Assembly: GCA_040217195.1 (NCBI GenBank)
Contig: JAVJNR010000002.1
Coordinates: forward strand, 256,001-320,000
Length of the DNA: 64,000 nt
DNA from: Leptospiraceae bacterium
Lineage (GTDB): Bacteria > Spirochaetota > Leptospiria > Leptospirales > Leptonemataceae
Reading direction: 5' to 3'
Part shown: positions 1 through 64,000 of the stretch, in pieces
Layout: every line of letters starts with the position of its first letter
Position numbering within the stretch: position 1 is the stretch's first letter
Program-made: the position numbers and the translations under genes
The notes under the pieces: model-generated
Seen by the model: the letters and a program-made list of their open reading frames with translations, nothing else
What the model was told of the DNA's origin: nothing
Databases searched by the model: none

Positions 1-3000
1 ATCCTTCGCCGGTGTTGATTCTCTGAACAAAAGCTCGATCAATCTTGATCTCATCCACAGGCATTTCATGCAACTGAGCCAGAGTGGAATAACCGGTGCC
101 AAAATCGTCGATGGCCAAGCGAAATCCTGCCTGGTGCAGTTCCAGTAAATGGGCTGTGGCATTTTCTACCTCAAGCATGGCGATGGATTCTGTGATCTCA
201 AGAACCACATCAGATGGCTTGAGACCAACTTGCTCCACCATTTGCCTGAGCGTGGTCGCCAGGTCGCGACTGAAGAGCTGACGTCTGGAAATATTTACCG
301 AAAGCTCCAGATCGAATCCCCGGGACTTCAGATCTGCATGATACTTCAGTGCTTTCTCCATGACTGTGCGACCCAGATCTGCAATCAATCCCATGCTCTC
401 TGCCAGAGGGATGAAAGAATCCGGTCCTACCTTTCCCAGTCCATTGGTGCTTGGCCACCGAGCCAGAGCTTCCATACCCACGATTCGATGACTGCCAGAT
501 TCTACGATGGGTTGAAAGTAAGGCTCAATGAGCTGGTTTTCAATGGCTTCCACCAGGTGATTTCGTATGCTTAATTGATGCTGATAGAAGGCTTTCTTAG
601 GTAAATCAGATGCGAACTTGTAATTAAATCGACCCTGTTTCTTCGCATAGTTCAAGGCCCGGTCCGCCTGACCAATAATTTCATCCAGGTTACTGCTATC
701 TGCCGGAAACATTGCTATACCGGCGCTGCATGTCACGTGTACCTTTTCGCCTTCCACTTCCATGGGCAGCCGAATCAGTTCCATGAGCAAAGTGGCAAGT
801 CCTCGAACCTTTTCCGGATCAATTATCCGGTCCATGAGAAATACGAATTGATCCCCGCCCCAGCGATAGAGTCCATTCTTCAGCTCCGGAATGGCTCGTA
901 ATTTCTCTGCGAAAAGAGCCAGAACCCGATCTCCCATCTTATGGCCCAGGATTTCGTTTATGTTGAAAAAGTGATCCAGATCTATAAGGCCCACGGCTAC
1001 AGCATGTCCCTGTGCCTCGGCCTGAAGCAGTGCTTTCTGCACATCCTCTTCCATTCTAGTGCGGTTGGGCAATCCTGTGAGGTTGTCATGATAGGCAGCG
1101 AAATGCCTTTGTTTTTCAGATATATAATCTAAAGTTGTGTCTCGAATTAGGCCTCGAATTGCAGTTCTATGATGCTCGCTGTATGCGATGAATTTCCCTT
1201 CGAACCAGCTCATTCCTGTATCTGGAGATAGAACCGGAAAACGCAACCTCACTCGATTGCGACCTTTTAGTAACGATCCCAGGGAAGCAGCCATCATCTC
1301 GCGAAAGTCTTTGTGGATTAGAGAAGGAAAGGATGTGGGGCTTCCGCTTTCCGGTAACTCTCCAAAAAATTTTCTAAATGGTTCATTGGCATTTATTACG
1401 TTGAAGCCTTCATCCATTTCTATAACAGCTTCCTCCAGAAGAGCCAGAGTTGTGAGATGGGACTTTCTTTCTTGATCAGCTCGAACTGTATCTGTAATAT
1501 CTCGGACCACTCCAACTACCAGGGACTGGTCTGCATCTTCCACCAGCCGAGTGGATATCTCCACAGGCAGGGTTGTGCCATTTCTCCGATGAAAGTTCAT
1601 GCGAAGACGGCCCCGTTTATATCCTCTCTGCTGCAGAAAGTAATCGAAGAGCCTTTTTACCCGTTTCTGTTCGCCTTCAGGAAAAATGCTGGTATATGGC
1701 CTTCCCAGGAATTGATCGCGAGGCAGGCCCAGAATTTCTTCGCATTGCAGGTTGGCTTCCAGAACGGATCCGGAGCGAAGCTCTGCCAGAAAGATTGCAT
1801 CGTTGGCACCTTCAAAAATAACGCCATACTTGGCTTCCGTTAATAAACGATCGGTAATATCTCTGGCAATAAGCTGAATTCGTCCATCCGGCATTCTTAC
1901 CGAAGACACTTCGCATATTCTTGGTTGATCGGCACTGCGGAATCGAACCCTTTGAAGGGAGATGTCCCCCTTTTCGAACAGGAATTCAGAATCCTGAACA
2001 AAGTCCTGGATGGGCCGATCGATTACCACCGATTCTGGCTTTCCCAGCACTCGTAATGCTGCCGGGTTCAGCTCTTGAATGTGTGCTCGGTCATCCAGTA
2101 CAAAGATTCCATCGGCTGCTTTCTCTCTAAGTAGCCTGGAATTCTTTTCGCTTTCTTCCAGATTACGGCGCGCCTCCTGTCTTTCCAGTTCCGCTGCTGC
2201 CCGAACGGAAATAAGCTTCAATATGGAAAACACAAATTCAGGATCTTCCAGCGGCTCCGTGGAGTACACAATCAACAGCCCATTTGGCTTTCCAGAGGTG
2301 TCATGTAACAAAACACCGGCAGCAGATCGCAGACCGTTTTTCTCAAGGCAGGTATACACCGCAGGTTGTCGGCTGGCATCGGCAATTAAACAGTAACCGT
2401 CCCGAATAACCGGCGCAGCCACCGAACCATCAATTTGAATTTCTGAATTCTGCCCAGGCTTGCCTTCATGAAAGATGGATGCAGTGTGGAAGGACTCCAT
2501 CTTTGCCGGATCCTGTACACCGGAGAAGTCGCCCAGGATAGCACCCGTAACTCCCAGGTGTCGACAGAGGGATCTGGTAAGCTCCGAGAAATATTCGTTG
2601 CCTGTGCGAGATGCAATTTCGGTAACCAGTGAAAGCGAACGATCCGTCTGACCTCGATTTCTCGCTCGCATATAGGCCATGATGGCAGGCCCTTCCTCGG
2701 TGGGAAATGCTGTACTATGGGATTCTACGGCCACACTGGTGCCGTTTTTTCGCTGGAGGCGAAAGTTAAGCGAAAAGATCTGTCCGAAGGGAAGGGTGGG
2801 AATGGTTTTTTCTACCACTCCTGGCATCTGACCGTCCATATAATCGGACAGATTTACGCCAATCAGCTGATCCAGGCTCTCTACACCATATAGTTCAGCC
2901 GCCGATTCATTGGCATACAGTACCTCCCAGTTGCGATGAATAATAACCGCTCCGGGAATAAGACTTAGTATTTCATCTACAGAATAATTCTTTCTTAATC

Positions 3001-3013
3001 GTTTCCAAGTCAT
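1..3013 (-). CDS. PAS/GAF/PAS-GGDEF-EAL c-di-GMP signalling protein, 3' end outside window
   Basis: Not in the ORF track because it has no stop in the window. Manual translation from ATG 3013 gives MTWKRLRKNYSVDEILSLIPGAVIIHRNWEVLYANESAAELYG (PAS). It also shows a GAF-like segment near 2150-2400, YRWGGDQF near 845-870, MEALARW near 455-476 and LAIDDFGTGYS near 85-118. The start, GGDQF and DDFG motifs are in the same frame; I did not check every intervening codon. Confidence 0.88.
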   Translation of the reverse strand, partial: MTWKRLRKNYSVDEILSLIPGAVIIHRNWEVLYANESAAELYGVESLDQLIGVNLSDYMDGQMPGVVEKTIPTLPFGQIFSLNFRLQRKNGTSVAVESHSTAFPTEEGPAIMAYMRARNRGQTDRSLSLVTEIASRTGNEYFSELTRSLCRHLGVTGAILGDFSGVQDPAKMESFHTASIFHEGKPGQNSEIQIDGSVAAPVIRDGYCLIADASRQPAVYTCLEKNGLRSAAGVLLHDTSGKPNGLLIVYSTEPLEDPEFVFSILKLISVRAAAELERQEARRNLEESEKNSRLLREKAADGIFVLDDRAHIQELNPAALRVLGKPESVVIDRPIQDFVQDSEFLFEKGDISLQRVRFRSADQPRICEVSSVRMPDGRIQLIARDITDRLLTEAKYGVIFEGANDAIFLAELRSGSVLEANLQCEEILGLPRDQFLGRPYTSIFPEGEQKRVKRLFDYFLQQRGYKRGRLRMNFHRRNGTTLPVEISTRLVEDADQSLVVGVVRDITDTVRADQERKSHLTTLALLEEAVIEMDEGFNVINANEPFRKFFGELPESGSPTSFPSLIHKDFREMMAASLGSLLKGRNRVRLRFPVLSPDTGMSWFEGKFIAYSEHHRTAIRGLIRDTTLDYISEKQRHFAAYHDNLTGLPNRTRMEEDVQKALLQAEAQGHAVAVGLIDLDHFFNINEILGHKMGDRVLALFAEKLRAIPELKNGLYRWGGDQFVFLMDRIIDPEKVRGLATLLMELIRLPMEVEGEKVHVTCSAGIAMFPADSSNLDEIIGQADRALNYAKKQGRFNYKFASDLPKKAFYQHQLSIRNHLVEAIENQLIEPYFQPIVESGSHRIVGMEALARWPSTNGLGKVGPDSFIPLAESMGLIADLGRTVMEKALKYHADLKSRGFDLELSVNISRRQLFSRDLATTLRQMVEQVGLKPSDVVLEITESIAMLEVENATAHLLELHQAGFRLAIDDFGTGYSTLAQLHEMPVDEIKIDRAFVQRINTGEG

Positions 3014-3271
3014 GCGCCAGGGTCTGGGGAGAAGCCTATATTTTTTTTGCCCGCGAATTCTATTTCTTTTCTTTAACTCTGGGTAGCCTCCCTGCCATCC
3101 AGAGCTTCCGGGCTGTGTTCTAAATCTTGATCGGGCTTCCTTTTGCATTTCGCAATTCAAAGCGATCCTCATAAATCGAATCCTATTGAATGCGGAATGC
3201 CTTACTGAGCCCGGGAATCGATCCCATTCGCTGGTCCGATAGCGGCCAGGCTCATCCCTATTTTCGGCTTC

Positions 3272-4051
3272 TCAGCCCGCCGAAAAATCAGGTTCCTTTT
3301 TTTCTTTGAATGCAGTGAGACCAATCTTTGGCTCCTCTCGAGAGAACATCTGACTGAATTCATTGATCTCCCGTTCCAGGGCCGCTGAAAGTGGTTGTTC
3401 CGATCCGCTATGCACCAGCCATCTGGCGATCTTCTGAGCCTCAGGCCCCTTCTTGCCGGTGATGATGGCCATCATCTTTTCTGCAGTAGGCAATAGATCA
3501 CCCAGACTGACCACCTGGTTTACCAGGCCAATTTGCAAGGCACGATCTGCTTTTACCTGAGTGCCTGTTAGAATAATTTCAAGTGCCAGCGCTGGGCCCA
3601 CAAGACGAGAAAGCCTTTGAGTTCCGCCGAATCCAGGGATAATACCCAGGCCAGTTTCAGGAAGGCCCATTTTCGCATTTTCTGAAGCGATTCGCATATC
3701 GCAGGAAAGTGCCAGCTCAAGTCCGCCTCCCAGCGCAAATCCATTAATGGCTGCAATCGTTACCAGATCAGACCCAGATATTGCATTCATAGTTTTATGC
3801 CCTTTCCTGGCGAATGCTTCGGCCTGTTCCGGATTGAAGCTGGCCATCTGCCCAATATCAGCGCCTGCGCAGAATGCCTTTTCCCCGGTGCCGGTAATAA
3901 TCAATCCACGGACATCCTTGCTGGTATTTAGACTTTCCAGATGTTCATGGATCTCTGAAAGTATGTCTTCGTTCAGAGCATTTAGCGCATCCGGACGATT
4001 TATGGTTAGCAGTGCATATTGGTTCTTCTTTTCCAGACTGATGAGGGCCAT
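3272..4051 (-). CDS. Enoyl-CoA hydratase/isomerase (crotonase family)
   Basis: Motifs AFCAGADI, AINGFALGGGLELALSCD and PETGLGIIPGFGGTQRL. Start moved to ATG 4051 (MALISLEK). Confidence 0.93.
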   Translation of the reverse strand: MALISLEKKNQYALLTINRPDALNALNEDILSEIHEHLESLNTSKDVRGLIITGTGEKAFCAGADIGQMASFNPEQAEAFARKGHKTMNAISGSDLVTIAAINGFALGGGLELALSCDMRIASENAKMGLPETGLGIIPGFGGTQRLSRLVGPALALEIILTGTQVKADRALQIGLVNQVVSLGDLLPTAEKMMAIITGKKGPEAQKIARWLVHSGSEQPLSAALEREINEFSQMFSREEPKIGLTAFKEKKEPDFSAG

Positions 4052-4198
4052 GCGATCAGAATTCTTCCGGTGCCCTCCATGCCCATAAAAAAATGAAAGC
4101 AGAGGCATTTTTGTTTGCGCTTTTCGGTATCAGGACATAATCACGAGTTCAGTTACCTGCAACCGGGCCGATAAGAAAATAGGAGGAAAGCCAGCCCT

Positions 4199-4993
4199 AT
4201 GTCTATGGATGCGAAGCACAAAGATTCAGAAGCCAGACTCCGGTCCTATTTACATGATTTGAAAGAGCAACATGGTCTGGTGGCCCTTAAAACGGGTACA
4301 GAAGTAGAGGACATGTCCTTTTCTGAAATAGCCATGTTGCGGCGCATAACAAATGGATTGCTACCTCTCCATGTTAAGATTGGCGGACCCGAAGCTCGAA
4401 ATGATATTCGAAACCTGCTGCAGATTGGGGTAGATGGAATTATTGCTCCAATGATCGAATCTGCCTATGCCCTGGGTAATTTCATTCAGACCTTGAAAGA
4501 TCTGTGCACTTCCGAACAATATGGATCGGTGGAAAAAGGGATCAATCTGGAAACCATCACGGCTTTTCGAAACATGGATTCAATTCTTACCTCCTCTACG
4601 CGAAAGGAGCTAAACCAGGTTACAGCTGCCCGAACTGATCTGTCTGGCAGCATGGAGCGATCTCCCGATGATCCTGAAGTCCTGGAAGCATGCGCATTGA
4701 TTGTGGCCCGATGCCAGGAATATGAACTTAGAACCAGCGTCGGCGGAGCTATTCATCCAGGAATCATTGAAACCCTGGTAAATCGCATTGCACCGGATAC
4801 AATCAACACAAGACATATGGTTATCTCCAGGTCTGCCCTGAGAGAAGATGGCCCGGGTCATCTTACCAGAAGCCTGGAGTTCGAATTGGAGCTATATAGG
4901 TACCTTTCTACCATTCCAGGAATTCGTCAGGAGGCCTACTCCAATCGAGTGAAGCTTCTTACAGCCAGAATGAAAAAGGCACTTCGCACATGA
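4199..4993 (+). CDS. HpcH/HpaI aldolase / citrate-lyase-like TIM-barrel protein
   Basis: Motifs VKIGGPEARND, GIIAPMIES, INLET and RTDLSGS. Strong AGGAGG RBS upstream. Confidence 0.75.
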   Translation: MSMDAKHKDSEARLRSYLHDLKEQHGLVALKTGTEVEDMSFSEIAMLRRITNGLLPLHVKIGGPEARNDIRNLLQIGVDGIIAPMIESAYALGNFIQTLKDLCTSEQYGSVEKGINLETITAFRNMDSILTSSTRKELNQVTAARTDLSGSMERSPDDPEVLEACALIVARCQEYELRTSVGGAIHPGIIETLVNRIAPDTINTRHMVISRSALREDGPGHLTRSLEFELELYRYLSTIPGIRQEAYSNRVKLLTARMKKALRT

Positions 4994-6531
4994 CAGATGT
5001 GCATTGGCTGGATCTTTCGCTTATAATCGCCTACTTGCTGGGTCTAATTATTTTCGGGTTGTATATTTCCCGTGGTGTCAAGACCGGAACCGACTACTTT
5101 CTAGCGGGAAAGAGTCTTCCATTCTGGGTCATTGGGATGTCCATCATTGGAACAAATATTGGCTCCAATGACTATGTCGGTTCTGCCGGTAATGCGTACA
5201 GTATTGGACTGGCCCAGGCAAATTTTGAATGGATAGGTGCTATACCGGCCATGGTACTGGGGGCCTTTTTGTTCCTTCCTTACTACTGGAGAGCCGGAGT
5301 TTATTCCATTCCTGAATACCTGGGAAAAAGATACGATGAGCGCACCAGGTTCCTGAGTGCTATTATTTTCACCGCATTCTCTTTTGTTATCGTGGGAGTC
5401 TTTCTCTGGGCCACCACCCTTATGTTGCATACCTACCTGGGCTGGCCTCACTGGGTGGGCATACTGGTTACAGGCGTTGTGGTCGGTTTCTACACAGTAA
5501 CCGGCGGTCTAAAGGCAGTAACCTACTCGGACACAATACAGCTGGTCATTATGTTTGGTGGCTCTCTGGGGGTGGCCTACTTTGGTATTGAGCAGGCAGG
5601 TGGCCTGGAAACATTCTTCTCGCGTCTTCAGACGGAACATCCGGATAAGCTTCGTGTTTTTCTACCGGCAGATCATCCGGACTTTCCCTGGCCCGGGGTG
5701 CTGCTGGGGCTGGCATTTGTGCTTTCGCCGGCTTACTGGTGCGCCAATCAGGCTGTGTTGCAGAGAACTCTGGCGGCTCGCTCCCAGTGGGATAGCCAGG
5801 CATCCATGTTGTTTGCGGCCTTCGCGAAGACTTTTATTCCGCTTCTAATTATTCTTCCTGGCTTTCTGGTTCTGGTCTTGAGCGCCGAACCGCTGGCGGA
5901 CAAGGATCAAGCTTTGCCCTGGATCATAAAGAATGTGCTTCCTCCCGGGTTGTCCGGTATTCTGTTTGTGGCCTTTATTGCGGCTCTGCAATCGTCGGTG
6001 GACTCAACTCTGAACTCCGCATCGACCATGTTTACACGAGACATCTACGGCGTATGGAAGGAGCAGTTTCGCAGAAGGCTCCATCCTGAAAGCGAAGAAC
6101 AAACTGAGGTTCGGGAAAGAAGAGAATTGAAAATGGGACGATGGGTCACCTTCACAGGTCTTGTTTTTGGTATGCTCTTTGCTCCAGTGACGGGAGAGTT
6201 CGGCGGCATCTACACTTTTATTCAGGAATCCCTGGCGCTGTTTCAGGGCCCCATACTTGCAATACTGGTGCTTGGTATTTTGAGTCGTCGCCCTACACCC
6301 ACAGGTGGATTCCTTTCGCTCTTACTGGGACTACTGGTGGCTGCTCTTTTAAGGCTGGGACTGGACTGGAATATGTTCTACGTTGCTTTCGCAAGTTTTG
6401 TATTTAGTGGACTATTCCTGTTCCTTGCCCGCCTATTCACAGAACCTCCTGAGCCAGACCATATTCAGGGACTGACTTTGCGATCTGTAATTCCTTCAGA
6501 TTCCACTTCTGGAGCGGTATCTGATGCTTGA
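4990..6531 (+). CDS. Sodium:solute symporter (SSS/SLC5 family)
   Basis: Motifs DYFLAGKSLP, SIPEYLGKRY, GGLKAVTYSDTIQ, NQAVLQR and AALQSSVDSTLNS. About 13 TM helices; ATGA overlap with the upstream gene. Confidence 0.93.
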   Translation: MTDVHWLDLSLIIAYLLGLIIFGLYISRGVKTGTDYFLAGKSLPFWVIGMSIIGTNIGSNDYVGSAGNAYSIGLAQANFEWIGAIPAMVLGAFLFLPYYWRAGVYSIPEYLGKRYDERTRFLSAIIFTAFSFVIVGVFLWATTLMLHTYLGWPHWVGILVTGVVVGFYTVTGGLKAVTYSDTIQLVIMFGGSLGVAYFGIEQAGGLETFFSRLQTEHPDKLRVFLPADHPDFPWPGVLLGLAFVLSPAYWCANQAVLQRTLAARSQWDSQASMLFAAFAKTFIPLLIILPGFLVLVLSAEPLADKDQALPWIIKNVLPPGLSGILFVAFIAALQSSVDSTLNSASTMFTRDIYGVWKEQFRRRLHPESEEQTEVRERRELKMGRWVTFTGLVFGMLFAPVTGEFGGIYTFIQESLALFQGPILAILVLGILSRRPTPTGGFLSLLLGLLVAALLRLGLDWNMFYVAFASFVFSGLFLFLARLFTEPPEPDHIQGLTLRSVIPSDSTSGAVSDA

Positions 6532-6703
6532 GCTAAACTGGCCGCGACTACTTGCTATTGCATTCATGCTGGCTATTCTGGCTCTTTGCTTTTATCTGCC
6601 GGGCCCGCTTCACTATAAAGATTCGCTGAAAGGATGGAAAGATCTGCGAATCTGGGCCGTCTTATTGATAGCTATTCAAATCTTCCTTTACTGGATCTTT
6701 TAA
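6524..6703 (+). CDS. Small 59-aa two-TM membrane protein coupled to the SSS gene
   Basis: Manual translation: MLELNWPRLLAIAFMLAILALCFYLPGPLHYKDSLKGWKDLRIWAVLLIAIQIFLYWIF*. GGAG RBS; overlaps the SSS stop by 8 nt. It falls below the ORF-track length cutoff. Confidence 0.75.
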   Translation: MLELNWPRLLAIAFMLAILALCFYLPGPLHYKDSLKGWKDLRIWAVLLIAIQIFLYWIF

Positions 6704-6726
6704 GCGCTTTTTCGAAATCTGGTACC

Positions 6727-7698
6727 ATGGCTGAAAATAACCGGGACGAAAATCAGGCGAACAGTCAAAATGCAGGAGTAGAATCCGATGCAACGCCGCC
6801 TCCTGGCCGGGAAGGGGCCGGCGCAACTAGACCAGGTGATCCGGGCCCACGAAGAACGCTTCGACAAACCCTGGCATTGCTACCAGGGCGAAAATGGGAT
6901 TATGTTCTTCTTTCTCTGGTGGCTGTTGATACGCTTCTGTTGCTACTGCGCGGCTCCTATGATGTATTCCTGGATCGTCGTGTGTCTCTGGGCCTCATAG
7001 GCTTTGACTTTTTTGTTCTGACGCTGTGGGGCTTTGATTTCCTGCGCAAACTCTGGAAGGAAGAAGATCGATGGAGATTTATCACCAGAAATTGGTATGA
7101 AGTGGTTGGACTGATTCCTGTGGTAATGCTTCGTCCTTTTCTGCTATTGCGAGGGCTAAAGTTAGGTATTGCATTCTATAAGCTGGGAAAGTCCACGGAA
7201 AATGTCAGTCAGTCATTAACTCGTGAAATAACCTTTCGATTCAGAGACATTATTGTAGATACCATCGCAGATGCGGTCTTTCTCCAATCCCTGGGTAGAG
7301 TGGAAGAAGTAATGAGTCGCCTGGATTATGCAGAGCTTGCCCGGAAGGCGTTTCGGAATCACCAGGAGGAATTGGATGCCCTGGTCAAGGAATCGCTACA
7401 TACCAAGAGCATGATGGGAGAATTGAGTCGAGTTCCCTTCATGGATGGATTCATAAATCGTATTGGTGTAGATGTAAGTAAAATCATAAGTGAAGTGCTG
7501 GAAGCTGAAGTGGCCGGAAGCATCATGAAAGAGATTACACGAGGAATCCTTGCAGAAATGCATGATAGAGTTCGCCAGCTGGATGTGGAGCGAATTACAT
7601 CCGATGGCAGAATGAGAAAAGGATGGACCGCACCAGGAATGGCTCCTTCCGGAAATCCAGAGAATCCAGTAGCGGAAGCTCCTGGCCCGGAAGGCTGA
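6727..7698 (+). CDS. Ion-transport-like membrane protein with a voltage-sensor-like domain and a helical C-terminus, no pore motif
   Basis: Segments WDYVLLSLVAVD, FDFFVLTLWGFDFLRK, RFITRNWYEVVGLIP and LRPFLLLRGLK resemble S1-S4. Start moved to ATG 6727 because the 59-aa ORF occupies the upstream region. Confidence 0.7.
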   Translation: MAENNRDENQANSQNAGVESDATPPPGREGAGATRPGDPGPRRTLRQTLALLPGRKWDYVLLSLVAVDTLLLLLRGSYDVFLDRRVSLGLIGFDFFVLTLWGFDFLRKLWKEEDRWRFITRNWYEVVGLIPVVMLRPFLLLRGLKLGIAFYKLGKSTENVSQSLTREITFRFRDIIVDTIADAVFLQSLGRVEEVMSRLDYAELARKAFRNHQEELDALVKESLHTKSMMGELSRVPFMDGFINRIGVDVSKIISEVLEAEVAGSIMKEITRGILAEMHDRVRQLDVERITSDGRMRKGWTAPGMAPSGNPENPVAEAPGPEG

Positions 7699-7784
7699 GA
7701 TTTTTTTGGACGGAACCCTGGCAAAGGGTTCGAGCCAGGGTACAATTCGGTTGATTTACTGAGTGCATACCTCAAAGGTTTGTC

Positions 7785-8570
7785 ATGGATCTTGGAGTCA
7801 CAGATAAAGTATACTTCCTGGCCGCATCCAGTCGTGGACTGGGCCGGGCCATAGCCCAGGAGCTCAAGGAGTGTGGAGCATCCGTTTTTCTGGGCGGCCG
7901 CAACGAAGATACCCTGCTCAAAACACTAAAGGACATGGGCGCCGATCAAGATAGAAAAGTGCATGGCTCGGTTCTGGACGCTTCTTCTGCGGACAGTATT
8001 GAAAAATGGATCGAAGAGGGCCTGCATACCTTTGGAAGAATGGATGGATCACTGGTTAATGCTGGTGGACCTCCGGCCGGAAAGTTCAAAGACTTTGATG
8101 ATTCTGATTTTGATGCTGCCTATCAGCTCACTTTGATGAGTGCAGTGCGTATGATCCGGGAATCTCTACCTGCCCTTCGGGGAAGCAAAGGTAATGTACT
8201 GATTGTAACGTCCCTCTCCGTTCGGGAGCCGGTGGACAACTTAATTCTTTCGAATGTATTTCGCAGTGGTGTCAATGCACTGATGAAAACACTGTCCAGA
8301 GAACTGATGCCGGATGGTATCAGAACAAACTGCATTGCGCCGGGACTGATATCTACGGACCGACTGGAAAATATTGAAAAGGCTAATGCAGAGGCCACAG
8401 GAAGAAATTCAAACGAAGTACGCAAGGAGATGCAGTCCGGCATACCTATGGGTCGCTACGGAGATCCGGCAGAGTTTGGTCGTGTAGGTGCATTTCTACT
8501 TTCGCCGGCTGCATCCTATGTAAATGGTGAATCGATCCAGGTGGATGGGGGACTGGCACGAAGCGTATGA
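7785..8570 (+). CDS. Short-chain dehydrogenase/reductase
   Basis: Motifs [25 protein letters not shown] and [13 protein letters not shown]. Confidence 0.92.
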
Positions 8571-9085
8571 CCCGCTCGGAAAAGAATAAAACCGACGAAA
8601 GGAGTCCTCTGGTTGGTATCATCATGGGCAGCAATTCGGACTGGGAAACCATGAAGGCCGCAAGGGATATTTTAGATGAATTTGCCGTGCCCTGCGAAGC
8701 CCTGGTGGTTTCGGCCCATCGCACACCGGAAAAGATGTACGAATATGCAACTAGCGCCCGGCAGAGAGGGATTCGTGTAATCATAGCAGGGGCAGGAGGT
8801 GCGGCACATTTGCCTGGAATGACCGCTTCGCTCACCACTTTACCGGTTATTGGTGTTCCCGTTCAGACCAGGGCACTGAGCGGTCTGGACTCTCTGCTTT
8901 CTATTGTTCAGATGCCTGGCGGTATTCCGGTGGCTACTACAGCCATCGGAAGCTCCGGGGCCAAGAATGCAGGTATTCTGGCAGCCCAGATCTTGAGTCT
9001 CCAGGATCCGGCTCTGGCGACCAGGCTGGAAACCTATCGTCAGTCCTTGAAAGATATGGTGGATCAAATGAAGCTGGAAGACTAA
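8567..9085 (+). CDS. purE: N5-CAIR mutase
   Basis: Motifs [26 protein letters not shown] and [11 protein letters not shown]. Confidence 0.98.
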
Positions 9086-9108
9086 TCCCTGAGATTTTTT
9101 CTGGCTGC

Positions 9109-10449
9109 ATGTCTCAATCCCGGAAACCCATTCTGCCACCAAGCACCATTGGAATCCTTGGAGGCGGTCAGCTGGGCCGAATGATTGCCCAGGAAGCCAG
9201 AAGAATGGGCTATGGAATCATTGTTCTGGATCCCGGAACCGATTGCCCTGCCTCTCATTTGGCCGATGAGCATATGCAGGCCGATTTTTCCGATGCAAAA
9301 GCTGTACAGGCTCTGTCACAGAAGTGCGATGTGCTCACCTTTGAATTCGAAAATGTGGAACCATCGGTAATGCAGGGCCTCACATCCTATCCGGCCCTGG
9401 AACCGTTGTTCATTAGCCGTAATCGTTTGAGGGAAAAGAGTCTGGCCCAGAATCTGCGAATTCCTACGGCTCCATTCATTCCGGTAGACAGCGCTACAGA
9501 ACTAAGACAGGCGCTCCGGAATACAGAGATCCAGAAATGTGCCGGAGCAATATTGAAAACCTGCGAAGGTGGATACGATGGAAAGGGACAATGGAGACTG
9601 GGTCTAAAGGAACTGCAGGCTGCCCTGGATTCTAGAATCAGCGACCAGGAATTTGTTCATCTTCTGGACTCCGCTCTGGTCAGTGCTTTTCGTTCCCGGG
9701 AAGATACGCTTACCACAGGAAATAAGATTCCAACGAAAGATTCCGCCACCATAAAAGAAAGAACTGCATCGTCCGAATCCAGGGATTCCGCCACGGCCAA
9801 AACAGATCAATCCGTCGAATACGGGCATGGACTGGATGCTACCTTTGTGCTGGAAGGAATGGTGGACTTCACTCTGGAATTTAGCATCGTCGGAACTGGT
9901 TTTAACGATGGGAGCTTTCACAGTTTTTCAGCCATTGAGAATCAGCACCGAAACGGAATATTACATAAGAGCTACTCCATCTGCAAAATGAATCAAAAGG
10001 CTCAGACACTGGCTGAAGAATATGCCCGGCGACTCTGCAATCATTTCTCTTATACCGGTACCTTTGCGGTGGAATTCTTCCTTTCCAATGATGAACCAGT
10101 ATTTAATGAAATGGCTCCACGTCCGCACAATTCAGGACATTTAACCCTGGATGCGAATTATAGTTCTCAGTTCGAGCAACATGTTCGTGCTATTTGTGGA
10201 CTGCCCTCCGGTGATACCGATTCCATATGCGAAGCTGTAATGATCAATTTAATTGGTGAAGATGAAAGTGAGCTTTCGGGATTGGAGCAGGCACTTAAAA
10301 TTCCCGGACTGCGTTTTCACTGGTATGGAAAAAATGATTCCAGGCAGGGACGTAAGATGGGCCATATCACAGCCCTTGGTTCTACCATAGAGAGTGCTGA
10401 ACAGAAAGCCGATCAGGCCTACGAATGCCTGGGATGGGTGAGGCAATAG
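9109..10449 (+). CDS. purK: N5-CAIR synthetase (ATP-grasp) with an internal insertion
   Basis: Motifs IGILGGGQLGRM, TFEFENV, GGYDGKGQ, NEMAPRPHNSGH and GRKMGH. Follows purE. Confidence 0.96.
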   Translation: MSQSRKPILPPSTIGILGGGQLGRMIAQEARRMGYGIIVLDPGTDCPASHLADEHMQADFSDAKAVQALSQKCDVLTFEFENVEPSVMQGLTSYPALEPLFISRNRLREKSLAQNLRIPTAPFIPVDSATELRQALRNTEIQKCAGAILKTCEGGYDGKGQWRLGLKELQAALDSRISDQEFVHLLDSALVSAFRSREDTLTTGNKIPTKDSATIKERTASSESRDSATAKTDQSVEYGHGLDATFVLEGMVDFTLEFSIVGTGFNDGSFHSFSAIENQHRNGILHKSYSICKMNQKAQTLAEEYARRLCNHFSYTGTFAVEFFLSNDEPVFNEMAPRPHNSGHLTLDANYSSQFEQHVRAICGLPSGDTDSICEAVMINLIGEDESELSGLEQALKIPGLRFHWYGKNDSRQGRKMGHITALGSTIESAEQKADQAYECLGWVRQ

Positions 10450-11405
10450 CCCAGCAATCGGTGGCATCCGGACTGAAAGAATAGATCGGCCAGAGCAACG
10501 ACTCCAATTCCCTTGTTGCTCATCAAATAGAGCGGAGCCCAGACGGGGCGAAATTTGTTTTTGAACTTAAAAAGTCCCATGCTACTGAATGCCGGTCGCA
10601 TCAAGTAATAACTGGGGAATTTTGACGGTGGCCGCGATGGGGACTGGAGTGGAGTATCCAGATTCCTTTCAAATTGATTTGGAAGGCGAGGCTCCTTCGG
10701 CAAACGCAAAAAGGGAACTTCGCCCAGGCTCATCATTGAAATGCCCTGGCTTCTGGCAACGTCCACGGATTCCAGAATCAGAGCCTCCATGGTGCCCACA
10801 GGAGCCACTGTAGATCTCAGCAACACTTCCAGGTGTCTGGCTTCCTTTCCATTTCGGGACCATCCTACCATCGCCTCGGTCTTTCCATCCCTGCTGTAAA
10901 TCAGTGCCTGTTCCCATCCACCAGGATGATTCTGAAAAAGATGATTCAGTGCCGGTCTCAATCTGTAATGGGATCTGTTTCGCAGGTCTCGAAGTTCCAG
11001 GCTTAATCGATTGATATCCCCTTGCGAAAGTCCATCTATGATCTCTATTTCGCCTTTTCGCAGAGCCCTCCGGCGAAGCTCTCGAAGACTGGCATGGGGC
11101 TGCCAGTGCTGGGGATGTCCTGGAATTAATAGGGCTTCAATTCCGCTCTGGCGGCTAAACCAACCCTCCCGGCCAAGTTGCATTTTATGATCCGGCAGAC
11201 AACCTCGGATTATTACATCAATATTCTCTGCCTCCTGCAGCAATGCAGAGGCGAGATCCGCATCGCTGTTCATTAGAGCGCCATAAATCCAGTTTCTGCG
11301 TATCCTGGGTAGCCACAGCGACTGAGGGGCAAAGCCGGACCCATCGAAGGAAGAAAATGAATCATTCACAGACCAGCTCAGTGGAAGTCGGGACATTCTT
11401 CGCAT
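10419..11405 (-). CDS. DUF2156 / aminoacyl-phosphatidylglycerol synthase C-terminal-like domain protein
   Basis: Motifs APVGTMEALI, MMSLGEVPF and GLFKFKNKFRPVWAPLYL resemble the MprF transferase domain. No flippase domain. Confidence 0.7.
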   Translation of the reverse strand: MRRMSRLPLSWSVNDSFSSFDGSGFAPQSLWLPRIRRNWIYGALMNSDADLASALLQEAENIDVIIRGCLPDHKMQLGREGWFSRQSGIEALLIPGHPQHWQPHASLRELRRRALRKGEIEIIDGLSQGDINRLSLELRDLRNRSHYRLRPALNHLFQNHPGGWEQALIYSRDGKTEAMVGWSRNGKEARHLEVLLRSTVAPVGTMEALILESVDVARSQGISMMSLGEVPFLRLPKEPRLPNQFERNLDTPLQSPSRPPSKFPSYYLMRPAFSSMGLFKFKNKFRPVWAPLYLMSNKGIGVVALADLFFQSGCHRLLGYCLTHPRHS

Positions 11406-11506
11406 TCTAATCTCTTTTTCTCGTAATCCCTATCTCATCCCTGGGAAATAGTTGACTAATGTCCAATCTATTCCTTCGTTAAAAGACAAAGAAACAAGGA
11501 GGAAAT

Positions 11507-12103
11507 ATGGCACTAACTTTGCCTGATTTACCCTATCCCAAGAATGGACTCGAGCCTCATATCTCTGCAAACACACTCGAGTTTCACTATGGAAAGCATC
11601 ACAATGCTTATGTAACCAATGGAAATAAGCTCATCGAAGGGACTCCCTTTGAGAAAGCAGACATTGAAACCATTATCAAGGAAACCGCAAAAGATTCCTC
11701 CAAAGTTGGCATTTTCAACAATGCTGCTCAGGTTTGGAACCATACTTTCTACTGGAATTCCATGAAGCCTAATGGTGGCGGAGAGCCTACTGGTCCTATT
11801 GCAGACAAGATCCAGTCAGATTTTGGCGGACTGGACAAATTTGTAGAAGAATTCAAGACAGCTGCGGCTACCCAATTCGGAAGCGGATGGGCCTGGCTGG
11901 TTCTGGATGGCGGAAAACTTAAAGTGGTGAAAACACCGAATGCAGAAAACCCTCTGGTTACCGGTCAAAAGCCGATTCTAACCATTGATGTTTGGGAGCA
12001 TGCTTATTATCTGGACTACCAGAATAAGCGGCCGGACTACATTTCAACATTCGTTGAAAAGCTGGTTAACTGGGATTTTGCATCCAAGAATCTGGAAGGC
12101 TAA
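11507..12103 (+). CDS. sodB: Superoxide dismutase [Fe]
   Basis: Motifs [19 protein letters not shown] (Fe-type signature) and [17 protein letters not shown]. Confidence 0.96.
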
Positions 12104-12143
12104 TCCAGGAAATAAGAATCCCCTGGTAGCAAAGGGAATAAGC

Positions 12144-12176
12144 AGAAGGGCTCGCAATCGCGGGCCTTTCTTTTTT
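12144..12176 (+). terminator. Rho-independent terminator of sodB
   Basis: Hairpin agaagggctcgc-aatc-gcgggcctttct followed by a T-run. Confidence 0.8.
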
Positions 12177-12267
12177 GGAATATAGTCAAAGAGTTTATCT
12201 GGAACCGTCTCCCTGGCGGTACACATTACATGCAACATTCTATCGCTTAACCGAATTATGCTACGGG

Positions 12268-13041
12268 CTATCCCTGGGTAGCGGAGGCCAGAAGAAGAGT
12301 ATGTCTTGTTTTTACATTTTCAATCGCTGCATGGACGGGAACCGCTGCCTCTGAAATAATCTCCAATCCCCAGCTTTGCGAATTCTTACCTGGGCCATAG
12401 GTTCTGCAGGGATCTGCCACAATACACTTTGCGCCCAGTTCCTGTGCGGCGAGACACCAGATCCTGGCTCTATCTGCCACGGAAGCTTCGTAGAACAAAT
12501 CTCCCAGGATTACTATGTCCGGTTTGATTCGGGGAAGGAAAAATTCTGGATCTTCGAAAAGTTCCAGGCCATCAGTATCTAGCTCCACTCCATTTCGTCG
12601 TGCCATGGCAGCGGTAACATCCAGGGCCTGATTGTCATGGTCCGTTGCAGTAACCTCACATCCTCTTTTCGCAAATGCCACTGCAGCCAATCCTGATCCG
12701 CAACCAAGCTCCAGAACTCTTTTCTCTTTTAGTGGTAGGTCTGTATCCAGGGCATAGCGAGCCAGCATTCTGGATCCTGGCCAGACAATACACCAGTAAG
12801 GAATTTCGTTTCGATACGCTTCGTCCAGTGTTCCGGCATACTGCCAGAATGCACTGAAATTCAGAGCTTCGCGCATGTAGATTTCCGGGCAGTATAGATC
12901 CGGACGGTTTCCCTGGCCAAAGTTCGGAACGGGTGGAGCTTCCTCTTCCAGCATGAACTCAGCCGCTGACGGAGTTTTAGGGCTTTCTGCAGCCGGTAGA
13001 GGCATTCCCGGTTCCAGGAGGAATAGTTCAGACGATAACAT
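12268..13041 (-). CDS. Class I SAM-dependent methyltransferase (lysine-methyltransferase family 16-like)
   Basis: Motifs PYWCIVWPGS, VLELGCGSGL and GDLFYE. Confidence 0.85.
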   Translation of the reverse strand: MLSSELFLLEPGMPLPAAESPKTPSAAEFMLEEEAPPVPNFGQGNRPDLYCPEIYMREALNFSAFWQYAGTLDEAYRNEIPYWCIVWPGSRMLARYALDTDLPLKEKRVLELGCGSGLAAVAFAKRGCEVTATDHDNQALDVTAAMARRNGVELDTDGLELFEDPEFFLPRIKPDIVILGDLFYEASVADRARIWCLAAQELGAKCIVADPCRTYGPGKNSQSWGLEIISEAAVPVHAAIENVKTRHTLLLASATQG

Positions 13042-13607
13042 TATTTGCGCTTACCTGGGTTCATAGTTGAATTGCGATCTACAAATGACCGAACTCATAA
13101 TTCGAGGTCTTTAAGTCAAACAATCCAAGTATCGCCTGCAAATACAGTGGCTGCCTACCTCGAATATAGGTCTCGCCTGTCCCTTTATTGGGGATTTGTA
13201 TTCAGGAATAGGAAATCCTCGCGGGTGGTCATCTCTGACAAATTCTGGATCCTCTTACGGAGCGGGATTTTCTCTGAATGGAGTATGCGAAGTGGGGTGT
13301 CTATTTCCTCGTTGTTGCAACGAAGGTGGATTCGATTCGGCATCGCAGTCGATTGGAGAGATTTTCTCCAGACCTTAAGGAACTGAACGAACTATTCATA
13401 CATTTGAGTGCGGATATGGTGGATTGTGCAGTTGTAAATCATTACGGAGGAGGTTTGATCGACTGGCCTACTAGAATTCTTTCGCATGAGGCATTCGGAC
13501 AATAAATTGAAACGAACGGCCATTGATAATTGTCCGGGAACATAGTAAGCTTCTCTAGATCTCGCCCACAATCCTTCAGTGGTTCAGGGCAAGCGAAGGA
13601 GACTGAA

Positions 13608-14273
13608 ATGCCAATCCGCCGAACTATTCTTCTACCTGTGTTACTTGCATTTCTCAGTCAATGCGTGACCTGGATTAATGGAGCGCCTGAGGTCAATTCT
13701 GATAAGAATACCGGGGCTTCGCCTGTGGTCGTGATCGATCTCCGCTCCAAGGACCCAGACCTGGCCGGAGTCCTCGTAAATGATTCAGCAGTCCTTAAAC
13801 GGATGAGCAAGACAGAAGAGGACTTCCCGGAACTATATCTTCTGGGGCCATATGCATTCGAAAATAGCCTCATGGACCAGACCCTTGAAGCGGAATGCGC
13901 GATTCAAAAGGCCAGGCAATTGGGCAGCGTACTCTGCATGCGTATTACCGTAGAACCGAATGAAACGGGCGTTGGTGTCGGGACCCTGATGTTTGTTTCT
14001 GGCATGGTTTCCGGGTTGTCCATTTTTGTGTTGCCAGTATACCTCGAACAGCCGCGAATTTATCATTTGGAAGTGTTTAATGAGGTCAGAGGTTGGCAGG
14101 CTCCCCGGACCCAGAGTTACAAAGTGTCCAAAAGCATCCTCGGTAGCTGGCTGGTACTGCCCTTTTCCTGGGTCGGATTCCTTCTCCCCGATGATGATGA
14201 TCTGTGGTGGGGAATCATCTCGGAAGGGTATAGACTGGATTCTTCGGATTCCTCGCGGATCGATTCGCGCTGA
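13608..14273 (+). CDS. Hypothetical lipoprotein (paralog of 16075..16722)
   Basis: AGGAG RBS before ATG 13608. Signal peptide ends FLSQ-C, followed by two internal hydrophobic segments. Confidence 0.7.
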   Translation: MPIRRTILLPVLLAFLSQCVTWINGAPEVNSDKNTGASPVVVIDLRSKDPDLAGVLVNDSAVLKRMSKTEEDFPELYLLGPYAFENSLMDQTLEAECAIQKARQLGSVLCMRITVEPNETGVGVGTLMFVSGMVSGLSIFVLPVYLEQPRIYHLEVFNEVRGWQAPRTQSYKVSKSILGSWLVLPFSWVGFLLPDDDDLWWGIISEGYRLDSSDSSRIDSR

Positions 14274-14857
14274 ACTGGCGAACACTACGTTACAATGTCA
14301 TTAATGCTGGCTGGTGAACAAGGTCCAGGGTCGTACTGGGTGGTGCCAACGGTTCAGGTAGCAGGGAAGATTCCCAACGGTTGCAGGCCTGGTTACGGTA
14401 GGCGAGTCTTCGTTATGCGATTCCGGAGCTAACGCTTTTCCAGACTTTTTTCAGCCACAAGTATTAGTTTGTCCTTGCGGTGCTTTCCGCGCTGAGCATC
14501 CAGTCGTATCGTTAGGGATCCCCCATATCCATGCCCCCCGTGCAGGTTTAATCCGCAAACCGCCACAGCTGACGTTCCTTTCCATCAATACCAGGTGTCC
14601 CAATCGATTAACAATGTGGGTCATCTATGGCTCCCGGCTAGGTTGTCCTGCGATTTCCCCGAGCTGAATGGCTGCTTTCCGGCTGATCTAGTCGAGAGCA
14701 GTGAGGACTCATTGGCTCCAATTGAAGTAGCACTGGGAGCCGGGTAAATTAGATGCCAGTTTTCCTGGAAATATTCATCCCGAAAATTTTTTGGGACCGA
14801 TCTGGATGTTTTCGGGGAGCACGATTCGATTGGTATGGCGCATTCGAAGTAAGACTT

Positions 14858-15874
14858 CTATGTCTCTGTTCCAGAAAGGGATTCGGCCTTCCATTGTCCT
14901 GGTGGCATGCCGAACCATTTTCTAAATGCACGGTGGAAGGTGCTGGATTCGGAATATCCCAGCAAGTAAGCTGTTTCAGTAAGGGAATAGTTCCGGTCCA
15001 GCAGATAGACCTGGACCAGCTCTTTACGAACATTGTCCAGAATATCCTGATAGCTAAGTCCTTCCCGTTTTAGTTCCCGGTACAATGTGGTTCTGGACAA
15101 AGCCAGCTTCTGGCAAAGCCATTCAATGCTCACCTCTCCAAATGCCAGGTTCTTACGAAGAAAATCCGAAATAATCTGGCTGGTAGACTCATCCTGTCTG
15201 GAACTCAGTTCCGAGGCTCGACCAACCAGGATTTCTTTAATGTAGTCGTTCTTATGTACGCCTTCCCATTCCAGTATCGAAGACTTGAAGGAGATCTCAT
15301 TGTTGTCCTGTCCGTAATGCACAGGGCATCCAAAAAACTTTGAAACCTCTGATGCATATTCTGGTTCCGGCTGCTCAAAGAACACTCCCAGAGGCTCAAT
15401 CTTCTTTCCTGTGAAGAAGTTTGCCCAGGTTAATCCGGATGACAGACTTCTTTCTATGACCAGATGCGAATCGAAACGTGGATCAGTAATAGAATATCGA
15501 AATAGACAGTTCCTTCCCTGACGAAAACATTCAATCTTGCCAGACTCATTTGTCAGGGAATGAAAGCGAATAGATTGATCCAGGGCTTCGCCCAGAGTAT
15601 TACAGGCAAGAAAAAGGTTTCCTACCACACCCATGGATTGCTTGCGAACAATCTGACCAATTTTTAGAGCACATAGCGGATCATTGCTGGTTTCCCACAG
15701 CAAATCCCAGAGCTTGATACTGGTCTCTGCAGGTATTCGACCATCCACCTGCCGAAAAATAGCCGGGTCCAGGCCGGTCCTGCTGGCCACCTCGGATGCT
15801 TCCATCCCATGCTGCATCAGAGCATCGAATACGTCATACATCTGTACTGCAGATACACTGGGAGTGGTGGCCAT
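14858..15874 (-). CDS. AraC family transcriptional regulator
   Basis: C-terminal HTH (LALSRTTLYREL, AYLLGYSESSTFHRAFRKWFG). N-terminal ligand-binding domain of the long (about 340-aa) type. Confidence 0.93.
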   Translation of the reverse strand: MATTPSVSAVQMYDVFDALMQHGMEASEVASRTGLDPAIFRQVDGRIPAETSIKLWDLLWETSNDPLCALKIGQIVRKQSMGVVGNLFLACNTLGEALDQSIRFHSLTNESGKIECFRQGRNCLFRYSITDPRFDSHLVIERSLSSGLTWANFFTGKKIEPLGVFFEQPEPEYASEVSKFFGCPVHYGQDNNEISFKSSILEWEGVHKNDYIKEILVGRASELSSRQDESTSQIISDFLRKNLAFGEVSIEWLCQKLALSRTTLYRELKREGLSYQDILDNVRKELVQVYLLDRNYSLTETAYLLGYSESSTFHRAFRKWFGMPPGQWKAESLSGTET

Positions 15875-16074
15875 CAGTTCTGCTCCTTAATACGCAAGGC
15901 TAACATTACCTTTTAAATCCTAACCAGAGTTGCTCCTGACGCAACTTTTTCTCTGAAGCAATTGGCCAATAATTTGAAACCATGGGCCATTGAAATAGAT
16001 CCATGAAATGTGATTCAATCTGTTCCTCATAGCCCGGGGTAATCCCGAGGCGCAATAGGCAGGTAGGATACAGG

Positions 16075-16722
16075 ATGAAACTTCGCATTATTAGTACGGC
16101 TCTCTGTTCGGTCCTTTTTTTCAACGGATGCGTCACCTGGATGGCTGGAATTCCAGATGCGGGACCACCCATACAGAGAAGCGAACCACCCATTCTAGTA
16201 ATGGAGATTCGCTCGGTGGACATAACCATGACCGGGGCCGTGAATACAGATGCCGAGGAACTGGTGGAAATGGTCCGGGAAAGCGATAAATATCGAGAAC
16301 TGGTCCTGGTCGGTCCTGCATCCACGGATGTGGCCTTGCTCCGTGAAACGATTGAGACTGAATGCCCCAGGCAAAGAGAAAAGAATCCCGGTGAGGTTCT
16401 CTGTCTGAGGGTAACTGTGGGCCATGATGTAGCCAACTCTCCCAGTCCAATCTGGGTTCTTCCGCTTTCATTTCTCTCCGGACTGTCAATCTTCTGGATT
16501 CCTCTCTATATTAGAGGACCCAGAAAGTACCATCTGGAAGTGTTCTCCGAGAACACAGACTTCAACGACCCTCCGCGAAGAAGCTATTCAATCTCACAGA
16601 ACATCCTCGGTGGATGGCTAATGTTGCCTTTCTTCTGGATATCATATATTACTCCGGACGAAGAGACTCTATGGGAAGGCTTCTTAAGCGAAGCCAGGGA
16701 GCTGGAATCCTCCTCCAGATAA
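16075..16722 (+). CDS. Hypothetical lipoprotein (paralog of 13608..14273)
   Basis: Signal peptide ends FFNG-C. Shares CVTW, LCxRxTV, SGLSIF, PRxYHLEVF and ILGxWL with the upstream paralog. Confidence 0.72.
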   Translation: MKLRIISTALCSVLFFNGCVTWMAGIPDAGPPIQRSEPPILVMEIRSVDITMTGAVNTDAEELVEMVRESDKYRELVLVGPASTDVALLRETIETECPRQREKNPGEVLCLRVTVGHDVANSPSPIWVLPLSFLSGLSIFWIPLYIRGPRKYHLEVFSENTDFNDPPRRSYSISQNILGGWLMLPFFWISYITPDEETLWEGFLSEARELESSSR

Positions 16723-16777
16723 TCCAAATACATGTGATGCTAAAAGCACTCAGGATCGAAGAAGCATCAGATTCGTT

Positions 16778-16811
16778 AAAGGGTCCCTGCATTGCAGGGG
16801 CCTGTTTTTTT
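16778..16811 (+). terminator. Rho-independent terminator, possibly bidirectional
   Basis: Stem ggtccctgc-att-gcaggggcc followed by tgttttttt, between convergent genes. Confidence 0.7.
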
Positions 16812-16839
16812 ACGGATGATGTCTTAACTTCCCGGCTGG

Positions 16840-17298
16840 CTAAATTGAATCCAGAGCCTGTCGTGCCACACCTATTTGCTCCGTCAGTTTCTGTTCCAGA
16901 TCCTTGCCCAGGGTCCTTGCATACCTTGCATAAAGTGCCTTCCAGGCCCCGCGAATGGAGTCTTCCATTCGTCTGGCTTTTGCGGTGGCATATACCTGAG
17001 CGGTGCGGCCCTCCAGTTTCCTTTCAATCAAGGCCAATTGTTCCAGACGGTCCAGAAACCGGGTGATGGTAGATGGCTTGAAACTCAGCTGCCGGGCAAT
17101 ATCAGAAGGCTGAATGCCAGGATTTTTCAAAGCAACAAGCAATACAAATCCATGAGAGGGTGCCATTCCAATCTTCCCGAATTCTTCCTCGGCAAACTCT
17201 GTTAATTTTCGATTAAGTGCGCTTGTTGTGAAAAATAAACAGGAGCTAAAGTCCTGTTTGGGCTCCTGTTTATCAGACTTATTGCTGGCCGGATTCAT
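16840..17298 (-). CDS. MarR family transcriptional regulator
   Basis: Winged HTH: PSDIARQLSFKPSTITRFLDRLEQLALIER...EGR...VYAT. Confidence 0.92.
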   Translation of the reverse strand: MNPASNKSDKQEPKQDFSSCLFFTTSALNRKLTEFAEEEFGKIGMAPSHGFVLLVALKNPGIQPSDIARQLSFKPSTITRFLDRLEQLALIERKLEGRTAQVYATAKARRMEDSIRGAWKALYARYARTLGKDLEQKLTEQIGVARQALDSI

Positions 17299-18326
17299 GG
17301 ATTCCAGAGAAAATAGAACTTGGCGCTGGATCCCGGAAAGGCCAGTTGTCTCAGTATCTGATTGAGCTCGGATACGTTCGCAGTTGAGGTTTCATGAATA
17401 CTCTTGATTGGTCGGGCAGACCTGGTATAAACCACGAGCATTGGATCTGGATCCGTGCCTTTATAATTCTTGAGCTTCTGGGTCTTGATTACAAATTCAT
17501 CGAAATACCCGATGTCATCGATCAAGCCAAATTCCTTCGCTTGATTCGCAGTATAGATTCTTCCATCGGCCAGCTTCAATATTTTCTCTCGATTCAGATC
17601 CGGGCGACCTGCCTCTACCACGGTTACAAACCTTTGATACATATCATCAACGACGGTTTGTAGAATCTGCCTTTGCTCTTCCGTCATCTCCGCAGTGGGT
17701 CTGCCAATGGCCTTATTCTTGCCTGATGTGATGGAGTATTCCTTAACACCAATCTTATCCAGCCCCTCTTTTATATTCAATACGGCGAAAATCACGCCTA
17801 TAGATCCGGTAACCGTTGTAGGATGTGCGTACACTCGATCTGCGGCCATGGCAATGTAATAACCACCGCTGGCTGCAAGATCCATGAAGACTGCAACAAT
17901 CGGAATATTTCTCCGCTCTTTGAACTTCTTGATTTCACGATAAATCAAATCGCTGGCTGTGGCTCCTCCTCCGGGACTATTGATCTTAAGTATGATGGCA
18001 GTGATTCTCGGATCGTCCATTGCTCGTTTGAGCTGACCTGCCACTTCTGCCACCGTGCTGTCTTTATTCGGGCCCAGGAATTCAGAAGAGCCCTCACTGG
18101 AGATGACTCCATCAATCGGAATAATCAATATCTTCTCCGGTCCGGTGCCCTGCAGAGTCCGCTCTTGATAATCCTGTAGTGGAGTAGGTAAATTTATGTC
18201 AAAAAAAGAGACAGAGCAGGATGAGACCAGAATTAGAGATACGAGTGCTGGAATCAATCCTCTGGAAATGACTTGCCGAGTATGCCGAATAACTTGAGTG
18301 TACATCAGATACAGGGAGTCATTCAT
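17295..18326 (-). CDS. sppA: Signal peptide peptidase SppA (S49, 36K type), likely a lipoprotein
   Basis: Motifs INSPGGG, AASGGYYIA, TGSIGV and LADGRIYTA. Start codon uncertain. Confidence 0.92.
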   Translation of the reverse strand: MNDSLYLMYTQVIRHTRQVISRGLIPALVSLILVSSCSVSFFDINLPTPLQDYQERTLQGTGPEKILIIPIDGVISSEGSSEFLGPNKDSTVAEVAGQLKRAMDDPRITAIILKINSPGGGATASDLIYREIKKFKERRNIPIVAVFMDLAASGGYYIAMAADRVYAHPTTVTGSIGVIFAVLNIKEGLDKIGVKEYSITSGKNKAIGRPTAEMTEEQRQILQTVVDDMYQRFVTVVEAGRPDLNREKILKLADGRIYTANQAKEFGLIDDIGYFDEFVIKTQKLKNYKGTDPDPMLVVYTRSARPIKSIHETSTANVSELNQILRQLAFPGSSAKFYFLWNP

Positions 18327-18389
18327 TCAACTATGGGTAAAGTGAAAAACCGCGAAACGAGGGAACTGAATTCAGGGATAAATCATGCT

Positions 18390-19244
18390 ATGCGAACGTC
18401 CGGAGCAAAGAAATGGCCTTCCCGTCCCACCGTCTTATTGGCTCTGGTCACCTTTTCTCTGCTAGTTTTCCATTGCAGCGGTTGCTCGGACGATGATCTA
18501 AGACTGGTTCGCATGGACAGCGATACCAGTCTGTTTTCGGAGCCATCCACATCCTCGGATCGCCTGGGTCGTGTTCCTGCGGGTCAGCTTGTTGAGATCC
18601 TGGGCGAAGGTCCCTCGGAAGAGGGCACCGAAAAGAAATGGTATGAGATAGTCTGGAAAGGGAAGCAAGGATTCATGCTTCTGGATCCTTCCAAAGTTGA
18701 ATTTCGCACAAGTGCCTCCGAGACTGAGGAAGAGATAGAAGAGGATGCCGGGGATGATTCGGAAACGGATGGAGAACTTTCTCTTCAGCCAAAGCGACTG
18801 AAACCTGCTAACTTTGACCCTTCCGGTGAGGAGTTTTCCCTGGGCCTGGGCTGCACAGGAAGTACTCATTCGGAGTATTCTGTTTCCCTGAGTTTTTCGG
18901 AAGACGAGGTAACAATGACGGATTCGGGGCTTCTGGAATACGGGATGCCCGGAGAGGCTTGCGGAAGCACTTATGAAGAGGTATTTGTTGGTTCCTATGA
19001 TTCAGTGAATGGCGAATTGATTGTTCAATTTCGCCGGCAAATCAGTCGGGTTTCCACAGCCAAATTTCCTAACTGCAGCGCGACGAAAGTCAGCGAAGAG
19101 ATTAATAAGATTCAACGCAAGGATCGATTTTTTATGCTGGAATGCGATGGGAAACATGCACTGCAAATGGATCCCAGCACTGGCAATGAGTCCGGGGATG
19201 CAGAAAGCCATAGTTTTGCGGATCAGTACTTTGTAGTTCAGTAG
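18390..19244 (+). CDS. SH3-domain-containing lipoprotein
   Basis: Signal peptide with Cys, then an SH3b-like segment (LFSEPSTSS...VPAGQLVEIL...WYEIVWKGKQGF), an acidic linker and a Cys-containing C-domain. Start moved to ATG 18390. Confidence 0.72.
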   Translation: MRTSGAKKWPSRPTVLLALVTFSLLVFHCSGCSDDDLRLVRMDSDTSLFSEPSTSSDRLGRVPAGQLVEILGEGPSEEGTEKKWYEIVWKGKQGFMLLDPSKVEFRTSASETEEEIEEDAGDDSETDGELSLQPKRLKPANFDPSGEEFSLGLGCTGSTHSEYSVSLSFSEDEVTMTDSGLLEYGMPGEACGSTYEEVFVGSYDSVNGELIVQFRRQISRVSTAKFPNCSATKVSEEINKIQRKDRFFMLECDGKHALQMDPSTGNESGDAESHSFADQYFVVQ

Positions 19245-19354
19245 CCCTCTAATTTACTCTCGGTAAAGGGGCCAACCGTTACATCGCGGGAGCGGACGAT
19301 CAGATCTAGCTGCCAGGAATTGATACGATTAGACTTAACGTTACTGATCTACGA

Positions 19355-20809
19355 TTAGCGGCTCTCTTCAAGCATGTATTCGGTAAACAAATCCTTTTGA
19401 TTTCCTTTCTCCTGGCTGTCCTGAAGCGCAAGTGGGTAGTTACCTGAAAAGCAGGCATCGCACCAGTTCTGGTCCGGCCTGGTGATCTTCATTGCTTTGT
19501 GAGCTCCTTCAAGGGTCAGGTAACCCAGGGAATCCACGCCCAGATACTTTTTGATCTCTTCTACTGAGTGGGATGACGCTATCAATTCCGTTCTTGTAGG
19601 AATGTCTATCCCATAAAAGCAGGGAAACTGAGTGGGCGGGGCCGAAATTCGTAGATGGATTTCCTTGGCCTGTGCTTTGCGCAGCATCTTTATGAGCTTT
19701 CGCGCAGTAGTTCCTCGCATAATGGAATCATCAATTAGAACCACTCGTTTTCCCCGAATGGCTGATTCCACTACATTGTACTTGATTCTTGCGCCAAAAT
19801 CCCGGATCTTCTGTTCCGGTTCTATGAAAGTACGTCCAATGTAATGCGAGCGAATCAGCCCCATGGTAAAAGGAAGTCCGCTTTCCTCAGCATATCCCAG
19901 GGCTGCCACGGTGGAGGAATCCGGAACACTTACAACACAGTCTGCATCCACTGGATACTCCAGGGCCAGGATCTTGCCCAGGTTTTTGCGAACTTCATAA
20001 ACGCTTTGATTGAATATTGTTGAATCCGGCCGTGCGAAATAGATATTTTCGAAGATGCAGAGTGATTCCTTTTTTTGCTCAAAAGGAAAGAAGGAGGTTA
20101 CGCCTGTTTGATCAACGCGAATCACTTCTCCTGGCTCCACATCTCTGTCATATTTTGCATCTGTAATATCAAAGGCGCAGGTTTCGGATGCGAAAACAAT
20201 GGAACCATCCGGGCGATGTCCCATTACCAGAGGGCGAAATCCATTCGGATCTCTAATAGCATAGAGCGCATCCCTGGTAAGAATTATAAGGCTATAAGCA
20301 CCGGAAATTGTTCTGAGTGCATCACAAAGTGCATCCAGAAAATCCGTATGACCGCTACGAGCCATCAAATGAACGATAACTTCTGAATCGATTGTAGTTT
20401 GGAATATGGAGCCTTTCTTTTCCAGCTCTGCTCTTAAAGACCAGGAATTAACCAGATTTCCATTATGGGCCAGGGAAAATGCACCCAGGTTGGATTCTAC
20501 ACGAATGGGCTGTGCATTTCTAAGAAAGGAAGCTCCTGTAGTTGAGTATCGATTATGGCCTATGGCAGCACTGCCAGCCAGCTGAGAAAGTTTGTCCTTT
20601 TCAAAGACCTGGGCAACCTGCCCCATGCCGGCGTATCGGTAGAGTCGTTCTCCATCGGTTGTGACAATACCAGCACTTTCCTGGCCGCGGTGTTGAAGTG
20701 AGTAGAGGCCGAGGTAAGTGAAATTCGAGGCCTCCGGACAGCCATAGATTCCGTATATGCCGCATTCCTCCTTCGGCCGATGCTCGGAGGAGGATGTCTC
20801 AAATTTCAT
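19355..20809 (-). CDS. purF: Amidophosphoribosyltransferase
   Basis: Motifs EECGIYG, QHRGQESAG, GHNRYST, YFARPDS and VLIDDSIMRGTT, plus the Fe-S cysteines. Confidence 0.98.
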   Translation of the reverse strand: MKFETSSSEHRPKEECGIYGIYGCPEASNFTYLGLYSLQHRGQESAGIVTTDGERLYRYAGMGQVAQVFEKDKLSQLAGSAAIGHNRYSTTGASFLRNAQPIRVESNLGAFSLAHNGNLVNSWSLRAELEKKGSIFQTTIDSEVIVHLMARSGHTDFLDALCDALRTISGAYSLIILTRDALYAIRDPNGFRPLVMGHRPDGSIVFASETCAFDITDAKYDRDVEPGEVIRVDQTGVTSFFPFEQKKESLCIFENIYFARPDSTIFNQSVYEVRKNLGKILALEYPVDADCVVSVPDSSTVAALGYAEESGLPFTMGLIRSHYIGRTFIEPEQKIRDFGARIKYNVVESAIRGKRVVLIDDSIMRGTTARKLIKMLRKAQAKEIHLRISAPPTQFPCFYGIDIPTRTELIASSHSVEEIKKYLGVDSLGYLTLEGAHKAMKITRPDQNWCDACFSGNYPLALQDSQEKGNQKDLFTEYMLEESR

Positions 20810-20850
20810 GTTTCCAGAAAGGTAAAAGCAGATAGAATTGGAACTAAAAA

Positions 20851-22896
20851 ATGCAGCCGGACAAGGAAAAACAGCAGAGACGAAACATGCAGCGATTCTT
20901 GCTGCAGAATCCTCTTCTCAGGTCTCTGGTACCGGATGCTCCGGCTGTCAGGCAATTTCTGGATTCGGTTCGATTATTGGACTTCCGCCGAGGAGAGGCG
21001 GTCTATGAAGAGGGTGAAGTTGCTGATTGTTTCTACATTGTGCGGCATGGGGAGGTTCATCGCTATCACAGAGAGGCGGATGGAAGTTCTCGCTTGATCG
21101 GTATTCATGGCCGGGGCAGTGTTCTGGGCGAGGTGAGCTTTCTGGCCGGAGAAAGACATGGTGCTCGAGCTCAGGCGGTGCTGGATTCTCAACTAGTAAA
21201 GATCGATCAGGAAGCCTGGGCTACACTTATTGAGCAGGAGCCAGAAGCATTGTCCGGCCTGGTCAGGATTCTATCCCGTCGGTTTCACCGTACCATGGAT
21301 CCGGCGGAGCAGTTAGAACCGGCCCGGCTTCATGTTCTAGCCTATCCAGATGATCCGGCCAGGGGGCATTTGCTGGCTCATGTATTATCTGAAGTTCTGG
21401 TAAGCGAAAATCATGGGCCGGTATTGCTTCTAGAACTGGGCTCCCCCAATGAACTGGATACGGAATTCTCTCCACTTCCGGAAGAGCTGGCACTGTATTT
21501 CGACTTAAACAAGAAGGGCTCATCGAATGCATCTCTGGCGGATCGAATGCAGCTACTGGATCGTCCGGTGGAACTATTCGAATGGCTGCGATCACTTTCC
21601 CATCCAAGTCCCAGAGGATATGATCACATAGATGCCAGTCCTCTCATGAATCTGGCCCCGGAAGCCCGGGCGAAAGCAGCTCATTCCATTCCTGCACTTC
21701 TTGGCCTCATGCGAAAATTCTATTCTCTTGTTCTGGTTCATGCAGGTCATTATACAGGTAAGCCGGATCCGATGCTGGGCGAAATTTACAGAAGCTGTGA
21801 TTTGATCGGTTGCGCCAGAGATTCTGGAACGGCTGCAGGTCCTCGCTGGATGGAGTATCGCCGCCGCCTTTCCAGACTGTTGCCCGATTTTTTCGATAAA
21901 CTCGTATCGATATCGGAAGAAAATCACAGCTACAGCCGGGAAAAAGAGCGAAATCCGGACAGATCTATTCCTTTGAAGCAGAACCGTATTCGTTTGTTTC
22001 TGCATGAGAATCGCCGGCTAAATGCAAATTCTCCGGGAATGCATCGACTGGCGCGAAAGCTAAGTGGCACTTTGCGAGGCCTGTGTCTCGGGGGCGGAGG
22101 AGCCAGGGCGTATGCACATGCAGGAGTTCTGGAGGTGCTGGAACAGGAAGGAATAGAGTTCGATGGAATCTCCGGTACATCCATGGGCGCGGTAGTGGGT
22201 GCTGCCCATGCAGCCGGTATTTCAGCAAGAGAAATTCAGCATCTGCTGCGAAAGAGTTTGCCGGACTCGGATGCAATTCTAGACAAAGGGCTTCCAATTG
22301 TAAGCTTCTTTAAGGGGGATAAGCTTAACCAGGTTTTGATGGATGTTTTCTCGGGTCTGCAGTTCGAGGATATGCAGATTCCATTTTTCTGTAACAGTAC
22401 CGATCTAAATACCGGCGAAAGCCTGATCTTTGAGAGCGGCTATGTCTCCATGGCTTTAAGGGCCAGCGTTAGTATTCCTGGAGTTTTTCCGCCCGTACAA
22501 ATGCCTCCCTATACCCTGGTAGATGGGGGAATATTAAATAACCTGCCTGGAGATGTGCTCAGAACAAGAGGATTCAGCCGAGTCGTGGGAGTGAATGTAA
22601 CGCCCATGGAAGATGATCGGTCCAGCCAGACAAGAGTGGATTTTTCGGAAGGTGTGCAAGGAGTCATGGAGTATTTTAGCCGTCCTCCGGTGCTATCTAT
22701 CATCACTCGTTCCATTGCTGTGGAGGGTCGGGAGCTTCTGAGGTTTCGATTGCAGGATTTTGATTTCATTTTGAATCCGGAAATCAGTGCTTTTGACATT
22801 TTTGACTTTGGCCGGCATGATCAGATTTTCGAGGCCGGTCGGGCGGAGGCGCGATTGAGGATTAGTGAGCTCTGGCAGGCATTGCTCCGCCATTAG
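20851..22896 (+). CDS. Cyclic-nucleotide-binding domain plus patatin-like phospholipase
   Basis: N-terminal cNMP domain (GEVSFL...RHGARA). Patatin motifs GGGGAR, GTSMG and DGG. Confidence 0.92.
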   Translation: MQPDKEKQQRRNMQRFLLQNPLLRSLVPDAPAVRQFLDSVRLLDFRRGEAVYEEGEVADCFYIVRHGEVHRYHREADGSSRLIGIHGRGSVLGEVSFLAGERHGARAQAVLDSQLVKIDQEAWATLIEQEPEALSGLVRILSRRFHRTMDPAEQLEPARLHVLAYPDDPARGHLLAHVLSEVLVSENHGPVLLLELGSPNELDTEFSPLPEELALYFDLNKKGSSNASLADRMQLLDRPVELFEWLRSLSHPSPRGYDHIDASPLMNLAPEARAKAAHSIPALLGLMRKFYSLVLVHAGHYTGKPDPMLGEIYRSCDLIGCARDSGTAAGPRWMEYRRRLSRLLPDFFDKLVSISEENHSYSREKERNPDRSIPLKQNRIRLFLHENRRLNANSPGMHRLARKLSGTLRGLCLGGGGARAYAHAGVLEVLEQEGIEFDGISGTSMGAVVGAAHAAGISAREIQHLLRKSLPDSDAILDKGLPIVSFFKGDKLNQVLMDVFSGLQFEDMQIPFFCNSTDLNTGESLIFESGYVSMALRASVSIPGVFPPVQMPPYTLVDGGILNNLPGDVLRTRGFSRVVGVNVTPMEDDRSSQTRVDFSEGVQGVMEYFSRPPVLSIITRSIAVEGRELLRFRLQDFDFILNPEISAFDIFDFGRHDQIFEAGRAEARLRISELWQALLRH

Positions 22897-22957
22897 CGGT
22901 AATTGATTGCCTCTGCGATTCCCGGGAGGAAGGTGTGTTGTCAGGCAAGGCAATAGA

Positions 22958-23581
22958 ATGAAAGAACTAAGAAAAGAGTACATCAAGAAAACACTGGAAG
23001 AAGAAACCACAGGAATGGATCCCCTGGAACTTTTTCACACCTGGTTTGAAGAGGCCCAGATCAGCGAAGAGGATGCCAATGCCATGAGTCTGGCAACTGT
23101 GGATGGAGTGGGTCAGCCAGATGTAAGAATTGTCCTTCTTAAAGATCTAAGAGCCGAGGGATTTGTATTTTTCACCAACTATGATTCTAAGAAGGGTATG
23201 GATCTGGTGGCGAATAATCGAGCCGGACTTTGTTTCTTCTGGAGAAGCCTGGAAAGACAGGTACGGGTTCAGGGAACAGTGCAGCGTGTGCCGGTGCAAG
23301 AATCCGAGGAGTATTTTAACAGTAGGCCCCTGGAAAGCAGATATGGTGCCATAGCATCCAGGCAGAGCGAACCAGTGGATTCCAGAGGCGTTCTGGAAAA
23401 GAAGATGAAGGAAGTGAAATCTCAATACGGGGAAAATCCGCCCAGACCGGAATCCTGGGGCGGTTACGTTCTGGATCCTGCCAGAATTGAATTCTGGCAG
23501 GGCCGGGCCGGCCGGTTGCATGATCGGTTGATGTACGAAAAAAAGGGAGAGACCTGGCGTCGTATCCGGCTCAGTCCCTGA
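22958..23581 (+). CDS. pdxH: Pyridoxamine 5'-phosphate oxidase
   Basis: Motifs RIVLLK, FFTNYDS, LERQVRVQG and EFWQGRAGRLHDR. Start moved to ATG 22958. Confidence 0.96.
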   Translation: MKELRKEYIKKTLEEETTGMDPLELFHTWFEEAQISEEDANAMSLATVDGVGQPDVRIVLLKDLRAEGFVFFTNYDSKKGMDLVANNRAGLCFFWRSLERQVRVQGTVQRVPVQESEEYFNSRPLESRYGAIASRQSEPVDSRGVLEKKMKEVKSQYGENPPRPESWGGYVLDPARIEFWQGRAGRLHDRLMYEKKGETWRRIRLSP

Positions 23582-23672
23582 TGGATATGCATAGCGAAAA
23601 CTCTGGAATGATCAAGGCAAGGGGCCTGGCGGACTGTCTGCACAAAAGGGACCGGCCGCAGATCGAAGGAAT

Positions 23673-25802
23673 ATGCGAAAGTTGGCACGGTTCTCCCTGA
23701 TGAAAATCATTCAAATTATTCTATTTCTGCTCATTTCTGGCTCCGGTCTCCAGGCACAGAGTGTTTCTAGAGGTGTTCTGGATCTTCGCAACGCAGACCT
23801 GGAGACTATTCACTTCCTGGACGGTGAATGGGCCTTTTATTGGAATCGCCTTGTAAACCCGCTGGAATTGCGTAGCCCGGAGTCCGTCCAGATTGCGGCC
23901 ACAGCTCCTGCATCGGAAAAGCCGGATACATTTGCAGAAGTTCCTGACGATTGGAACGGATTGAAACTGGGCAATCATACCCTGGAAGGAACCGGGATTG
24001 CAACATATTACCTGCGAATTCTTTTGCCCGAGGAGCATCCTCCTCTATCGCTCAAGCTTCTGGATGAGTCCAGCGCCTACGCCTTATACGTAAACGGCAA
24101 ACTGTACGGCGAAAATGGGCAGGTTTCCCGAACCGAAGAAAACTACATACCCAGCTATCGCACTCGACTCTTTGAACTACAGGAGAAGGGTCAGGTTCTG
24201 GATCTAGTTTTACATGTTGCTAATTTCGGACATCGAAAGGGTGGACTGTGGGAGCGAATTAGAATTGGGCCCCAGGATAAGATTCGTCAGTACCGGGAAG
24301 GAAGGATAGTCTTTGAAAGCTTTATCGCTGGAACGCTGGTAATCATGGGCTTCTATCACCTGGGATTATTTTATCTGCGAAGGAAAGATCTATCAACACT
24401 CTGGTTCGGTCTATTCTGTTTAATTATTGTTCTTCGCCTGGTATTAATCGGGGAGCGATTGCTTCATGGAATCATACCTCTGGGCTGGTGGGAAACTCTG
24501 CTCAGACTGGAATACCTTAGTGTCTATGGCGGTGTGACTACTTTTATTGCCTTTGTGCACAGTCTATACCCTGGAGAAACCAGTCGTCGATTTCTTCAGG
24601 TGCTACTGGCTATCAGCGCTGGATTCGCATGCTTTGTACTGGTTACACCTACGTTGCTGTTTACTCCTTCTGTGGATTATTTTCAGTTTGTGCTTCTGAC
24701 GGCCATCGCCTATGCGGTGGGAGTATTTGGATTGGCAATTTACAGGAAGCGAGAAGGAGCCATATTTGTGAGCGTTGCATCTCTGGTTCTTTGTGCCACG
24801 GTCGTAAATGATCTTGCATACAACCAGCAATTGATACGTACAGCTCAGCTCGTTGCAGTGGGACTATTTGTTTTTATCTTTATTCAGGCATTCATTCTCT
24901 CCATTCGATTCTCCAGGGCTTTCTCCACTATCGAAAGCATGAAGGATAATTTGCAGCAATACAATCAGGCTTATAGCCGATTTGTTCCAGAAGAGTTTTT
25001 GAAGTACCTGCACAAAGAAAGCATCCTGGATATTCGCCTGGGCGATCAGGTGCAGGAAACCATGAGTATTCTGTTTCTGGACATTCGGGACTTCACTCAG
25101 AGATCCGAAAGGATGTCTCCAGCAGAAACGTTTGGGTTTATCAATGAATACCTGGGTCGAGTGGGTCCGTTGATTCGAGATCATGATGGATTCATAGATA
25201 AATACCTGGGCGACGGACTGATGGCACTTTTTCCCGGAAAGCCCCGGGATGCGGTGGAAGCAGGTCTGGCAATACAACGAGCTGTTCAGACATTCAATCA
25301 GGAACTAATGCAGCAGAATCTGGCTCCTATTCGAATTGGCATCGGAATTCATACAGGATTGCTGATGCTGGGAACTGTGGGCGAAGCGGAGCGAATGGAT
25401 GGAACTGTGATATCCGATGCAGTGAATCTGGCCGCTCGAACAGAAGGCTTAACTCGAATTTATGGGGTTAGCATGATTGTAAGTCAGGATACTCTGTTCC
25501 ATCTGGACGATCCGACTCGCTATAGCTATAGGTTTCTGGGCAAAGTGCGCGTGAAGGGAAAAGATGAGCCGGTAAGCATTTTTGAGTTTTTCGACCTGGA
25601 TGAAAAGGAAGCCAGGACAATCAAGGTAGTAACCCGGGAGGACTTTGAGCGAGGAGTGATGCAGCTTCATGAGAAGGATTTCCTGGGAGCTCGAAAGTCC
25701 TTCCAGGCTGTTCTCAGAGCAGCCCCCGACGATGGTGCTGTGGTCTATTATCTGTCCCGACTGGAAAAGATTCTTATGCGAAAACCGGATCTGGTTGATT
25801 GA
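23673..25802 (+). CDS. 7TM-DISM receptor adenylate/guanylate cyclase
   Basis: Extracellular beta domain (LDGEWAFYW) and seven TM helices. Class III cyclase motifs LFLDIRDFT, DKYLGDG and TVISDAVNLAAR. Confidence 0.92.
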   Translation: MRKLARFSLMKIIQIILFLLISGSGLQAQSVSRGVLDLRNADLETIHFLDGEWAFYWNRLVNPLELRSPESVQIAATAPASEKPDTFAEVPDDWNGLKLGNHTLEGTGIATYYLRILLPEEHPPLSLKLLDESSAYALYVNGKLYGENGQVSRTEENYIPSYRTRLFELQEKGQVLDLVLHVANFGHRKGGLWERIRIGPQDKIRQYREGRIVFESFIAGTLVIMGFYHLGLFYLRRKDLSTLWFGLFCLIIVLRLVLIGERLLHGIIPLGWWETLLRLEYLSVYGGVTTFIAFVHSLYPGETSRRFLQVLLAISAGFACFVLVTPTLLFTPSVDYFQFVLLTAIAYAVGVFGLAIYRKREGAIFVSVASLVLCATVVNDLAYNQQLIRTAQLVAVGLFVFIFIQAFILSIRFSRAFSTIESMKDNLQQYNQAYSRFVPEEFLKYLHKESILDIRLGDQVQETMSILFLDIRDFTQRSERMSPAETFGFINEYLGRVGPLIRDHDGFIDKYLGDGLMALFPGKPRDAVEAGLAIQRAVQTFNQELMQQNLAPIRIGIGIHTGLLMLGTVGEAERMDGTVISDAVNLAARTEGLTRIYGVSMIVSQDTLFHLDDPTRYSYRFLGKVRVKGKDEPVSIFEFFDLDEKEARTIKVVTREDFERGVMQLHEKDFLGARKSFQAVLRAAPDDGAVVYYLSRLEKILMRKPDLVD

Positions 25803-25856
25803 AGATGCCAGGAAGGGAATTGCTATCACAGACCCTAAGTCATAACCCGTTCATTA

Positions 25857-27959
25857 TTACACTGAAGCATCCGTGAACAGTGGACCCTGATTTGAAAGAG
25901 CTCTGAGAAAATCTTCTTCGGGCATGGCTGCACCGGTGAAGTATCCTTGAACCATATCGCAGGACTCCTGGCGCAAAAACTCTGCAATTGTTCTGGATTC
26001 CACTCCCTCCGCTATCATGCGAAGCTTTAATGCATGTGCCAGTTCTACTACAGCCTGGGAGATGGCAGCGTTGTCATCGTCTGTGTCCAGGTTTTTGACA
26101 AATGCTCCATCCAACTTCAAATAATGGACCGGGAAATACTTCAGATAATTCAGCGAGGAGTAACCTGTGCCAAAATCATCCACCGCAAGCTCCACGCCCA
26201 TCTGGTCCAGGGTTTCCAGTATCTTAATTGTAGTTGCAGGTCTTCGCATTAACTCGGATTCCGTGATCTCCAGAATCAGGCCCGCCGGATCCAGACCGGT
26301 TTCTTTCAGTGTTTGCTCTACCTGGAGAGCGAAATTCTTTTGACTTAATTGCTGCACAGCCACGTTTACTGAGATCCCGGTATCCATGTATCCATTGGCT
26401 CTCCATCTGGCGGCTGCCTTGCAGGATTCTTTTAACACCCATTGTCCAACATCACGAATAAAGCCTGACTCTTCTAGAATTGGAATGAACTCGGATGGAG
26501 TAACTACACCAAACTCTGGACTGGTCCATCGTAGCAACGCTTCGCCATGAGTAAACTTTCCGGTTTTTAGATCAACAATAGGCTGGAAATGAATTCTCAG
26601 TTCTTCCCGCTCCAGGGCCTTGCGAAGAGCACCGGAGAGCTGGACACGTCTATGGTTTCTTTGCTGGATTTCTTGATTAAAGAATATGTATGTATTCTTT
26701 CCACTTCTCTTGCCGGAATACATTGCCGCATCTGCATTCTTCAGTAGCTCTTCGAAATCTTTTCCATCCTCTGGATAGAGGGCCAGTCCAATACTGGCGG
26801 TGACATGCAGTACATTTCCCAGCACCAGGTAATCTCGGGATACTTCCTGTAGTAGAGTTTTACAGAGTTTTTCGATGTTCTTTCTATCGGATCGTCCGGG
26901 CACCAGGATGGCGAATTCATCACCACCGATTCTGGCCAGCAAAGACTCCTCACCGGCATATCCGTGGACTACACTTTCCAGACGGTTGGCCACCTCATCC
27001 AGCATAGTGTCTCCGGTGCTGTGGCCCAGACTATCATTGATATCCTTGAAGCCATCCAGATCCAGATAGAGTAATGCAGCTTGCGATTTGGTGAAACGGA
27101 GGATTCGATTGGCACTGGTTTCGAATGCCAGTCGATTAGGAATTCCAGTAACAGCATCCCTGTAGGCCAGGTTTCGAATTCGATCCGCCATCATGTTGAA
27201 CGTAGTGCTCAAATGAGCGATTTCATCCTTCCCGTCTACAGATGCCCGGGAGTCAAGGTTTCCCTGGCCGAATGCGGTGGTTGTATCCAACAGGTGCTGC
27301 AGCCTGCGCATCAAAAACAAATAGTAAGCCAGTGCCAGGGCTGCAAGGATCCCTGCGATCAATAGATTGGTAGTAAGAATGTTACCTGTTACGGCTGCTC
27401 GCCTTCGTTCTATTAGATTTTCCAGGGAGTAGAGCTGCACGATAATTCCGTTTTCTGTTTCAGCTTCTGGATTCAAACGAAATGGATAGAGTGCGAGAAT
27501 ATCCTGGGTCGATTCGATGTACTTAAGTTCCGGTCGGCCAGGGCGAGTCCGCCAGTCAGCCATTATGCTTCGCACGGCTTCGCGCTCCCTATCCTCCAGA
27601 GCCGGGACGCGCAAGGCATCTTCAAAAGAATTACCCTGAAGACCCGGGGAAGGAGAATGCATGATTTCACCGACACTATCCAGGACCACCAGAAGTCGAA
27701 TCTGAGGATCTGCATTTAGTAGTCGCAGGAAGCCTTCCTCCACCGGTTCATTGGAGGCCTGTCTTTCTTCCAGGTAGGATCGAGTGAGACTCATGTTTTG
27801 AGCCACCAGAGACTTTCGATCCTGAATCAGGTTGTGGGTAACATTTTCCACCTGGGTCTGAATCATCACGCCTACAGACACGAAAGTGAAAGAAAAGAAG
27901 AGCACCGGAAATAGTATCCGGAACGGAATGAGTGAAAGCAGTCGCTTCATTCGACGCAC
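25857..27959 (-). CDS. HAMP-GGDEF-EAL diguanylate cyclase/phosphodiesterase
   Basis: Two TM helices with a periplasmic domain, HAMP (DEIAHLSTTFNMM), intact GGDEF, EALLRW and DDFGTGYSSL. Confidence 0.95.
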   Translation of the reverse strand: MRRMKRLLSLIPFRILFPVLFFSFTFVSVGVMIQTQVENVTHNLIQDRKSLVAQNMSLTRSYLEERQASNEPVEEGFLRLLNADPQIRLLVVLDSVGEIMHSPSPGLQGNSFEDALRVPALEDREREAVRSIMADWRTRPGRPELKYIESTQDILALYPFRLNPEAETENGIIVQLYSLENLIERRRAAVTGNILTTNLLIAGILAALALAYYLFLMRRLQHLLDTTTAFGQGNLDSRASVDGKDEIAHLSTTFNMMADRIRNLAYRDAVTGIPNRLAFETSANRILRFTKSQAALLYLDLDGFKDINDSLGHSTGDTMLDEVANRLESVVHGYAGEESLLARIGGDEFAILVPGRSDRKNIEKLCKTLLQEVSRDYLVLGNVLHVTASIGLALYPEDGKDFEELLKNADAAMYSGKRSGKNTYIFFNQEIQQRNHRRVQLSGALRKALEREELRIHFQPIVDLKTGKFTHGEALLRWTSPEFGVVTPSEFIPILEESGFIRDVGQWVLKESCKAAARWRANGYMDTGISVNVAVQQLSQKNFALQVEQTLKETGLDPAGLILEITESELMRRPATTIKILETLDQMGVELAVDDFGTGYSSLNYLKYFPVHYLKLDGAFVKNLDTDDDNAAISQAVVELAHALKLRMIAEGVESRTIAEFLRQESCDMVQGYFTGAAMPEEDFLRALSNQGPLFTDASV

Positions 27960-28011
27960 CTATCGAATGTTTCGAAATCAACCATCTCAGGACAAGGATT
28001 GTGATAAGCCC

Positions 28012-31000
28012 TTAGAACTGGAAGTAAATAAAGGGCTGAACATCCCGAACGGAAATCTGGAACAGACCAGTAAGTAGAAGAAAAGCACTGACCAACTGAA
28101 CCGGCAGTGGAGTGCGATCCCATAGATCAGCAGCTTTCTGCCGAAACCTTACAGGTGTTAGATGGTACATATAGGCCAGTATGACTACCAGTAGATAGGT
28201 CCATCCGGTGTTGGGAATACTCCATTGTCCTGAGGAAAAGAACTCTGCAGGAAATAACGATCCGAAGAAATCCAGAAATTGGTCTACATCGTGGGAGCGA
28301 AATAGCACCCATCCGATTAATACTAGATGCAATGTAATAGCCCGGCGTAACCAGAGATTTGCTGCGGAATCCCGATTGCGCTTCAGAGAAATAGTCCCCA
28401 ACTCTTCAGAGTTCTCCCGGTTACCCAGAGCCGTGTCTTTCCCGGTGGAGCCGGATCTTCGCCTGCGAATTGCATCTGGTATTCTTTCAAGCATCAAGAA
28501 GAGACCATGATAGATGCCCCAGGCAACAAACATTATTCCCGCTCCATGCCATAGACCGGCCAGAAACATTGTTATAAACAGATTGCGGTACATATAAAAT
28601 CTGTTTCCACCAAGAGATATATATACATAGTCGCGAAACCAGCTACCCAGGGATATGTGCCAGCGTCGCCAGAACTCTGAGATGGATGCGCTTTGATAGG
28701 GTCGATTGAAATTGTCAGTTAATCGAAATCCCAGAAGCCTGGCCGCTCCCAGGGCCATATCAGTGTAACCAGAAAAATCTCCATAAATCTGCAGACCATA
28801 GGCATAGAACACAATCAAGGTCTCTGCCGAAGTGAACATCTCAGGATTTTGATAAACTCTATCGATCAATCCATAAGCCAGCCAGTCGGCGGTCATCTTT
28901 TTGATTAAACCTCCCAGGAATTGAAACACTCCCAGGTTAAAATCTGTATGGTTCGGTAGAAAATGATAGATTCCCTTTTTTATGTCAGGGATGAACTCGC
29001 TGGCTCGAACGATAGGTCCGGCCACAAGCTGAGGGAAGAAAGTTACGTATAGAGAAAAACGCAGAAAGTTCTTCTCCACAGGCAAAGTACCGCGATAGAC
29101 ATCGATTGTATAACTGAGGGTTTGAAAAGTATAGAAGGAAATCCCTACCGGTAGGAGAAGTCCAAGGGCTGGAACGGTTATTTCCCATCCGCTGGCCTGA
29201 AAGCCCTGGTTCAATAGATGCGCAACGAAATCAAAGTACTTAAAGAAGAACAGTAGCCCCAGGTTACCGGCCAGAGAAATCAGTAGATAGGTACCTCCAA
29301 TGCCTCCTGTTCCGTAAGCCGTTCCAGATCGCTCTCTGGCTCGTGCAATGGCCATACCGCAATAATAATCCAGAACGGTTGAAAAGAGCATCAGGCTTAC
29401 TGGCCAGAGTTTCCAGGAGGCATAGAAGTAATAAGAAGCAAGTATTAGAAATATCAGGCGAAGAGCGGGATATCGAAGTAGTATAGTTGCGCCCAGCACC
29501 ACAATAAACAGAAAATAGGCGAAGTCCATGGAATGGAATGCGATGGCCCCCGGGCTTGCATCTCGGTCGGTAATGGACCTGGGCTGATAACTATACAGAT
29601 CCTCGTGGTCTTTGAAGTCTGCGCTAATGGAGAAATCATTTTTGCTGTCTAGATTGCCGGAGTAGATGAGATAATGGGTAATCAGAGCATCGTAAATTCC
29701 CTGGGCCAATCGATCTCCGCCACTTCGGGTTAGATGGGTGTAATCGCTAATCGCTTCACCATTCTTGAACATGGTCTGCATCTGGCCTTCGCCACCCAGG
29801 TATTCATAAGAATCGAAGTAGGCGAATTTAAACTCCGAGGCCAATTGCATCTGCACTTCCCGGACAATTAACTGTGCTTCGGATGGTTTGGGGCCTGCCG
29901 CTGAAGGTAACAGCCGCTCAAAGGGGCCTACGATTAACACAGGTGTTTCGGGTAATGCCTTGCGCACTCGACGAAAGTACTCTCTTAGCTGCGATTCATA
30001 TTTTTCCTTCGTAAATCCCCTGTAATTCGAAGAAAGGGATGCGGACTCATTGACTCCATACTGGTAAATCAATAGATCCGGATTCGCGGCTTTCAGGCCA
30101 CAAATCAGCACATCCTCCGGAATCATGGACATCCAGGCCAGGTGAATACCCATCTTTACAATGGCGCTATAAGAGACTCCTCTGGTGTTTTCCAGAAACA
30201 GACCATCTATAATTGGAAATGGAATTGTTTCCTTCTGTGGAATCACAGATAATTCCAGTTTTCGCGATTCCGGGATGTCAATTTCAGCCACCGAACAGTT
30301 TCCCTGAACGGTTACGTTTCGTTCAATGGTAGATTTGCTGCCATCCACCTTCACTACATTGGCTTGAACTAAATAGGTCAGAGGCCTGGTAACATCTCCA
30401 TTCTTTAAACGCTCGGGGTGGCCGATGATGATTCGCACTCTTTGCCAGGGAGCCATGCTGGCATCCGGAAGAGTATGCGAGGTCACAGATTTTGCATACG
30501 TAGGAGTTGCTGATCCGCCGGAGAAACCCAGAACGGGCATTAGCGGCATGGTAAAGCTTTCGAAAGGAATGGTGGCTATGCGAAATCCCCGGCGAGTTTC
30601 ATTATCGTGTTCCTTGAGCTCAGAACTGGGAGAGTCAATGATGTTTACCAGACCCCGACCGCCATCCATAAAATCCTTCTGGAACAGTTGCTTCATTTTG
30701 AGCGAAAGGTTATCGCCCCACATTATGGAATCTCCGAAATGCAGAATCCGGACTGTACGAGTTTCCGTACCTTTAGGATCTACCTTTTCCAGCCCTTTCA
30801 GTGCTTCAAAGAAAGTTTGCAAGCGATCAAAATCAGGACCTGAGATCAGTATTGGTCGAGACTCTACTGATTTCGGTTCTTGATCCTTTGCTTCTGTATT
30901 CGTTAGTTCATCATTCGCCTTGTCGCTTTGAGGTTGCTGAGGCCTGGAATCGCTGGCCGAGGAGAACTGGGAGAAATCGTTATATGCCTGAATAAAAGGT

Positions 31001-31137
31001 CTTAACGGATTTGGCGGAATGTAGCTTTCCGTCGTGGGAAAGACTCTGAATGGCTCCGGCAATTTCTGCTGTAGATAAGAAGCCGCAATAAACAGGCCCA
31101 GCAGGCTCAAAGAAAAAACCAGGAAGCGCCGAATCAT
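28012..31137 (-). CDS. Fused SGNH/GDSL hydrolase plus MBOAT (AlgI/PatA-like) O-acetyltransferase
   Basis: N-half has HFGDS, YGVNES and DYTH. C-half has LPVGISFYTFQ, FFPQLVAGPI, DFSGYTDMA, FWRRWHISL and GLWHGA. Confidence 0.88.
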   Translation of the reverse strand: MIRRFLVFSLSLLGLFIAASYLQQKLPEPFRVFPTTESYIPPNPLRPFIQAYNDFSQFSSASDSRPQQPQSDKANDELTNTEAKDQEPKSVESRPILISGPDFDRLQTFFEALKGLEKVDPKGTETRTVRILHFGDSIMWGDNLSLKMKQLFQKDFMDGGRGLVNIIDSPSSELKEHDNETRRGFRIATIPFESFTMPLMPVLGFSGGSATPTYAKSVTSHTLPDASMAPWQRVRIIIGHPERLKNGDVTRPLTYLVQANVVKVDGSKSTIERNVTVQGNCSVAEIDIPESRKLELSVIPQKETIPFPIIDGLFLENTRGVSYSAIVKMGIHLAWMSMIPEDVLICGLKAANPDLLIYQYGVNESASLSSNYRGFTKEKYESQLREYFRRVRKALPETPVLIVGPFERLLPSAAGPKPSEAQLIVREVQMQLASEFKFAYFDSYEYLGGEGQMQTMFKNGEAISDYTHLTRSGGDRLAQGIYDALITHYLIYSGNLDSKNDFSISADFKDHEDLYSYQPRSITDRDASPGAIAFHSMDFAYFLFIVVLGATILLRYPALRLIFLILASYYFYASWKLWPVSLMLFSTVLDYYCGMAIARARERSGTAYGTGGIGGTYLLISLAGNLGLLFFFKYFDFVAHLLNQGFQASGWEITVPALGLLLPVGISFYTFQTLSYTIDVYRGTLPVEKNFLRFSLYVTFFPQLVAGPIVRASEFIPDIKKGIYHFLPNHTDFNLGVFQFLGGLIKKMTADWLAYGLIDRVYQNPEMFTSAETLIVFYAYGLQIYGDFSGYTDMALGAARLLGFRLTDNFNRPYQSASISEFWRRWHISLGSWFRDYVYISLGGNRFYMYRNLFITMFLAGLWHGAGIMFVAWGIYHGLFLMLERIPDAIRRRRSGSTGKDTALGNRENSEELGTISLKRNRDSAANLWLRRAITLHLVLIGWVLFRSHDVDQFLDFFGSLFPAEFFSSGQWSIPNTGWTYLLVVILAYMYHLTPVRFRQKAADLWDRTPLPVQLVSAFLLLTGLFQISVRDVQPFIYFQF

Positions 31138-31174
31138 GGAGCTTCCTGGATCTCATGGGAGCCCTGCAGGGCTA

Positions 31175-32236
31175 TCAAATTTTACGGAATCGGTAGTGGC
31201 TTACGAACCATTCGTTTCCATTTCTGGTGCCAAATAGTTCCTCGCAGGCCATAAAGAAGATCCTCCAGTATTCCACCCAGGGGGCTGCCTGGTCGGAGCC
31301 ATAGACTCCGTTGAACAGATCCTTGATTTCCTTTTTGTATCGGTCCATGTTATCCAGCCAGGCTCGAGCGGTTTTTTCATAATTTTGACCGTTGACCACT
31401 TGATGGTCTTCCAGTTGGAATCCGTCCGCGAAATACAAATAAAGATCATTGGAAGGCATAATGCCGCCGCTGAAGAAATACCGGCCCATCCAATTGGATT
31501 CACCCTCTTCCTCAAAAAAGTAGCTATATTCGCGATGTGCAAATACGTGAATGAACAGCTTTCCATTCTTCTTGAGCCAGCCACGCACTCGGGAAAAGAG
31601 CTCCCGATAATTGCGCATATGTTCAAACATTTCAATAGAAATCACACGATCGAAGCTGGATCGAATCTTGAAATCATTCATGTCTGCGGTGATCACTTTA
31701 ATGTTTTTTAATCCCTTATGCCTGGCTCGGTTTTCGATGTACTGCTTCTGGCTGGCAGAATTGGAAACAGCCGTAATTCTTGCCTTTGGTAACTTTTCTG
31801 CCATATACAGAGTCAAGCTACCCCAGCCACAGCCCAGTTCCAGAATGGACTGTCCGTTCCTCAGCTCTGCACTTCTGAGGTATCGGGCGAGCATCGCCTC
31901 TTCTGCGCCATCCAGATCTCGTATGCCACCTTCCCAGAGGCAGGCGCTGTATTTTTTGCGAGACCCCAGTACATAGTCATAGAATCGAGCTGGAACTTCA
32001 TAATGCTGCTCATTGGCTGCATCCGTTCGGACAGCGATGGGAGATCGCTCCAGCTCCTCCCGGAAGGCCTGAAAATGGGCCTGTTGCGCTTCGGCGCTTC
32101 CTTTCCATTCCTGCTTCAGTCGGGTGCGGTTTAGACTACGGATTCCCGTTCGAATCAAAAAATCAGGCACAATGCCACGGGCCAACATCCGATCTAGAAA
32201 TCCCGCCGAGGATTGTTCAGAATTCATCTTTTCCAT
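31175..32236 (-). CDS. SAM-dependent methyltransferase, CFA/CMAS-like family
   Basis: Motifs ANEQHYEVP, KYSACLW, LELGCGWGSL, ISIEMFEHMRN and WRIFFMAC. Confidence 0.88.
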   Translation of the reverse strand: MEKMNSEQSSAGFLDRMLARGIVPDFLIRTGIRSLNRTRLKQEWKGSAEAQQAHFQAFREELERSPIAVRTDAANEQHYEVPARFYDYVLGSRKKYSACLWEGGIRDLDGAEEAMLARYLRSAELRNGQSILELGCGWGSLTLYMAEKLPKARITAVSNSASQKQYIENRARHKGLKNIKVITADMNDFKIRSSFDRVISIEMFEHMRNYRELFSRVRGWLKKNGKLFIHVFAHREYSYFFEEEGESNWMGRYFFSGGIMPSNDLYLYFADGFQLEDHQVVNGQNYEKTARAWLDNMDRYKKEIKDLFNGVYGSDQAAPWVEYWRIFFMACEELFGTRNGNEWFVSHYRFRKI

Positions 32237-32443
32237 TCTCCTTTATCTGTATGAGGCAGACTGCCCGGGGGTTGCTCCGGATCCAGGGGCAGATCCGGAA
32301 ACCAGATACAGCCAACCTGACCCAAATATACCCAGGTTGTCGCGGGTTGTCAAAATAAAAGTCCAGGGTTACTAAAAAAGATTGGACGTTTCCTGGTTTT
32401 GCTCTTTCATTCGTCTCAGGTTTTAGACTCGATGTAGAAGGTT
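32237..32443. promoter_or_regulatory. Divergent promoter region with dyad and direct repeats (candidate operator)
   Basis: Intergenic region between divergent gene runs. Dyad CAACCTG-N13-CAGGTTG (32313-32339), GGTTGTC twice (32335, 32345) and dyad GTCCA-N17-TGGAC (32361-32387). Confidence 0.4.
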
Positions 32444-33925
32444 ATGAGCAACTCCAGCCCTGAAATATTACCAATTCGAACCCGTATGGGTTACGGAGCC
32501 GCAGAAATGGGCATTTTTGCGGTGGAGATGATGGTGCGTCTGCATCTGATGAAGTTCTACACCGATGTGGCCGGCTTAAGCGCTGGATTGGCCGGGATGG
32601 CCATTGCGGTCGCTATGTTCTGGGATGCCTTTACCGATCCTGTGATGGGAATTCTATCCGACCGAACCACTATGAGAATGGGTAAGAGGAGACCGTACCT
32701 ATTGCTGGGGAGTTTTGTCATGGCCCTGGCTTTTCTGGCCACTTTTAGACCTCCCATGCTGGATACAGAATCCGGTCGTTTCATTTTTCTTCTCATAAGC
32801 TATATAATTCTGAATACGGCCATGACCGTGTTGGCCGTCCCTCATTCGGCCCTGGGCGGAGAGCTTTCTTTTGATTCAAACGTCAGAACCTCAGTTTTCG
32901 CCTTCCGGCTGTTCTTTGGTAATATGGGCTTACTGGCTGGTACGATTCTACCCATTGTATTTTTGGATACCATCGCGCCTGCAATGGGAACCGGAGATAC
33001 TCCCGGTGTAAGAGATCCGGAGGCAGCCACCCAGGCCTATTTCTATGGAGCGGCCGTAATCGCCGGGCTAATTCTGCTGACTGGCTGGGTCAGTTACATG
33101 GCAACCGCGGGTAGAGACCGACCGGCCGAAAAGAGGCCTCCGTTGCGCGGAAAGGCCATTCTGAATGAAATCGGCCGGCTATTCCAGGTTCTGCGAAACC
33201 CTATCTTTGTCGTTCTTCTGGGTGCGTACTTCATCGCCTATGTTGGTGTTTCCATCAATTCTACTCTGGCTCTCTATTACTATGAATACAGGCTCAGACT
33301 GGATAGCGGCTCGGTGGGCATCATTCTGGTAGTTTTTATCATTGTATGGTCTGCATCGCTGGTATTCTGGACCTGGCTTTCACGAAAGGCTGGCAAGAAG
33401 TATCCAGGATTTGCCGGAGTATTCCTTCTCGGACTTGCAACCTGCATTACGTATCCATTCTTTCCTCCTGGCGAAATCCTGTATCCGCTAATCATGTCTG
33501 TGCTCGGAGGTTTCCTCGTAGGGGCCATTGTACTTCTGGATAGTCTGGTAGCTGACATTGTAGATTACGATGAGCTGAAGACAGGTGAACACCGGGAAGG
33601 ACTGTATTTTGGATTCTGGAAAATGGCTATCAAGGCATCCCGGGGAGTGTCCATGGCATTTACCGGAACTCTCCTGGCTGCCATAGGATTCCAGGCAAAT
33701 CAGATTCAGACCGAAGAAGTGAGCAATCGTATTGCAGTACTCTTTGGCCCGGGCGTTGGCGCATTCTTTCTACTGGGAGCCATTATCTTTCTATTTCTTC
33801 CCTACAGCCGGGCCATCCACCACAGGGTTCAGAATCTTCTGGTGCGAAAGAGAGAGCTTCGAAACCGCTTGCGTTCTGGTTCAGCCCACTTCCAATCCTC
33901 TGTGCAAACAGGAGGAACGGTATGA
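32444..33925 (+). CDS. MFS transporter, GPH/MelB-like family
   Basis: Motifs WDAFTDPVMGILSDRT..GKRRPY and ADIVDYDELKTGEHREGLYFG. About 12 TM helices. Confidence 0.92.
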   Translation: MSNSSPEILPIRTRMGYGAAEMGIFAVEMMVRLHLMKFYTDVAGLSAGLAGMAIAVAMFWDAFTDPVMGILSDRTTMRMGKRRPYLLLGSFVMALAFLATFRPPMLDTESGRFIFLLISYIILNTAMTVLAVPHSALGGELSFDSNVRTSVFAFRLFFGNMGLLAGTILPIVFLDTIAPAMGTGDTPGVRDPEAATQAYFYGAAVIAGLILLTGWVSYMATAGRDRPAEKRPPLRGKAILNEIGRLFQVLRNPIFVVLLGAYFIAYVGVSINSTLALYYYEYRLRLDSGSVGIILVVFIIVWSASLVFWTWLSRKAGKKYPGFAGVFLLGLATCITYPFFPPGEILYPLIMSVLGGFLVGAIVLLDSLVADIVDYDELKTGEHREGLYFGFWKMAIKASRGVSMAFTGTLLAAIGFQANQIQTEEVSNRIAVLFGPGVGAFFLLGAIIFLFLPYSRAIHHRVQNLLVRKRELRNRLRSGSAHFQSSVQTGGTV

Positions 33926-35775
33926 ACTTGAATGATTTTTTGCAACGTTATCCCTGGTCCAGATGGAACGTGGATCCAGAAAAAGAAAGAATCGTGGAAA
34001 ATCTCTGGATTTTCCCACTGGAAGTTAGTCGAGAAGATTTCTGGCCCTACATAGCAGATACATCCAGAACCAATAGCTTGCTGGGACTTCCAGAAATGAT
34101 TTTCGAAGAGAAGAATGGAAAGCTTTTCGGAAAGACCCGGTATGCAGGCATTCAGCATGAATGGGAAGAGGTGCCCTGGCAATGGCGTCGACCGGAAGAG
34201 CTGATTTCCGTGCGTCTGTACTCAAAGGGATTGGGCAGCATGGTTCGCGGAATTTTCTATCTGGAAGAATCCGGTGAAAACCGGACAAATGTACATATCT
34301 ATTTTGGATGGGTTGCCAGTGGTCTATTTGGCGCTCTATTTCTGAAAATCGGAACCGGAAGAATTAAATCCGGATTCGCAAACGTACTCAAGCAATACGA
34401 AAAAGAAATCCAGAGTTCAAAGACTAAAAAGCCGGCTGCGTTGACAACAATTGAGAAGCCAGTGATTGACCTGGAAGATAAGGCCAGAGCCATCGTGGAT
34501 CAGACGCGAAAGACCTGGGATAAGCAGGCAATTCCAGCGGAAGTGTCCGAGGCCCTGGTTCGAATTGTTACTCGATGGGACGATGTAGACCTGTATCGAA
34601 TTCGTCCATTGTCTCTGGCCGATCAGCTAGGTCTGGACAGCAGGGAGGTGATTCGAGCCTTCCTTTACGGGTGTCAGACAGGGCTATTTAATCTTACCTG
34701 GGACGTTATCTGTCCTCATTGTCGCGGAGTTAGAGAGGAAAAGGGCAGCCTGATGAAATTGGACGCCAGAGGCAGCTGCGACGTATGCGATATAGATTTC
34801 GATGCAACCGGCGAAGACAGTCTGGAAATTACCTTTCATGTCAGCCCATCGGTTCGGGACGTTAAGAAACAGTTCTTCTGTAGTGCAGAACCGGCTCGAA
34901 AGCCGCACATCATTCTGCAAGACCACCTACTTTCTGGAGAAGAGCGGAACGTAAACCTGCAACTGGATTCTGGCAGATACAGAGCAAGGCTCCAGGGAAG
35001 TCAGTCATTTTTCTGGCTCCAGTCCGATGACCTGAGCGGAATTCAAAGATATCGGTGGGAGGCAGGTGCAACGTCGACCGGAGAACCGGTAAGTGTTATC
35101 ACAAGGCCGGTCCTGGAATTAAAGAACTCGGATTCTAAAGCATTAACCTTCGTTGTCGATCGCAGCGATGCAGACAATGAAGTCCTGCGACCGGGGGATT
35201 TGTTTGCTCTGCCAGACTATCGATTACTGTATCCGGATGAAAGGCTCCCGGGAGATCTGAAAATAGACATCGGTGTACAGACCATCCTGTTCACTGATAT
35301 TGTCGGCTCTTCAAAAATGTATAATGAGCTGGGAGATACCGGGGCCTTTAAACGAGTAAGGGACCATTTTGCCTCCATCGGTGAAGTCATAGAATCTGGC
35401 AAGGGAGCGATAATAAAAACAGTAGGCGATGCTGTCTTTGCTGTCTTTGGAAACCAGGTCGATGCGTATCGCGCAGCTCTGGAATTGCGAAAGAGATTCG
35501 CAAGCACCGATGCCGCAGTTCAGATTCGCATATCATTGCATACAGGCCCCTGTCTGGCTGTGAACCTGGATACAGGCATCGATTACTTTGGAAACACTGT
35601 GAACCTGAGTGCCAAGCTTCAGGCATTTGCAGGCGCCGGGCAAATCGCATTCACCGGATCTGCTCTGGAAAGTTCCCTTGTAAGGGAGGAGCTTCGCAGG
35701 GAGGGATTGAGACCACAGGAGGTGGATTTGCCGGAGTCCATGAGCTGGATTCCGGACAAGGTGTACCGGGTATGA
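33922..35775 (+). CDS. DUF5939-type adenylate/guanylate cyclase with an N-terminal SRPBCC-like domain and a Cys cluster
   Basis: WDVICPHC...CDVC...FCSAEPARKPH in the middle region. Cyclase motifs LFTDIVGSS, IIKTVGDA and DYFGNTVNLSAKLQ. Confidence 0.87.
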   Translation: MNLNDFLQRYPWSRWNVDPEKERIVENLWIFPLEVSREDFWPYIADTSRTNSLLGLPEMIFEEKNGKLFGKTRYAGIQHEWEEVPWQWRRPEELISVRLYSKGLGSMVRGIFYLEESGENRTNVHIYFGWVASGLFGALFLKIGTGRIKSGFANVLKQYEKEIQSSKTKKPAALTTIEKPVIDLEDKARAIVDQTRKTWDKQAIPAEVSEALVRIVTRWDDVDLYRIRPLSLADQLGLDSREVIRAFLYGCQTGLFNLTWDVICPHCRGVREEKGSLMKLDARGSCDVCDIDFDATGEDSLEITFHVSPSVRDVKKQFFCSAEPARKPHIILQDHLLSGEERNVNLQLDSGRYRARLQGSQSFFWLQSDDLSGIQRYRWEAGATSTGEPVSVITRPVLELKNSDSKALTFVVDRSDADNEVLRPGDLFALPDYRLLYPDERLPGDLKIDIGVQTILFTDIVGSSKMYNELGDTGAFKRVRDHFASIGEVIESGKGAIIKTVGDAVFAVFGNQVDAYRAALELRKRFASTDAAVQIRISLHTGPCLAVNLDTGIDYFGNTVNLSAKLQAFAGAGQIAFTGSALESSLVREELRREGLRPQEVDLPESMSWIPDKVYRV

Positions 35776-35783
35776 GGTAGAAT

Positions 35784-36680
35784 ATGAAGTATCTGATTAA
35801 GGATCTCAGTAAATTAACAGGCTTTGACGGTGCCAGGATTCGAAAATGGCAGGAAAGGTATGGCATTCTGCGTCCAGAACGAGGGGCTAATGGCTATTGG
35901 TACTACGGAAATGAAGATTACATAGTGTTGCAGAATATGAAGCGGCTTCTGCAGAAGGGCGAAAAGCTGCAATCTGTGATTTCACTGGGTCGTGATCATC
36001 TGATTGGTATGATGGGTGCGGATGATTTCTCCGAGCATGAAATGTCACTCATTCAAAGAATCTCCTCCAATGAATTCTCCAGTATCGAAGAGGACTTTAA
36101 TGAACTCTATTCGCAGATGCCTTTTGGTCAGTTTGTTCGTGGTCCTATCCGGGACGCTGCAGTACTAACGGGGAGTGCCTGGGAAGCGGGCCTATTGTCC
36201 GTAGCCGAAGAGCATTCATTCTCTCGCTGGCTATTTACTTACATCTATGGAAAGACAGGTGCACTGGGCATTCCATCTGATCCTGTATGGCTGGTTTGTG
36301 TCTTTCCTGGAGATCCCCATGAACTGGGTGCGTTGATGCATTATGCGCTTCTGGTTTCGAAAAGGGTTCCGGCGAAGTACGCAGGGACTCTGTCCATAGA
36401 TCATATTATCGATGAAATTAAGAGGAACGGATACAGAAATCTAAGTCTGTCGATGATCATGCCTCAATCACCAGAAAAGATAGAAAGCATTCGCAGTCGC
36501 ATAAAGGAAAGGACCGGACTGCGAAAGGTTCTGATTGGAGGAAGAGGCTACAGGTCATCTTATTCGTCTGGAGAGGACGGTGATGGTCTTCAGTACTGTG
36601 AGCCGCCAGTGATTAATAAGCGCCGGAAAATCCTCCTGGAAAACATAAATAGATCAATAGAGAGCTCGAAGCAGGACTAG
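35784..36680 (+). CDS. MerR-family B12-binding regulator (CarH/LitR-type photoreceptor)
   Basis: MerR HTH (IKDLSKLTG...IRKWQERYG..RPER..NGY), W-x9-EH (WEAGLLSVAEEH), D-x-H-x-x-G (DPHELG) and a C-terminal IGG. Confidence 0.85.
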   Translation: MKYLIKDLSKLTGFDGARIRKWQERYGILRPERGANGYWYYGNEDYIVLQNMKRLLQKGEKLQSVISLGRDHLIGMMGADDFSEHEMSLIQRISSNEFSSIEEDFNELYSQMPFGQFVRGPIRDAAVLTGSAWEAGLLSVAEEHSFSRWLFTYIYGKTGALGIPSDPVWLVCVFPGDPHELGALMHYALLVSKRVPAKYAGTLSIDHIIDEIKRNGYRNLSLSMIMPQSPEKIESIRSRIKERTGLRKVLIGGRGYRSSYSSGEDGDGLQYCEPPVINKRRKILLENINRSIESSKQD

Positions 36681-36726
36681 AGGAAATTGCGAAATACTTA
36701 ATCAATAGCAATTAGAGGTAAATTGG

Positions 36727-38007
36727 ATGAGGGTAGGAATTGTTGGAAGCGGTATCTCCGGTCTCGGGGCCGCGTATCATTTAAAGACAAGATACGGTCA
36801 TGACGTTGAAATCTTTGAAAAGAACAGTTATGCAGGCGGCCATACCAATACCATACCACTGGAAGAGGATGGTCATCCGGTGGCAGTGGATACAGGTTTC
36901 ATAGTCTTTAATGAACGGACCTATCCAGAACTGATCAAACTATTCGCAGAATTGGATGTGGAGTCCCAGCCAGGGGATATGTCCTTTAGCGTCTGGAATT
37001 TGCGGAATAATCTGCAATGGAGTGGAAACGGTTTCTCAGGTCTCTTTGCTCAGAAGCGAAATCTAATGAATCCCCATTATCTGCGAATGCTTTCATCCGC
37101 GAAGCGCTTTTTTAGTGAAGGTGCGGAAGATACAAACCTGGACCCTGATCTGTCGATTGGGCAGTATCTCGGGGACAGAGGGTATTCTAAATATTTCTGC
37201 GATAATTTTGTAATCCCCATGGCCTCCGCCGTTTGGTCCACTCCTATGAAAGAGATGCTGGGTTTTCCCGCCGGATCTTTGCTGCGCTTCTTCAAGAATC
37301 ATGGAATGCTAGATATTGAGAAGACTGTGATCTGGCGAACGCTTTTGGGCGGTTCCTGGACCTACGTTAAAGCGATTCAGCAAAGAGCGGATCTGAAAAT
37401 TCATCTGAATCAGCCCACCCGAGAAGTGAGAAAAAACGAGGGTGGGGCGATGATTGTTACTGATTCCGGAGAACACCAGTTCGACGCAGTGCTCATGGCC
37501 TGCCATTCGAATCAGGCAATCGGCCTGTTTCCGGGTATGCCGGAAGAGCATCGAAACATTCTGAAGCATTTCAAGTACCAGAAAAACCAGGCCATTTTGC
37601 ATAGCGACGAGCGTGCGATGCCACCAAGAAAGAAGGCCTGGGCTGCCTGGAACTTCAAAGTCACTGAAGATGAGCGGACTTGCACAGTTTACTGGATGAA
37701 TAAGTTGCAGAATCTGCACAAGCAGGGGGCGCAAAGAGAATACTTCGTATCCATCAATGAATTCCAGAACATCGACGAATCCAAAATCCATCGGGTTATC
37801 AACTATGAGCATCCACTGTTTGATGTTCAGGCAGTGAAAAACCAGAAAGAACTTCTTCGAATCAATCAGGAAGGACCGGTCCATTACTGCGGTGCCTATT
37901 TTCGATACGGCTTTCATAAAGATGGACTGTGGTCCGGGCTCCAGGCGGCCAGATCTCTGAATGAGCGGTTGGTAGGTTCGGAGGCTCTTGCAGGACGCGG
38001 AAAGTAG
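36727..38007 (+). CDS. FAD-dependent oxidoreductase (amine-oxidase-like, UfaD-like fatty-acid desaturase)
   Basis: Motifs VGSGISGL, GGHTNT, VDTGFIVFN, YWMNKLQ and GAYFRYGFH. Sits next to DUF1365 and cfa-like genes. Confidence 0.87.
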   Translation: MRVGIVGSGISGLGAAYHLKTRYGHDVEIFEKNSYAGGHTNTIPLEEDGHPVAVDTGFIVFNERTYPELIKLFAELDVESQPGDMSFSVWNLRNNLQWSGNGFSGLFAQKRNLMNPHYLRMLSSAKRFFSEGAEDTNLDPDLSIGQYLGDRGYSKYFCDNFVIPMASAVWSTPMKEMLGFPAGSLLRFFKNHGMLDIEKTVIWRTLLGGSWTYVKAIQQRADLKIHLNQPTREVRKNEGGAMIVTDSGEHQFDAVLMACHSNQAIGLFPGMPEEHRNILKHFKYQKNQAILHSDERAMPPRKKAWAAWNFKVTEDERTCTVYWMNKLQNLHKQGAQREYFVSINEFQNIDESKIHRVINYEHPLFDVQAVKNQKELLRINQEGPVHYCGAYFRYGFHKDGLWSGLQAARSLNERLVGSEALAGRGK

Positions 38008-38027
38008 TCCCGAGTCGAGTATTGTCA

Positions 38028-38966
38028 ATGCAGGATCAGATTCTAAACAGCGTAATGTACAATGCCACTGTGTATCACAGAAGAATGCAGGTGGCCATAC
38101 ATGAGTTTCGCACCAGTATGTATACCTGGTATCTGGATCTGGATGAGCTCGATTCATTGAGCGAGAAGCATCCAATTCTTATTGGAGTGAATCGTTCGGG
38201 AATTTACTCTTACAGGGATTCGGATCACTTCCGATTCTGGAACGCAGAAAGAAAGGAAAATGCGAGCATCAATCCTGCAATTCCGGGAAAGATGCGAAGG
38301 AAGGAAAACTCAAACGCGAATTCAAAGAAGTCGGGAATTTCTGCTGCAGCTACTGGCGCCAGTCAGGTGCGCTCCTGGGTGAATCAGTATTTCCGCGAAA
38401 AGGACCAGCCAGAGCCCCATCGTGTTTTGTTGCTTACGAATCTGAGATATCTAGGTTATGGTTTCAATCCGGTGAGCTTCTATTTTGCTCTGGATCGGAA
38501 AGACCGACTCTATGCAATTCTAGCGGAAGTAAACAACACATTTGGAGAACAGAAGCCGTACTTGATACTGCTGGATAAGCCGGTGGAGGATTCTGAAGAT
38601 AAGCGAATCCATGCCCGGGCCTGGAAGAATTTCTATGTTTCTCCCTTCATCGACCGGGACCGAGAATTCGTTTTTCGCATGAAGAGACCAGGAGAGAAGC
38701 TCAGTCTCGGAATAGATACATACGAATCGGAGCAGCCAGTCTTGAGAGCGGCTTACTCCGGGCGACGAATGGCCATTACCCGAACAAGTATGCTTATGAA
38801 TATGCTTCGCTTTCCGTTTGTAACGATCAAGGTAATAGCACTGATTCACTGGCATGCTTTACGTTTATATCTGAAGAAAGTTCCATTTTTTAGCAAGGAA
38901 TCAACGGACAAACTAATCAGGAAAGATGAAAACAAAAGAAATGAGGTTACCCATGCTGCGGTCTAA
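38028..38966 (+). CDS. DUF1365 family protein (UfaO-like)
   Basis: Motifs VYHRR, LDLDEL, LGYGFNPVSFYF, AEVNNTFGE, KNFYVSPF and IHWHALRLYLK. Confidence 0.9.
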   Translation: MQDQILNSVMYNATVYHRRMQVAIHEFRTSMYTWYLDLDELDSLSEKHPILIGVNRSGIYSYRDSDHFRFWNAERKENASINPAIPGKMRRKENSNANSKKSGISAAATGASQVRSWVNQYFREKDQPEPHRVLLLTNLRYLGYGFNPVSFYFALDRKDRLYAILAEVNNTFGEQKPYLILLDKPVEDSEDKRIHARAWKNFYVSPFIDRDREFVFRMKRPGEKLSLGIDTYESEQPVLRAAYSGRRMAITRTSMLMNMLRFPFVTIKVIALIHWHALRLYLKKVPFFSKESTDKLIRKDENKRNEVTHAAV

Positions 38967-40245
38967 ACAAACTCCCCAACATTTCCTCAAAGGAAATCGA
39001 CTTCCCCAAAAAGAGATCCAGGATTATCCCCGAGGATTTTATCAATCAGTGTTCCACCGTGTCATGTCCCGGGCTACCAGCGGGCAACTGAATCTAGAAA
39101 TAGGAGATGGAACTCATATATATGGTGAATCCGGCTCAGCGGAGGCGGTAAGTCTACGAGTACTGGATGACAGATTTTTCAAGCACGCCGTGCTGCACGG
39201 AGATATTGGATTCGGTGAAGGTTTTGTAGAAGGTCTATGGGACACAGATGATCTTCATGGAGTGCTGAGCTGGTTTCTGCAGAACGGAGATTCCAATCCT
39301 ACTTTCGCTCAGGGGGCAGCCAAAAGCCTGGTCGTGGGCGGGCTGAATTTTCTGGACAAAGTCGGTCATGCCTTTCGTCGGAATACCCGGCAAGGCAGTC
39401 TTAGAAATATTAGCTATCACTATGATATCTCCAACGATCTGTACAGGCTGATGCTGGATCCAACAATGGCCTATTCTTCTGGCAAATACTCCGAAGGAGT
39501 CAATGATCTGCAGAAGGCTCAGGAAAAGAAATACGAGACTATCTGTCGTAAGCTTGCCCTGAAACCGGATCTGGAGCTGCTTGAAGTGGGCTCCGGCTGG
39601 GGCGGCTTTGCCATATATGCAGCAAAGCACTATGGATGCAAAGTTACTACTGTTACAATTTCGCAGCAGCAGTTTGACTATACCCGGGAATTGATAGAGA
39701 GTGAGGGTATGGAGGATCGTGTTAAGGTTTTGCTTCAGGATTACAGGGATATTGAAGGAACCTATGACCGAATCGTTAGTATTGAAATGGTGGAAGCTCT
39801 GGGTCTTGAATACCACGATACATTCTTCAAGAAAATGAATCAGCTACTTAAAACTCAGGGAATCATGCTAATACAGTGTATAACGTTCCCGGAGAGCTCT
39901 TATGATCGATACGTTCAAAGCATAGATTGGATTGCGAAACACATTTTTCCAGGTTCTCTGTTGCTTTCCCAGTTTGAAGTAATGAAGTCGCTTAAAAGAG
40001 TAACGGATCTCAACATCTATAGCATTGAAAGCCTGGGTCTGAGCTATGCCAGGACTCTGAATGCGTGGTATGAAAGATTCAATGCCAATTTGGAACGGGT
40101 CAGAGAACTGGGTTTTGATGATACGTTCATTCGACTCTGGAATTACTACCTGGCATACTGCGAAGTAGGTTTTGCCAGTCGATACATCAATGATGTTCAC
40201 ATAGTGTTTTCCAGGTCTCAGAATACAGAATTGCCAGACGGTTAA
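38926..40245 (+). CDS. cfa: Cyclopropane-fatty-acyl-phospholipid synthase family methyltransferase
   Basis: Motifs NISYHYDISND, LDPTMAYSS, LEVGSGWG, IVSIEMVE, IFPG and WNYYLAYCE. Confidence 0.9.
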   Translation: MKTKEMRLPMLRSKQTPQHFLKGNRLPQKEIQDYPRGFYQSVFHRVMSRATSGQLNLEIGDGTHIYGESGSAEAVSLRVLDDRFFKHAVLHGDIGFGEGFVEGLWDTDDLHGVLSWFLQNGDSNPTFAQGAAKSLVVGGLNFLDKVGHAFRRNTRQGSLRNISYHYDISNDLYRLMLDPTMAYSSGKYSEGVNDLQKAQEKKYETICRKLALKPDLELLEVGSGWGGFAIYAAKHYGCKVTTVTISQQQFDYTRELIESEGMEDRVKVLLQDYRDIEGTYDRIVSIEMVEALGLEYHDTFFKKMNQLLKTQGIMLIQCITFPESSYDRYVQSIDWIAKHIFPGSLLLSQFEVMKSLKRVTDLNIYSIESLGLSYARTLNAWYERFNANLERVRELGFDDTFIRLWNYYLAYCEVGFASRYINDVHIVFSRSQNTELPDG

Positions 40246-40271
40246 AGAGTCTTAGAACAACGGAGGTATCT

Positions 40272-40520
40272 ATGTCGGAAGAAACAGAAGACATGCTTAT
40301 GAAGAGCATGGAATCCCAGCTGATCACTCTCTATGGAGAGCGGGAATTGCTGCTGGAGGAATTGGGTGTATGCAACGCTCAAGAATTGATCGCACTGATT
40401 AAGAGCATGGAAGCGCAACTGGCAGACCTCTACGCTGATAGGGAGAATGCCATTATAATAGATGGAAATCGGATAACGATTTCGGGCCCAAAGAAGATCT
40501 TTGTCCGAAAGAGTAAATAA
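40272..40520 (+). CDS. 82-aa protein with a 33-aa tandem repeat, directly upstream of pyp
   Basis: GGAGG RBS. KSMESQLITLYGERE and KSMEAQLADLYADRE repeat with a 99-nt period. Confidence 0.85.
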   Translation: MSEETEDMLMKSMESQLITLYGERELLLEELGVCNAQELIALIKSMEAQLADLYADRENAIIIDGNRITISGPKKIFVRKSK

Positions 40521-40546
40521 TTCCGCGAAAGGAAAAGGAGAATACA

Positions 40547-40972
40547 ATGAGTGAAGCAATAATGAAGAAAATCCAGGAGCAAGCCGCCTACTGGGCCCAG
40601 AGCAGTGCCAGGTTTGTGGAAGACACCGTAGTTGAGGAGATTGCTGGCTATGATCGTTCGAAAATCGATGAGCTGCCCCATGGAGTCATTAAGCTGGATG
40701 ATGAAGGGAAGGTCCTATTGTTCAGCCGATATGAATCCCAGAAGTCCGGTGTCCCCGTTGCAGAAGCGGAAGGTAAGCTGTTTTTCAGCCAGGTGGCTCC
40801 CTGCACAAACAATGCAATCTTTCTGGGAGCATTCCAAAAGGGTGTGTCGGAAGGGCATATGGATTTGATTTTTCCTTACACATTTACCTATAAGATGAAA
40901 CCCGCTCCGGTAAAGGTTCATCTGTATCGCAAGGAGGGAACCAGGGATAACTGGGTCTTCATCAAGTGGTAG
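40547..40972 (+). CDS. pyp: Photoactive yellow protein
   Basis: Motifs LPHGVIKLD, FFSQVAPCT (chromophore Cys86, equivalent to Cys69) and YTFTYKMKPAPVKVH..WVFIK align with H. halophila PYP. AAGGAG RBS; adjacent ligase and TAL. Confidence 0.95.
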   Translation: MSEAIMKKIQEQAAYWAQSSARFVEDTVVEEIAGYDRSKIDELPHGVIKLDDEGKVLLFSRYESQKSGVPVAEAEGKLFFSQVAPCTNNAIFLGAFQKGVSEGHMDLIFPYTFTYKMKPAPVKVHLYRKEGTRDNWVFIKW

Positions 40973-42471
40973 ATGTCTGGAAGAATCTACTTTACCGGCG
41001 GCTGAAAGGAAAGTCGGAGCCTTTATTTCTATTCCCGGAGCAAGCCGTGTCAGCTGCGGCTCTGTGGATGGGAGTAAGGCTCTGGTTGCAGCGCTGGCAA
41101 AGAGAAGATCCGGTTGTGTTTGCAGCCATCGGAGCAGGTCCCGAATACCTGGAGGTATTGGTGGCTACGCTGGTGCGAGGAGGTACTTTTGTTGCCGGTC
41201 ATCCGGAACAGGGATTCGAACATCTCAGGACTGAAATCCTGCAGTGGCAACCAGACTTTGTGGTTCTGGATAGGCATTCATCCTTTACAATTCCCGGATA
41301 TAGGATATGCGATGAAGTCAACGAACATCGTAATGCCTTACTGTTAGGCCGGATCCATGGTTACGAAGATTTGCAGGAAAAGCACCCTCTGCGGCAATTC
41401 CACTCATCTGAGCGAAGAATCATTCTTTCCACGTCTGGAACCACAGGTGGTCAGCGAAAATGGGCTATCCTTTCAGACTACAATCTATTTAGCGTATTGC
41501 GCACTCATCTACCCAGACTACAAATGAAAGGCGCTACGGTTCTGAGCGTACTTCCCTGGAATCATGCCTTTGGATTAATACTGGATCTAATTCCTGCACT
41601 CCTCCGGGCTCGCACTATTGTCAGAGACATTCCAGGGGACGCTTCCCGATTTCTCGCTGTTCAGAAACGATTTGGGATTGATTATGTAAGTGCAGTCCCC
41701 GCAGTATTCGATCGTTGGCTAAAGGATGACTCCGTTAAAGATGTAATCGGAAGCTTTACAGGTGGTCTGCTCGGAGGAGCTTCCGTAAATTCTCAACTGG
41801 CCAATGCACTTCGCGGTAGTAGCTTTCGAGTTGGATACGGGCAAACCGAGGCATCACCCGGAATCACTCTTGGAAATGCCGGAGATTTCAAACAGGGATT
41901 TATTGGCAACGTACTGGGATGTGAAGTAGATATCTCACAGGGAACATTGCATTATCGTGGTCCCAACGTTTGCACTGCCATGGTTAATTTCACCGAATCG
42001 CCAGGTATTCAATTCTCTGAATCGACCAGAGTAGCGCTAGAAGATGCAATGCATTCGTTAACTATAGGGATTCAAAAAAGAGATTCGGGTAACTGGCAGG
42101 ACACCGGCGATATAGTCCAGGAAGTGGAGGGCGGTTTCAGATATCTGGGCCGTGCCAATGATAATTTCAAACTCTCCAATGGACGTTTTCTGGATGCCAT
42201 TGCCTGGGAGAAAGCCCTGGAAGAATCCACCGGGTATCATTGCTATATCGTTTCATTTGATGGTGGTTTCAAAGTCTACTTCGCAGCCCCGGACCATGAA
42301 TCCGGTAAACAATCATTCCCTACGATAAAATTACAAGCCAGACAGTCTCTGGGAAAACTAGGCGAATACATTCGAGGGATGGAGTTCCTGCAGGCCCGGG
42401 ATATACCTCGCAGCTCCAAGGGCGATGTGAATCGGTCCGCACTATCCAATCCAAAGGCCGGAGGATCATAA
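40966..42471 (+). CDS. pcl: AMP-dependent ligase, probable p-coumaroyl-CoA ligase for PYP
   Basis: Motifs STSGTTG, LPWNHAFG, GYGQTEASP and DTGD. Overlaps the pyp stop. Substrate inferred from gene context. Confidence 0.8.
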   Translation: MVDVWKNLLYRRLKGKSEPLFLFPEQAVSAAALWMGVRLWLQRWQREDPVVFAAIGAGPEYLEVLVATLVRGGTFVAGHPEQGFEHLRTEILQWQPDFVVLDRHSSFTIPGYRICDEVNEHRNALLLGRIHGYEDLQEKHPLRQFHSSERRIILSTSGTTGGQRKWAILSDYNLFSVLRTHLPRLQMKGATVLSVLPWNHAFGLILDLIPALLRARTIVRDIPGDASRFLAVQKRFGIDYVSAVPAVFDRWLKDDSVKDVIGSFTGGLLGGASVNSQLANALRGSSFRVGYGQTEASPGITLGNAGDFKQGFIGNVLGCEVDISQGTLHYRGPNVCTAMVNFTESPGIQFSESTRVALEDAMHSLTIGIQKRDSGNWQDTGDIVQEVEGGFRYLGRANDNFKLSNGRFLDAIAWEKALEESTGYHCYIVSFDGGFKVYFAAPDHESGKQSFPTIKLQARQSLGKLGEYIRGMEFLQARDIPRSSKGDVNRSALSNPKAGGS

Positions 42472-42472
42472 T

Positions 42473-42994
42473 ATGACTAACAATTCAACGGAAATGGAAG
42501 GGCTAATTTCCAACAGTAAAGTAGAGCATCTTCTGGAATACTTACTCTCCGACGCTCCGCTTTCTGAGGAACAAAAGCAACACTTAACAGAAGAGGCGAA
42601 TACCTGGAAGCAGGACTTGCTAGATCAGTCTTCCATATTTGCGCAAACCAGGCAGCTGCAATCCTACATTGCCCTGCGCTTCACCGAACTGAAGGCTCGC
42701 TGGATTATCTTGAATGCTCGAATACAGGACTGCAACCGCCAGCTGGTTCAGCCAGATCCTGAATTACTCTACCAATCCTCCATTCTCAGTGGATTCCTGG
42801 GTATGCTGGAAGAAGGATTGGAGGCAGGTAGACTGCATCTAATCAATGATGCCCTGGCAAACCAGGCATCAAGTCTGGAAGGCGGGCCGTACGTGGTTAT
42901 CGAGGGAGATCAAGTGATTATTGAAGGAAAGCGAAAGGTGATGATCTATAGAAAGAGCAGTTTAGACGATGATTCTAACAAGCAGTCCTCCTGA
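42473..42994 (+). CDS. Hypothetical helical protein in the PYP operon
   Basis: GGAGG RBS, 1 bp after the ligase stop, overlapping TAL. Its C-terminal motif is shared with the 82-aa protein. Confidence 0.8.
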   Translation: MTNNSTEMEGLISNSKVEHLLEYLLSDAPLSEEQKQHLTEEANTWKQDLLDQSSIFAQTRQLQSYIALRFTELKARWIILNARIQDCNRQLVQPDPELLYQSSILSGFLGMLEEGLEAGRLHLINDALANQASSLEGGPYVVIEGDQVIIEGKRKVMIYRKSSLDDDSNKQSS

Positions 42995-44528
42995 ACCAGA
43001 GCAACTGGAGGCACTGACCGATTCTGTTCAGATCTCTACTGAAGTCCAGCAGGTCGCTATCGTCAGCAGGCAGCATTTTGACCGTGCCGTTGCGGCCGGA
43101 CAGTCTATATACGGAACGACCACCGGCTACGGTCCATTTGTAGGCTTTCAGGCCCGGGAAGATGGAGGAACTGATTTAATTGAGCATTTGCTTGTTGGAA
43201 GCGGCGAAGCATTGCCTCCAGATCTAATCTCCCCGGCCCTTTATTTGAGGGCCTGGACCATGGCCCAGGGAAGGTCTGGAGTGCGAATCCCGGTAATTCA
43301 GGCTTATCTGGATGCACTTGGTATTTGTCAGACAGGAATGTATCCGGAAATTCCATCCATCGGATCTCTGGGTGCCAGCGGTGATCTTATACCTCTGGCT
43401 CATCTATTGAATGCAATTCTTGGCAGGGGCTCATGGAAAGGGCACTCCGGTAAGACCAGAGTTGCAAATCTAGTAAAAGGTCATTCCATGGATAGACGCG
43501 AAGCCCTGGCCTGTATCAATGGAATCAGTTTTAGTAAGGCCGGCGCTTCTCTGACTTACTGCAAGCTGAATCGCCTACTTCGGATACATGAAATACTGAC
43601 AGCCATTCTATACTATCTTCTGGATGCCAACCCGGATCATCTCAGCCCTACTCTTTTTCAGTCTGCGAATCCTTCCAATACAGCCGGTCGAATGCTCAAT
43701 TATCTAAACTCAATAAATAAGCGAGCGAGCCAGGGAAACTCCGGTCATTCAGGCGCGAAAGATCTGCAACACAGCGCAGAAGGCGAAAGCCCGCGTCATG
43801 GCTACGCACTTCAGGCCCCTTACAGTCTTAGATGCGCTCCACAGACCATAAGTGCCTGCCTGGGGCTATTGAATTCTGCCAGAAGCTCTATTTTTCAGGA
43901 TCTTGAAACCATCGATGACAATCCATTGATCGATCCGGAAACAGGTTTTGTAGCTCATGGAGGAAATTTCTTTGGGCAGTCCACTGCATTCGGCAGCGAT
44001 GAGCTTACAATGGCCGCCTGTCAGTCTGGAGTGCTGGCCGAGCGCCAGCTGGCCTTGATTCTGGATCCAGACTTAAATGGCGAAGAGGCATTGATGCTGG
44101 CGAGAAAACCAGGCCATAGCAGCGGGCTTGCAGGACTGCAACTGACTACTACAGCTCTGGTGGCTGAAATGAGAAGTTTGAGCCAAATGCATAGCACCTA
44201 CAGTATTCCTACGAACGGCAAAAACCAGGATATTGTACCTATGGCCTTTCTGGCTTCCAGACGTGCCCACCAGGTTACGATTCATCTTTCGGCTGTTCTA
44301 GGAGCTCTTTTAATGGCTACCAGAAATCTCTGGCAAATGCGAAATGAAAATGAGGTAGTCTTTGATTATCCCTTCTGGCCGGAACATCGTCTTCGAATGC
44401 TCAGCGAAGCAATTGTCCTGGCTGGAGAAATGGAATACCCGGATGAGTCCCTGGGAAAAACCCTTCAATTTTATCAAAGAGCATTAATAAACCGGGAGAT
44501 CTTGAGCGATGAAAATCTATACCCTTGA
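42969..44528 (+). CDS. tal: Aromatic amino acid ammonia-lyase, probable tyrosine ammonia-lyase
   Basis: Motifs IYGTTTGYG, MIO-forming ASG (SLGASGDL), YSLRC, HGGNF and NQDIV. His-Leu at the specificity switch (LIEHL) matches TALs. Confidence 0.87.
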   Translation: MILTSSPPEPEQLEALTDSVQISTEVQQVAIVSRQHFDRAVAAGQSIYGTTTGYGPFVGFQAREDGGTDLIEHLLVGSGEALPPDLISPALYLRAWTMAQGRSGVRIPVIQAYLDALGICQTGMYPEIPSIGSLGASGDLIPLAHLLNAILGRGSWKGHSGKTRVANLVKGHSMDRREALACINGISFSKAGASLTYCKLNRLLRIHEILTAILYYLLDANPDHLSPTLFQSANPSNTAGRMLNYLNSINKRASQGNSGHSGAKDLQHSAEGESPRHGYALQAPYSLRCAPQTISACLGLLNSARSSIFQDLETIDDNPLIDPETGFVAHGGNFFGQSTAFGSDELTMAACQSGVLAERQLALILDPDLNGEEALMLARKPGHSSGLAGLQLTTTALVAEMRSLSQMHSTYSIPTNGKNQDIVPMAFLASRRAHQVTIHLSAVLGALLMATRNLWQMRNENEVVFDYPFWPEHRLRMLSEAIVLAGEMEYPDESLGKTLQFYQRALINREILSDENLYP

Positions 44529-44982
44529 GACTCAGGTTACTCTGAACGCTTCGGTGAAGGAGGCCTGGGAATTCTTTTCTGATCCTGGAAATCTAAGCAC
44601 TATTACACCGGCATCCATGGGCTTTGAGATTACTCAGCAGGATGGAAAATCTATGTATCCGGGGATGATGATTGGTTATCGCCTTCGGCCTTTTGGCGGG
44701 ATTCCTATTGGATGGGTCACTGAGATTACCCATGTCCGGGAGCCCTATTTCTTTGTGGATGAACAACGTTTTGGTCCGTATCGGCTTTGGCATCATAAGC
44801 ATTTCTTCGAAGAAACCGAAAGTGGATTGCATTGCCGGGACCTAGTTCACTATGCATTACCGGGTGGTTTGGCCGGACGGGCGCTGCATCCTTTCCTGAT
44901 TCGTCCACGTCTGGAGCAGATTTTTTCCTTCAGGCGAATGGTACTGTTAAAGATATTTCGTGGTCCGGAAGTAGAGGATTAG
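44509..44982 (+). CDS. SRPBCC family protein
   Basis: Motifs WEFFSDPGNL..ITP, WVTEIT and FVDEQRFGPY..WHHKH. Confidence 0.88.
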   Translation: MKIYTLETQVTLNASVKEAWEFFSDPGNLSTITPASMGFEITQQDGKSMYPGMMIGYRLRPFGGIPIGWVTEITHVREPYFFVDEQRFGPYRLWHHKHFFEETESGLHCRDLVHYALPGGLAGRALHPFLIRPRLEQIFSFRRMVLLKIFRGPEVED

Positions 44983-45184
44983 AGGCAGGCCTAAAAGCCC
45001 TGGAAAATCCAGAATGCCTGGCCGGACTTTTCTGTGATTCGGTGCCGGAAGTAATGCGAACCTATGGCCGTAGCATTTTTCACGCTGCAGTCCAGAGGCC
45101 CTGGACCAAAGAGGTGAAGGATTGCCAACATCTAATTGAATTCTTGCTGGCCTTAGACGATGCAGTCTGATAGAAAGTAAGTCT

Positions 45185-45694
45185 ATGAGAAAGCAAAGGC
45201 AAAACCCCGTCAGGAAGCTGACTCTGTTGATTCTGATTGTAGCGGGATTTTTTCTGGCTAATGTTTCGCTTCAGGCAGAAGGCCAATGGAGCACGGGTCA
45301 GACCTTCGATGCCATTCGCTATGAGGACCAACATGGAAAATTGAGAATCCTGGATGCTTCCGTTCAATATGTAATCTTTCTGGCCGATATGGATGCCAAG
45401 GACAGTCTGCATCAGTTCTTACAGGATGCAGGACAACCCTGGCTGGACAATCACAAGGCTGTGGTCGTTGCAGACATACATGAGATGCCCTATCTGGTAA
45501 GCGTCATGTTTGCTCTTCCAGCCATGCGTGATTACTCCTACGCATTGCATCTAATCCGGGAAGCCGGACCTGGGGAAAGATTTCCTGCGAAAGCCGGTCA
45601 GTTGACATTAATTCGCCTGGAAAACAGAAAAGTCATGAGTATTGAGATCTTTGAGACAGGGAAAGCCTTGATTGAGGCGATTGAATCCAGGTAA
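45185..45694 (+). CDS. Exported hypothetical protein, possibly thioredoxin-like fold
   Basis: Signal peptide (SLQA), then YEDQHG, VADIHEMP and FALPAMRDY. No CxxC. Confidence 0.65.
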   Translation: MRKQRQNPVRKLTLLILIVAGFFLANVSLQAEGQWSTGQTFDAIRYEDQHGKLRILDASVQYVIFLADMDAKDSLHQFLQDAGQPWLDNHKAVVVADIHEMPYLVSVMFALPAMRDYSYALHLIREAGPGERFPAKAGQLTLIRLENRKVMSIEIFETGKALIEAIESR

Positions 45695-45730
45695 GTTTTC
45701 AGCGCGACTTGAATCGCTTCTGGATTAGGC

Positions 45731-46561
45731 CTATTTTTTCTTCTGAGTTGTAGGATCGCCTGCATCCAGAATCAAAGGACCTTTTGTCCTTCCATGAATA
45801 AACTGTTGGACCACCGGGTTGTCGGAGTTTCTAATTTCATCTGGAGTACCTACCATTTCAACCTGACCCTGATAAAGGAATGTAATCCGGTCGGCAATAT
45901 AGTAGGCTGATGCCATATCATGGGTCACAACTATCTGCGTTACGGCAAGCTCGCGCTGGAGCTTTCGCACAAGTTCATTAAATACCTGACTCAAGACAGG
46001 ATCCAGCCCGGATGTAGGCTCATCGTACAATAGTATTTCAGGATTGGTGGTCAGTGCACGCGCAATTCCTGCCCTTTTTTTCATTCCTCCAGAGATATTG
46101 GATGGCAGCAGATTCATGGCAGGCATCAAGCCCATGTACTTTAGCTTCTCTTTTACAATTCCATCGATATCTTCTTCCTTTACCAGGCGATGCTCTCGAA
46201 GAGGTAAAGCCACATTGTCATATACACTTAACCAGTTAATGAGTGCACCACTTTGAAACAGAACTCCCATTCGACCTCTGAGTTTTTCCATTCGCTTCTT
46301 GGAAGCGTGAACCATGGATTCGCCTTCAACCAGAACATCTCCCTTATCCGGACTTAAAAGGCCAATGATATGACGAATACTTACTGACTTTCCGGTGCCC
46401 GAACCTCCCAGAAGAACCATCACTTCTCCTCTGCGGACCTGTATGTCCACGCCCTTCAGAATTTCTCTTTCGCCAAAGGACTTGTGTATTCCTTTCATTT
46501 CTATGACCACTTCGCCAAAAGGGCCAGGCTGTGTTTGGGATTTATTTTCGTAAGGGTCCAT
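45731..46561 (-). CDS. mlaF: MlaF/Mkl-type ABC transporter ATPase
   Basis: Motifs GGSGTGKS, ISGGMKKRAG, LYDEPTSGLDP and VTHD. Confidence 0.9.
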   Translation of the reverse strand: MDPYENKSQTQPGPFGEVVIEMKGIHKSFGEREILKGVDIQVRRGEVMVLLGGSGTGKSVSIRHIIGLLSPDKGDVLVEGESMVHASKKRMEKLRGRMGVLFQSGALINWLSVYDNVALPLREHRLVKEEDIDGIVKEKLKYMGLMPAMNLLPSNISGGMKKRAGIARALTTNPEILLYDEPTSGLDPVLSQVFNELVRKLQRELAVTQIVVTHDMASAYYIADRITFLYQGQVEMVGTPDEIRNSDNPVVQQFIHGRTKGPLILDAGDPTTQKKK

Positions 46562-46600
46562 AGTGTTACTCGGGTTAGAAAGAAACGATACTACAAAAAG

Positions 46601-47443
46601 TCAAAGTGGGGCCCCCGCGGCCAGCCGGAGCATGGTAATTAAATACGCTTCAAGAAATGAAATGGGAGCCTGGCTTTCGCGTAGGTCTTCTGCAAGCAGG
46701 CGACCCTCTCGGAGAACTACCAGAAGGTCTCGAAGGGAAGCATTGGTTCGGTCCAGAAGCACAGGATCATGAAGTAGCAGACTTGCTGTGCCAGTACCGG
46801 GAGTATTGATTTTGTCTGTGGTCTGTGCGATGTTTCGGATGATTCTGCGAATATCGCCCCGGTTTTCGTTCACTACATCGGCGACGATGGTAAGAGGATC
46901 GTCATAGTTCGATGCCTGAACCAGAGATTGTACAGGCCGATTACCACCAGGCAGACTGCCGGTTTTGCGAAAGAATAGCATTTCTTTTGAATTCCAGAGC
47001 ACCGGATCAATGATTGCGCCGCTATTTTCGCTTCCCGGGCGTATATCAATAATCTTATCTGAAATTACAGCCGGATATCTTGTATAGATACGATAATCCG
47101 AGTAGAGTAATGGTAGAGTCCGCATGTTCAACACAGCAATAACTACCTGGCTTGCGCTGGGAGTAGCGGTAGCCGGGTCATTGGAAAGTATGATATGTCC
47201 TTTCGCATCCAGGGGAGTGTACTGTAGATAATTAACATAACCCTGGTCCACTCCAAGTACCTGGACTCGGGACCCAATCTTAATCCCTTCAGCCGACCTC
47301 AGCACCACCGGAAAATAATATTGTAGATCGCGGTTTCGCTCTGCAGGAAGCAGAACGGTAAGACTCATCACTACTATGATAGCCGCCCAGAAAACAGTGC
47401 CGATGATGATTACGGCAGATTTATGTAACCATTTAGATATCAT
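46601..47443 (-). CDS. MCE/MlaD family protein
   Basis: N-terminal TM helix, AEGIKIGSRVQVLGVDQGYV, DKIIDIRPG and a helical tail. Confidence 0.85.
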   Translation of the reverse strand: MISKWLHKSAVIIIGTVFWAAIIVVMSLTVLLPAERNRDLQYYFPVVLRSAEGIKIGSRVQVLGVDQGYVNYLQYTPLDAKGHIILSNDPATATPSASQVVIAVLNMRTLPLLYSDYRIYTRYPAVISDKIIDIRPGSENSGAIIDPVLWNSKEMLFFRKTGSLPGGNRPVQSLVQASNYDDPLTIVADVVNENRGDIRRIIRNIAQTTDKINTPGTGTASLLLHDPVLLDRTNASLRDLLVVLREGRLLAEDLRESQAPISFLEAYLITMLRLAAGAPL

Positions 47444-47525
47444 TGTCTGGTCTGCTCATTCCTCCAGAAGAGTGCAGCGATGGAAAGCACAGCCTCATTG
47501 CCTGAAAATCTGTGGCCTTTGATTC

Positions 47526-48302
47526 TCACCTGTAGAACAACGCTGTTGTGAAATATCCGAAAATAATTACAAATAGATAGGACAGTACCACCGATTGTCG
47601 CACAGCAACACCCACTCCAATGGCACCTCCAGTAGCAGTTAACCCCTGCTGACAGGAAATGGCCGAAATGGTAAGTCCAAATAGCAATGCCTTCAAGTTG
47701 CCTACCCATATGTCTTTGAGTCCTGTGTTACCCAGAAGAACTTCCATCACCAGATTGAAATAGGTAGAACTATCCACACCCAGCTGGGTTTTGGCTACCA
47801 GGGATCCGCCCAGAACTCCTAGAAGGCTTGCGTAGTTCGAAAGCACCGGCGTCATGATTGTAAAGCCAATCACTCGCGGCAGAACAAGGTAACGCACCGG
47901 ATTGATGGACATCACTTCCAGTGCATCAATTTCCTCTGAGACAGTCATGGTGCCAATCTCTGCAGCCATGGCAGAACCCACCGCAGCAGAAAGGATCAGT
48001 GCTGTCATGAAGGGAGCCATTTCCCTGGTCAGTGCAACCACGATCACATTTCCGATTTGCTCTTCCTGGCCAAAGTCCTTCAGAGCCAGACCTGTTTGAA
48101 GCGAAAGGATCATACCAGTGAATGTAGCCACAACACTTACTACAAAGAGGGATTTCAATCCTGCAACGTACATCTGCCTCAGTGTTTCGCGTTTCTTAAA
48201 CCATAGATGCGGTAGCTGAAGCATTGTGCGAAACAGCAATAGAAGGGTGCTGCCTGCACCGATAATGGGATCGTAAATGTAGGTGCGTAATAGCCAGATC
48301 AT
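47526..48302 (-). CDS. mlaE: MlaE family ABC permease
   Basis: Motifs REMAP, GSAMAAEIGTMTVSEEIDAL..M.INP and GGAIGVG. Confidence 0.93.
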   Translation of the reverse strand: MIWLLRTYIYDPIIGAGSTLLLLFRTMLQLPHLWFKKRETLRQMYVAGLKSLFVVSVVATFTGMILSLQTGLALKDFGQEEQIGNVIVVALTREMAPFMTALILSAAVGSAMAAEIGTMTVSEEIDALEVMSINPVRYLVLPRVIGFTIMTPVLSNYASLLGVLGGSLVAKTQLGVDSSTYFNLVMEVLLGNTGLKDIWVGNLKALLFGLTISAISCQQGLTATGGAIGVGVAVRQSVVLSYLFVIIFGYFTTALFYR

Positions 48303-49735
48303 AGTTTAAACCAGAGTAGATTTACATAATGTCGCATGGTTCCCTCATCGTCCGGGATATGGCTGTAGCCAAGCAGGCCGCCAAGCAATAAAAACTCAGT
48401 TCGTCTGGGAGCATTGTGATAATCGAACCCGGCAAAGAATACATGATTCTCTTTTTCATTCCATCGTTGCGAATAGAGCCTGAATAACATGCCAAAATAG
48501 CGGTCTCCATTGCTTTCTGTACGCCATTCGGCAATAGAATAAAGCGGGCCCCAGACTCGATCCATGGTGTCGTCGGGAAAAGGCCACAGCGAAATGGTCT
48601 GCCAGCCTGTGCCTCGATGCGGATCATCGTAGTAATGGAACAGTGGCCAGATCTTCAGCGAATGAGCCTGCAGGTTCTCTCTTGTATAATAACGGTTATG
48701 GTTGTAATAGAATGGAATCAAAAAGTCATACTCGGATTGAATACTATTCGAATTGGTGCTTAGTTGCCCGGCCAGAAGCAGGTAGAAATCCATAGACTTT
48801 TGATAGGGTAGCTCCGGATTGCCGAACCGATAGGATGCATAGAAAGGAAAGATCACATACTTGGAGATATGGGGATTCTTACCTTCAATGTCCTGGTATA
48901 GAAACCAGAGGGCCCGAAATTCAGTGGCCTCTCGCTGTCTGTCATAGCCCCAGGCAACAAGAGAAAATGGATAGAGAATGGAATGGGATGAAAGATCCCC
49001 TGAATCGGACCATTTACGGGCATAAAAAGGGAAGAACATGAAATGATGACGTGGATCTCTCTTATTCAAATCAGTGCTGCCCCATTGAAAGAAAGGCCAT
49101 AAAACGGATTTGTAATCGTAGGAGCCCCTATGGAGCTTATGAGAGTAGAAGGGAAGAATGCGAAAATCGGATCTTACCCGTCCATCGCCTCCCCACATGA
49201 TCAATGGCCATAAAATCGAATGGGCCTGGTATTTCCGATGGGACCAGTTTGTATAGAGAGGAAAGGCTACAAAACCAATCTCCGACCAGCCCAGTTTATT
49301 TCGAATTCGACCGTATATTGGGAAGATGCTGAAATACTGTTCTCGCTCTGTATTTCCGTAGCCCCAATAGAATAACGGAGCCAGGAAAATATCTGAATCC
49401 TGCTTTTCTTTTTCCCGGTAACGATCTTCGCCTGTGAACAGATATAGAAAAGTCCATTTTCGCCAGTAATTGGTGCCATGCTCATAGAATACAGGATAGA
49501 GAATGGTATTAAAATCGTAGGCCTTTTCCGAAGATTCGTAGGTAGTGTAGAACGGATGAAAGTTATACTCGCTCTGTCCTGGAGTGAGGGTATGGTCATA
49601 GAGAAATAGAAATTGATAATAGTCCCGGTATCCTTCGCCCTCTGTTTGCACCGGCATCCGGGCTTCCAGGGCCGGAGGTAGCATCAGTGTTATTACCGCA
49701 ATTAGCAGCCACAGTTGGCCGGTAGGTCGTATCAT
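48299..49735 (-). CDS. Exported, aromatic-rich repeat protein at the head of the MCE operon
   Basis: Signal peptide (..PPALEA) and many (F/W/L)P(F/L)(Y/F) motifs. ATGA overlap with mlaE. Start moved to ATG 49735. Confidence 0.7.
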   Translation of the reverse strand: MIRPTGQLWLLIAVITLMLPPALEARMPVQTEGEGYRDYYQFLFLYDHTLTPGQSEYNFHPFYTTYESSEKAYDFNTILYPVFYEHGTNYWRKWTFLYLFTGEDRYREKEKQDSDIFLAPLFYWGYGNTEREQYFSIFPIYGRIRNKLGWSEIGFVAFPLYTNWSHRKYQAHSILWPLIMWGGDGRVRSDFRILPFYSHKLHRGSYDYKSVLWPFFQWGSTDLNKRDPRHHFMFFPFYARKWSDSGDLSSHSILYPFSLVAWGYDRQREATEFRALWFLYQDIEGKNPHISKYVIFPFYASYRFGNPELPYQKSMDFYLLLAGQLSTNSNSIQSEYDFLIPFYYNHNRYYTRENLQAHSLKIWPLFHYYDDPHRGTGWQTISLWPFPDDTMDRVWGPLYSIAEWRTESNGDRYFGMLFRLYSQRWNEKENHVFFAGFDYHNAPRRTEFLLLGGLLGYSHIPDDEGTMRHYVNLLWFKL

Positions 49736-49828
49736 TCTTCCTGGTCCTGCCAATTCGTCCCGCACAGGGACATTTCTGAAATGCCTGGGCAATACGGTAA
49801 ACGGAAAATCATTGGAAGATACAAATCC

Positions 49829-51631
49829 TCAAGGATTGGAATAGGGTTGGCTAACAGACGGATGTGCCAGCAGGGACTGAATCACAGTATCCTCATGGTA
49901 AACAATCTGCCAGTCTTGCCAGAAGCCTTCAAAACGTATGGTCTGTTCCAATCGATGGTATTCCGGCGGCCACATGTATATGTGAACATTCCTTTCCCTC
50001 ATATACTCCAGGGTGGCTTCTTTTTCATGACCTATCCTTCCTCGATCCTTCAGTATTTTGCGGGCCAGGGTTCGATCTGTCAAACCTGTGGAAGCCTCCA
50101 GAGCATAGTCCGGATCCAGATTATAGATCAAAAAAGCAGCTCCACCATGGAAAGCTAATCTAAGACCAGTGCCCTGAACCAGGGGCCGATAGGACCGAGC
50201 CAGTCGGCCCAGCTTTTCCATTTCCTGTCGTGGATAATAATATCTTTCTTCTACAACACCCTGAATCTCAGGAATTAGATTCTGCTGGCGCAGGATTTTG
50301 TACGGATCCAGACGAAATGCTGGCAACAGTAGCAACAGTATCGGAAGTACCAGCCCCAGGTAAGTACCTTGCTTACCGGTTCTTTCAAGAGAGAGGGCCT
50401 TTTCAGAATTTTCCGGGGGATTCTGGCCTCGGTTGAATCTGTCAATCCATCCTGCCAGTGCCCATGCGATAAGAGCACACTGAGCTGGAAGGATGGGAAT
50501 CAAGAACCGAGCAAACATGAAATCCCCACCCACCCAGATGACATAGAGATGCCAGGCTATTACCACCAGAAGAAGCATCCACCAGGAGCTGGACCTGGAA
50601 TGACGAGCCTGCAGTGCAATGGAGACAGCCAGAAGCAGGGGAAGATACCAGTACGACTTGTAAAACAATATCAGATAGAATAGTCCCTGGCCGGGGTACG
50701 GATCATAAGCGGATTTCGCATAAAACGTGTTGGGAAAAAAAGAATCGTAGTAATAGAGCCGCCAGCTCTGGTACAGAAGAAGAAACAGTCCAGTTGCCAG
50801 GATGGGCCGTATTGCAGTTACCAGGGATTGGTACTGGCCCCGGCCACCGCTGAATCCTGCGGAACTATTCGTCTCAAGTATCCCCTGTGCTGAATTATGG
50901 CTTTGTTTGTCTGTTACTATTGATCTTAATGCAACTGTCGCAAGGTAGGCGTAAGCGATGATCAATACAATGAGTCCATCGGGTCGTAACAGGCAGGCCA
51001 GAGTGAGAAACAGTAGTGCCCGGCCAGGCTTTCTCTTTTGTGCGATCCAGAGAAAGTATGTCCCCAGGGAAATGGACAGAGTAAAGGACATTGTTTCCAG
51101 GCCGGAAGTAGCAAAGACATGCATATGATGTATGCCACCCAGAATCAGCAATGTGTAGAATAAGAGCGTAGTAGTCTCCGGGTTCACAGGGGCTTCCGTT
51201 TCGGAGGCATGATTGGACAGATTAATTCTGTATCTGCGCCAGGGGATGGCGCCTGCCAGCAACAGTATAAGTAATGTAGCCAGAGAGCCGATGGAGAGCA
51301 CCATGCTAAATGATTCAGCCGGAAAGTCTACGGAAAGACCAAGGGAGATTAGAATGGTCCACAGAAAGTTAGTGAATCCTTCCACATATTCGCCCTGGTT
51401 AAATACCAGACCATAGCCCCGAACCAGATTCCAGGCATAGCGAAAGGAAATAAAAGCATCATCGCTTAACCATCGGAGGCGAAAGGACTCATACAGTGCC
51501 CAGGTTAATGTCAGGATACCCGCCAGCAGACGATACAGGATCCGAGTATTGCTTTTACTTTGATGTTTGTCTTTCAAGTCCATGTCCTGAATATCATGAA
51601 AGGTCCTATGTGTTCGGTCCGGCCCTTGCAT
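49829..51631 (-). CDS. GT-C-fold membrane glycosyltransferase (AftB-like)
   Basis: Motifs SDDAFISFRYAWNL..GYGLVFN.GE.VEGFT, RPDG, FPNTFYAK and GGDFMFARF. True start may be 51583. Confidence 0.75.
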   Translation of the reverse strand: MQGPDRTHRTFHDIQDMDLKDKHQSKSNTRILYRLLAGILTLTWALYESFRLRWLSDDAFISFRYAWNLVRGYGLVFNQGEYVEGFTNFLWTILISLGLSVDFPAESFSMVLSIGSLATLLILLLAGAIPWRRYRINLSNHASETEAPVNPETTTLLFYTLLILGGIHHMHVFATSGLETMSFTLSISLGTYFLWIAQKRKPGRALLFLTLACLLRPDGLIVLIIAYAYLATVALRSIVTDKQSHNSAQGILETNSSAGFSGGRGQYQSLVTAIRPILATGLFLLLYQSWRLYYYDSFFPNTFYAKSAYDPYPGQGLFYLILFYKSYWYLPLLLAVSIALQARHSRSSSWWMLLLVVIAWHLYVIWVGGDFMFARFLIPILPAQCALIAWALAGWIDRFNRGQNPPENSEKALSLERTGKQGTYLGLVLPILLLLLPAFRLDPYKILRQQNLIPEIQGVVEERYYYPRQEMEKLGRLARSYRPLVQGTGLRLAFHGGAAFLIYNLDPDYALEASTGLTDRTLARKILKDRGRIGHEKEATLEYMRERNVHIYMWPPEYHRLEQTIRFEGFWQDWQIVYHEDTVIQSLLAHPSVSQPYSNP

Positions 51632-51732
51632 CCAATCTTTCTGGGCTCCATCGTAGCCTGGCTTTGCGGAAGCTTTTTTGCTCGACCCATAGAATCCATC
51701 TGCATTCTTCGATTGAGATCTTCAAAGCAGGA

Positions 51733-53004
51733 ATGAATAGCTCAATGCAGAAGTGGAAGGATTATTTCTTTGGCGTATTCTATACAGATCCCAGAGAAAT
51801 CGGCAGCCTGAATGGAATTCGAAGCCTGGCAATCTTTATGCTCTTTTATGTGCATCTGTTTCGGTTCCTCGGTGTGGATGACCCGAACCAGGGAGTGGAC
51901 CAGAGCCTGGGTTGGCTGCGAAACTTTCTGGATAATGGCTCCCAGAGTATCGATATGTTTTTCGTGCTCAGCGGATTTCTCATTTCAGGTCCGCTCATGC
52001 GTCAGCTGGATCGCAAAGGTACGCTGGATCTGAAAAACTTCTATATAAAGCGATCGCTTCGAATTTTTCCTCCTTACTTCATTTTCTGCGCCATTCAATT
52101 CTTCATTTTTATTCCCAGCGCTGCCAGGTGGAATCCAGCCTATGCAGAAAATAGCTGGCGAATCATTTTTGACCTACTGTATGTGAGCAACTACTGGCAT
52201 GGTACCATCTTTCACGGGTGGTCTCTTTCTCTGGAGGAGCAGTTCTATTTGCTTTTTCCATTTCTTCTTTTGATGGTATTTCCTAAGCTGGGAAAAAGGG
52301 GACGCCTCTGGTTCCTGATCGTATTTACGGCGATCCCTCTGGTTTTCAGAGCGGTATATCTGTACGCAGTCATCCTTCCCGCATCTGGTGTGGAGCAGAT
52401 CAATCTCTATAACAAGGGAATCTATTATCCGTTCCATGGGCATTACGATTCGATTTTTATTGGAATTATCCTGGCATTCATCTATGACAATTACCGGGAT
52501 TTTATGAATCGGCTGTTCTCGAACAAAGTGCTTTTCTATTCCGTGCAAACTGGTGCCTGGGGCGGAATCATCGCCTATTCCTTTCTGGTGTTCGAGTTTG
52601 ATACCAGCGTTGCCAGCATGGTAATTCGATTTCCATTATTCAGTACTTTATGGGCATTGGTAATGATAACCAGTATGAAAGAAGGGACGATCATCAATCG
52701 ACTGCTGTCTTTTAAAATTTACAGCCCCATTGCGAAGTTGTCCTATTGTGCCTATCTGATTCATATTGCTGTTATGACTCCTCTGATACGTAAATTCTTT
52801 GTTACTCGCACCGAGGAAGGTATCCCAATGACTCGATTTATTGAGCAATGGGAAGTGATTCCTTACTCCATTCTCATGGGATTCATAATCCTGACTGTAG
52901 CGTATTTGTATCATCTTGTGGCAGAGAGACCATTCATGATTCTAAAAGAAAAGTACGCAGGTAAGCAGATTAGCTTTGAGAAAGTGAAAAGCGCTGAAGC
53001 CTGA
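51733..53004 (+). CDS. Acyltransferase-3 (OafA-like) O-acyltransferase
   Basis: Motifs [38 protein letters not shown] and SYCAYLIH. Start moved to ATG 51733. Confidence 0.9.
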   Translation: MNSSMQKWKDYFFGVFYTDPREIGSLNGIRSLAIFMLFYVHLFRFLGVDDPNQGVDQSLGWLRNFLDNGSQSIDMFFVLSGFLISGPLMRQLDRKGTLDLKNFYIKRSLRIFPPYFIFCAIQFFIFIPSAARWNPAYAENSWRIIFDLLYVSNYWHGTIFHGWSLSLEEQFYLLFPFLLLMVFPKLGKRGRLWFLIVFTAIPLVFRAVYLYAVILPASGVEQINLYNKGIYYPFHGHYDSIFIGIILAFIYDNYRDFMNRLFSNKVLFYSVQTGAWGGIIAYSFLVFEFDTSVASMVIRFPLFSTLWALVMITSMKEGTIINRLLSFKIYSPIAKLSYCAYLIHIAVMTPLIRKFFVTRTEEGIPMTRFIEQWEVIPYSILMGFIILTVAYLYHLVAERPFMILKEKYAGKQISFEKVKSAEA

Positions 53005-53066
53005 GAACTAATTGGCGGGCATCTAATCCGGTCCAGTGCACCGGGATGCCTTGAGTAATGTTCGCA

Positions 53067-54722
53067 TCAATTCCGATCCGATGGCCCTTTTACGATCCCT
53101 TCTATATAGATTAGTCCGGGATTTATGATCCCGTTTTCTGGATTCATCAGAAATTCCCGGATGGAGCTTTTTTCCTCTGGACTCAAACTATTTCTAACCT
53201 GCATTTCCAGAACTTCATTCTCTGTGGATGCCTCAGTCCCGGCGCCATCTGGTCTATTGGAGTGGGACTCTTGCATAGGAGCTGGCAATGCGATGAACAG
53301 GATCTTCTTTCCGGGGGCCGAGGACTGCAGCAAACCGAGTAGCTCGGGCAATTCTTTGTGATCATTAATGGAAAGAATGGGCCTGCGAGTATATTCAACG
53401 CCACTGTAGTAAAAGATATCGATTCCAGCAAAAACCCAGACATCTGCATTTCGATCCTTCATTTGCTGAATAGCCGTAGCTGTAGTCTTACGCGCATTTC
53501 GCAAGAATTTCAGGCCAGCATAATTAAGAGTAATCGTAACCAGCGAAAGAGCGATGAGGAAAGCCTGGAGAATCCGTCTGGCTGGAACCTGCTTCAGATG
53601 CCAGATTTCCCGTGCCAGAACCACTGAAGGGAGCAAGATGGGCCCAAAATAGCGAGGTCCCCAGTCCATGATTCCATTGTTTGGAACGATTAAGAGCACC
53701 ACGGGAATGTAGATCAGTACCGTGCCCAAAAGGATTCGGCCAACGGTTTCTAGCCTGCGATGAAAAAAGATAGCTATGAGAAGAACAAAGGCCAGCCCAG
53801 GCATATAGCCGAACAATCCAGGCTTTACGTTATGCCAGAATAGTAGATCGAAGGCCCATTCTGCGCGTAAAGCAGGAGAAACGCTCAGGCCGGAAGCATT
53901 GATCAAGAAGCGAGGACCCAGGGGATGGCCATAGAGAAATAGATTAAAACCAGAAAAAGAGAACACCAGGATACTAGCTGCCAGAGTGAATTGCAACAAC
54001 CCACTTTCTTTAATTCGCTGGAAGAAATTATTGGAGGTTGCGGCTTCAGATTGTTCGGGAACCACTTTTTCTGAATCAATCGTCTTTTGCGCATAAGTTT
54101 CAAAAAGCGAAGAAGCGATAGATGCCATTCCCACAGCCAGTAAGAGAGGTAGAGTTTCATGGCGAAAGAATAGTGCCAGTGCTATAACGGTTCCTCCCAG
54201 CATTGGCCGCTTGGCCTTGAGCCAGAGGGATAGCCCTGCAAAAGAAAGAAAAGCAACGATAAGGTGTTCGCTGAACTCAAGTGTAAAGCTCATCAAGAAC
54301 GTTAGTAGCACCGGCACAAAAAGCCAGAATCCGCGAAAATTCCAGAAACGGTACAGTAGCCAGCAACATCCAATCAGAAATGAGGCAGACAAAAGCACTA
54401 CGCCTGCAGGTCCCAGAAAAGACCAGACGGGTGCGAATAGGGCCGCCAGAGCTACCGGGAAAGCGCTTACATATCGCCCATCAATCTTTCCGAATGCATT
54501 TGCTCCGTGGGGGAAGAAGCGATAGTTCGGATCTTCTGTAGAGAAATGATAGAATAGCTCATCCGAGCTGAATCCCTGTTCCCAGAGAGAGAAGGACTGT
54601 ACAAGTTTGTTATGTGAATCCCAGGAAAAAGAAAAGTTCGGACGAGCATAAGCAGAGATGCCCAGAACAATAAAGCCTAACAGGGCGAAAGCCAGCCATG
54701 GTTTTGCTTTTTCTGAAATCAT
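53067..54722 (-). CDS. Polytopic membrane glycosyltransferase-like protein (LA_3751/3752-like)
   Basis: Many TM helices with SWDSHNKLVQ, EFSEH, FRHE, YGHPLGPR and DWGPRY. Confidence 0.62.
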   Translation of the reverse strand: MISEKAKPWLAFALLGFIVLGISAYARPNFSFSWDSHNKLVQSFSLWEQGFSSDELFYHFSTEDPNYRFFPHGANAFGKIDGRYVSAFPVALAALFAPVWSFLGPAGVVLLSASFLIGCCWLLYRFWNFRGFWLFVPVLLTFLMSFTLEFSEHLIVAFLSFAGLSLWLKAKRPMLGGTVIALALFFRHETLPLLLAVGMASIASSLFETYAQKTIDSEKVVPEQSEAATSNNFFQRIKESGLLQFTLAASILVFSFSGFNLFLYGHPLGPRFLINASGLSVSPALRAEWAFDLLFWHNVKPGLFGYMPGLAFVLLIAIFFHRRLETVGRILLGTVLIYIPVVLLIVPNNGIMDWGPRYFGPILLPSVVLAREIWHLKQVPARRILQAFLIALSLVTITLNYAGLKFLRNARKTTATAIQQMKDRNADVWVFAGIDIFYYSGVEYTRRPILSINDHKELPELLGLLQSSAPGKKILFIALPAPMQESHSNRPDGAGTEASTENEVLEMQVRNSLSPEEKSSIREFLMNPENGIINPGLIYIEGIVKGPSDRN

Positions 54723-54779
54723 AGAAATGATCCGCCTGAGAATCGCCGCAACCTCTTTGATATAAGCCAGAGCTCAACT

Positions 54780-56045
54780 CTACGGAGGCGCAGGCATTGG
54801 AGGCAATGGCTTGCCCTTCATCTTTGAAATGATTACATCTCGCAATATCATGAATGGTCGTTCCGTAACCAGGTAATAGAAATAAGCCAATAGCATCACA
54901 AATGCGCCGGTGGCAACGCCGTAAAATAGTACGAATTTATGTTCTACGTATCCATCCAGGCCAATGAGCAGTGCTGTAGCCGGAAGACTGCCCACTACAT
55001 GAAGAATGTAGGTTGTATACGTTAGTTTAGCCGGTGCTGAGAAAATGTTCCAGGCAAAGATCTTGCTAATCCAGAAGTCCGGTCGATAGGCCAGAAATAG
55101 AAGGAAGTAGCCATAGAACATGTTAAATACGTTGAAGCGAATTACCTGACTGAAAAATCCATACGTGAATTCATTAACAAGCAGTGAATTTAATCCAACA
55201 ATGATGGCGGCCACGCTTAGAATTACAATATTCAATTTCTTTCGATTGAAAAACTCCTGGAGCTTTTGCGGCCCGGTAACGTGTAATCGGCCAATTATGA
55301 CTCCCATAAGAAGCGAGTCAGCATGACCATGAAATGGATGATAAATGTACTTGTGGTACGCATGCTCCATCTCCGGTCCGCTTGGCGGAAGTTCGGCCAT
55401 GAATGTGAAGTGGGCCCAGAGTCTGTACAAGAATGGCATCAAGTACAGAGAGATTAGCAAACGATTTCGCAGGCGTTCCGGAGTGCGAATATAGATAAAA
55501 GCCAGGAAGAATGGGATAAGCAAATAGAACTGTTCTTCCAGAGCAAGAGACCAGGTGTGATACTGAATTCCTTCCATGTAGTTGGAAAGATACAGATACT
55601 CAACGATTGCATTTTGCTGGGTTTGCTCAATGTGCTGCGCCGTATCCGGTGTTGCATTTTTGCCTAGAGTGGCTGGCATGAGTACAAAAGCGTAAAGAGT
55701 TATGAATATGTAGTAGGCCGGGAAAATTCGCAGAGTTCGCTTGAGGAAGTACTCCCCGAACTTCAAGCCCTTTCCGGCTTCCATACGCGCTATCAGGGGA
55801 CCTGCAATTAGAAAGCCACTAAGTACAAAGAACATATCCATGAACTGGGAGGCGCTGTCGTAGAAATTCTTCCAGTAAGGTGAGAAGTTCAAAATCCGAT
55901 CATGCTGCTCCAGGGTCTGGGAAAGGTGCGTCGTGATGACTGCAAAGACACCTATAGCCCTGGGCGCATTAAGAGGTGCTATGTCTCCAGGCACCGGCCG
56001 AAAAACATAGGTGAGGTAATTCCAGATGGACTTTAGCATGATCAT
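54780..56045 (-). CDS. Acyltransferase-3 (OafA-like) O-acyltransferase
   Basis: Motifs [32 protein letters not shown] and ERPFM. Paralog of 51733..53004. Confidence 0.9.
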
Positions 56046-56098
56046 TTTTACTCGACCCGGCAGGCTTGGAACAAATCCTTTCCTCCGAGGAGCTAATC

Positions 56099-57787
56099 AT
56101 GCCACTGATTCTGGAAAACCCGCTGAAAAAAACCAAAAAAACCGAAAGCCAGGATAACGGAGCATCCAAAACCCCCGTTACCGCTCAGGCCAAGAACAGC
56201 CACCCGGATTCTCCCTACGAAAAAGCGCTTAAAATGGGCCAGGATCTGGTGGAACGACCCTATCGAGGGGGCGGAACCAGACGAATTACGATTCAGCACT
56301 CCAAGGACCGAATGACCGTTTTCGAACGGATCAAGGTACTAACTCAGGAGGAACCGAATCTTACCTTCCAGAACTGGGGTAATCAGCTAGATGGGGCCAG
56401 CATAGTAACCGGAATACTAAAGATTGGGAACCGGGATGTTGCCATTTATGGTCACGATTTCACTAATCGGGCCGGTTCCATGGATGCCACCAACGGTGCC
56501 AAGCTTGCCCGTTTGATTTACATGGCTGGTGAAAAAGGGATTCCGTTGATAGGAATGAATGATTCCGCAGGTGCATTCGTTCCTGCAGGTGTTGGCGGAC
56601 TGGATGGATATTCGGAAGCTTTCGCAGCACTTCGCAGAGTATCCGGTGTGGTTCCTTCTATTATGTTGATGTTTGGCTTCAATGCCGGGGGTGGATCCTA
56701 TCTACCTCGTCAGGGAAGCTTCATGATTCAGCATCATGATACTTTCTTTGGTCTCACCGGTCCCCAGGTTGTAAAAGATGTACTGGGAGAAGAGGTTACT
56801 CCGGATGAGCTGGGTGGCCCCGGCGTGCATGGCAAAAGTGGAGTCGTGGACATTGTGGCAAACGATGAACTGGGAGCTCTGCGAAAGGCTCTTAGGCTAC
56901 TTAGCTATATTCCAGATAACAATCACAGCGTTGCACCTTTTCATGAAACCAGCGACCCTACGGATCGTTTCATCTATGAAGAGGATATTTTGCTTCGCCG
57001 GACTTTTAATTCCCCTGCGGGCTTCAATACTCCATTCGACATTACTTTGATGATTCAAAACATTTTTGACCATGGTGAATATTTTGAAGTCCAGCCTCAA
57101 AGAGCGCGAAACCTGGTTACCTGTTTTGGACGCCTGGGCGGTCATGTTGTAGGAATTCTGGCAAACAACTCGGCTGTGGCCAGCGGGCAGATCGATATTA
57201 ATGCAGCATTCAAGGGTGCTCGATTCACCAGATTCTGCAATCTATATAATATTCCGGTAATTTTCTTCGAAGATACTACAGGATTTCTGCCGGGAAAAGA
57301 GCAGGAGTCCGGCGGTATTGTTCAGGCCGGCCGTGCATTGCTTGATTCAATTATTGATCTTCGAGTTCCTCGTTTCTTAGTAATCGTGCGAAATGCATTT
57401 GGTGGTGCCTATGCCACCTGGAATTCCTACCATGTGGGTGCAGATATGGTATTTACACTGCCCACGGCTCGAGTAGCGGTAATGGGCCCTGCGGGCAAGG
57501 AATTCGTATACAAGAAAGATATGCAGGAAGCAAGGAAGCAGGCCAGGGACCTGGAAAAGCAGGGCAAAACCGAAGAGGCCCGAGCCTTGATGGATCAGAT
57601 AAACAAAGATCTTACCGATCGTTACGAGGCAGATTTAATGAATCCCAAGGAAGCGCTATCCCTTGGCTCCATTTCCAGAGTGATGATGCCCGGTGAAAGC
57701 CGCAAACTTCTGGCCTCTAACCTGGATTTCTATATGCGACATTACAAGGCTTCGGCCATGGGTGGACCGCAGCGCGAATTCCATTAA
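56099..57787 (+). CDS. Acyl-CoA carboxylase carboxyltransferase (beta) subunit
   Basis: Motifs [27 protein letters not shown] and VMGP. GAGGAG RBS before ATG 56099. Confidence 0.92.
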
Positions 57788-57935
57788 GTACGCTGGAGGA
57801 AAGCTGGCCCTCCGTCCTGGGCCGGCCGCTCCGGGGAATCGTCCCATCCGTTCATTGCTGATTTCAAGAGTTCGCTACCGTCTGCTCCATTCAATTCTAA
57901 TTGCTGAGACTCCCAGTAATCCTTATCTTTGATTC

Positions 57936-58871
57936 ATGAAAATCGCGGTCATAACCGGAGTGAGTGGTCTGGTAGGCGGAGAATTGTCCAGGATGCTTCA
58001 GGCATCAGGGTACGAAGTTCGAGGCCTTTCCAGAAGTCCCGAGAAATTGAAATCTCCCATCCGCGGCTTTCACTGGGATCCGGATCAGAGTGTAATGGAT
58101 GAATCGGCTCTGGAAGGAGCAACCACGGTAATCCATCTGGCCGGCGAAAGCATAGCGGATGGTCGCTGGACTGAAAAAAGGAAGAGAGAAATAATCGATA
58201 GTCGCACCCGTTCCTGTAATCTACTGGCCAATGCCCTAAGAAGGCAGGAGACCAGCGGAAATTCTGTACCCCGGTCTGTGGTTCTGGCAAGCGCCATAGG
58301 ATATTATGGAAATCGAGGGGATGAGTTGCTTCATGAGGATTCCGATCCAGGGGTTGGCTTTCTTTCGGAAACAACCCTGGAATGGGAAAAGGCTGGCGAA
58401 TTTTCTAGTGCTCTGCGCGAGGTCCGTCTTCGCATAGGAGTGGTTCTGTCGCGGAAGGGCGGAGCACTACGTGAGATGGAAAAGCCGCTAAAACTATTCG
58501 CAGGCGCAGTACCCGGTAGCGGTGATCAGTACCTGAGCTGGATACATTACAAGGATCTGGCCAGTATGATACAGTTTGCCGCGGAAAATGAATCCATTCG
58601 CGGAATCTACAATGCAGTCTCCCCTGATCCCAGGACCATGCAATCGTTTATGAAATCCCTGGGAAAATCCGTAGGTAGACCAGTTTACCTTCCCAATGTT
58701 CCAGGATTTGCATTGAAACTGATGCTGGGTGAAATGTCCGAAATGATTCTGGGAGGGGCTAGAATCTCCAGCGAAAAGATCCAGAAATCTGGCTTCGAAT
58801 TTGAATATCCTGATCTGGACCTGGCACTGAAAAACCTCTATGCTGAGAAAAACCAGTCGGTCCGGAATTAA
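57936..58871 (+). CDS. TIGR01777/YfcH family NAD-dependent epimerase-like protein
   Basis: Motifs TGVSGLVG, IHLAGESI..GRWT, ASAIGYYG and GDQYLSWIH. Confidence 0.92.
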   Translation: MKIAVITGVSGLVGGELSRMLQASGYEVRGLSRSPEKLKSPIRGFHWDPDQSVMDESALEGATTVIHLAGESIADGRWTEKRKREIIDSRTRSCNLLANALRRQETSGNSVPRSVVLASAIGYYGNRGDELLHEDSDPGVGFLSETTLEWEKAGEFSSALREVRLRIGVVLSRKGGALREMEKPLKLFAGAVPGSGDQYLSWIHYKDLASMIQFAAENESIRGIYNAVSPDPRTMQSFMKSLGKSVGRPVYLPNVPGFALKLMLGEMSEMILGGARISSEKIQKSGFEFEYPDLDLALKNLYAEKNQSVRN

Positions 58872-58920
58872 TTAGTTTCGCAGACCCATCAGGAAATCGC
58901 AAGGAACTAAATCGTCAGAA

Positions 58921-59451
58921 ATGAGCAAGAAGAAGGACAAGAAGAAGGACAAGAAGAACTCTGGGTCCAGGCAGGAATGGACTTCACTTTCGCAGATCGG
59001 ACAGTCCACTATTTCAGAGCCATACAGTGCTCCTGGCAGTTTTCAAGAAAGGGATTCGGTAGAATATAGAAAAACGATGAAAGAACAGGAAGAAAAGCTG
59101 CAAAAGATCGCGAATAGTTTGAAGATTCAGAATGTAAAAAGGCACATCTTCTTATGCTGCGATCAGACAAAGGATAAGTGCTGCAGTAGAAAAGAAAGCC
59201 TGGAATCCTGGGATTACCTGAAGAGCCGATTGAAAGAGGAAGGATTGGCGGACTCCGGTACCGGCGAAGTCTTTCGGACCAAGGCGAATTGTCTCCGGGT
59301 CTGCAAACAGGGACCCATTGCAGTGGTTTATCCCGAAGCAGTCTGGTACCATAGCTGCAGCCCGGATGTTCTGGAGAAGATTATTCAGAGCCATCTGAAG
59401 CAAGGAGAGCCAGTGGAAGAATACAGGATTCCACTAGTTCCCGAAGAATAG
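58921..59451 (+). CDS. Thioredoxin-like [2Fe-2S] ferredoxin
   Basis: HIFLCC...KCC...[22 protein letters not shown]. The N-terminal extension and true start are uncertain. Confidence 0.87.
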
Positions 59452-59502
59452 ACTTCTACGGGAAAACCTTGCCCTGTTTCTGGCCGATCGTAACCTGACC
59501 CG

Positions 59503-60312
59503 ATGAACTCTGCTCAGGATTCCCGCTATGCATTGTTTGATCTGGATTATACTCTAATAGGCCACGATACACTTCTTCTTTTCTGCAATTACATTCTAAA
59601 GAAGAATCCGCTTCGAATCCTGTACCTGCTTTTCTTTGTACCTGTTGCCTTCCTTGCAGCACCGGGCTGGGTTTCGTCAGGAACTCTAAAACGATTCTTT
59701 CTTGCCTTTCTGTGGGGTATACCGGCTGACAAATTAAAATATCTGGCACGGGACTTTGTTCAGAGATCGGTGCTACCCAGAATGTATCCCGAAATGCTTG
59801 AGATTCTAAAGAGTCATCAGCGGGCAGAAAGAGTGGTCGTTCTGAATACAGCTGCACCAGACATTTATGCACCGTACATCGCCGAGGCCCTGGGGATCCA
59901 GCACTGCTACGCAACAAGAATTGTATCCAGAAATCGCATGCCTCTGCTTCCGGCCGTCATTGGAAAGAATAATAAGAACCTGGAGAAGATCCATAGAATG
60001 ACGGAAATATTACCGGAAAAAGTGGCCTCCGGCCTGGAGGGGCTGGACTGGAAGAAACCAGAATACCCGCCAGAAATTCTGCTGCACGGAAGTTACAGCT
60101 ACTCGGATTCACCGGCAGATCTGCCGCTGCTTCGGCTTACGGAATTTGCCGCCGTAGTCAATCCTGAATCGAGTAACTACATTGAGGAAGCCAGGAAAAA
60201 GGGATGGGAATTTCTGTATCCTGCCAGTGACTTTCGTGGAAAGGCAGGCAAAGTATGGTTGATGTTCAGGCAGATTCTGGGTCTTTATCCAGTGAAGCCC
60301 CTTCTTAAATGA
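59503..60312 (+). CDS. HAD-IB family phosphatase/hydrolase
   Basis: Motifs FDLDYT, LNTA and YSDSPADLPLL. Confidence 0.87.
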   Translation: MNSAQDSRYALFDLDYTLIGHDTLLLFCNYILKKNPLRILYLLFFVPVAFLAAPGWVSSGTLKRFFLAFLWGIPADKLKYLARDFVQRSVLPRMYPEMLEILKSHQRAERVVVLNTAAPDIYAPYIAEALGIQHCYATRIVSRNRMPLLPAVIGKNNKNLEKIHRMTEILPEKVASGLEGLDWKKPEYPPEILLHGSYSYSDSPADLPLLRLTEFAAVVNPESSNYIEEARKKGWEFLYPASDFRGKAGKVWLMFRQILGLYPVKPLLK

Positions 60313-60385
60313 GGTTAGGCCCTGGTTTAGAAATTCTAAAGAAATCTCGGGAGCGCCTGATTGCAGTGAATGACGGAAAGCAAAT

Positions 60386-60973
60386 ATGAGTCCTATAAAT
60401 CAAACTCCGAATAGATCGCAGTTCCAGATCGATGTATCTGTGCGAACTGGCTTAAGTGGCCGGCATGGACGAAAAATTGCAGCAGTCCTGATGCAAATCT
60501 CAATGGCCATTTTTCCGACCTTTATCGGTTCGAATTGTACGAATTATTCCAGCGATCCCTATCCACCCTCGACTCCAGTCCTTCTGGGCCTTAGTCCGGA
60601 CGGAAGTACATCAGCCAATATCCAGGCGATTCAAACCTATGGAAACGGGCATAAGATCCGAATTGCTGCACAGAACTATGAACCTGGTTTCCAGGGCTAT
60701 AGACTGTTCGAAGCTGCCAGCGAGGATGCCGTTCGAAATGCCGATTCCACAAGTGGGATCGATTGTGGCACTCTATTGCAGACACCTGTTCTGGGTACGG
60801 TCTACACGATTGAGGTGCGAACTGATTCCATTGCTTCTGAATCTACAGCTCTTTGTGTGGTTCCTATTCTGCTTACTTCTGGCAACTTTGTTGCATTTCG
60901 CGCCGTGTATTTTCGGGGAATCCTGGACCCGGAATCCACAGGCCCATCATCGAATGCGTTGCAGGTTCCCTAA
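60386..60973 (+). CDS. Hypothetical protein, probable lipoprotein
   Basis: Hydrophobic stretch ending GSN-C, followed by a beta-rich domain. Start uncertain. Confidence 0.55.
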   Translation: MSPINQTPNRSQFQIDVSVRTGLSGRHGRKIAAVLMQISMAIFPTFIGSNCTNYSSDPYPPSTPVLLGLSPDGSTSANIQAIQTYGNGHKIRIAAQNYEPGFQGYRLFEAASEDAVRNADSTSGIDCGTLLQTPVLGTVYTIEVRTDSIASESTALCVVPILLTSGNFVAFRAVYFRGILDPESTGPSSNALQVP

Positions 60974-61567
60974 TTTCTTTATCTTTTCCAATCGACTGGA
61001 TTTTTCTGATCTGGATTCAACAGGTGTTGCAAACCAGCGGTGCTGGATATATCTATTTCCGTGCTTTCTGAATCTGTCCACTTCCAGAAATCCATTTCTT
61101 GCCAGAATCTTTCGGGATGCAGTATAGTCTTCCCGGGTAATGGCCTGCAACTGCGAATACCCTAAATTCGTAGCGATCTTGAGCATTGCTCCCAGAAGCT
61201 GGGTGCCCAGTCCACGGTGTTTACCGCCAATCCAGTATCCGATTTCTGCATCGTCTTTGCAGGATTTGAAGGCAAAGCAACCGGCCGGGACTCCTCCCCT
61301 GGTAATCAGGAAAGTTCGGGACCGGTTATGAATCCAATCTTCCACTCCCTGGGACAGAAAGTTACGGGCATCTCGCTGTGTGTACCGACCCTGGATGCTG
61401 ATTCCAGCATCTTCCAGAAGTCGCAGTATGTCCGCTTCGTTCACGATTTGCATGAACCGTGATACGAATGAATCGGACAAATAGGTGGAAACAACCGGCA
61501 GCACAGTGTACTCGCTGCCGTTGTCTTTATGAATTAATGAAATCTCCAGCTCTTCCGGAACGTCCAT
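60947..61567 (-). CDS. GNAT family (RimJ/RimL-like) N-acetyltransferase
   Basis: Motifs AEIGYWIG..HRGLGT and ASRKILARNGF. Confidence 0.85.
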   Translation of the reverse strand: MDVPEELEISLIHKDNGSEYTVLPVVSTYLSDSFVSRFMQIVNEADILRLLEDAGISIQGRYTQRDARNFLSQGVEDWIHNRSRTFLITRGGVPAGCFAFKSCKDDAEIGYWIGGKHRGLGTQLLGAMLKIATNLGYSQLQAITREDYTASRKILARNGFLEVDRFRKHGNRYIQHRWFATPVESRSEKSSRLEKIKKLGNLQRIR

Positions 61568-61587
61568 TGTCTCCCTGTGCGAATGAT

Positions 61588-62070
61588 TTAGTGTTGGTGA
61601 CCACCCGGGCCATGCACATGACCATGGGATAATTCTTCTTCCGTAGCTTCTCTTACATCGCGTACCGTCACGTCGAAATGCAAAGTTTCTCCAGCCAGGG
61701 GATGATTTCCATCGATCTTCACTGATTCACCTTCTACGGCGACCACGGTGAAAATCTGAGCACCGGACTCAGTCTGTGCTTGAAATTGCATGCCGGATTC
61801 AATCTTATCCACACCCTGGAACATGCTTTTTTGCACGTCCTGAATTAGAGCGTCATTTCGCAGGCCATAACCCTTCTCTGGCGGAACAGATACCTGAATA
61901 TTTTCGCCGGAGCCCTTGCCTTCCAGAGCTTCTTCAAGACCAGCGATTAGATTTCCATTTCCATGCAGGTAAAAGAGCGGGTCTCTACCCTCGGAAGAAT
62001 CCAATACGCTACCTGTATCGTCGGTTAATTTATAGTCGATGCTGGCGACTTTATCTTTAGCAATCTGCAT
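61588..62070 (-). CDS. slyD: FKBP-type peptidyl-prolyl isomerase SlyD
   Basis: Motifs LIAGLEEAL and DGNHPLAGETLHF, plus a His-rich tail HGHVHGPGGHQH. Confidence 0.95.
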   Translation of the reverse strand: MQIAKDKVASIDYKLTDDTGSVLDSSEGRDPLFYLHGNGNLIAGLEEALEGKGSGENIQVSVPPEKGYGLRNDALIQDVQKSMFQGVDKIESGMQFQAQTESGAQIFTVVAVEGESVKIDGNHPLAGETLHFDVTVRDVREATEEELSHGHVHGPGGHQH

Positions 62071-62257
62071 TTTCTATCCTGATGTTCGTTTTGGCATGCC
62101 ATGAAGGCATTTTCAGCAACATAGTGATACGGAAGTGTACTTCAAGAACTTTTCTAACAGAATCCCGGGGTGCGGTTCCGGGCATTCTTCGCAGCTAACT
62201 GTCGGTACAACGCGGCGATCGAGCCGGCACGCACCATGCGAATTCGCTGACTGTCTG

Positions 62258-62902
62258 TCAAACATGACTTCCCGGTAAAACGGACTTACGAAGAAGACAA
62301 CGGATTTCAAGATAGCGCATCGGTCTGGTCTCTTCACAGTGCCAGCCCCGATTCATCAATTCTCGAGTCAGCAGGAAGAGAAAGAATCCATGAGAGAATA
62401 AGCTCACTGGATTGCGGGATTCGTAGGATTCAATTAGATCCGCAGCCTTTTTTGCTCTTCTTCTAGCAGCTTTCCGGGGTTCATGGGATTTCTTGCCTGC
62501 ATACCAGAGCAGACGCGCCAGGATTAAATGCCAGTAGGCCGGTAACTTCAGAAACGTCGGAACCCGGGGCAATGGAACTTCACGGAATAATTCGTTGGTG
62601 TCTACTGGACTATCGTCGCCCAGCAATAGAGAGGCCGTCTGTCTGGCTCTGCGGATATCCGAGCTAATGGCCTGGCTGGCGCGGATCCGGCCAAGAAGGT
62701 CTGGATCATGTACATCCAGTTTGTCATTATTCCATTCCGGGTTCAAAGAGGATTCATCATACAGACGAGTCAGACGATTGAATTCCCGTCCCCAGATCCA
62801 GCGTCCAGGTTCATTTGTATAAGGGAACTCTGGTTTACCGTGGCGGATCAGGAAGATACGACCTTCCCTCGAGATTATGTTTGGTTTCTGGGGATGCCCC
62901 AT
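62258..62902 (-). CDS. Histidine phosphatase family protein
   Basis: Motifs LIRHG, SSDIRRARQTA and SHG. Confidence 0.85.
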   Translation of the reverse strand: MGHPQKPNIISREGRIFLIRHGKPEFPYTNEPGRWIWGREFNRLTRLYDESSLNPEWNNDKLDVHDPDLLGRIRASQAISSDIRRARQTASLLLGDDSPVDTNELFREVPLPRVPTFLKLPAYWHLILARLLWYAGKKSHEPRKAARRRAKKAADLIESYESRNPVSLFSHGFFLFLLTRELMNRGWHCEETRPMRYLEIRCLLRKSVLPGSHV

Positions 62903-63035
62903 GGCTCTAAGCAGTGTACCGAAAAAGACCGGGTTTCAGCTAGCTCCAGATTGTTCCAGGGCCATGAGACGGCCACCGTTTATTATCTTTGAGATAATCA
63001 TAAATGGCGGAGCTTTCGAAAGGAAAATGCGAAAA

Positions 63036-64000
63036 TCAACCGGGTTTCACTTCATTCGCCAGCGGTTGCCCGGTAGAATAATCTTTTAGATTCTCCAGAG
63101 TTATATGCGCGATTTCTCTCAGCGCATTTTCAGTGAAGAAAGCTTGATGACCGGTGATCAGCACATTTGAAAAAGTTAGTAACCTGGCAATATCGTCATC
63201 TAGAAGTACATCGCTGGAATGATCTGCAAAGAATAGATCTTCTTCCTGTTCATATACATCGATTCCCAGAGCTCCAATAATTCCCTGTTTCAGTCCTCGA
63301 ATGACCGCCGGAGTATCGATAATTGGGCCTCGGCTCGTATTGATGATCATCACACCTGGCTTCATTTTCATTATTGCGGATTCATTGATCATATGCCGGC
63401 TGCTTTCGGTGAGCGGGCAATGGAGGCTGATGATGTCAGAATCAGAGTAAATGCGATTTAGATCGCAAAACTCAATCCTCGAATCTGGTACCGCGCCAAT
63501 GATTTTTTCCTGACTTTGAAACGGATCGTAAGCGAGCACCTTGCAGCCGAATCCAACCATAATGTTTGCGAATACAGAGCCAATCCTGCCCATGCCAACC
63601 ACGCCCACCGTTTTCTGGTTCAGGTCAAATCCTACGAGTCCATCAAGTGCAAAGTTTCCTTCTCGAACCCGGTTATAGGCCTTATGAGTCTTTCTATTGA
63701 GGGTGAGAATTAATGCCACTGCATGTTCAGCTACTGCATGGGGAGAGTAGGCTGGCACTCGCACTACGGTCAGGCCCAGTTCGGATGTTGCCTTCAGGTC
63801 CACATTGTTGAAACCCGCACATCGCAAGGCCACCGCCTTTACTCCAAGTGTTTTTAGAATCTGGACGGTTTCTCGATCCACATGATCGTTTACAAAAACG
63901 CAAATTGCATCAAACCCTTCAGCCAGCCGGGCCGTTAATGGCGATAGGGGGGCATCGAAATAAGTGATTTCAAATTCATAGTCAGCATTCATTCGATTAA
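63036..64000 (-). CDS. ldhA: D-lactate dehydrogenase / D-2-hydroxyacid dehydrogenase, 5' end outside window
   Basis: Motifs LRCAGFNNVD, PAYSPHAVAEH, GMGRIG, SLHCPL and ITGHQAF. The frame is open to the window edge. Confidence 0.9.
   Translation of the reverse strand, partial: NRMNADYEFEITYFDAPLSPLTARLAEGFDAICVFVNDHVDRETVQILKTLGVKAVALRCAGFNNVDLKATSELGLTVVRVPAYSPHAVAEHAVALILTLNRKTHKAYNRVREGNFALDGLVGFDLNQKTVGVVGMGRIGSVFANIMVGFGCKVLAYDPFQSQEKIIGAVPDSRIEFCDLNRIYSDSDIISLHCPLTESSRHMINESAIMKMKPGVMIINTSRGPIIDTPAVIRGLKQGIIGALGIDVYEQEEDLFFADHSSDVLLDDDIARLLTFSNVLITGHQAFFTENALREIAHITLENLKDYSTGQPLANEVKPG

Follow-up and report, generated by a model that had tools for sequence, protein, structure and literature searches.

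A pyp locus of a Leptospiraceae bacterium encodes two members of an undescribed modular protein family, candidate partners of photoactive yellow protein

Gene content of the pyp locus

The window, a 64,000-nucleotide stretch of DNA from a Leptospiraceae bacterium (genome G000), carries a run of twelve plus-strand genes that extends from an MFS gene at 32444 to an SRPBCC gene ending at 44982, with gaps of -41 to 46 bp (Table 1). The downstream order is cfa - ORF82 - pyp - pcl - ORF173 - tal - SRPBCC. An earlier note on this DNA had placed ORF82 and ORF173 among pyp, pcl and tal, and both reading frames, the starts of their tails and their ribosome-binding sites (ACGGAGG and CCGGAGG before the ATG codons) were located as that note had described them. 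ORF173 is tightly packed between its neighbors, with a gap of 1 bp from pcl and an overlap of 26 bp with tal. The order from the adenylate cyclase gene to the SRPBCC gene is identical in three complete loci of the genus, and the fourth of the four loci compared agrees from cfa onward. Promoter and terminator scans of the locus returned chance-level results, and no chemoreceptor gene lies beside these genes in the window. The substrates of the ligase and the lyase are presumed, with p-coumarate assigned to the ligase from the position of its gene.

Table 1 Features of the gene run in the window
Feature	Coordinates (strand)	Description
Upstream part of the run	32444..40245 (+)	MFS transporter, DUF5939 adenylate cyclase, CarH-like MerR/B12 regulator, flavin amine oxidase, DUF1365, cfa-type methylase
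ORF82	40272..40520 (+)	Repeat-tail (R-T) protein, 82 aa, pI 4.7; predicted helical hairpin (residues 3-31, 36-58) and tail
R module of ORF82	40305..40445 (+)	One full 33-aa acidic repeat (residues 12-44) and the first half of a second (45-58)
T module of ORF82	40452..40517 (+)	Basic; residues 61-82
pyp	40547..40972 (+)	Clade-B-type photoactive yellow protein, 141 aa; aligned to H. halophila PYP, E 2e-23
pcl	40966..42471 (+)	AMP-binding CoA ligase, presumed p-coumaroyl-CoA ligase; PF00501; start codon uncertain
ORF173	42473..42994 (+)	Helical domain-tail (H-T) protein, 173 aa, pI 4.7; repeats absent
H module of ORF173	42473..42877 (+)	All-helical bundle; residues 1-135; conserved E72, W77, N81, E113
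T module of ORF173	42893..42952 (+)	Residues 141-160; three predicted strands (140-144, 147-151, 155-159)
tal	42969..44528 (+)	Aromatic amino acid lyase, presumed tyrosine ammonia-lyase; PF00221
SRPBCC	44509..44982 (+)	SRPBCC-type protein; weak PF10604; last gene of the run, same place in 4/4 loci of the genus

DUF1365 is a putative UfaO, and the furan fatty acid pathway is presumably linked to light stress. The upstream genes for the oxidase, DUF1365 and the methylase are similar to those of the furan fatty acid pathway described for R. sphaeroides (PMC7380195), and by this resemblance the whole run may constitute a light-stress unit under the CarH-like regulator. The adenylate cyclase is, by position only, a candidate output of the PYP system of this genus, whose run contains the CarH-like regulator as well; elsewhere in Leptospirales, these genes have a chemoreceptor gene as a neighbor.

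Alignment of the window PYP to the H. halophila protein indicates that the chromophore-binding Cys69 is kept as C86, within VAPCT, and Glu46 as E63. The position of Tyr42 is occupied by Phe (F59), a tolerated Y42F variant found in about 9% of PYP members (PMC9664959). The protein is extended by about 17 residues at its N-terminus and scores 96 bits against TIGR02373, under the cutoff of 143; the clade-B PYP rows examined in the supplement of Xing et al. (PMC9664959) likewise fall short of this cutoff. Chromophore binding and a photocycle are putative properties of this protein.

The locus is a variant of the known pyp operon that includes undescribed candidate partner families. As in the pyp-pcl-tal operon of H. 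halophila (PMC12826048), genes for a CoA ligase and an aromatic amino acid lyase come after that for a single-domain PYP; unlike that operon, the window encodes a clade-B-type PYP, with Phe42 and the N-terminal extension, and two extra unnamed genes. It also resembles the neighborhoods of clade-B PYPs, the clade of spirochaete and Salinibacter proteins (Xing, Gumerov and Zhulin 2022, PMC9664959), and in two Leptospira rows of that data set unnamed genes ('None') directly precede pyp and separate the ligase gene from the lyase gene. In the sections of that study available to us, the adjacent chemoreceptor is proposed as the partner and the 'None' genes are left undescribed, whereas the window contains no adjacent chemoreceptor.

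ORF82, ORF173 and their shared tail

ORF82 and ORF173 are small, acidic proteins encoded close to pyp, the former directly upstream and the latter after pcl. Three modules were distinguished in these proteins and their relatives. R is an acidic helix-turn-helix repeat of 33 aa, H is a helical domain some 120-135 aa long, and T is a basic tail (pI 9-11) that invariably forms the C-terminal part of proteins otherwise acidic. Both repeats of ORF82 begin S-M-E-x-Q-L-x-x-L-Y, and residues 1-58 carry a net charge of -10. In ORF173, an SLE motif directly before the tail may be a repeat remnant. The AlphaFold2 model of ORF173 contains a confident helical bundle in H (pLDDT 93-98 over residues 11-130), the ORF82 monomer model a helical hairpin with an extended tail, and T reaches a pLDDT near 70 in both. 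The earlier description of the tail as beta-rich agrees with its prediction as three beta strands, and a beta-helical spike-type oligomerisation tail is one known fold that T may resemble.

Neither protein had been recognized as a member of a known family in the earlier note, and database searches gave the same picture: no Pfam, NCBIfam or PHROGs family was found for ORF82, and R, H and T had no match above the curated cutoffs of these three collections. Profile matches of their relatives comprised only PAS/PYP on fused PYP domains and sub-cutoff coiled-coil hits. With the ORF173 model as query, Foldseek returned nothing at E<=0.001 in the PDB or viral sets, and the best match of a VIA fold search, the Jac1/HscB helical domain (Z 8.4, rmsd 2.8, 86 residues), lay within the helical-bundle background. 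Sequence searches of the PDB with R, H and T profiles yielded weak matches only, the best being a designed coiled coil (E 0.0045).

The tail pattern as originally written is matched strictly by ORF82 alone: ORF173 needs a one-residue gap to reach 'RKS', and this ending is not retained among its relatives (YKRG, YKKG, YRKG, YKKA), so the pattern in that form describes ORF82 only. The true tail core is hhh(D/E)G-xx-hxhxG-x(K/R)Khhh. Compared pairwise, the two tails match marginally, with 5/21 identities in register and a Smith-Waterman score of 47 that was reached by 141/20,000 shuffles, while hhalign of the close families of ORF82 and ORF173 gave 59% (E 9e-5). The decisive test was a profile search, in which an HMM of 40 tails from repeat-bearing proteins only, containing no ORF173-type sequence, was run against 62,412 six-frame genome ORFs. 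ORF82 ranked first (E 3e-14), ORF173 second (1e-4) and a protein on contig C10 third (0.013), with noise starting from 1.4. The shared tail is confirmed at the sequence level, and none of the sequence-based findings that the earlier note would have counted against its proposal was obtained: homologs of both proteins retain the motif and occur mostly with pyp.

A profile of nine ORF82 relatives retrieved 385 representatives at E<=0.001, and sorting the best 150 of these 385 with local HMMs led to the three modules R, H and T. Among the best 150, the architectures were R only (70), R with a Cys-less PYP domain (44), R-T (21), H-R-T (11), H-R (2) and R with a PYP domain that has the Cys (1), with one protein unassigned; R is fused to a PYP domain in 45 of the 150, in 44 cases without the chromophore Cys. 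Further H-R-T fusions occur at loci L010, L012, L013 and L065. ORF173 aligns with H-R-T fusions at both ends and is missing their middle repeats. ORF82 and ORF173 had been viewed as two otherwise dissimilar families that share a tag; given the homologous tail on both and the natural fusions with H and R before one T, their sequences instead identify them as complementary trimmed members of one undescribed modular family.

Distribution of the modules

R, not T, is the module tied to PYP across phyla. Within the family, R occurs in 14/42 genomes and PYP in the same 14. Among 156 Leptospirales genomes, R and PYP are each present in 65, both in 64 and neither in 90, and G151, the sole PYP-only genome of this count, nevertheless has R- and H-like genes beside pyp. 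A GTDB contig scan confirmed 19/80 pattern matches; pyp adjoins R in 18 of the 19, and the remaining record ends at a contig edge. The titles of the 18 pyp-R records name Sandaracinaceae, Kofleriaceae, Myxococcales, Ignavibacteria, Kapaibacterium, Hydrogenedens, Luminiphilus, Rickettsiales, Salinibacter and Leptospiraceae, and R-only proteins of 57-60 aa lie beside pyp in several phyla. In a 301-genome sample of the phylum of the Sandaracinaceae genome, R or H was detected in ten genomes, always on the same contig as pyp and within about 1 kb of it; these ten are the best PYP scorers of 25, that is, the most window-like, and the other 15 PYP genomes have neither module. In a 401-genome sample centered on the Luminiphilus genome, R or H lies clearly within 1.5 kb at 3/16 PYP-type loci, doubtfully at one and not at 12, and neither module was found within 1.5 kb at the 11 distant PYP loci or at the higher-scoring locus L103. 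Their presence near window-like PYPs and absence near distant ones indicate that R and H mark clade-B-type PYP. Since related genomes are not independent, all of these co-occurrence counts are given without p-values.

The Leptospira biflexa pyp operon encodes a 123-aa PYP with a 134-aa hypothetical gene upstream (PMC12826048 supplement 2), lengths and order that equal those of the tail-less R protein and short PYP of locus L060. From this correspondence we infer that the 134-aa protein is R; the corresponding R type differs from ORF82 in having no tail.

T is a lineage-specific add-on, seen almost only in Leptospirales, and does not serve as the general PYP link: among the best 150 of 385 representatives it is present on only 30 to 32, and the other 120 or so, about 80% of R proteins, nevertheless adjoin or are fused to PYP. 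Outside Leptospirales, T was found at a single locus, L026. Another beta-rich tail, carried by some non-spirochaete R proteins, was rejected as a homolog (hhalign 0.2%). A T-only profile searched against the 156 genomes of the order gave 79 matches in 45 genomes, 44 of which have PYP, a count that is partly circular as the profile was built from 37 known tails of the examined loci; the co-occurrence with pyp expected in the earlier note holds in these terms. The T-bearing genome G060, assembled in 660 contigs, has no PYP match. In 78/79 matches T terminates an R, H or third-type protein, the other being a weak match on a 36-aa frame, and it is absent from all 90 genomes of the order that have neither R nor PYP. 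An extended PYP is encoded at 26/26 T-bearing pyp loci tallied and a short PYP at the five tail-less Leptospirales loci. Binding of T to the N-terminal extension of PYP was considered but not adopted, because in 17 genomes T is accompanied by a short PYP alone and locus L030 has an extended PYP without T.

The third type of T protein, the 263-aa product of contig C10 (G000:C10:796798-797586), has a distant H-like N-terminus (hhalign 97.6%) and a near-invariant T, has no pyp nearby, and was found, among the 156 genomes searched, only within the genus of the window, in 6/7 of its genomes. A further arrangement characterizes 17 genomes of genus g33, which have an intact pair of R-T and H-R-T genes with no pyp between them. 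A soluble chemoreceptor gene lies upstream of this pair in 3/3 loci examined; the only pyp match of these genomes lies elsewhere, on another contig, and the one examined adjoins a tail-less R. T is degenerate on the R proteins of g33. Chemoreceptor genes also flank loci L051, L052, L060, L061 and L070, most of the non-spirochaete loci scanned have no adjoining chemoreceptor, and a search of the genome of the window yielded no ortholog of the pyp-linked chemoreceptors.

In each of the three proteins T is the best-conserved part, with identities in T and in the upstream module of 88 vs 77, 77 vs 52 and 92 vs 61%. Synonymous and non-synonymous codon differences in T stand at 154:15 for ORF82 and 175:26 for the third protein; the ORF173 tail, at 40:24, hardly exceeds the ratio of 96:68 in the preceding 40 codons. 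Purifying selection acts on T, with a weaker signal in ORF173. Among 24 loci with at least two separate partner genes, a tally that leaves out locus L008, which is broken by an N run, T is present on all partners at 16 and on none at five; at the remaining three, one partner carries T and the other a degenerate tail. In a midpoint-rooted H tree with long branches, the ORF173 group falls within a supported clade (97/95) that also contains H-R-T fusions, and another H-T group branches apart from it. These two placements suggest that the repeats were lost twice while T stayed.

Candidate roles of the R, H and T modules

How single-domain PYPs relay their signal is an open question (PMC12826048, PMC9664959), and one PYP partner has been demonstrated biochemically, in R. 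capsulatus (bioRxiv 10.1101/2021.06.01.446672). This protein, PBP (rcc01067), is small, acidic (pI 3.9) and dimeric, its gene adjoins pyp, and it binds the lit state. Compared by description, it offers a functional model for a possible role of R or H, but it differs from them in its 142-aa length and its combination of N-terminal helices and beta sheets. We found no description of R, H or T in the portions of the PYP literature available to us, whose supplements call such neighbors hypothetical or None; earlier mentions may exist in Meyer et al. 2012 or in papers on Salinibacter PYP.

Considering the sequence evidence as a whole, our preferred reading, for and against which we would place equal weight, is that clade-B PYP has R and H as enzyme-free partners, joined by T as a lineage-specific self-association module. 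By analogy with the acidic R. capsulatus PBP, which binds lit Rc-PYP, and from the R-PYP fusions, acidic R, and probably also H, would contact PYP directly, plausibly in a way that varies with the light state of PYP, and would then relay the signal or keep PYP within an assembly; this part of the reading we regard as slightly on the probable side. T, apparently too small to fold alone, would pair with other T tails in a common beta sheet, thereby uniting R-T proteins, H-T proteins and the third T protein of the genome without covalent fusion. Such pairing, which we hold to be evenly poised, would explain both the presence of T on the two split partners and its poor folding alone. A three-chain prediction of PYP, ORF173 and ORF82, with own alignments and ORF82 as the scored chain, returned 0.00 in two runs, in a setting where the controls were not folded, the partner fold is uncertain and the tool is uncalibrated for three chains; this score speaks neither for binding nor against it. 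The two-protein complex, strand swapping and readout of the PYP signaling state proposed in the earlier note stay at the level of inference. A broader version, tentative and rather doubtful, would make the modules the missing transducer of clade-B PYPs, an enzyme-free scaffold with the acidic repeats capturing PYP according to light state and the beta tail assembling separately encoded modules into a signaling complex in place of gene fusion; if that were true, the unlinked third T protein would be a recruited branch of the pathway.

Self-pairing competes with the view that T is a tag for a third party, such as an anionic membrane, a chemoreceptor array, a protease or another protein, that would co-locate the three T proteins without mutual binding. 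The basic, strictly C-terminal character of T on acidic proteins and its near-invariance on the pyp-unlinked third protein would suit such a tag, and the all-or-none retention of T is as compatible with a common receptor as with self-pairing. The hydrophobic residues that alternate along the strands and the poor folding of the monomer are nevertheless those expected of strand pairing, and no conserved candidate receptor gene was found to recur at T loci; we consider the tag an unlikely explanation. That T is a functionless relic of an old H-R-T gene duplication is disfavored and very improbable: common descent would account for its presence on both genes, and T is indeed degenerate on the g33 R proteins, but a relic would hardly be the best-conserved part of all three proteins or be kept when the repeats were lost.

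Two other explanations concern the partners themselves. R and H might be biogenesis factors that chaperone apo-PYP or pass p-coumaroyl-CoA from the ligase to PYP, with no role in signaling, as the tight packing of ORF173 between pcl and tal and the frequent position of H genes directly after pyp or pcl would suggest. Set against this are the many R-pyp loci that show no pcl or tal in the stretch of DNA examined, the 44 long R arrays that end in a PYP domain without a Cys to load, and the H. halophila operon, which consists of pyp, pcl and tal only (PMC12826048); we consider a purely biogenetic role improbable. The T-bearing pair could also mainly serve an output protein, for example a sensor-less chemoreceptor, and work with any PYP of the cell or none. 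The g33 genomes, which keep the pair without an adjacent pyp and, wherever examined, behind a chemoreceptor gene, point in this direction, as do the five chemoreceptor-flanked loci and the PYP-chemoreceptor coupling proposed by Xing et al. (PMC9664959). However, pyp is still present in 17/17 g33 genomes, and the window, like most non-spirochaete loci scanned, has no adjoining chemoreceptor; an adaptor role centered on the output protein appears decidedly improbable.

For the preferred reading of R and H as PYP partners, the locus supplies small soluble candidates, module borders and residues to mutate, which would make the question of PYP signaling testable with three purified proteins. The tail idea is likewise testable, as a 20-residue module that would let the split parts of a family reassemble, and, should binding prove to be light-switched, the proteins could be of use as an optogenetic pair.

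PYP variants and arrays of the acidic repeat

The gene for photoactive yellow protein (PYP), pyp, occurs in several arrangements beside genes for the 33-aa acidic helical repeat (R), the helical domain (H) and the basic three-strand C-terminal tail (T). At the tandemly duplicated locus L046, the chromophore site reads AICT in the first PYP and APCT in the second, and direct reading of the sequence showed that APCT is retained in the PYPs of L049:3010-3561 and L065:5465-5902, with no loss of the Cys. At L029, L032, L033 and L039-L041, PYP is joined C-terminal to a helix-turn-helix domain, for which HTH_17 scored in the L039 fusion, and each fusion adjoins a short R-only gene; these fusions are possible candidates for light-controlled DNA-binding proteins.

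Among the best 150 of 385 representative R-family proteins, 44 (within the range P0017-P0164) are long R arrays of up to 1290 aa with a terminal PYP domain lacking the chromophore Cys, which P0047, also an R array with a PYP domain, retains. One array of the Cys-lacking type lies immediately 5' of pyp, pcl and tal in a Salinibacter genome (L044:6476-7945).

Gene arrangements at the compared loci
Feature	Location	Strand
R-T, pyp, R-T, pyp, then pcl, H-T (tandem duplication)	L046:2205-5886	
CarH-like MerR/B12 regulator, amine oxidase, DUF1365, cfa-type methylase	window:35784-40245	
Second cfa-type gene	window:31175-32236	opposite to 35784-40245 genes
Stand-alone H genes	L081:6344-7853; L082:6257-6667	
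Third T protein, 263 aa	G000:C10:796798-797586 (L045:1299-2087)	
Soluble chemoreceptor, R-T, H-R-T, short-chain dehydrogenase, without pyp	L059:4955-8670; also L069, L074	

Genes upstream in the window

The genes that follow the CarH-like regulator resemble furan fatty acid genes, and one gene run in the window may be shared by two types of light sensor.

H and T outside the pyp cluster

A stand-alone H gene is divergent from a second pyp in the Salinibacter genome; around that of an Ignavibacteria genome, the 12 kb of sequence covered contained no pyp. The chemoreceptors carry an N-terminal MCP signal domain, and the adjoining pyp-less R-T and H-R-T pair was found again in 17 genomes of one genus (g33) among the Leptospirales searched. 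Non-spirochaete R proteins at L089, L091, P0033, P0115 and P0156 bear a different C-terminal tail, a helix plus beta-hairpin, whose homology to T was not detectable.

The 263-aa protein, found among 156 Leptospirales genomes in six of the seven genomes of the window's genus and in no others, comprises a distant H-like N-terminus, an acidic linker, a coiled coil and a near-invariant T. Its gene is preceded by Suf-type genes and two hydrolase-like genes and followed by a Vut_1 transporter. The same contig also contains a tandem repeat (787600-788250) with units of roughly 78 bp and long open frames on both strands, flanked by an adenylate cyclase-like gene and the Suf-type genes just mentioned.
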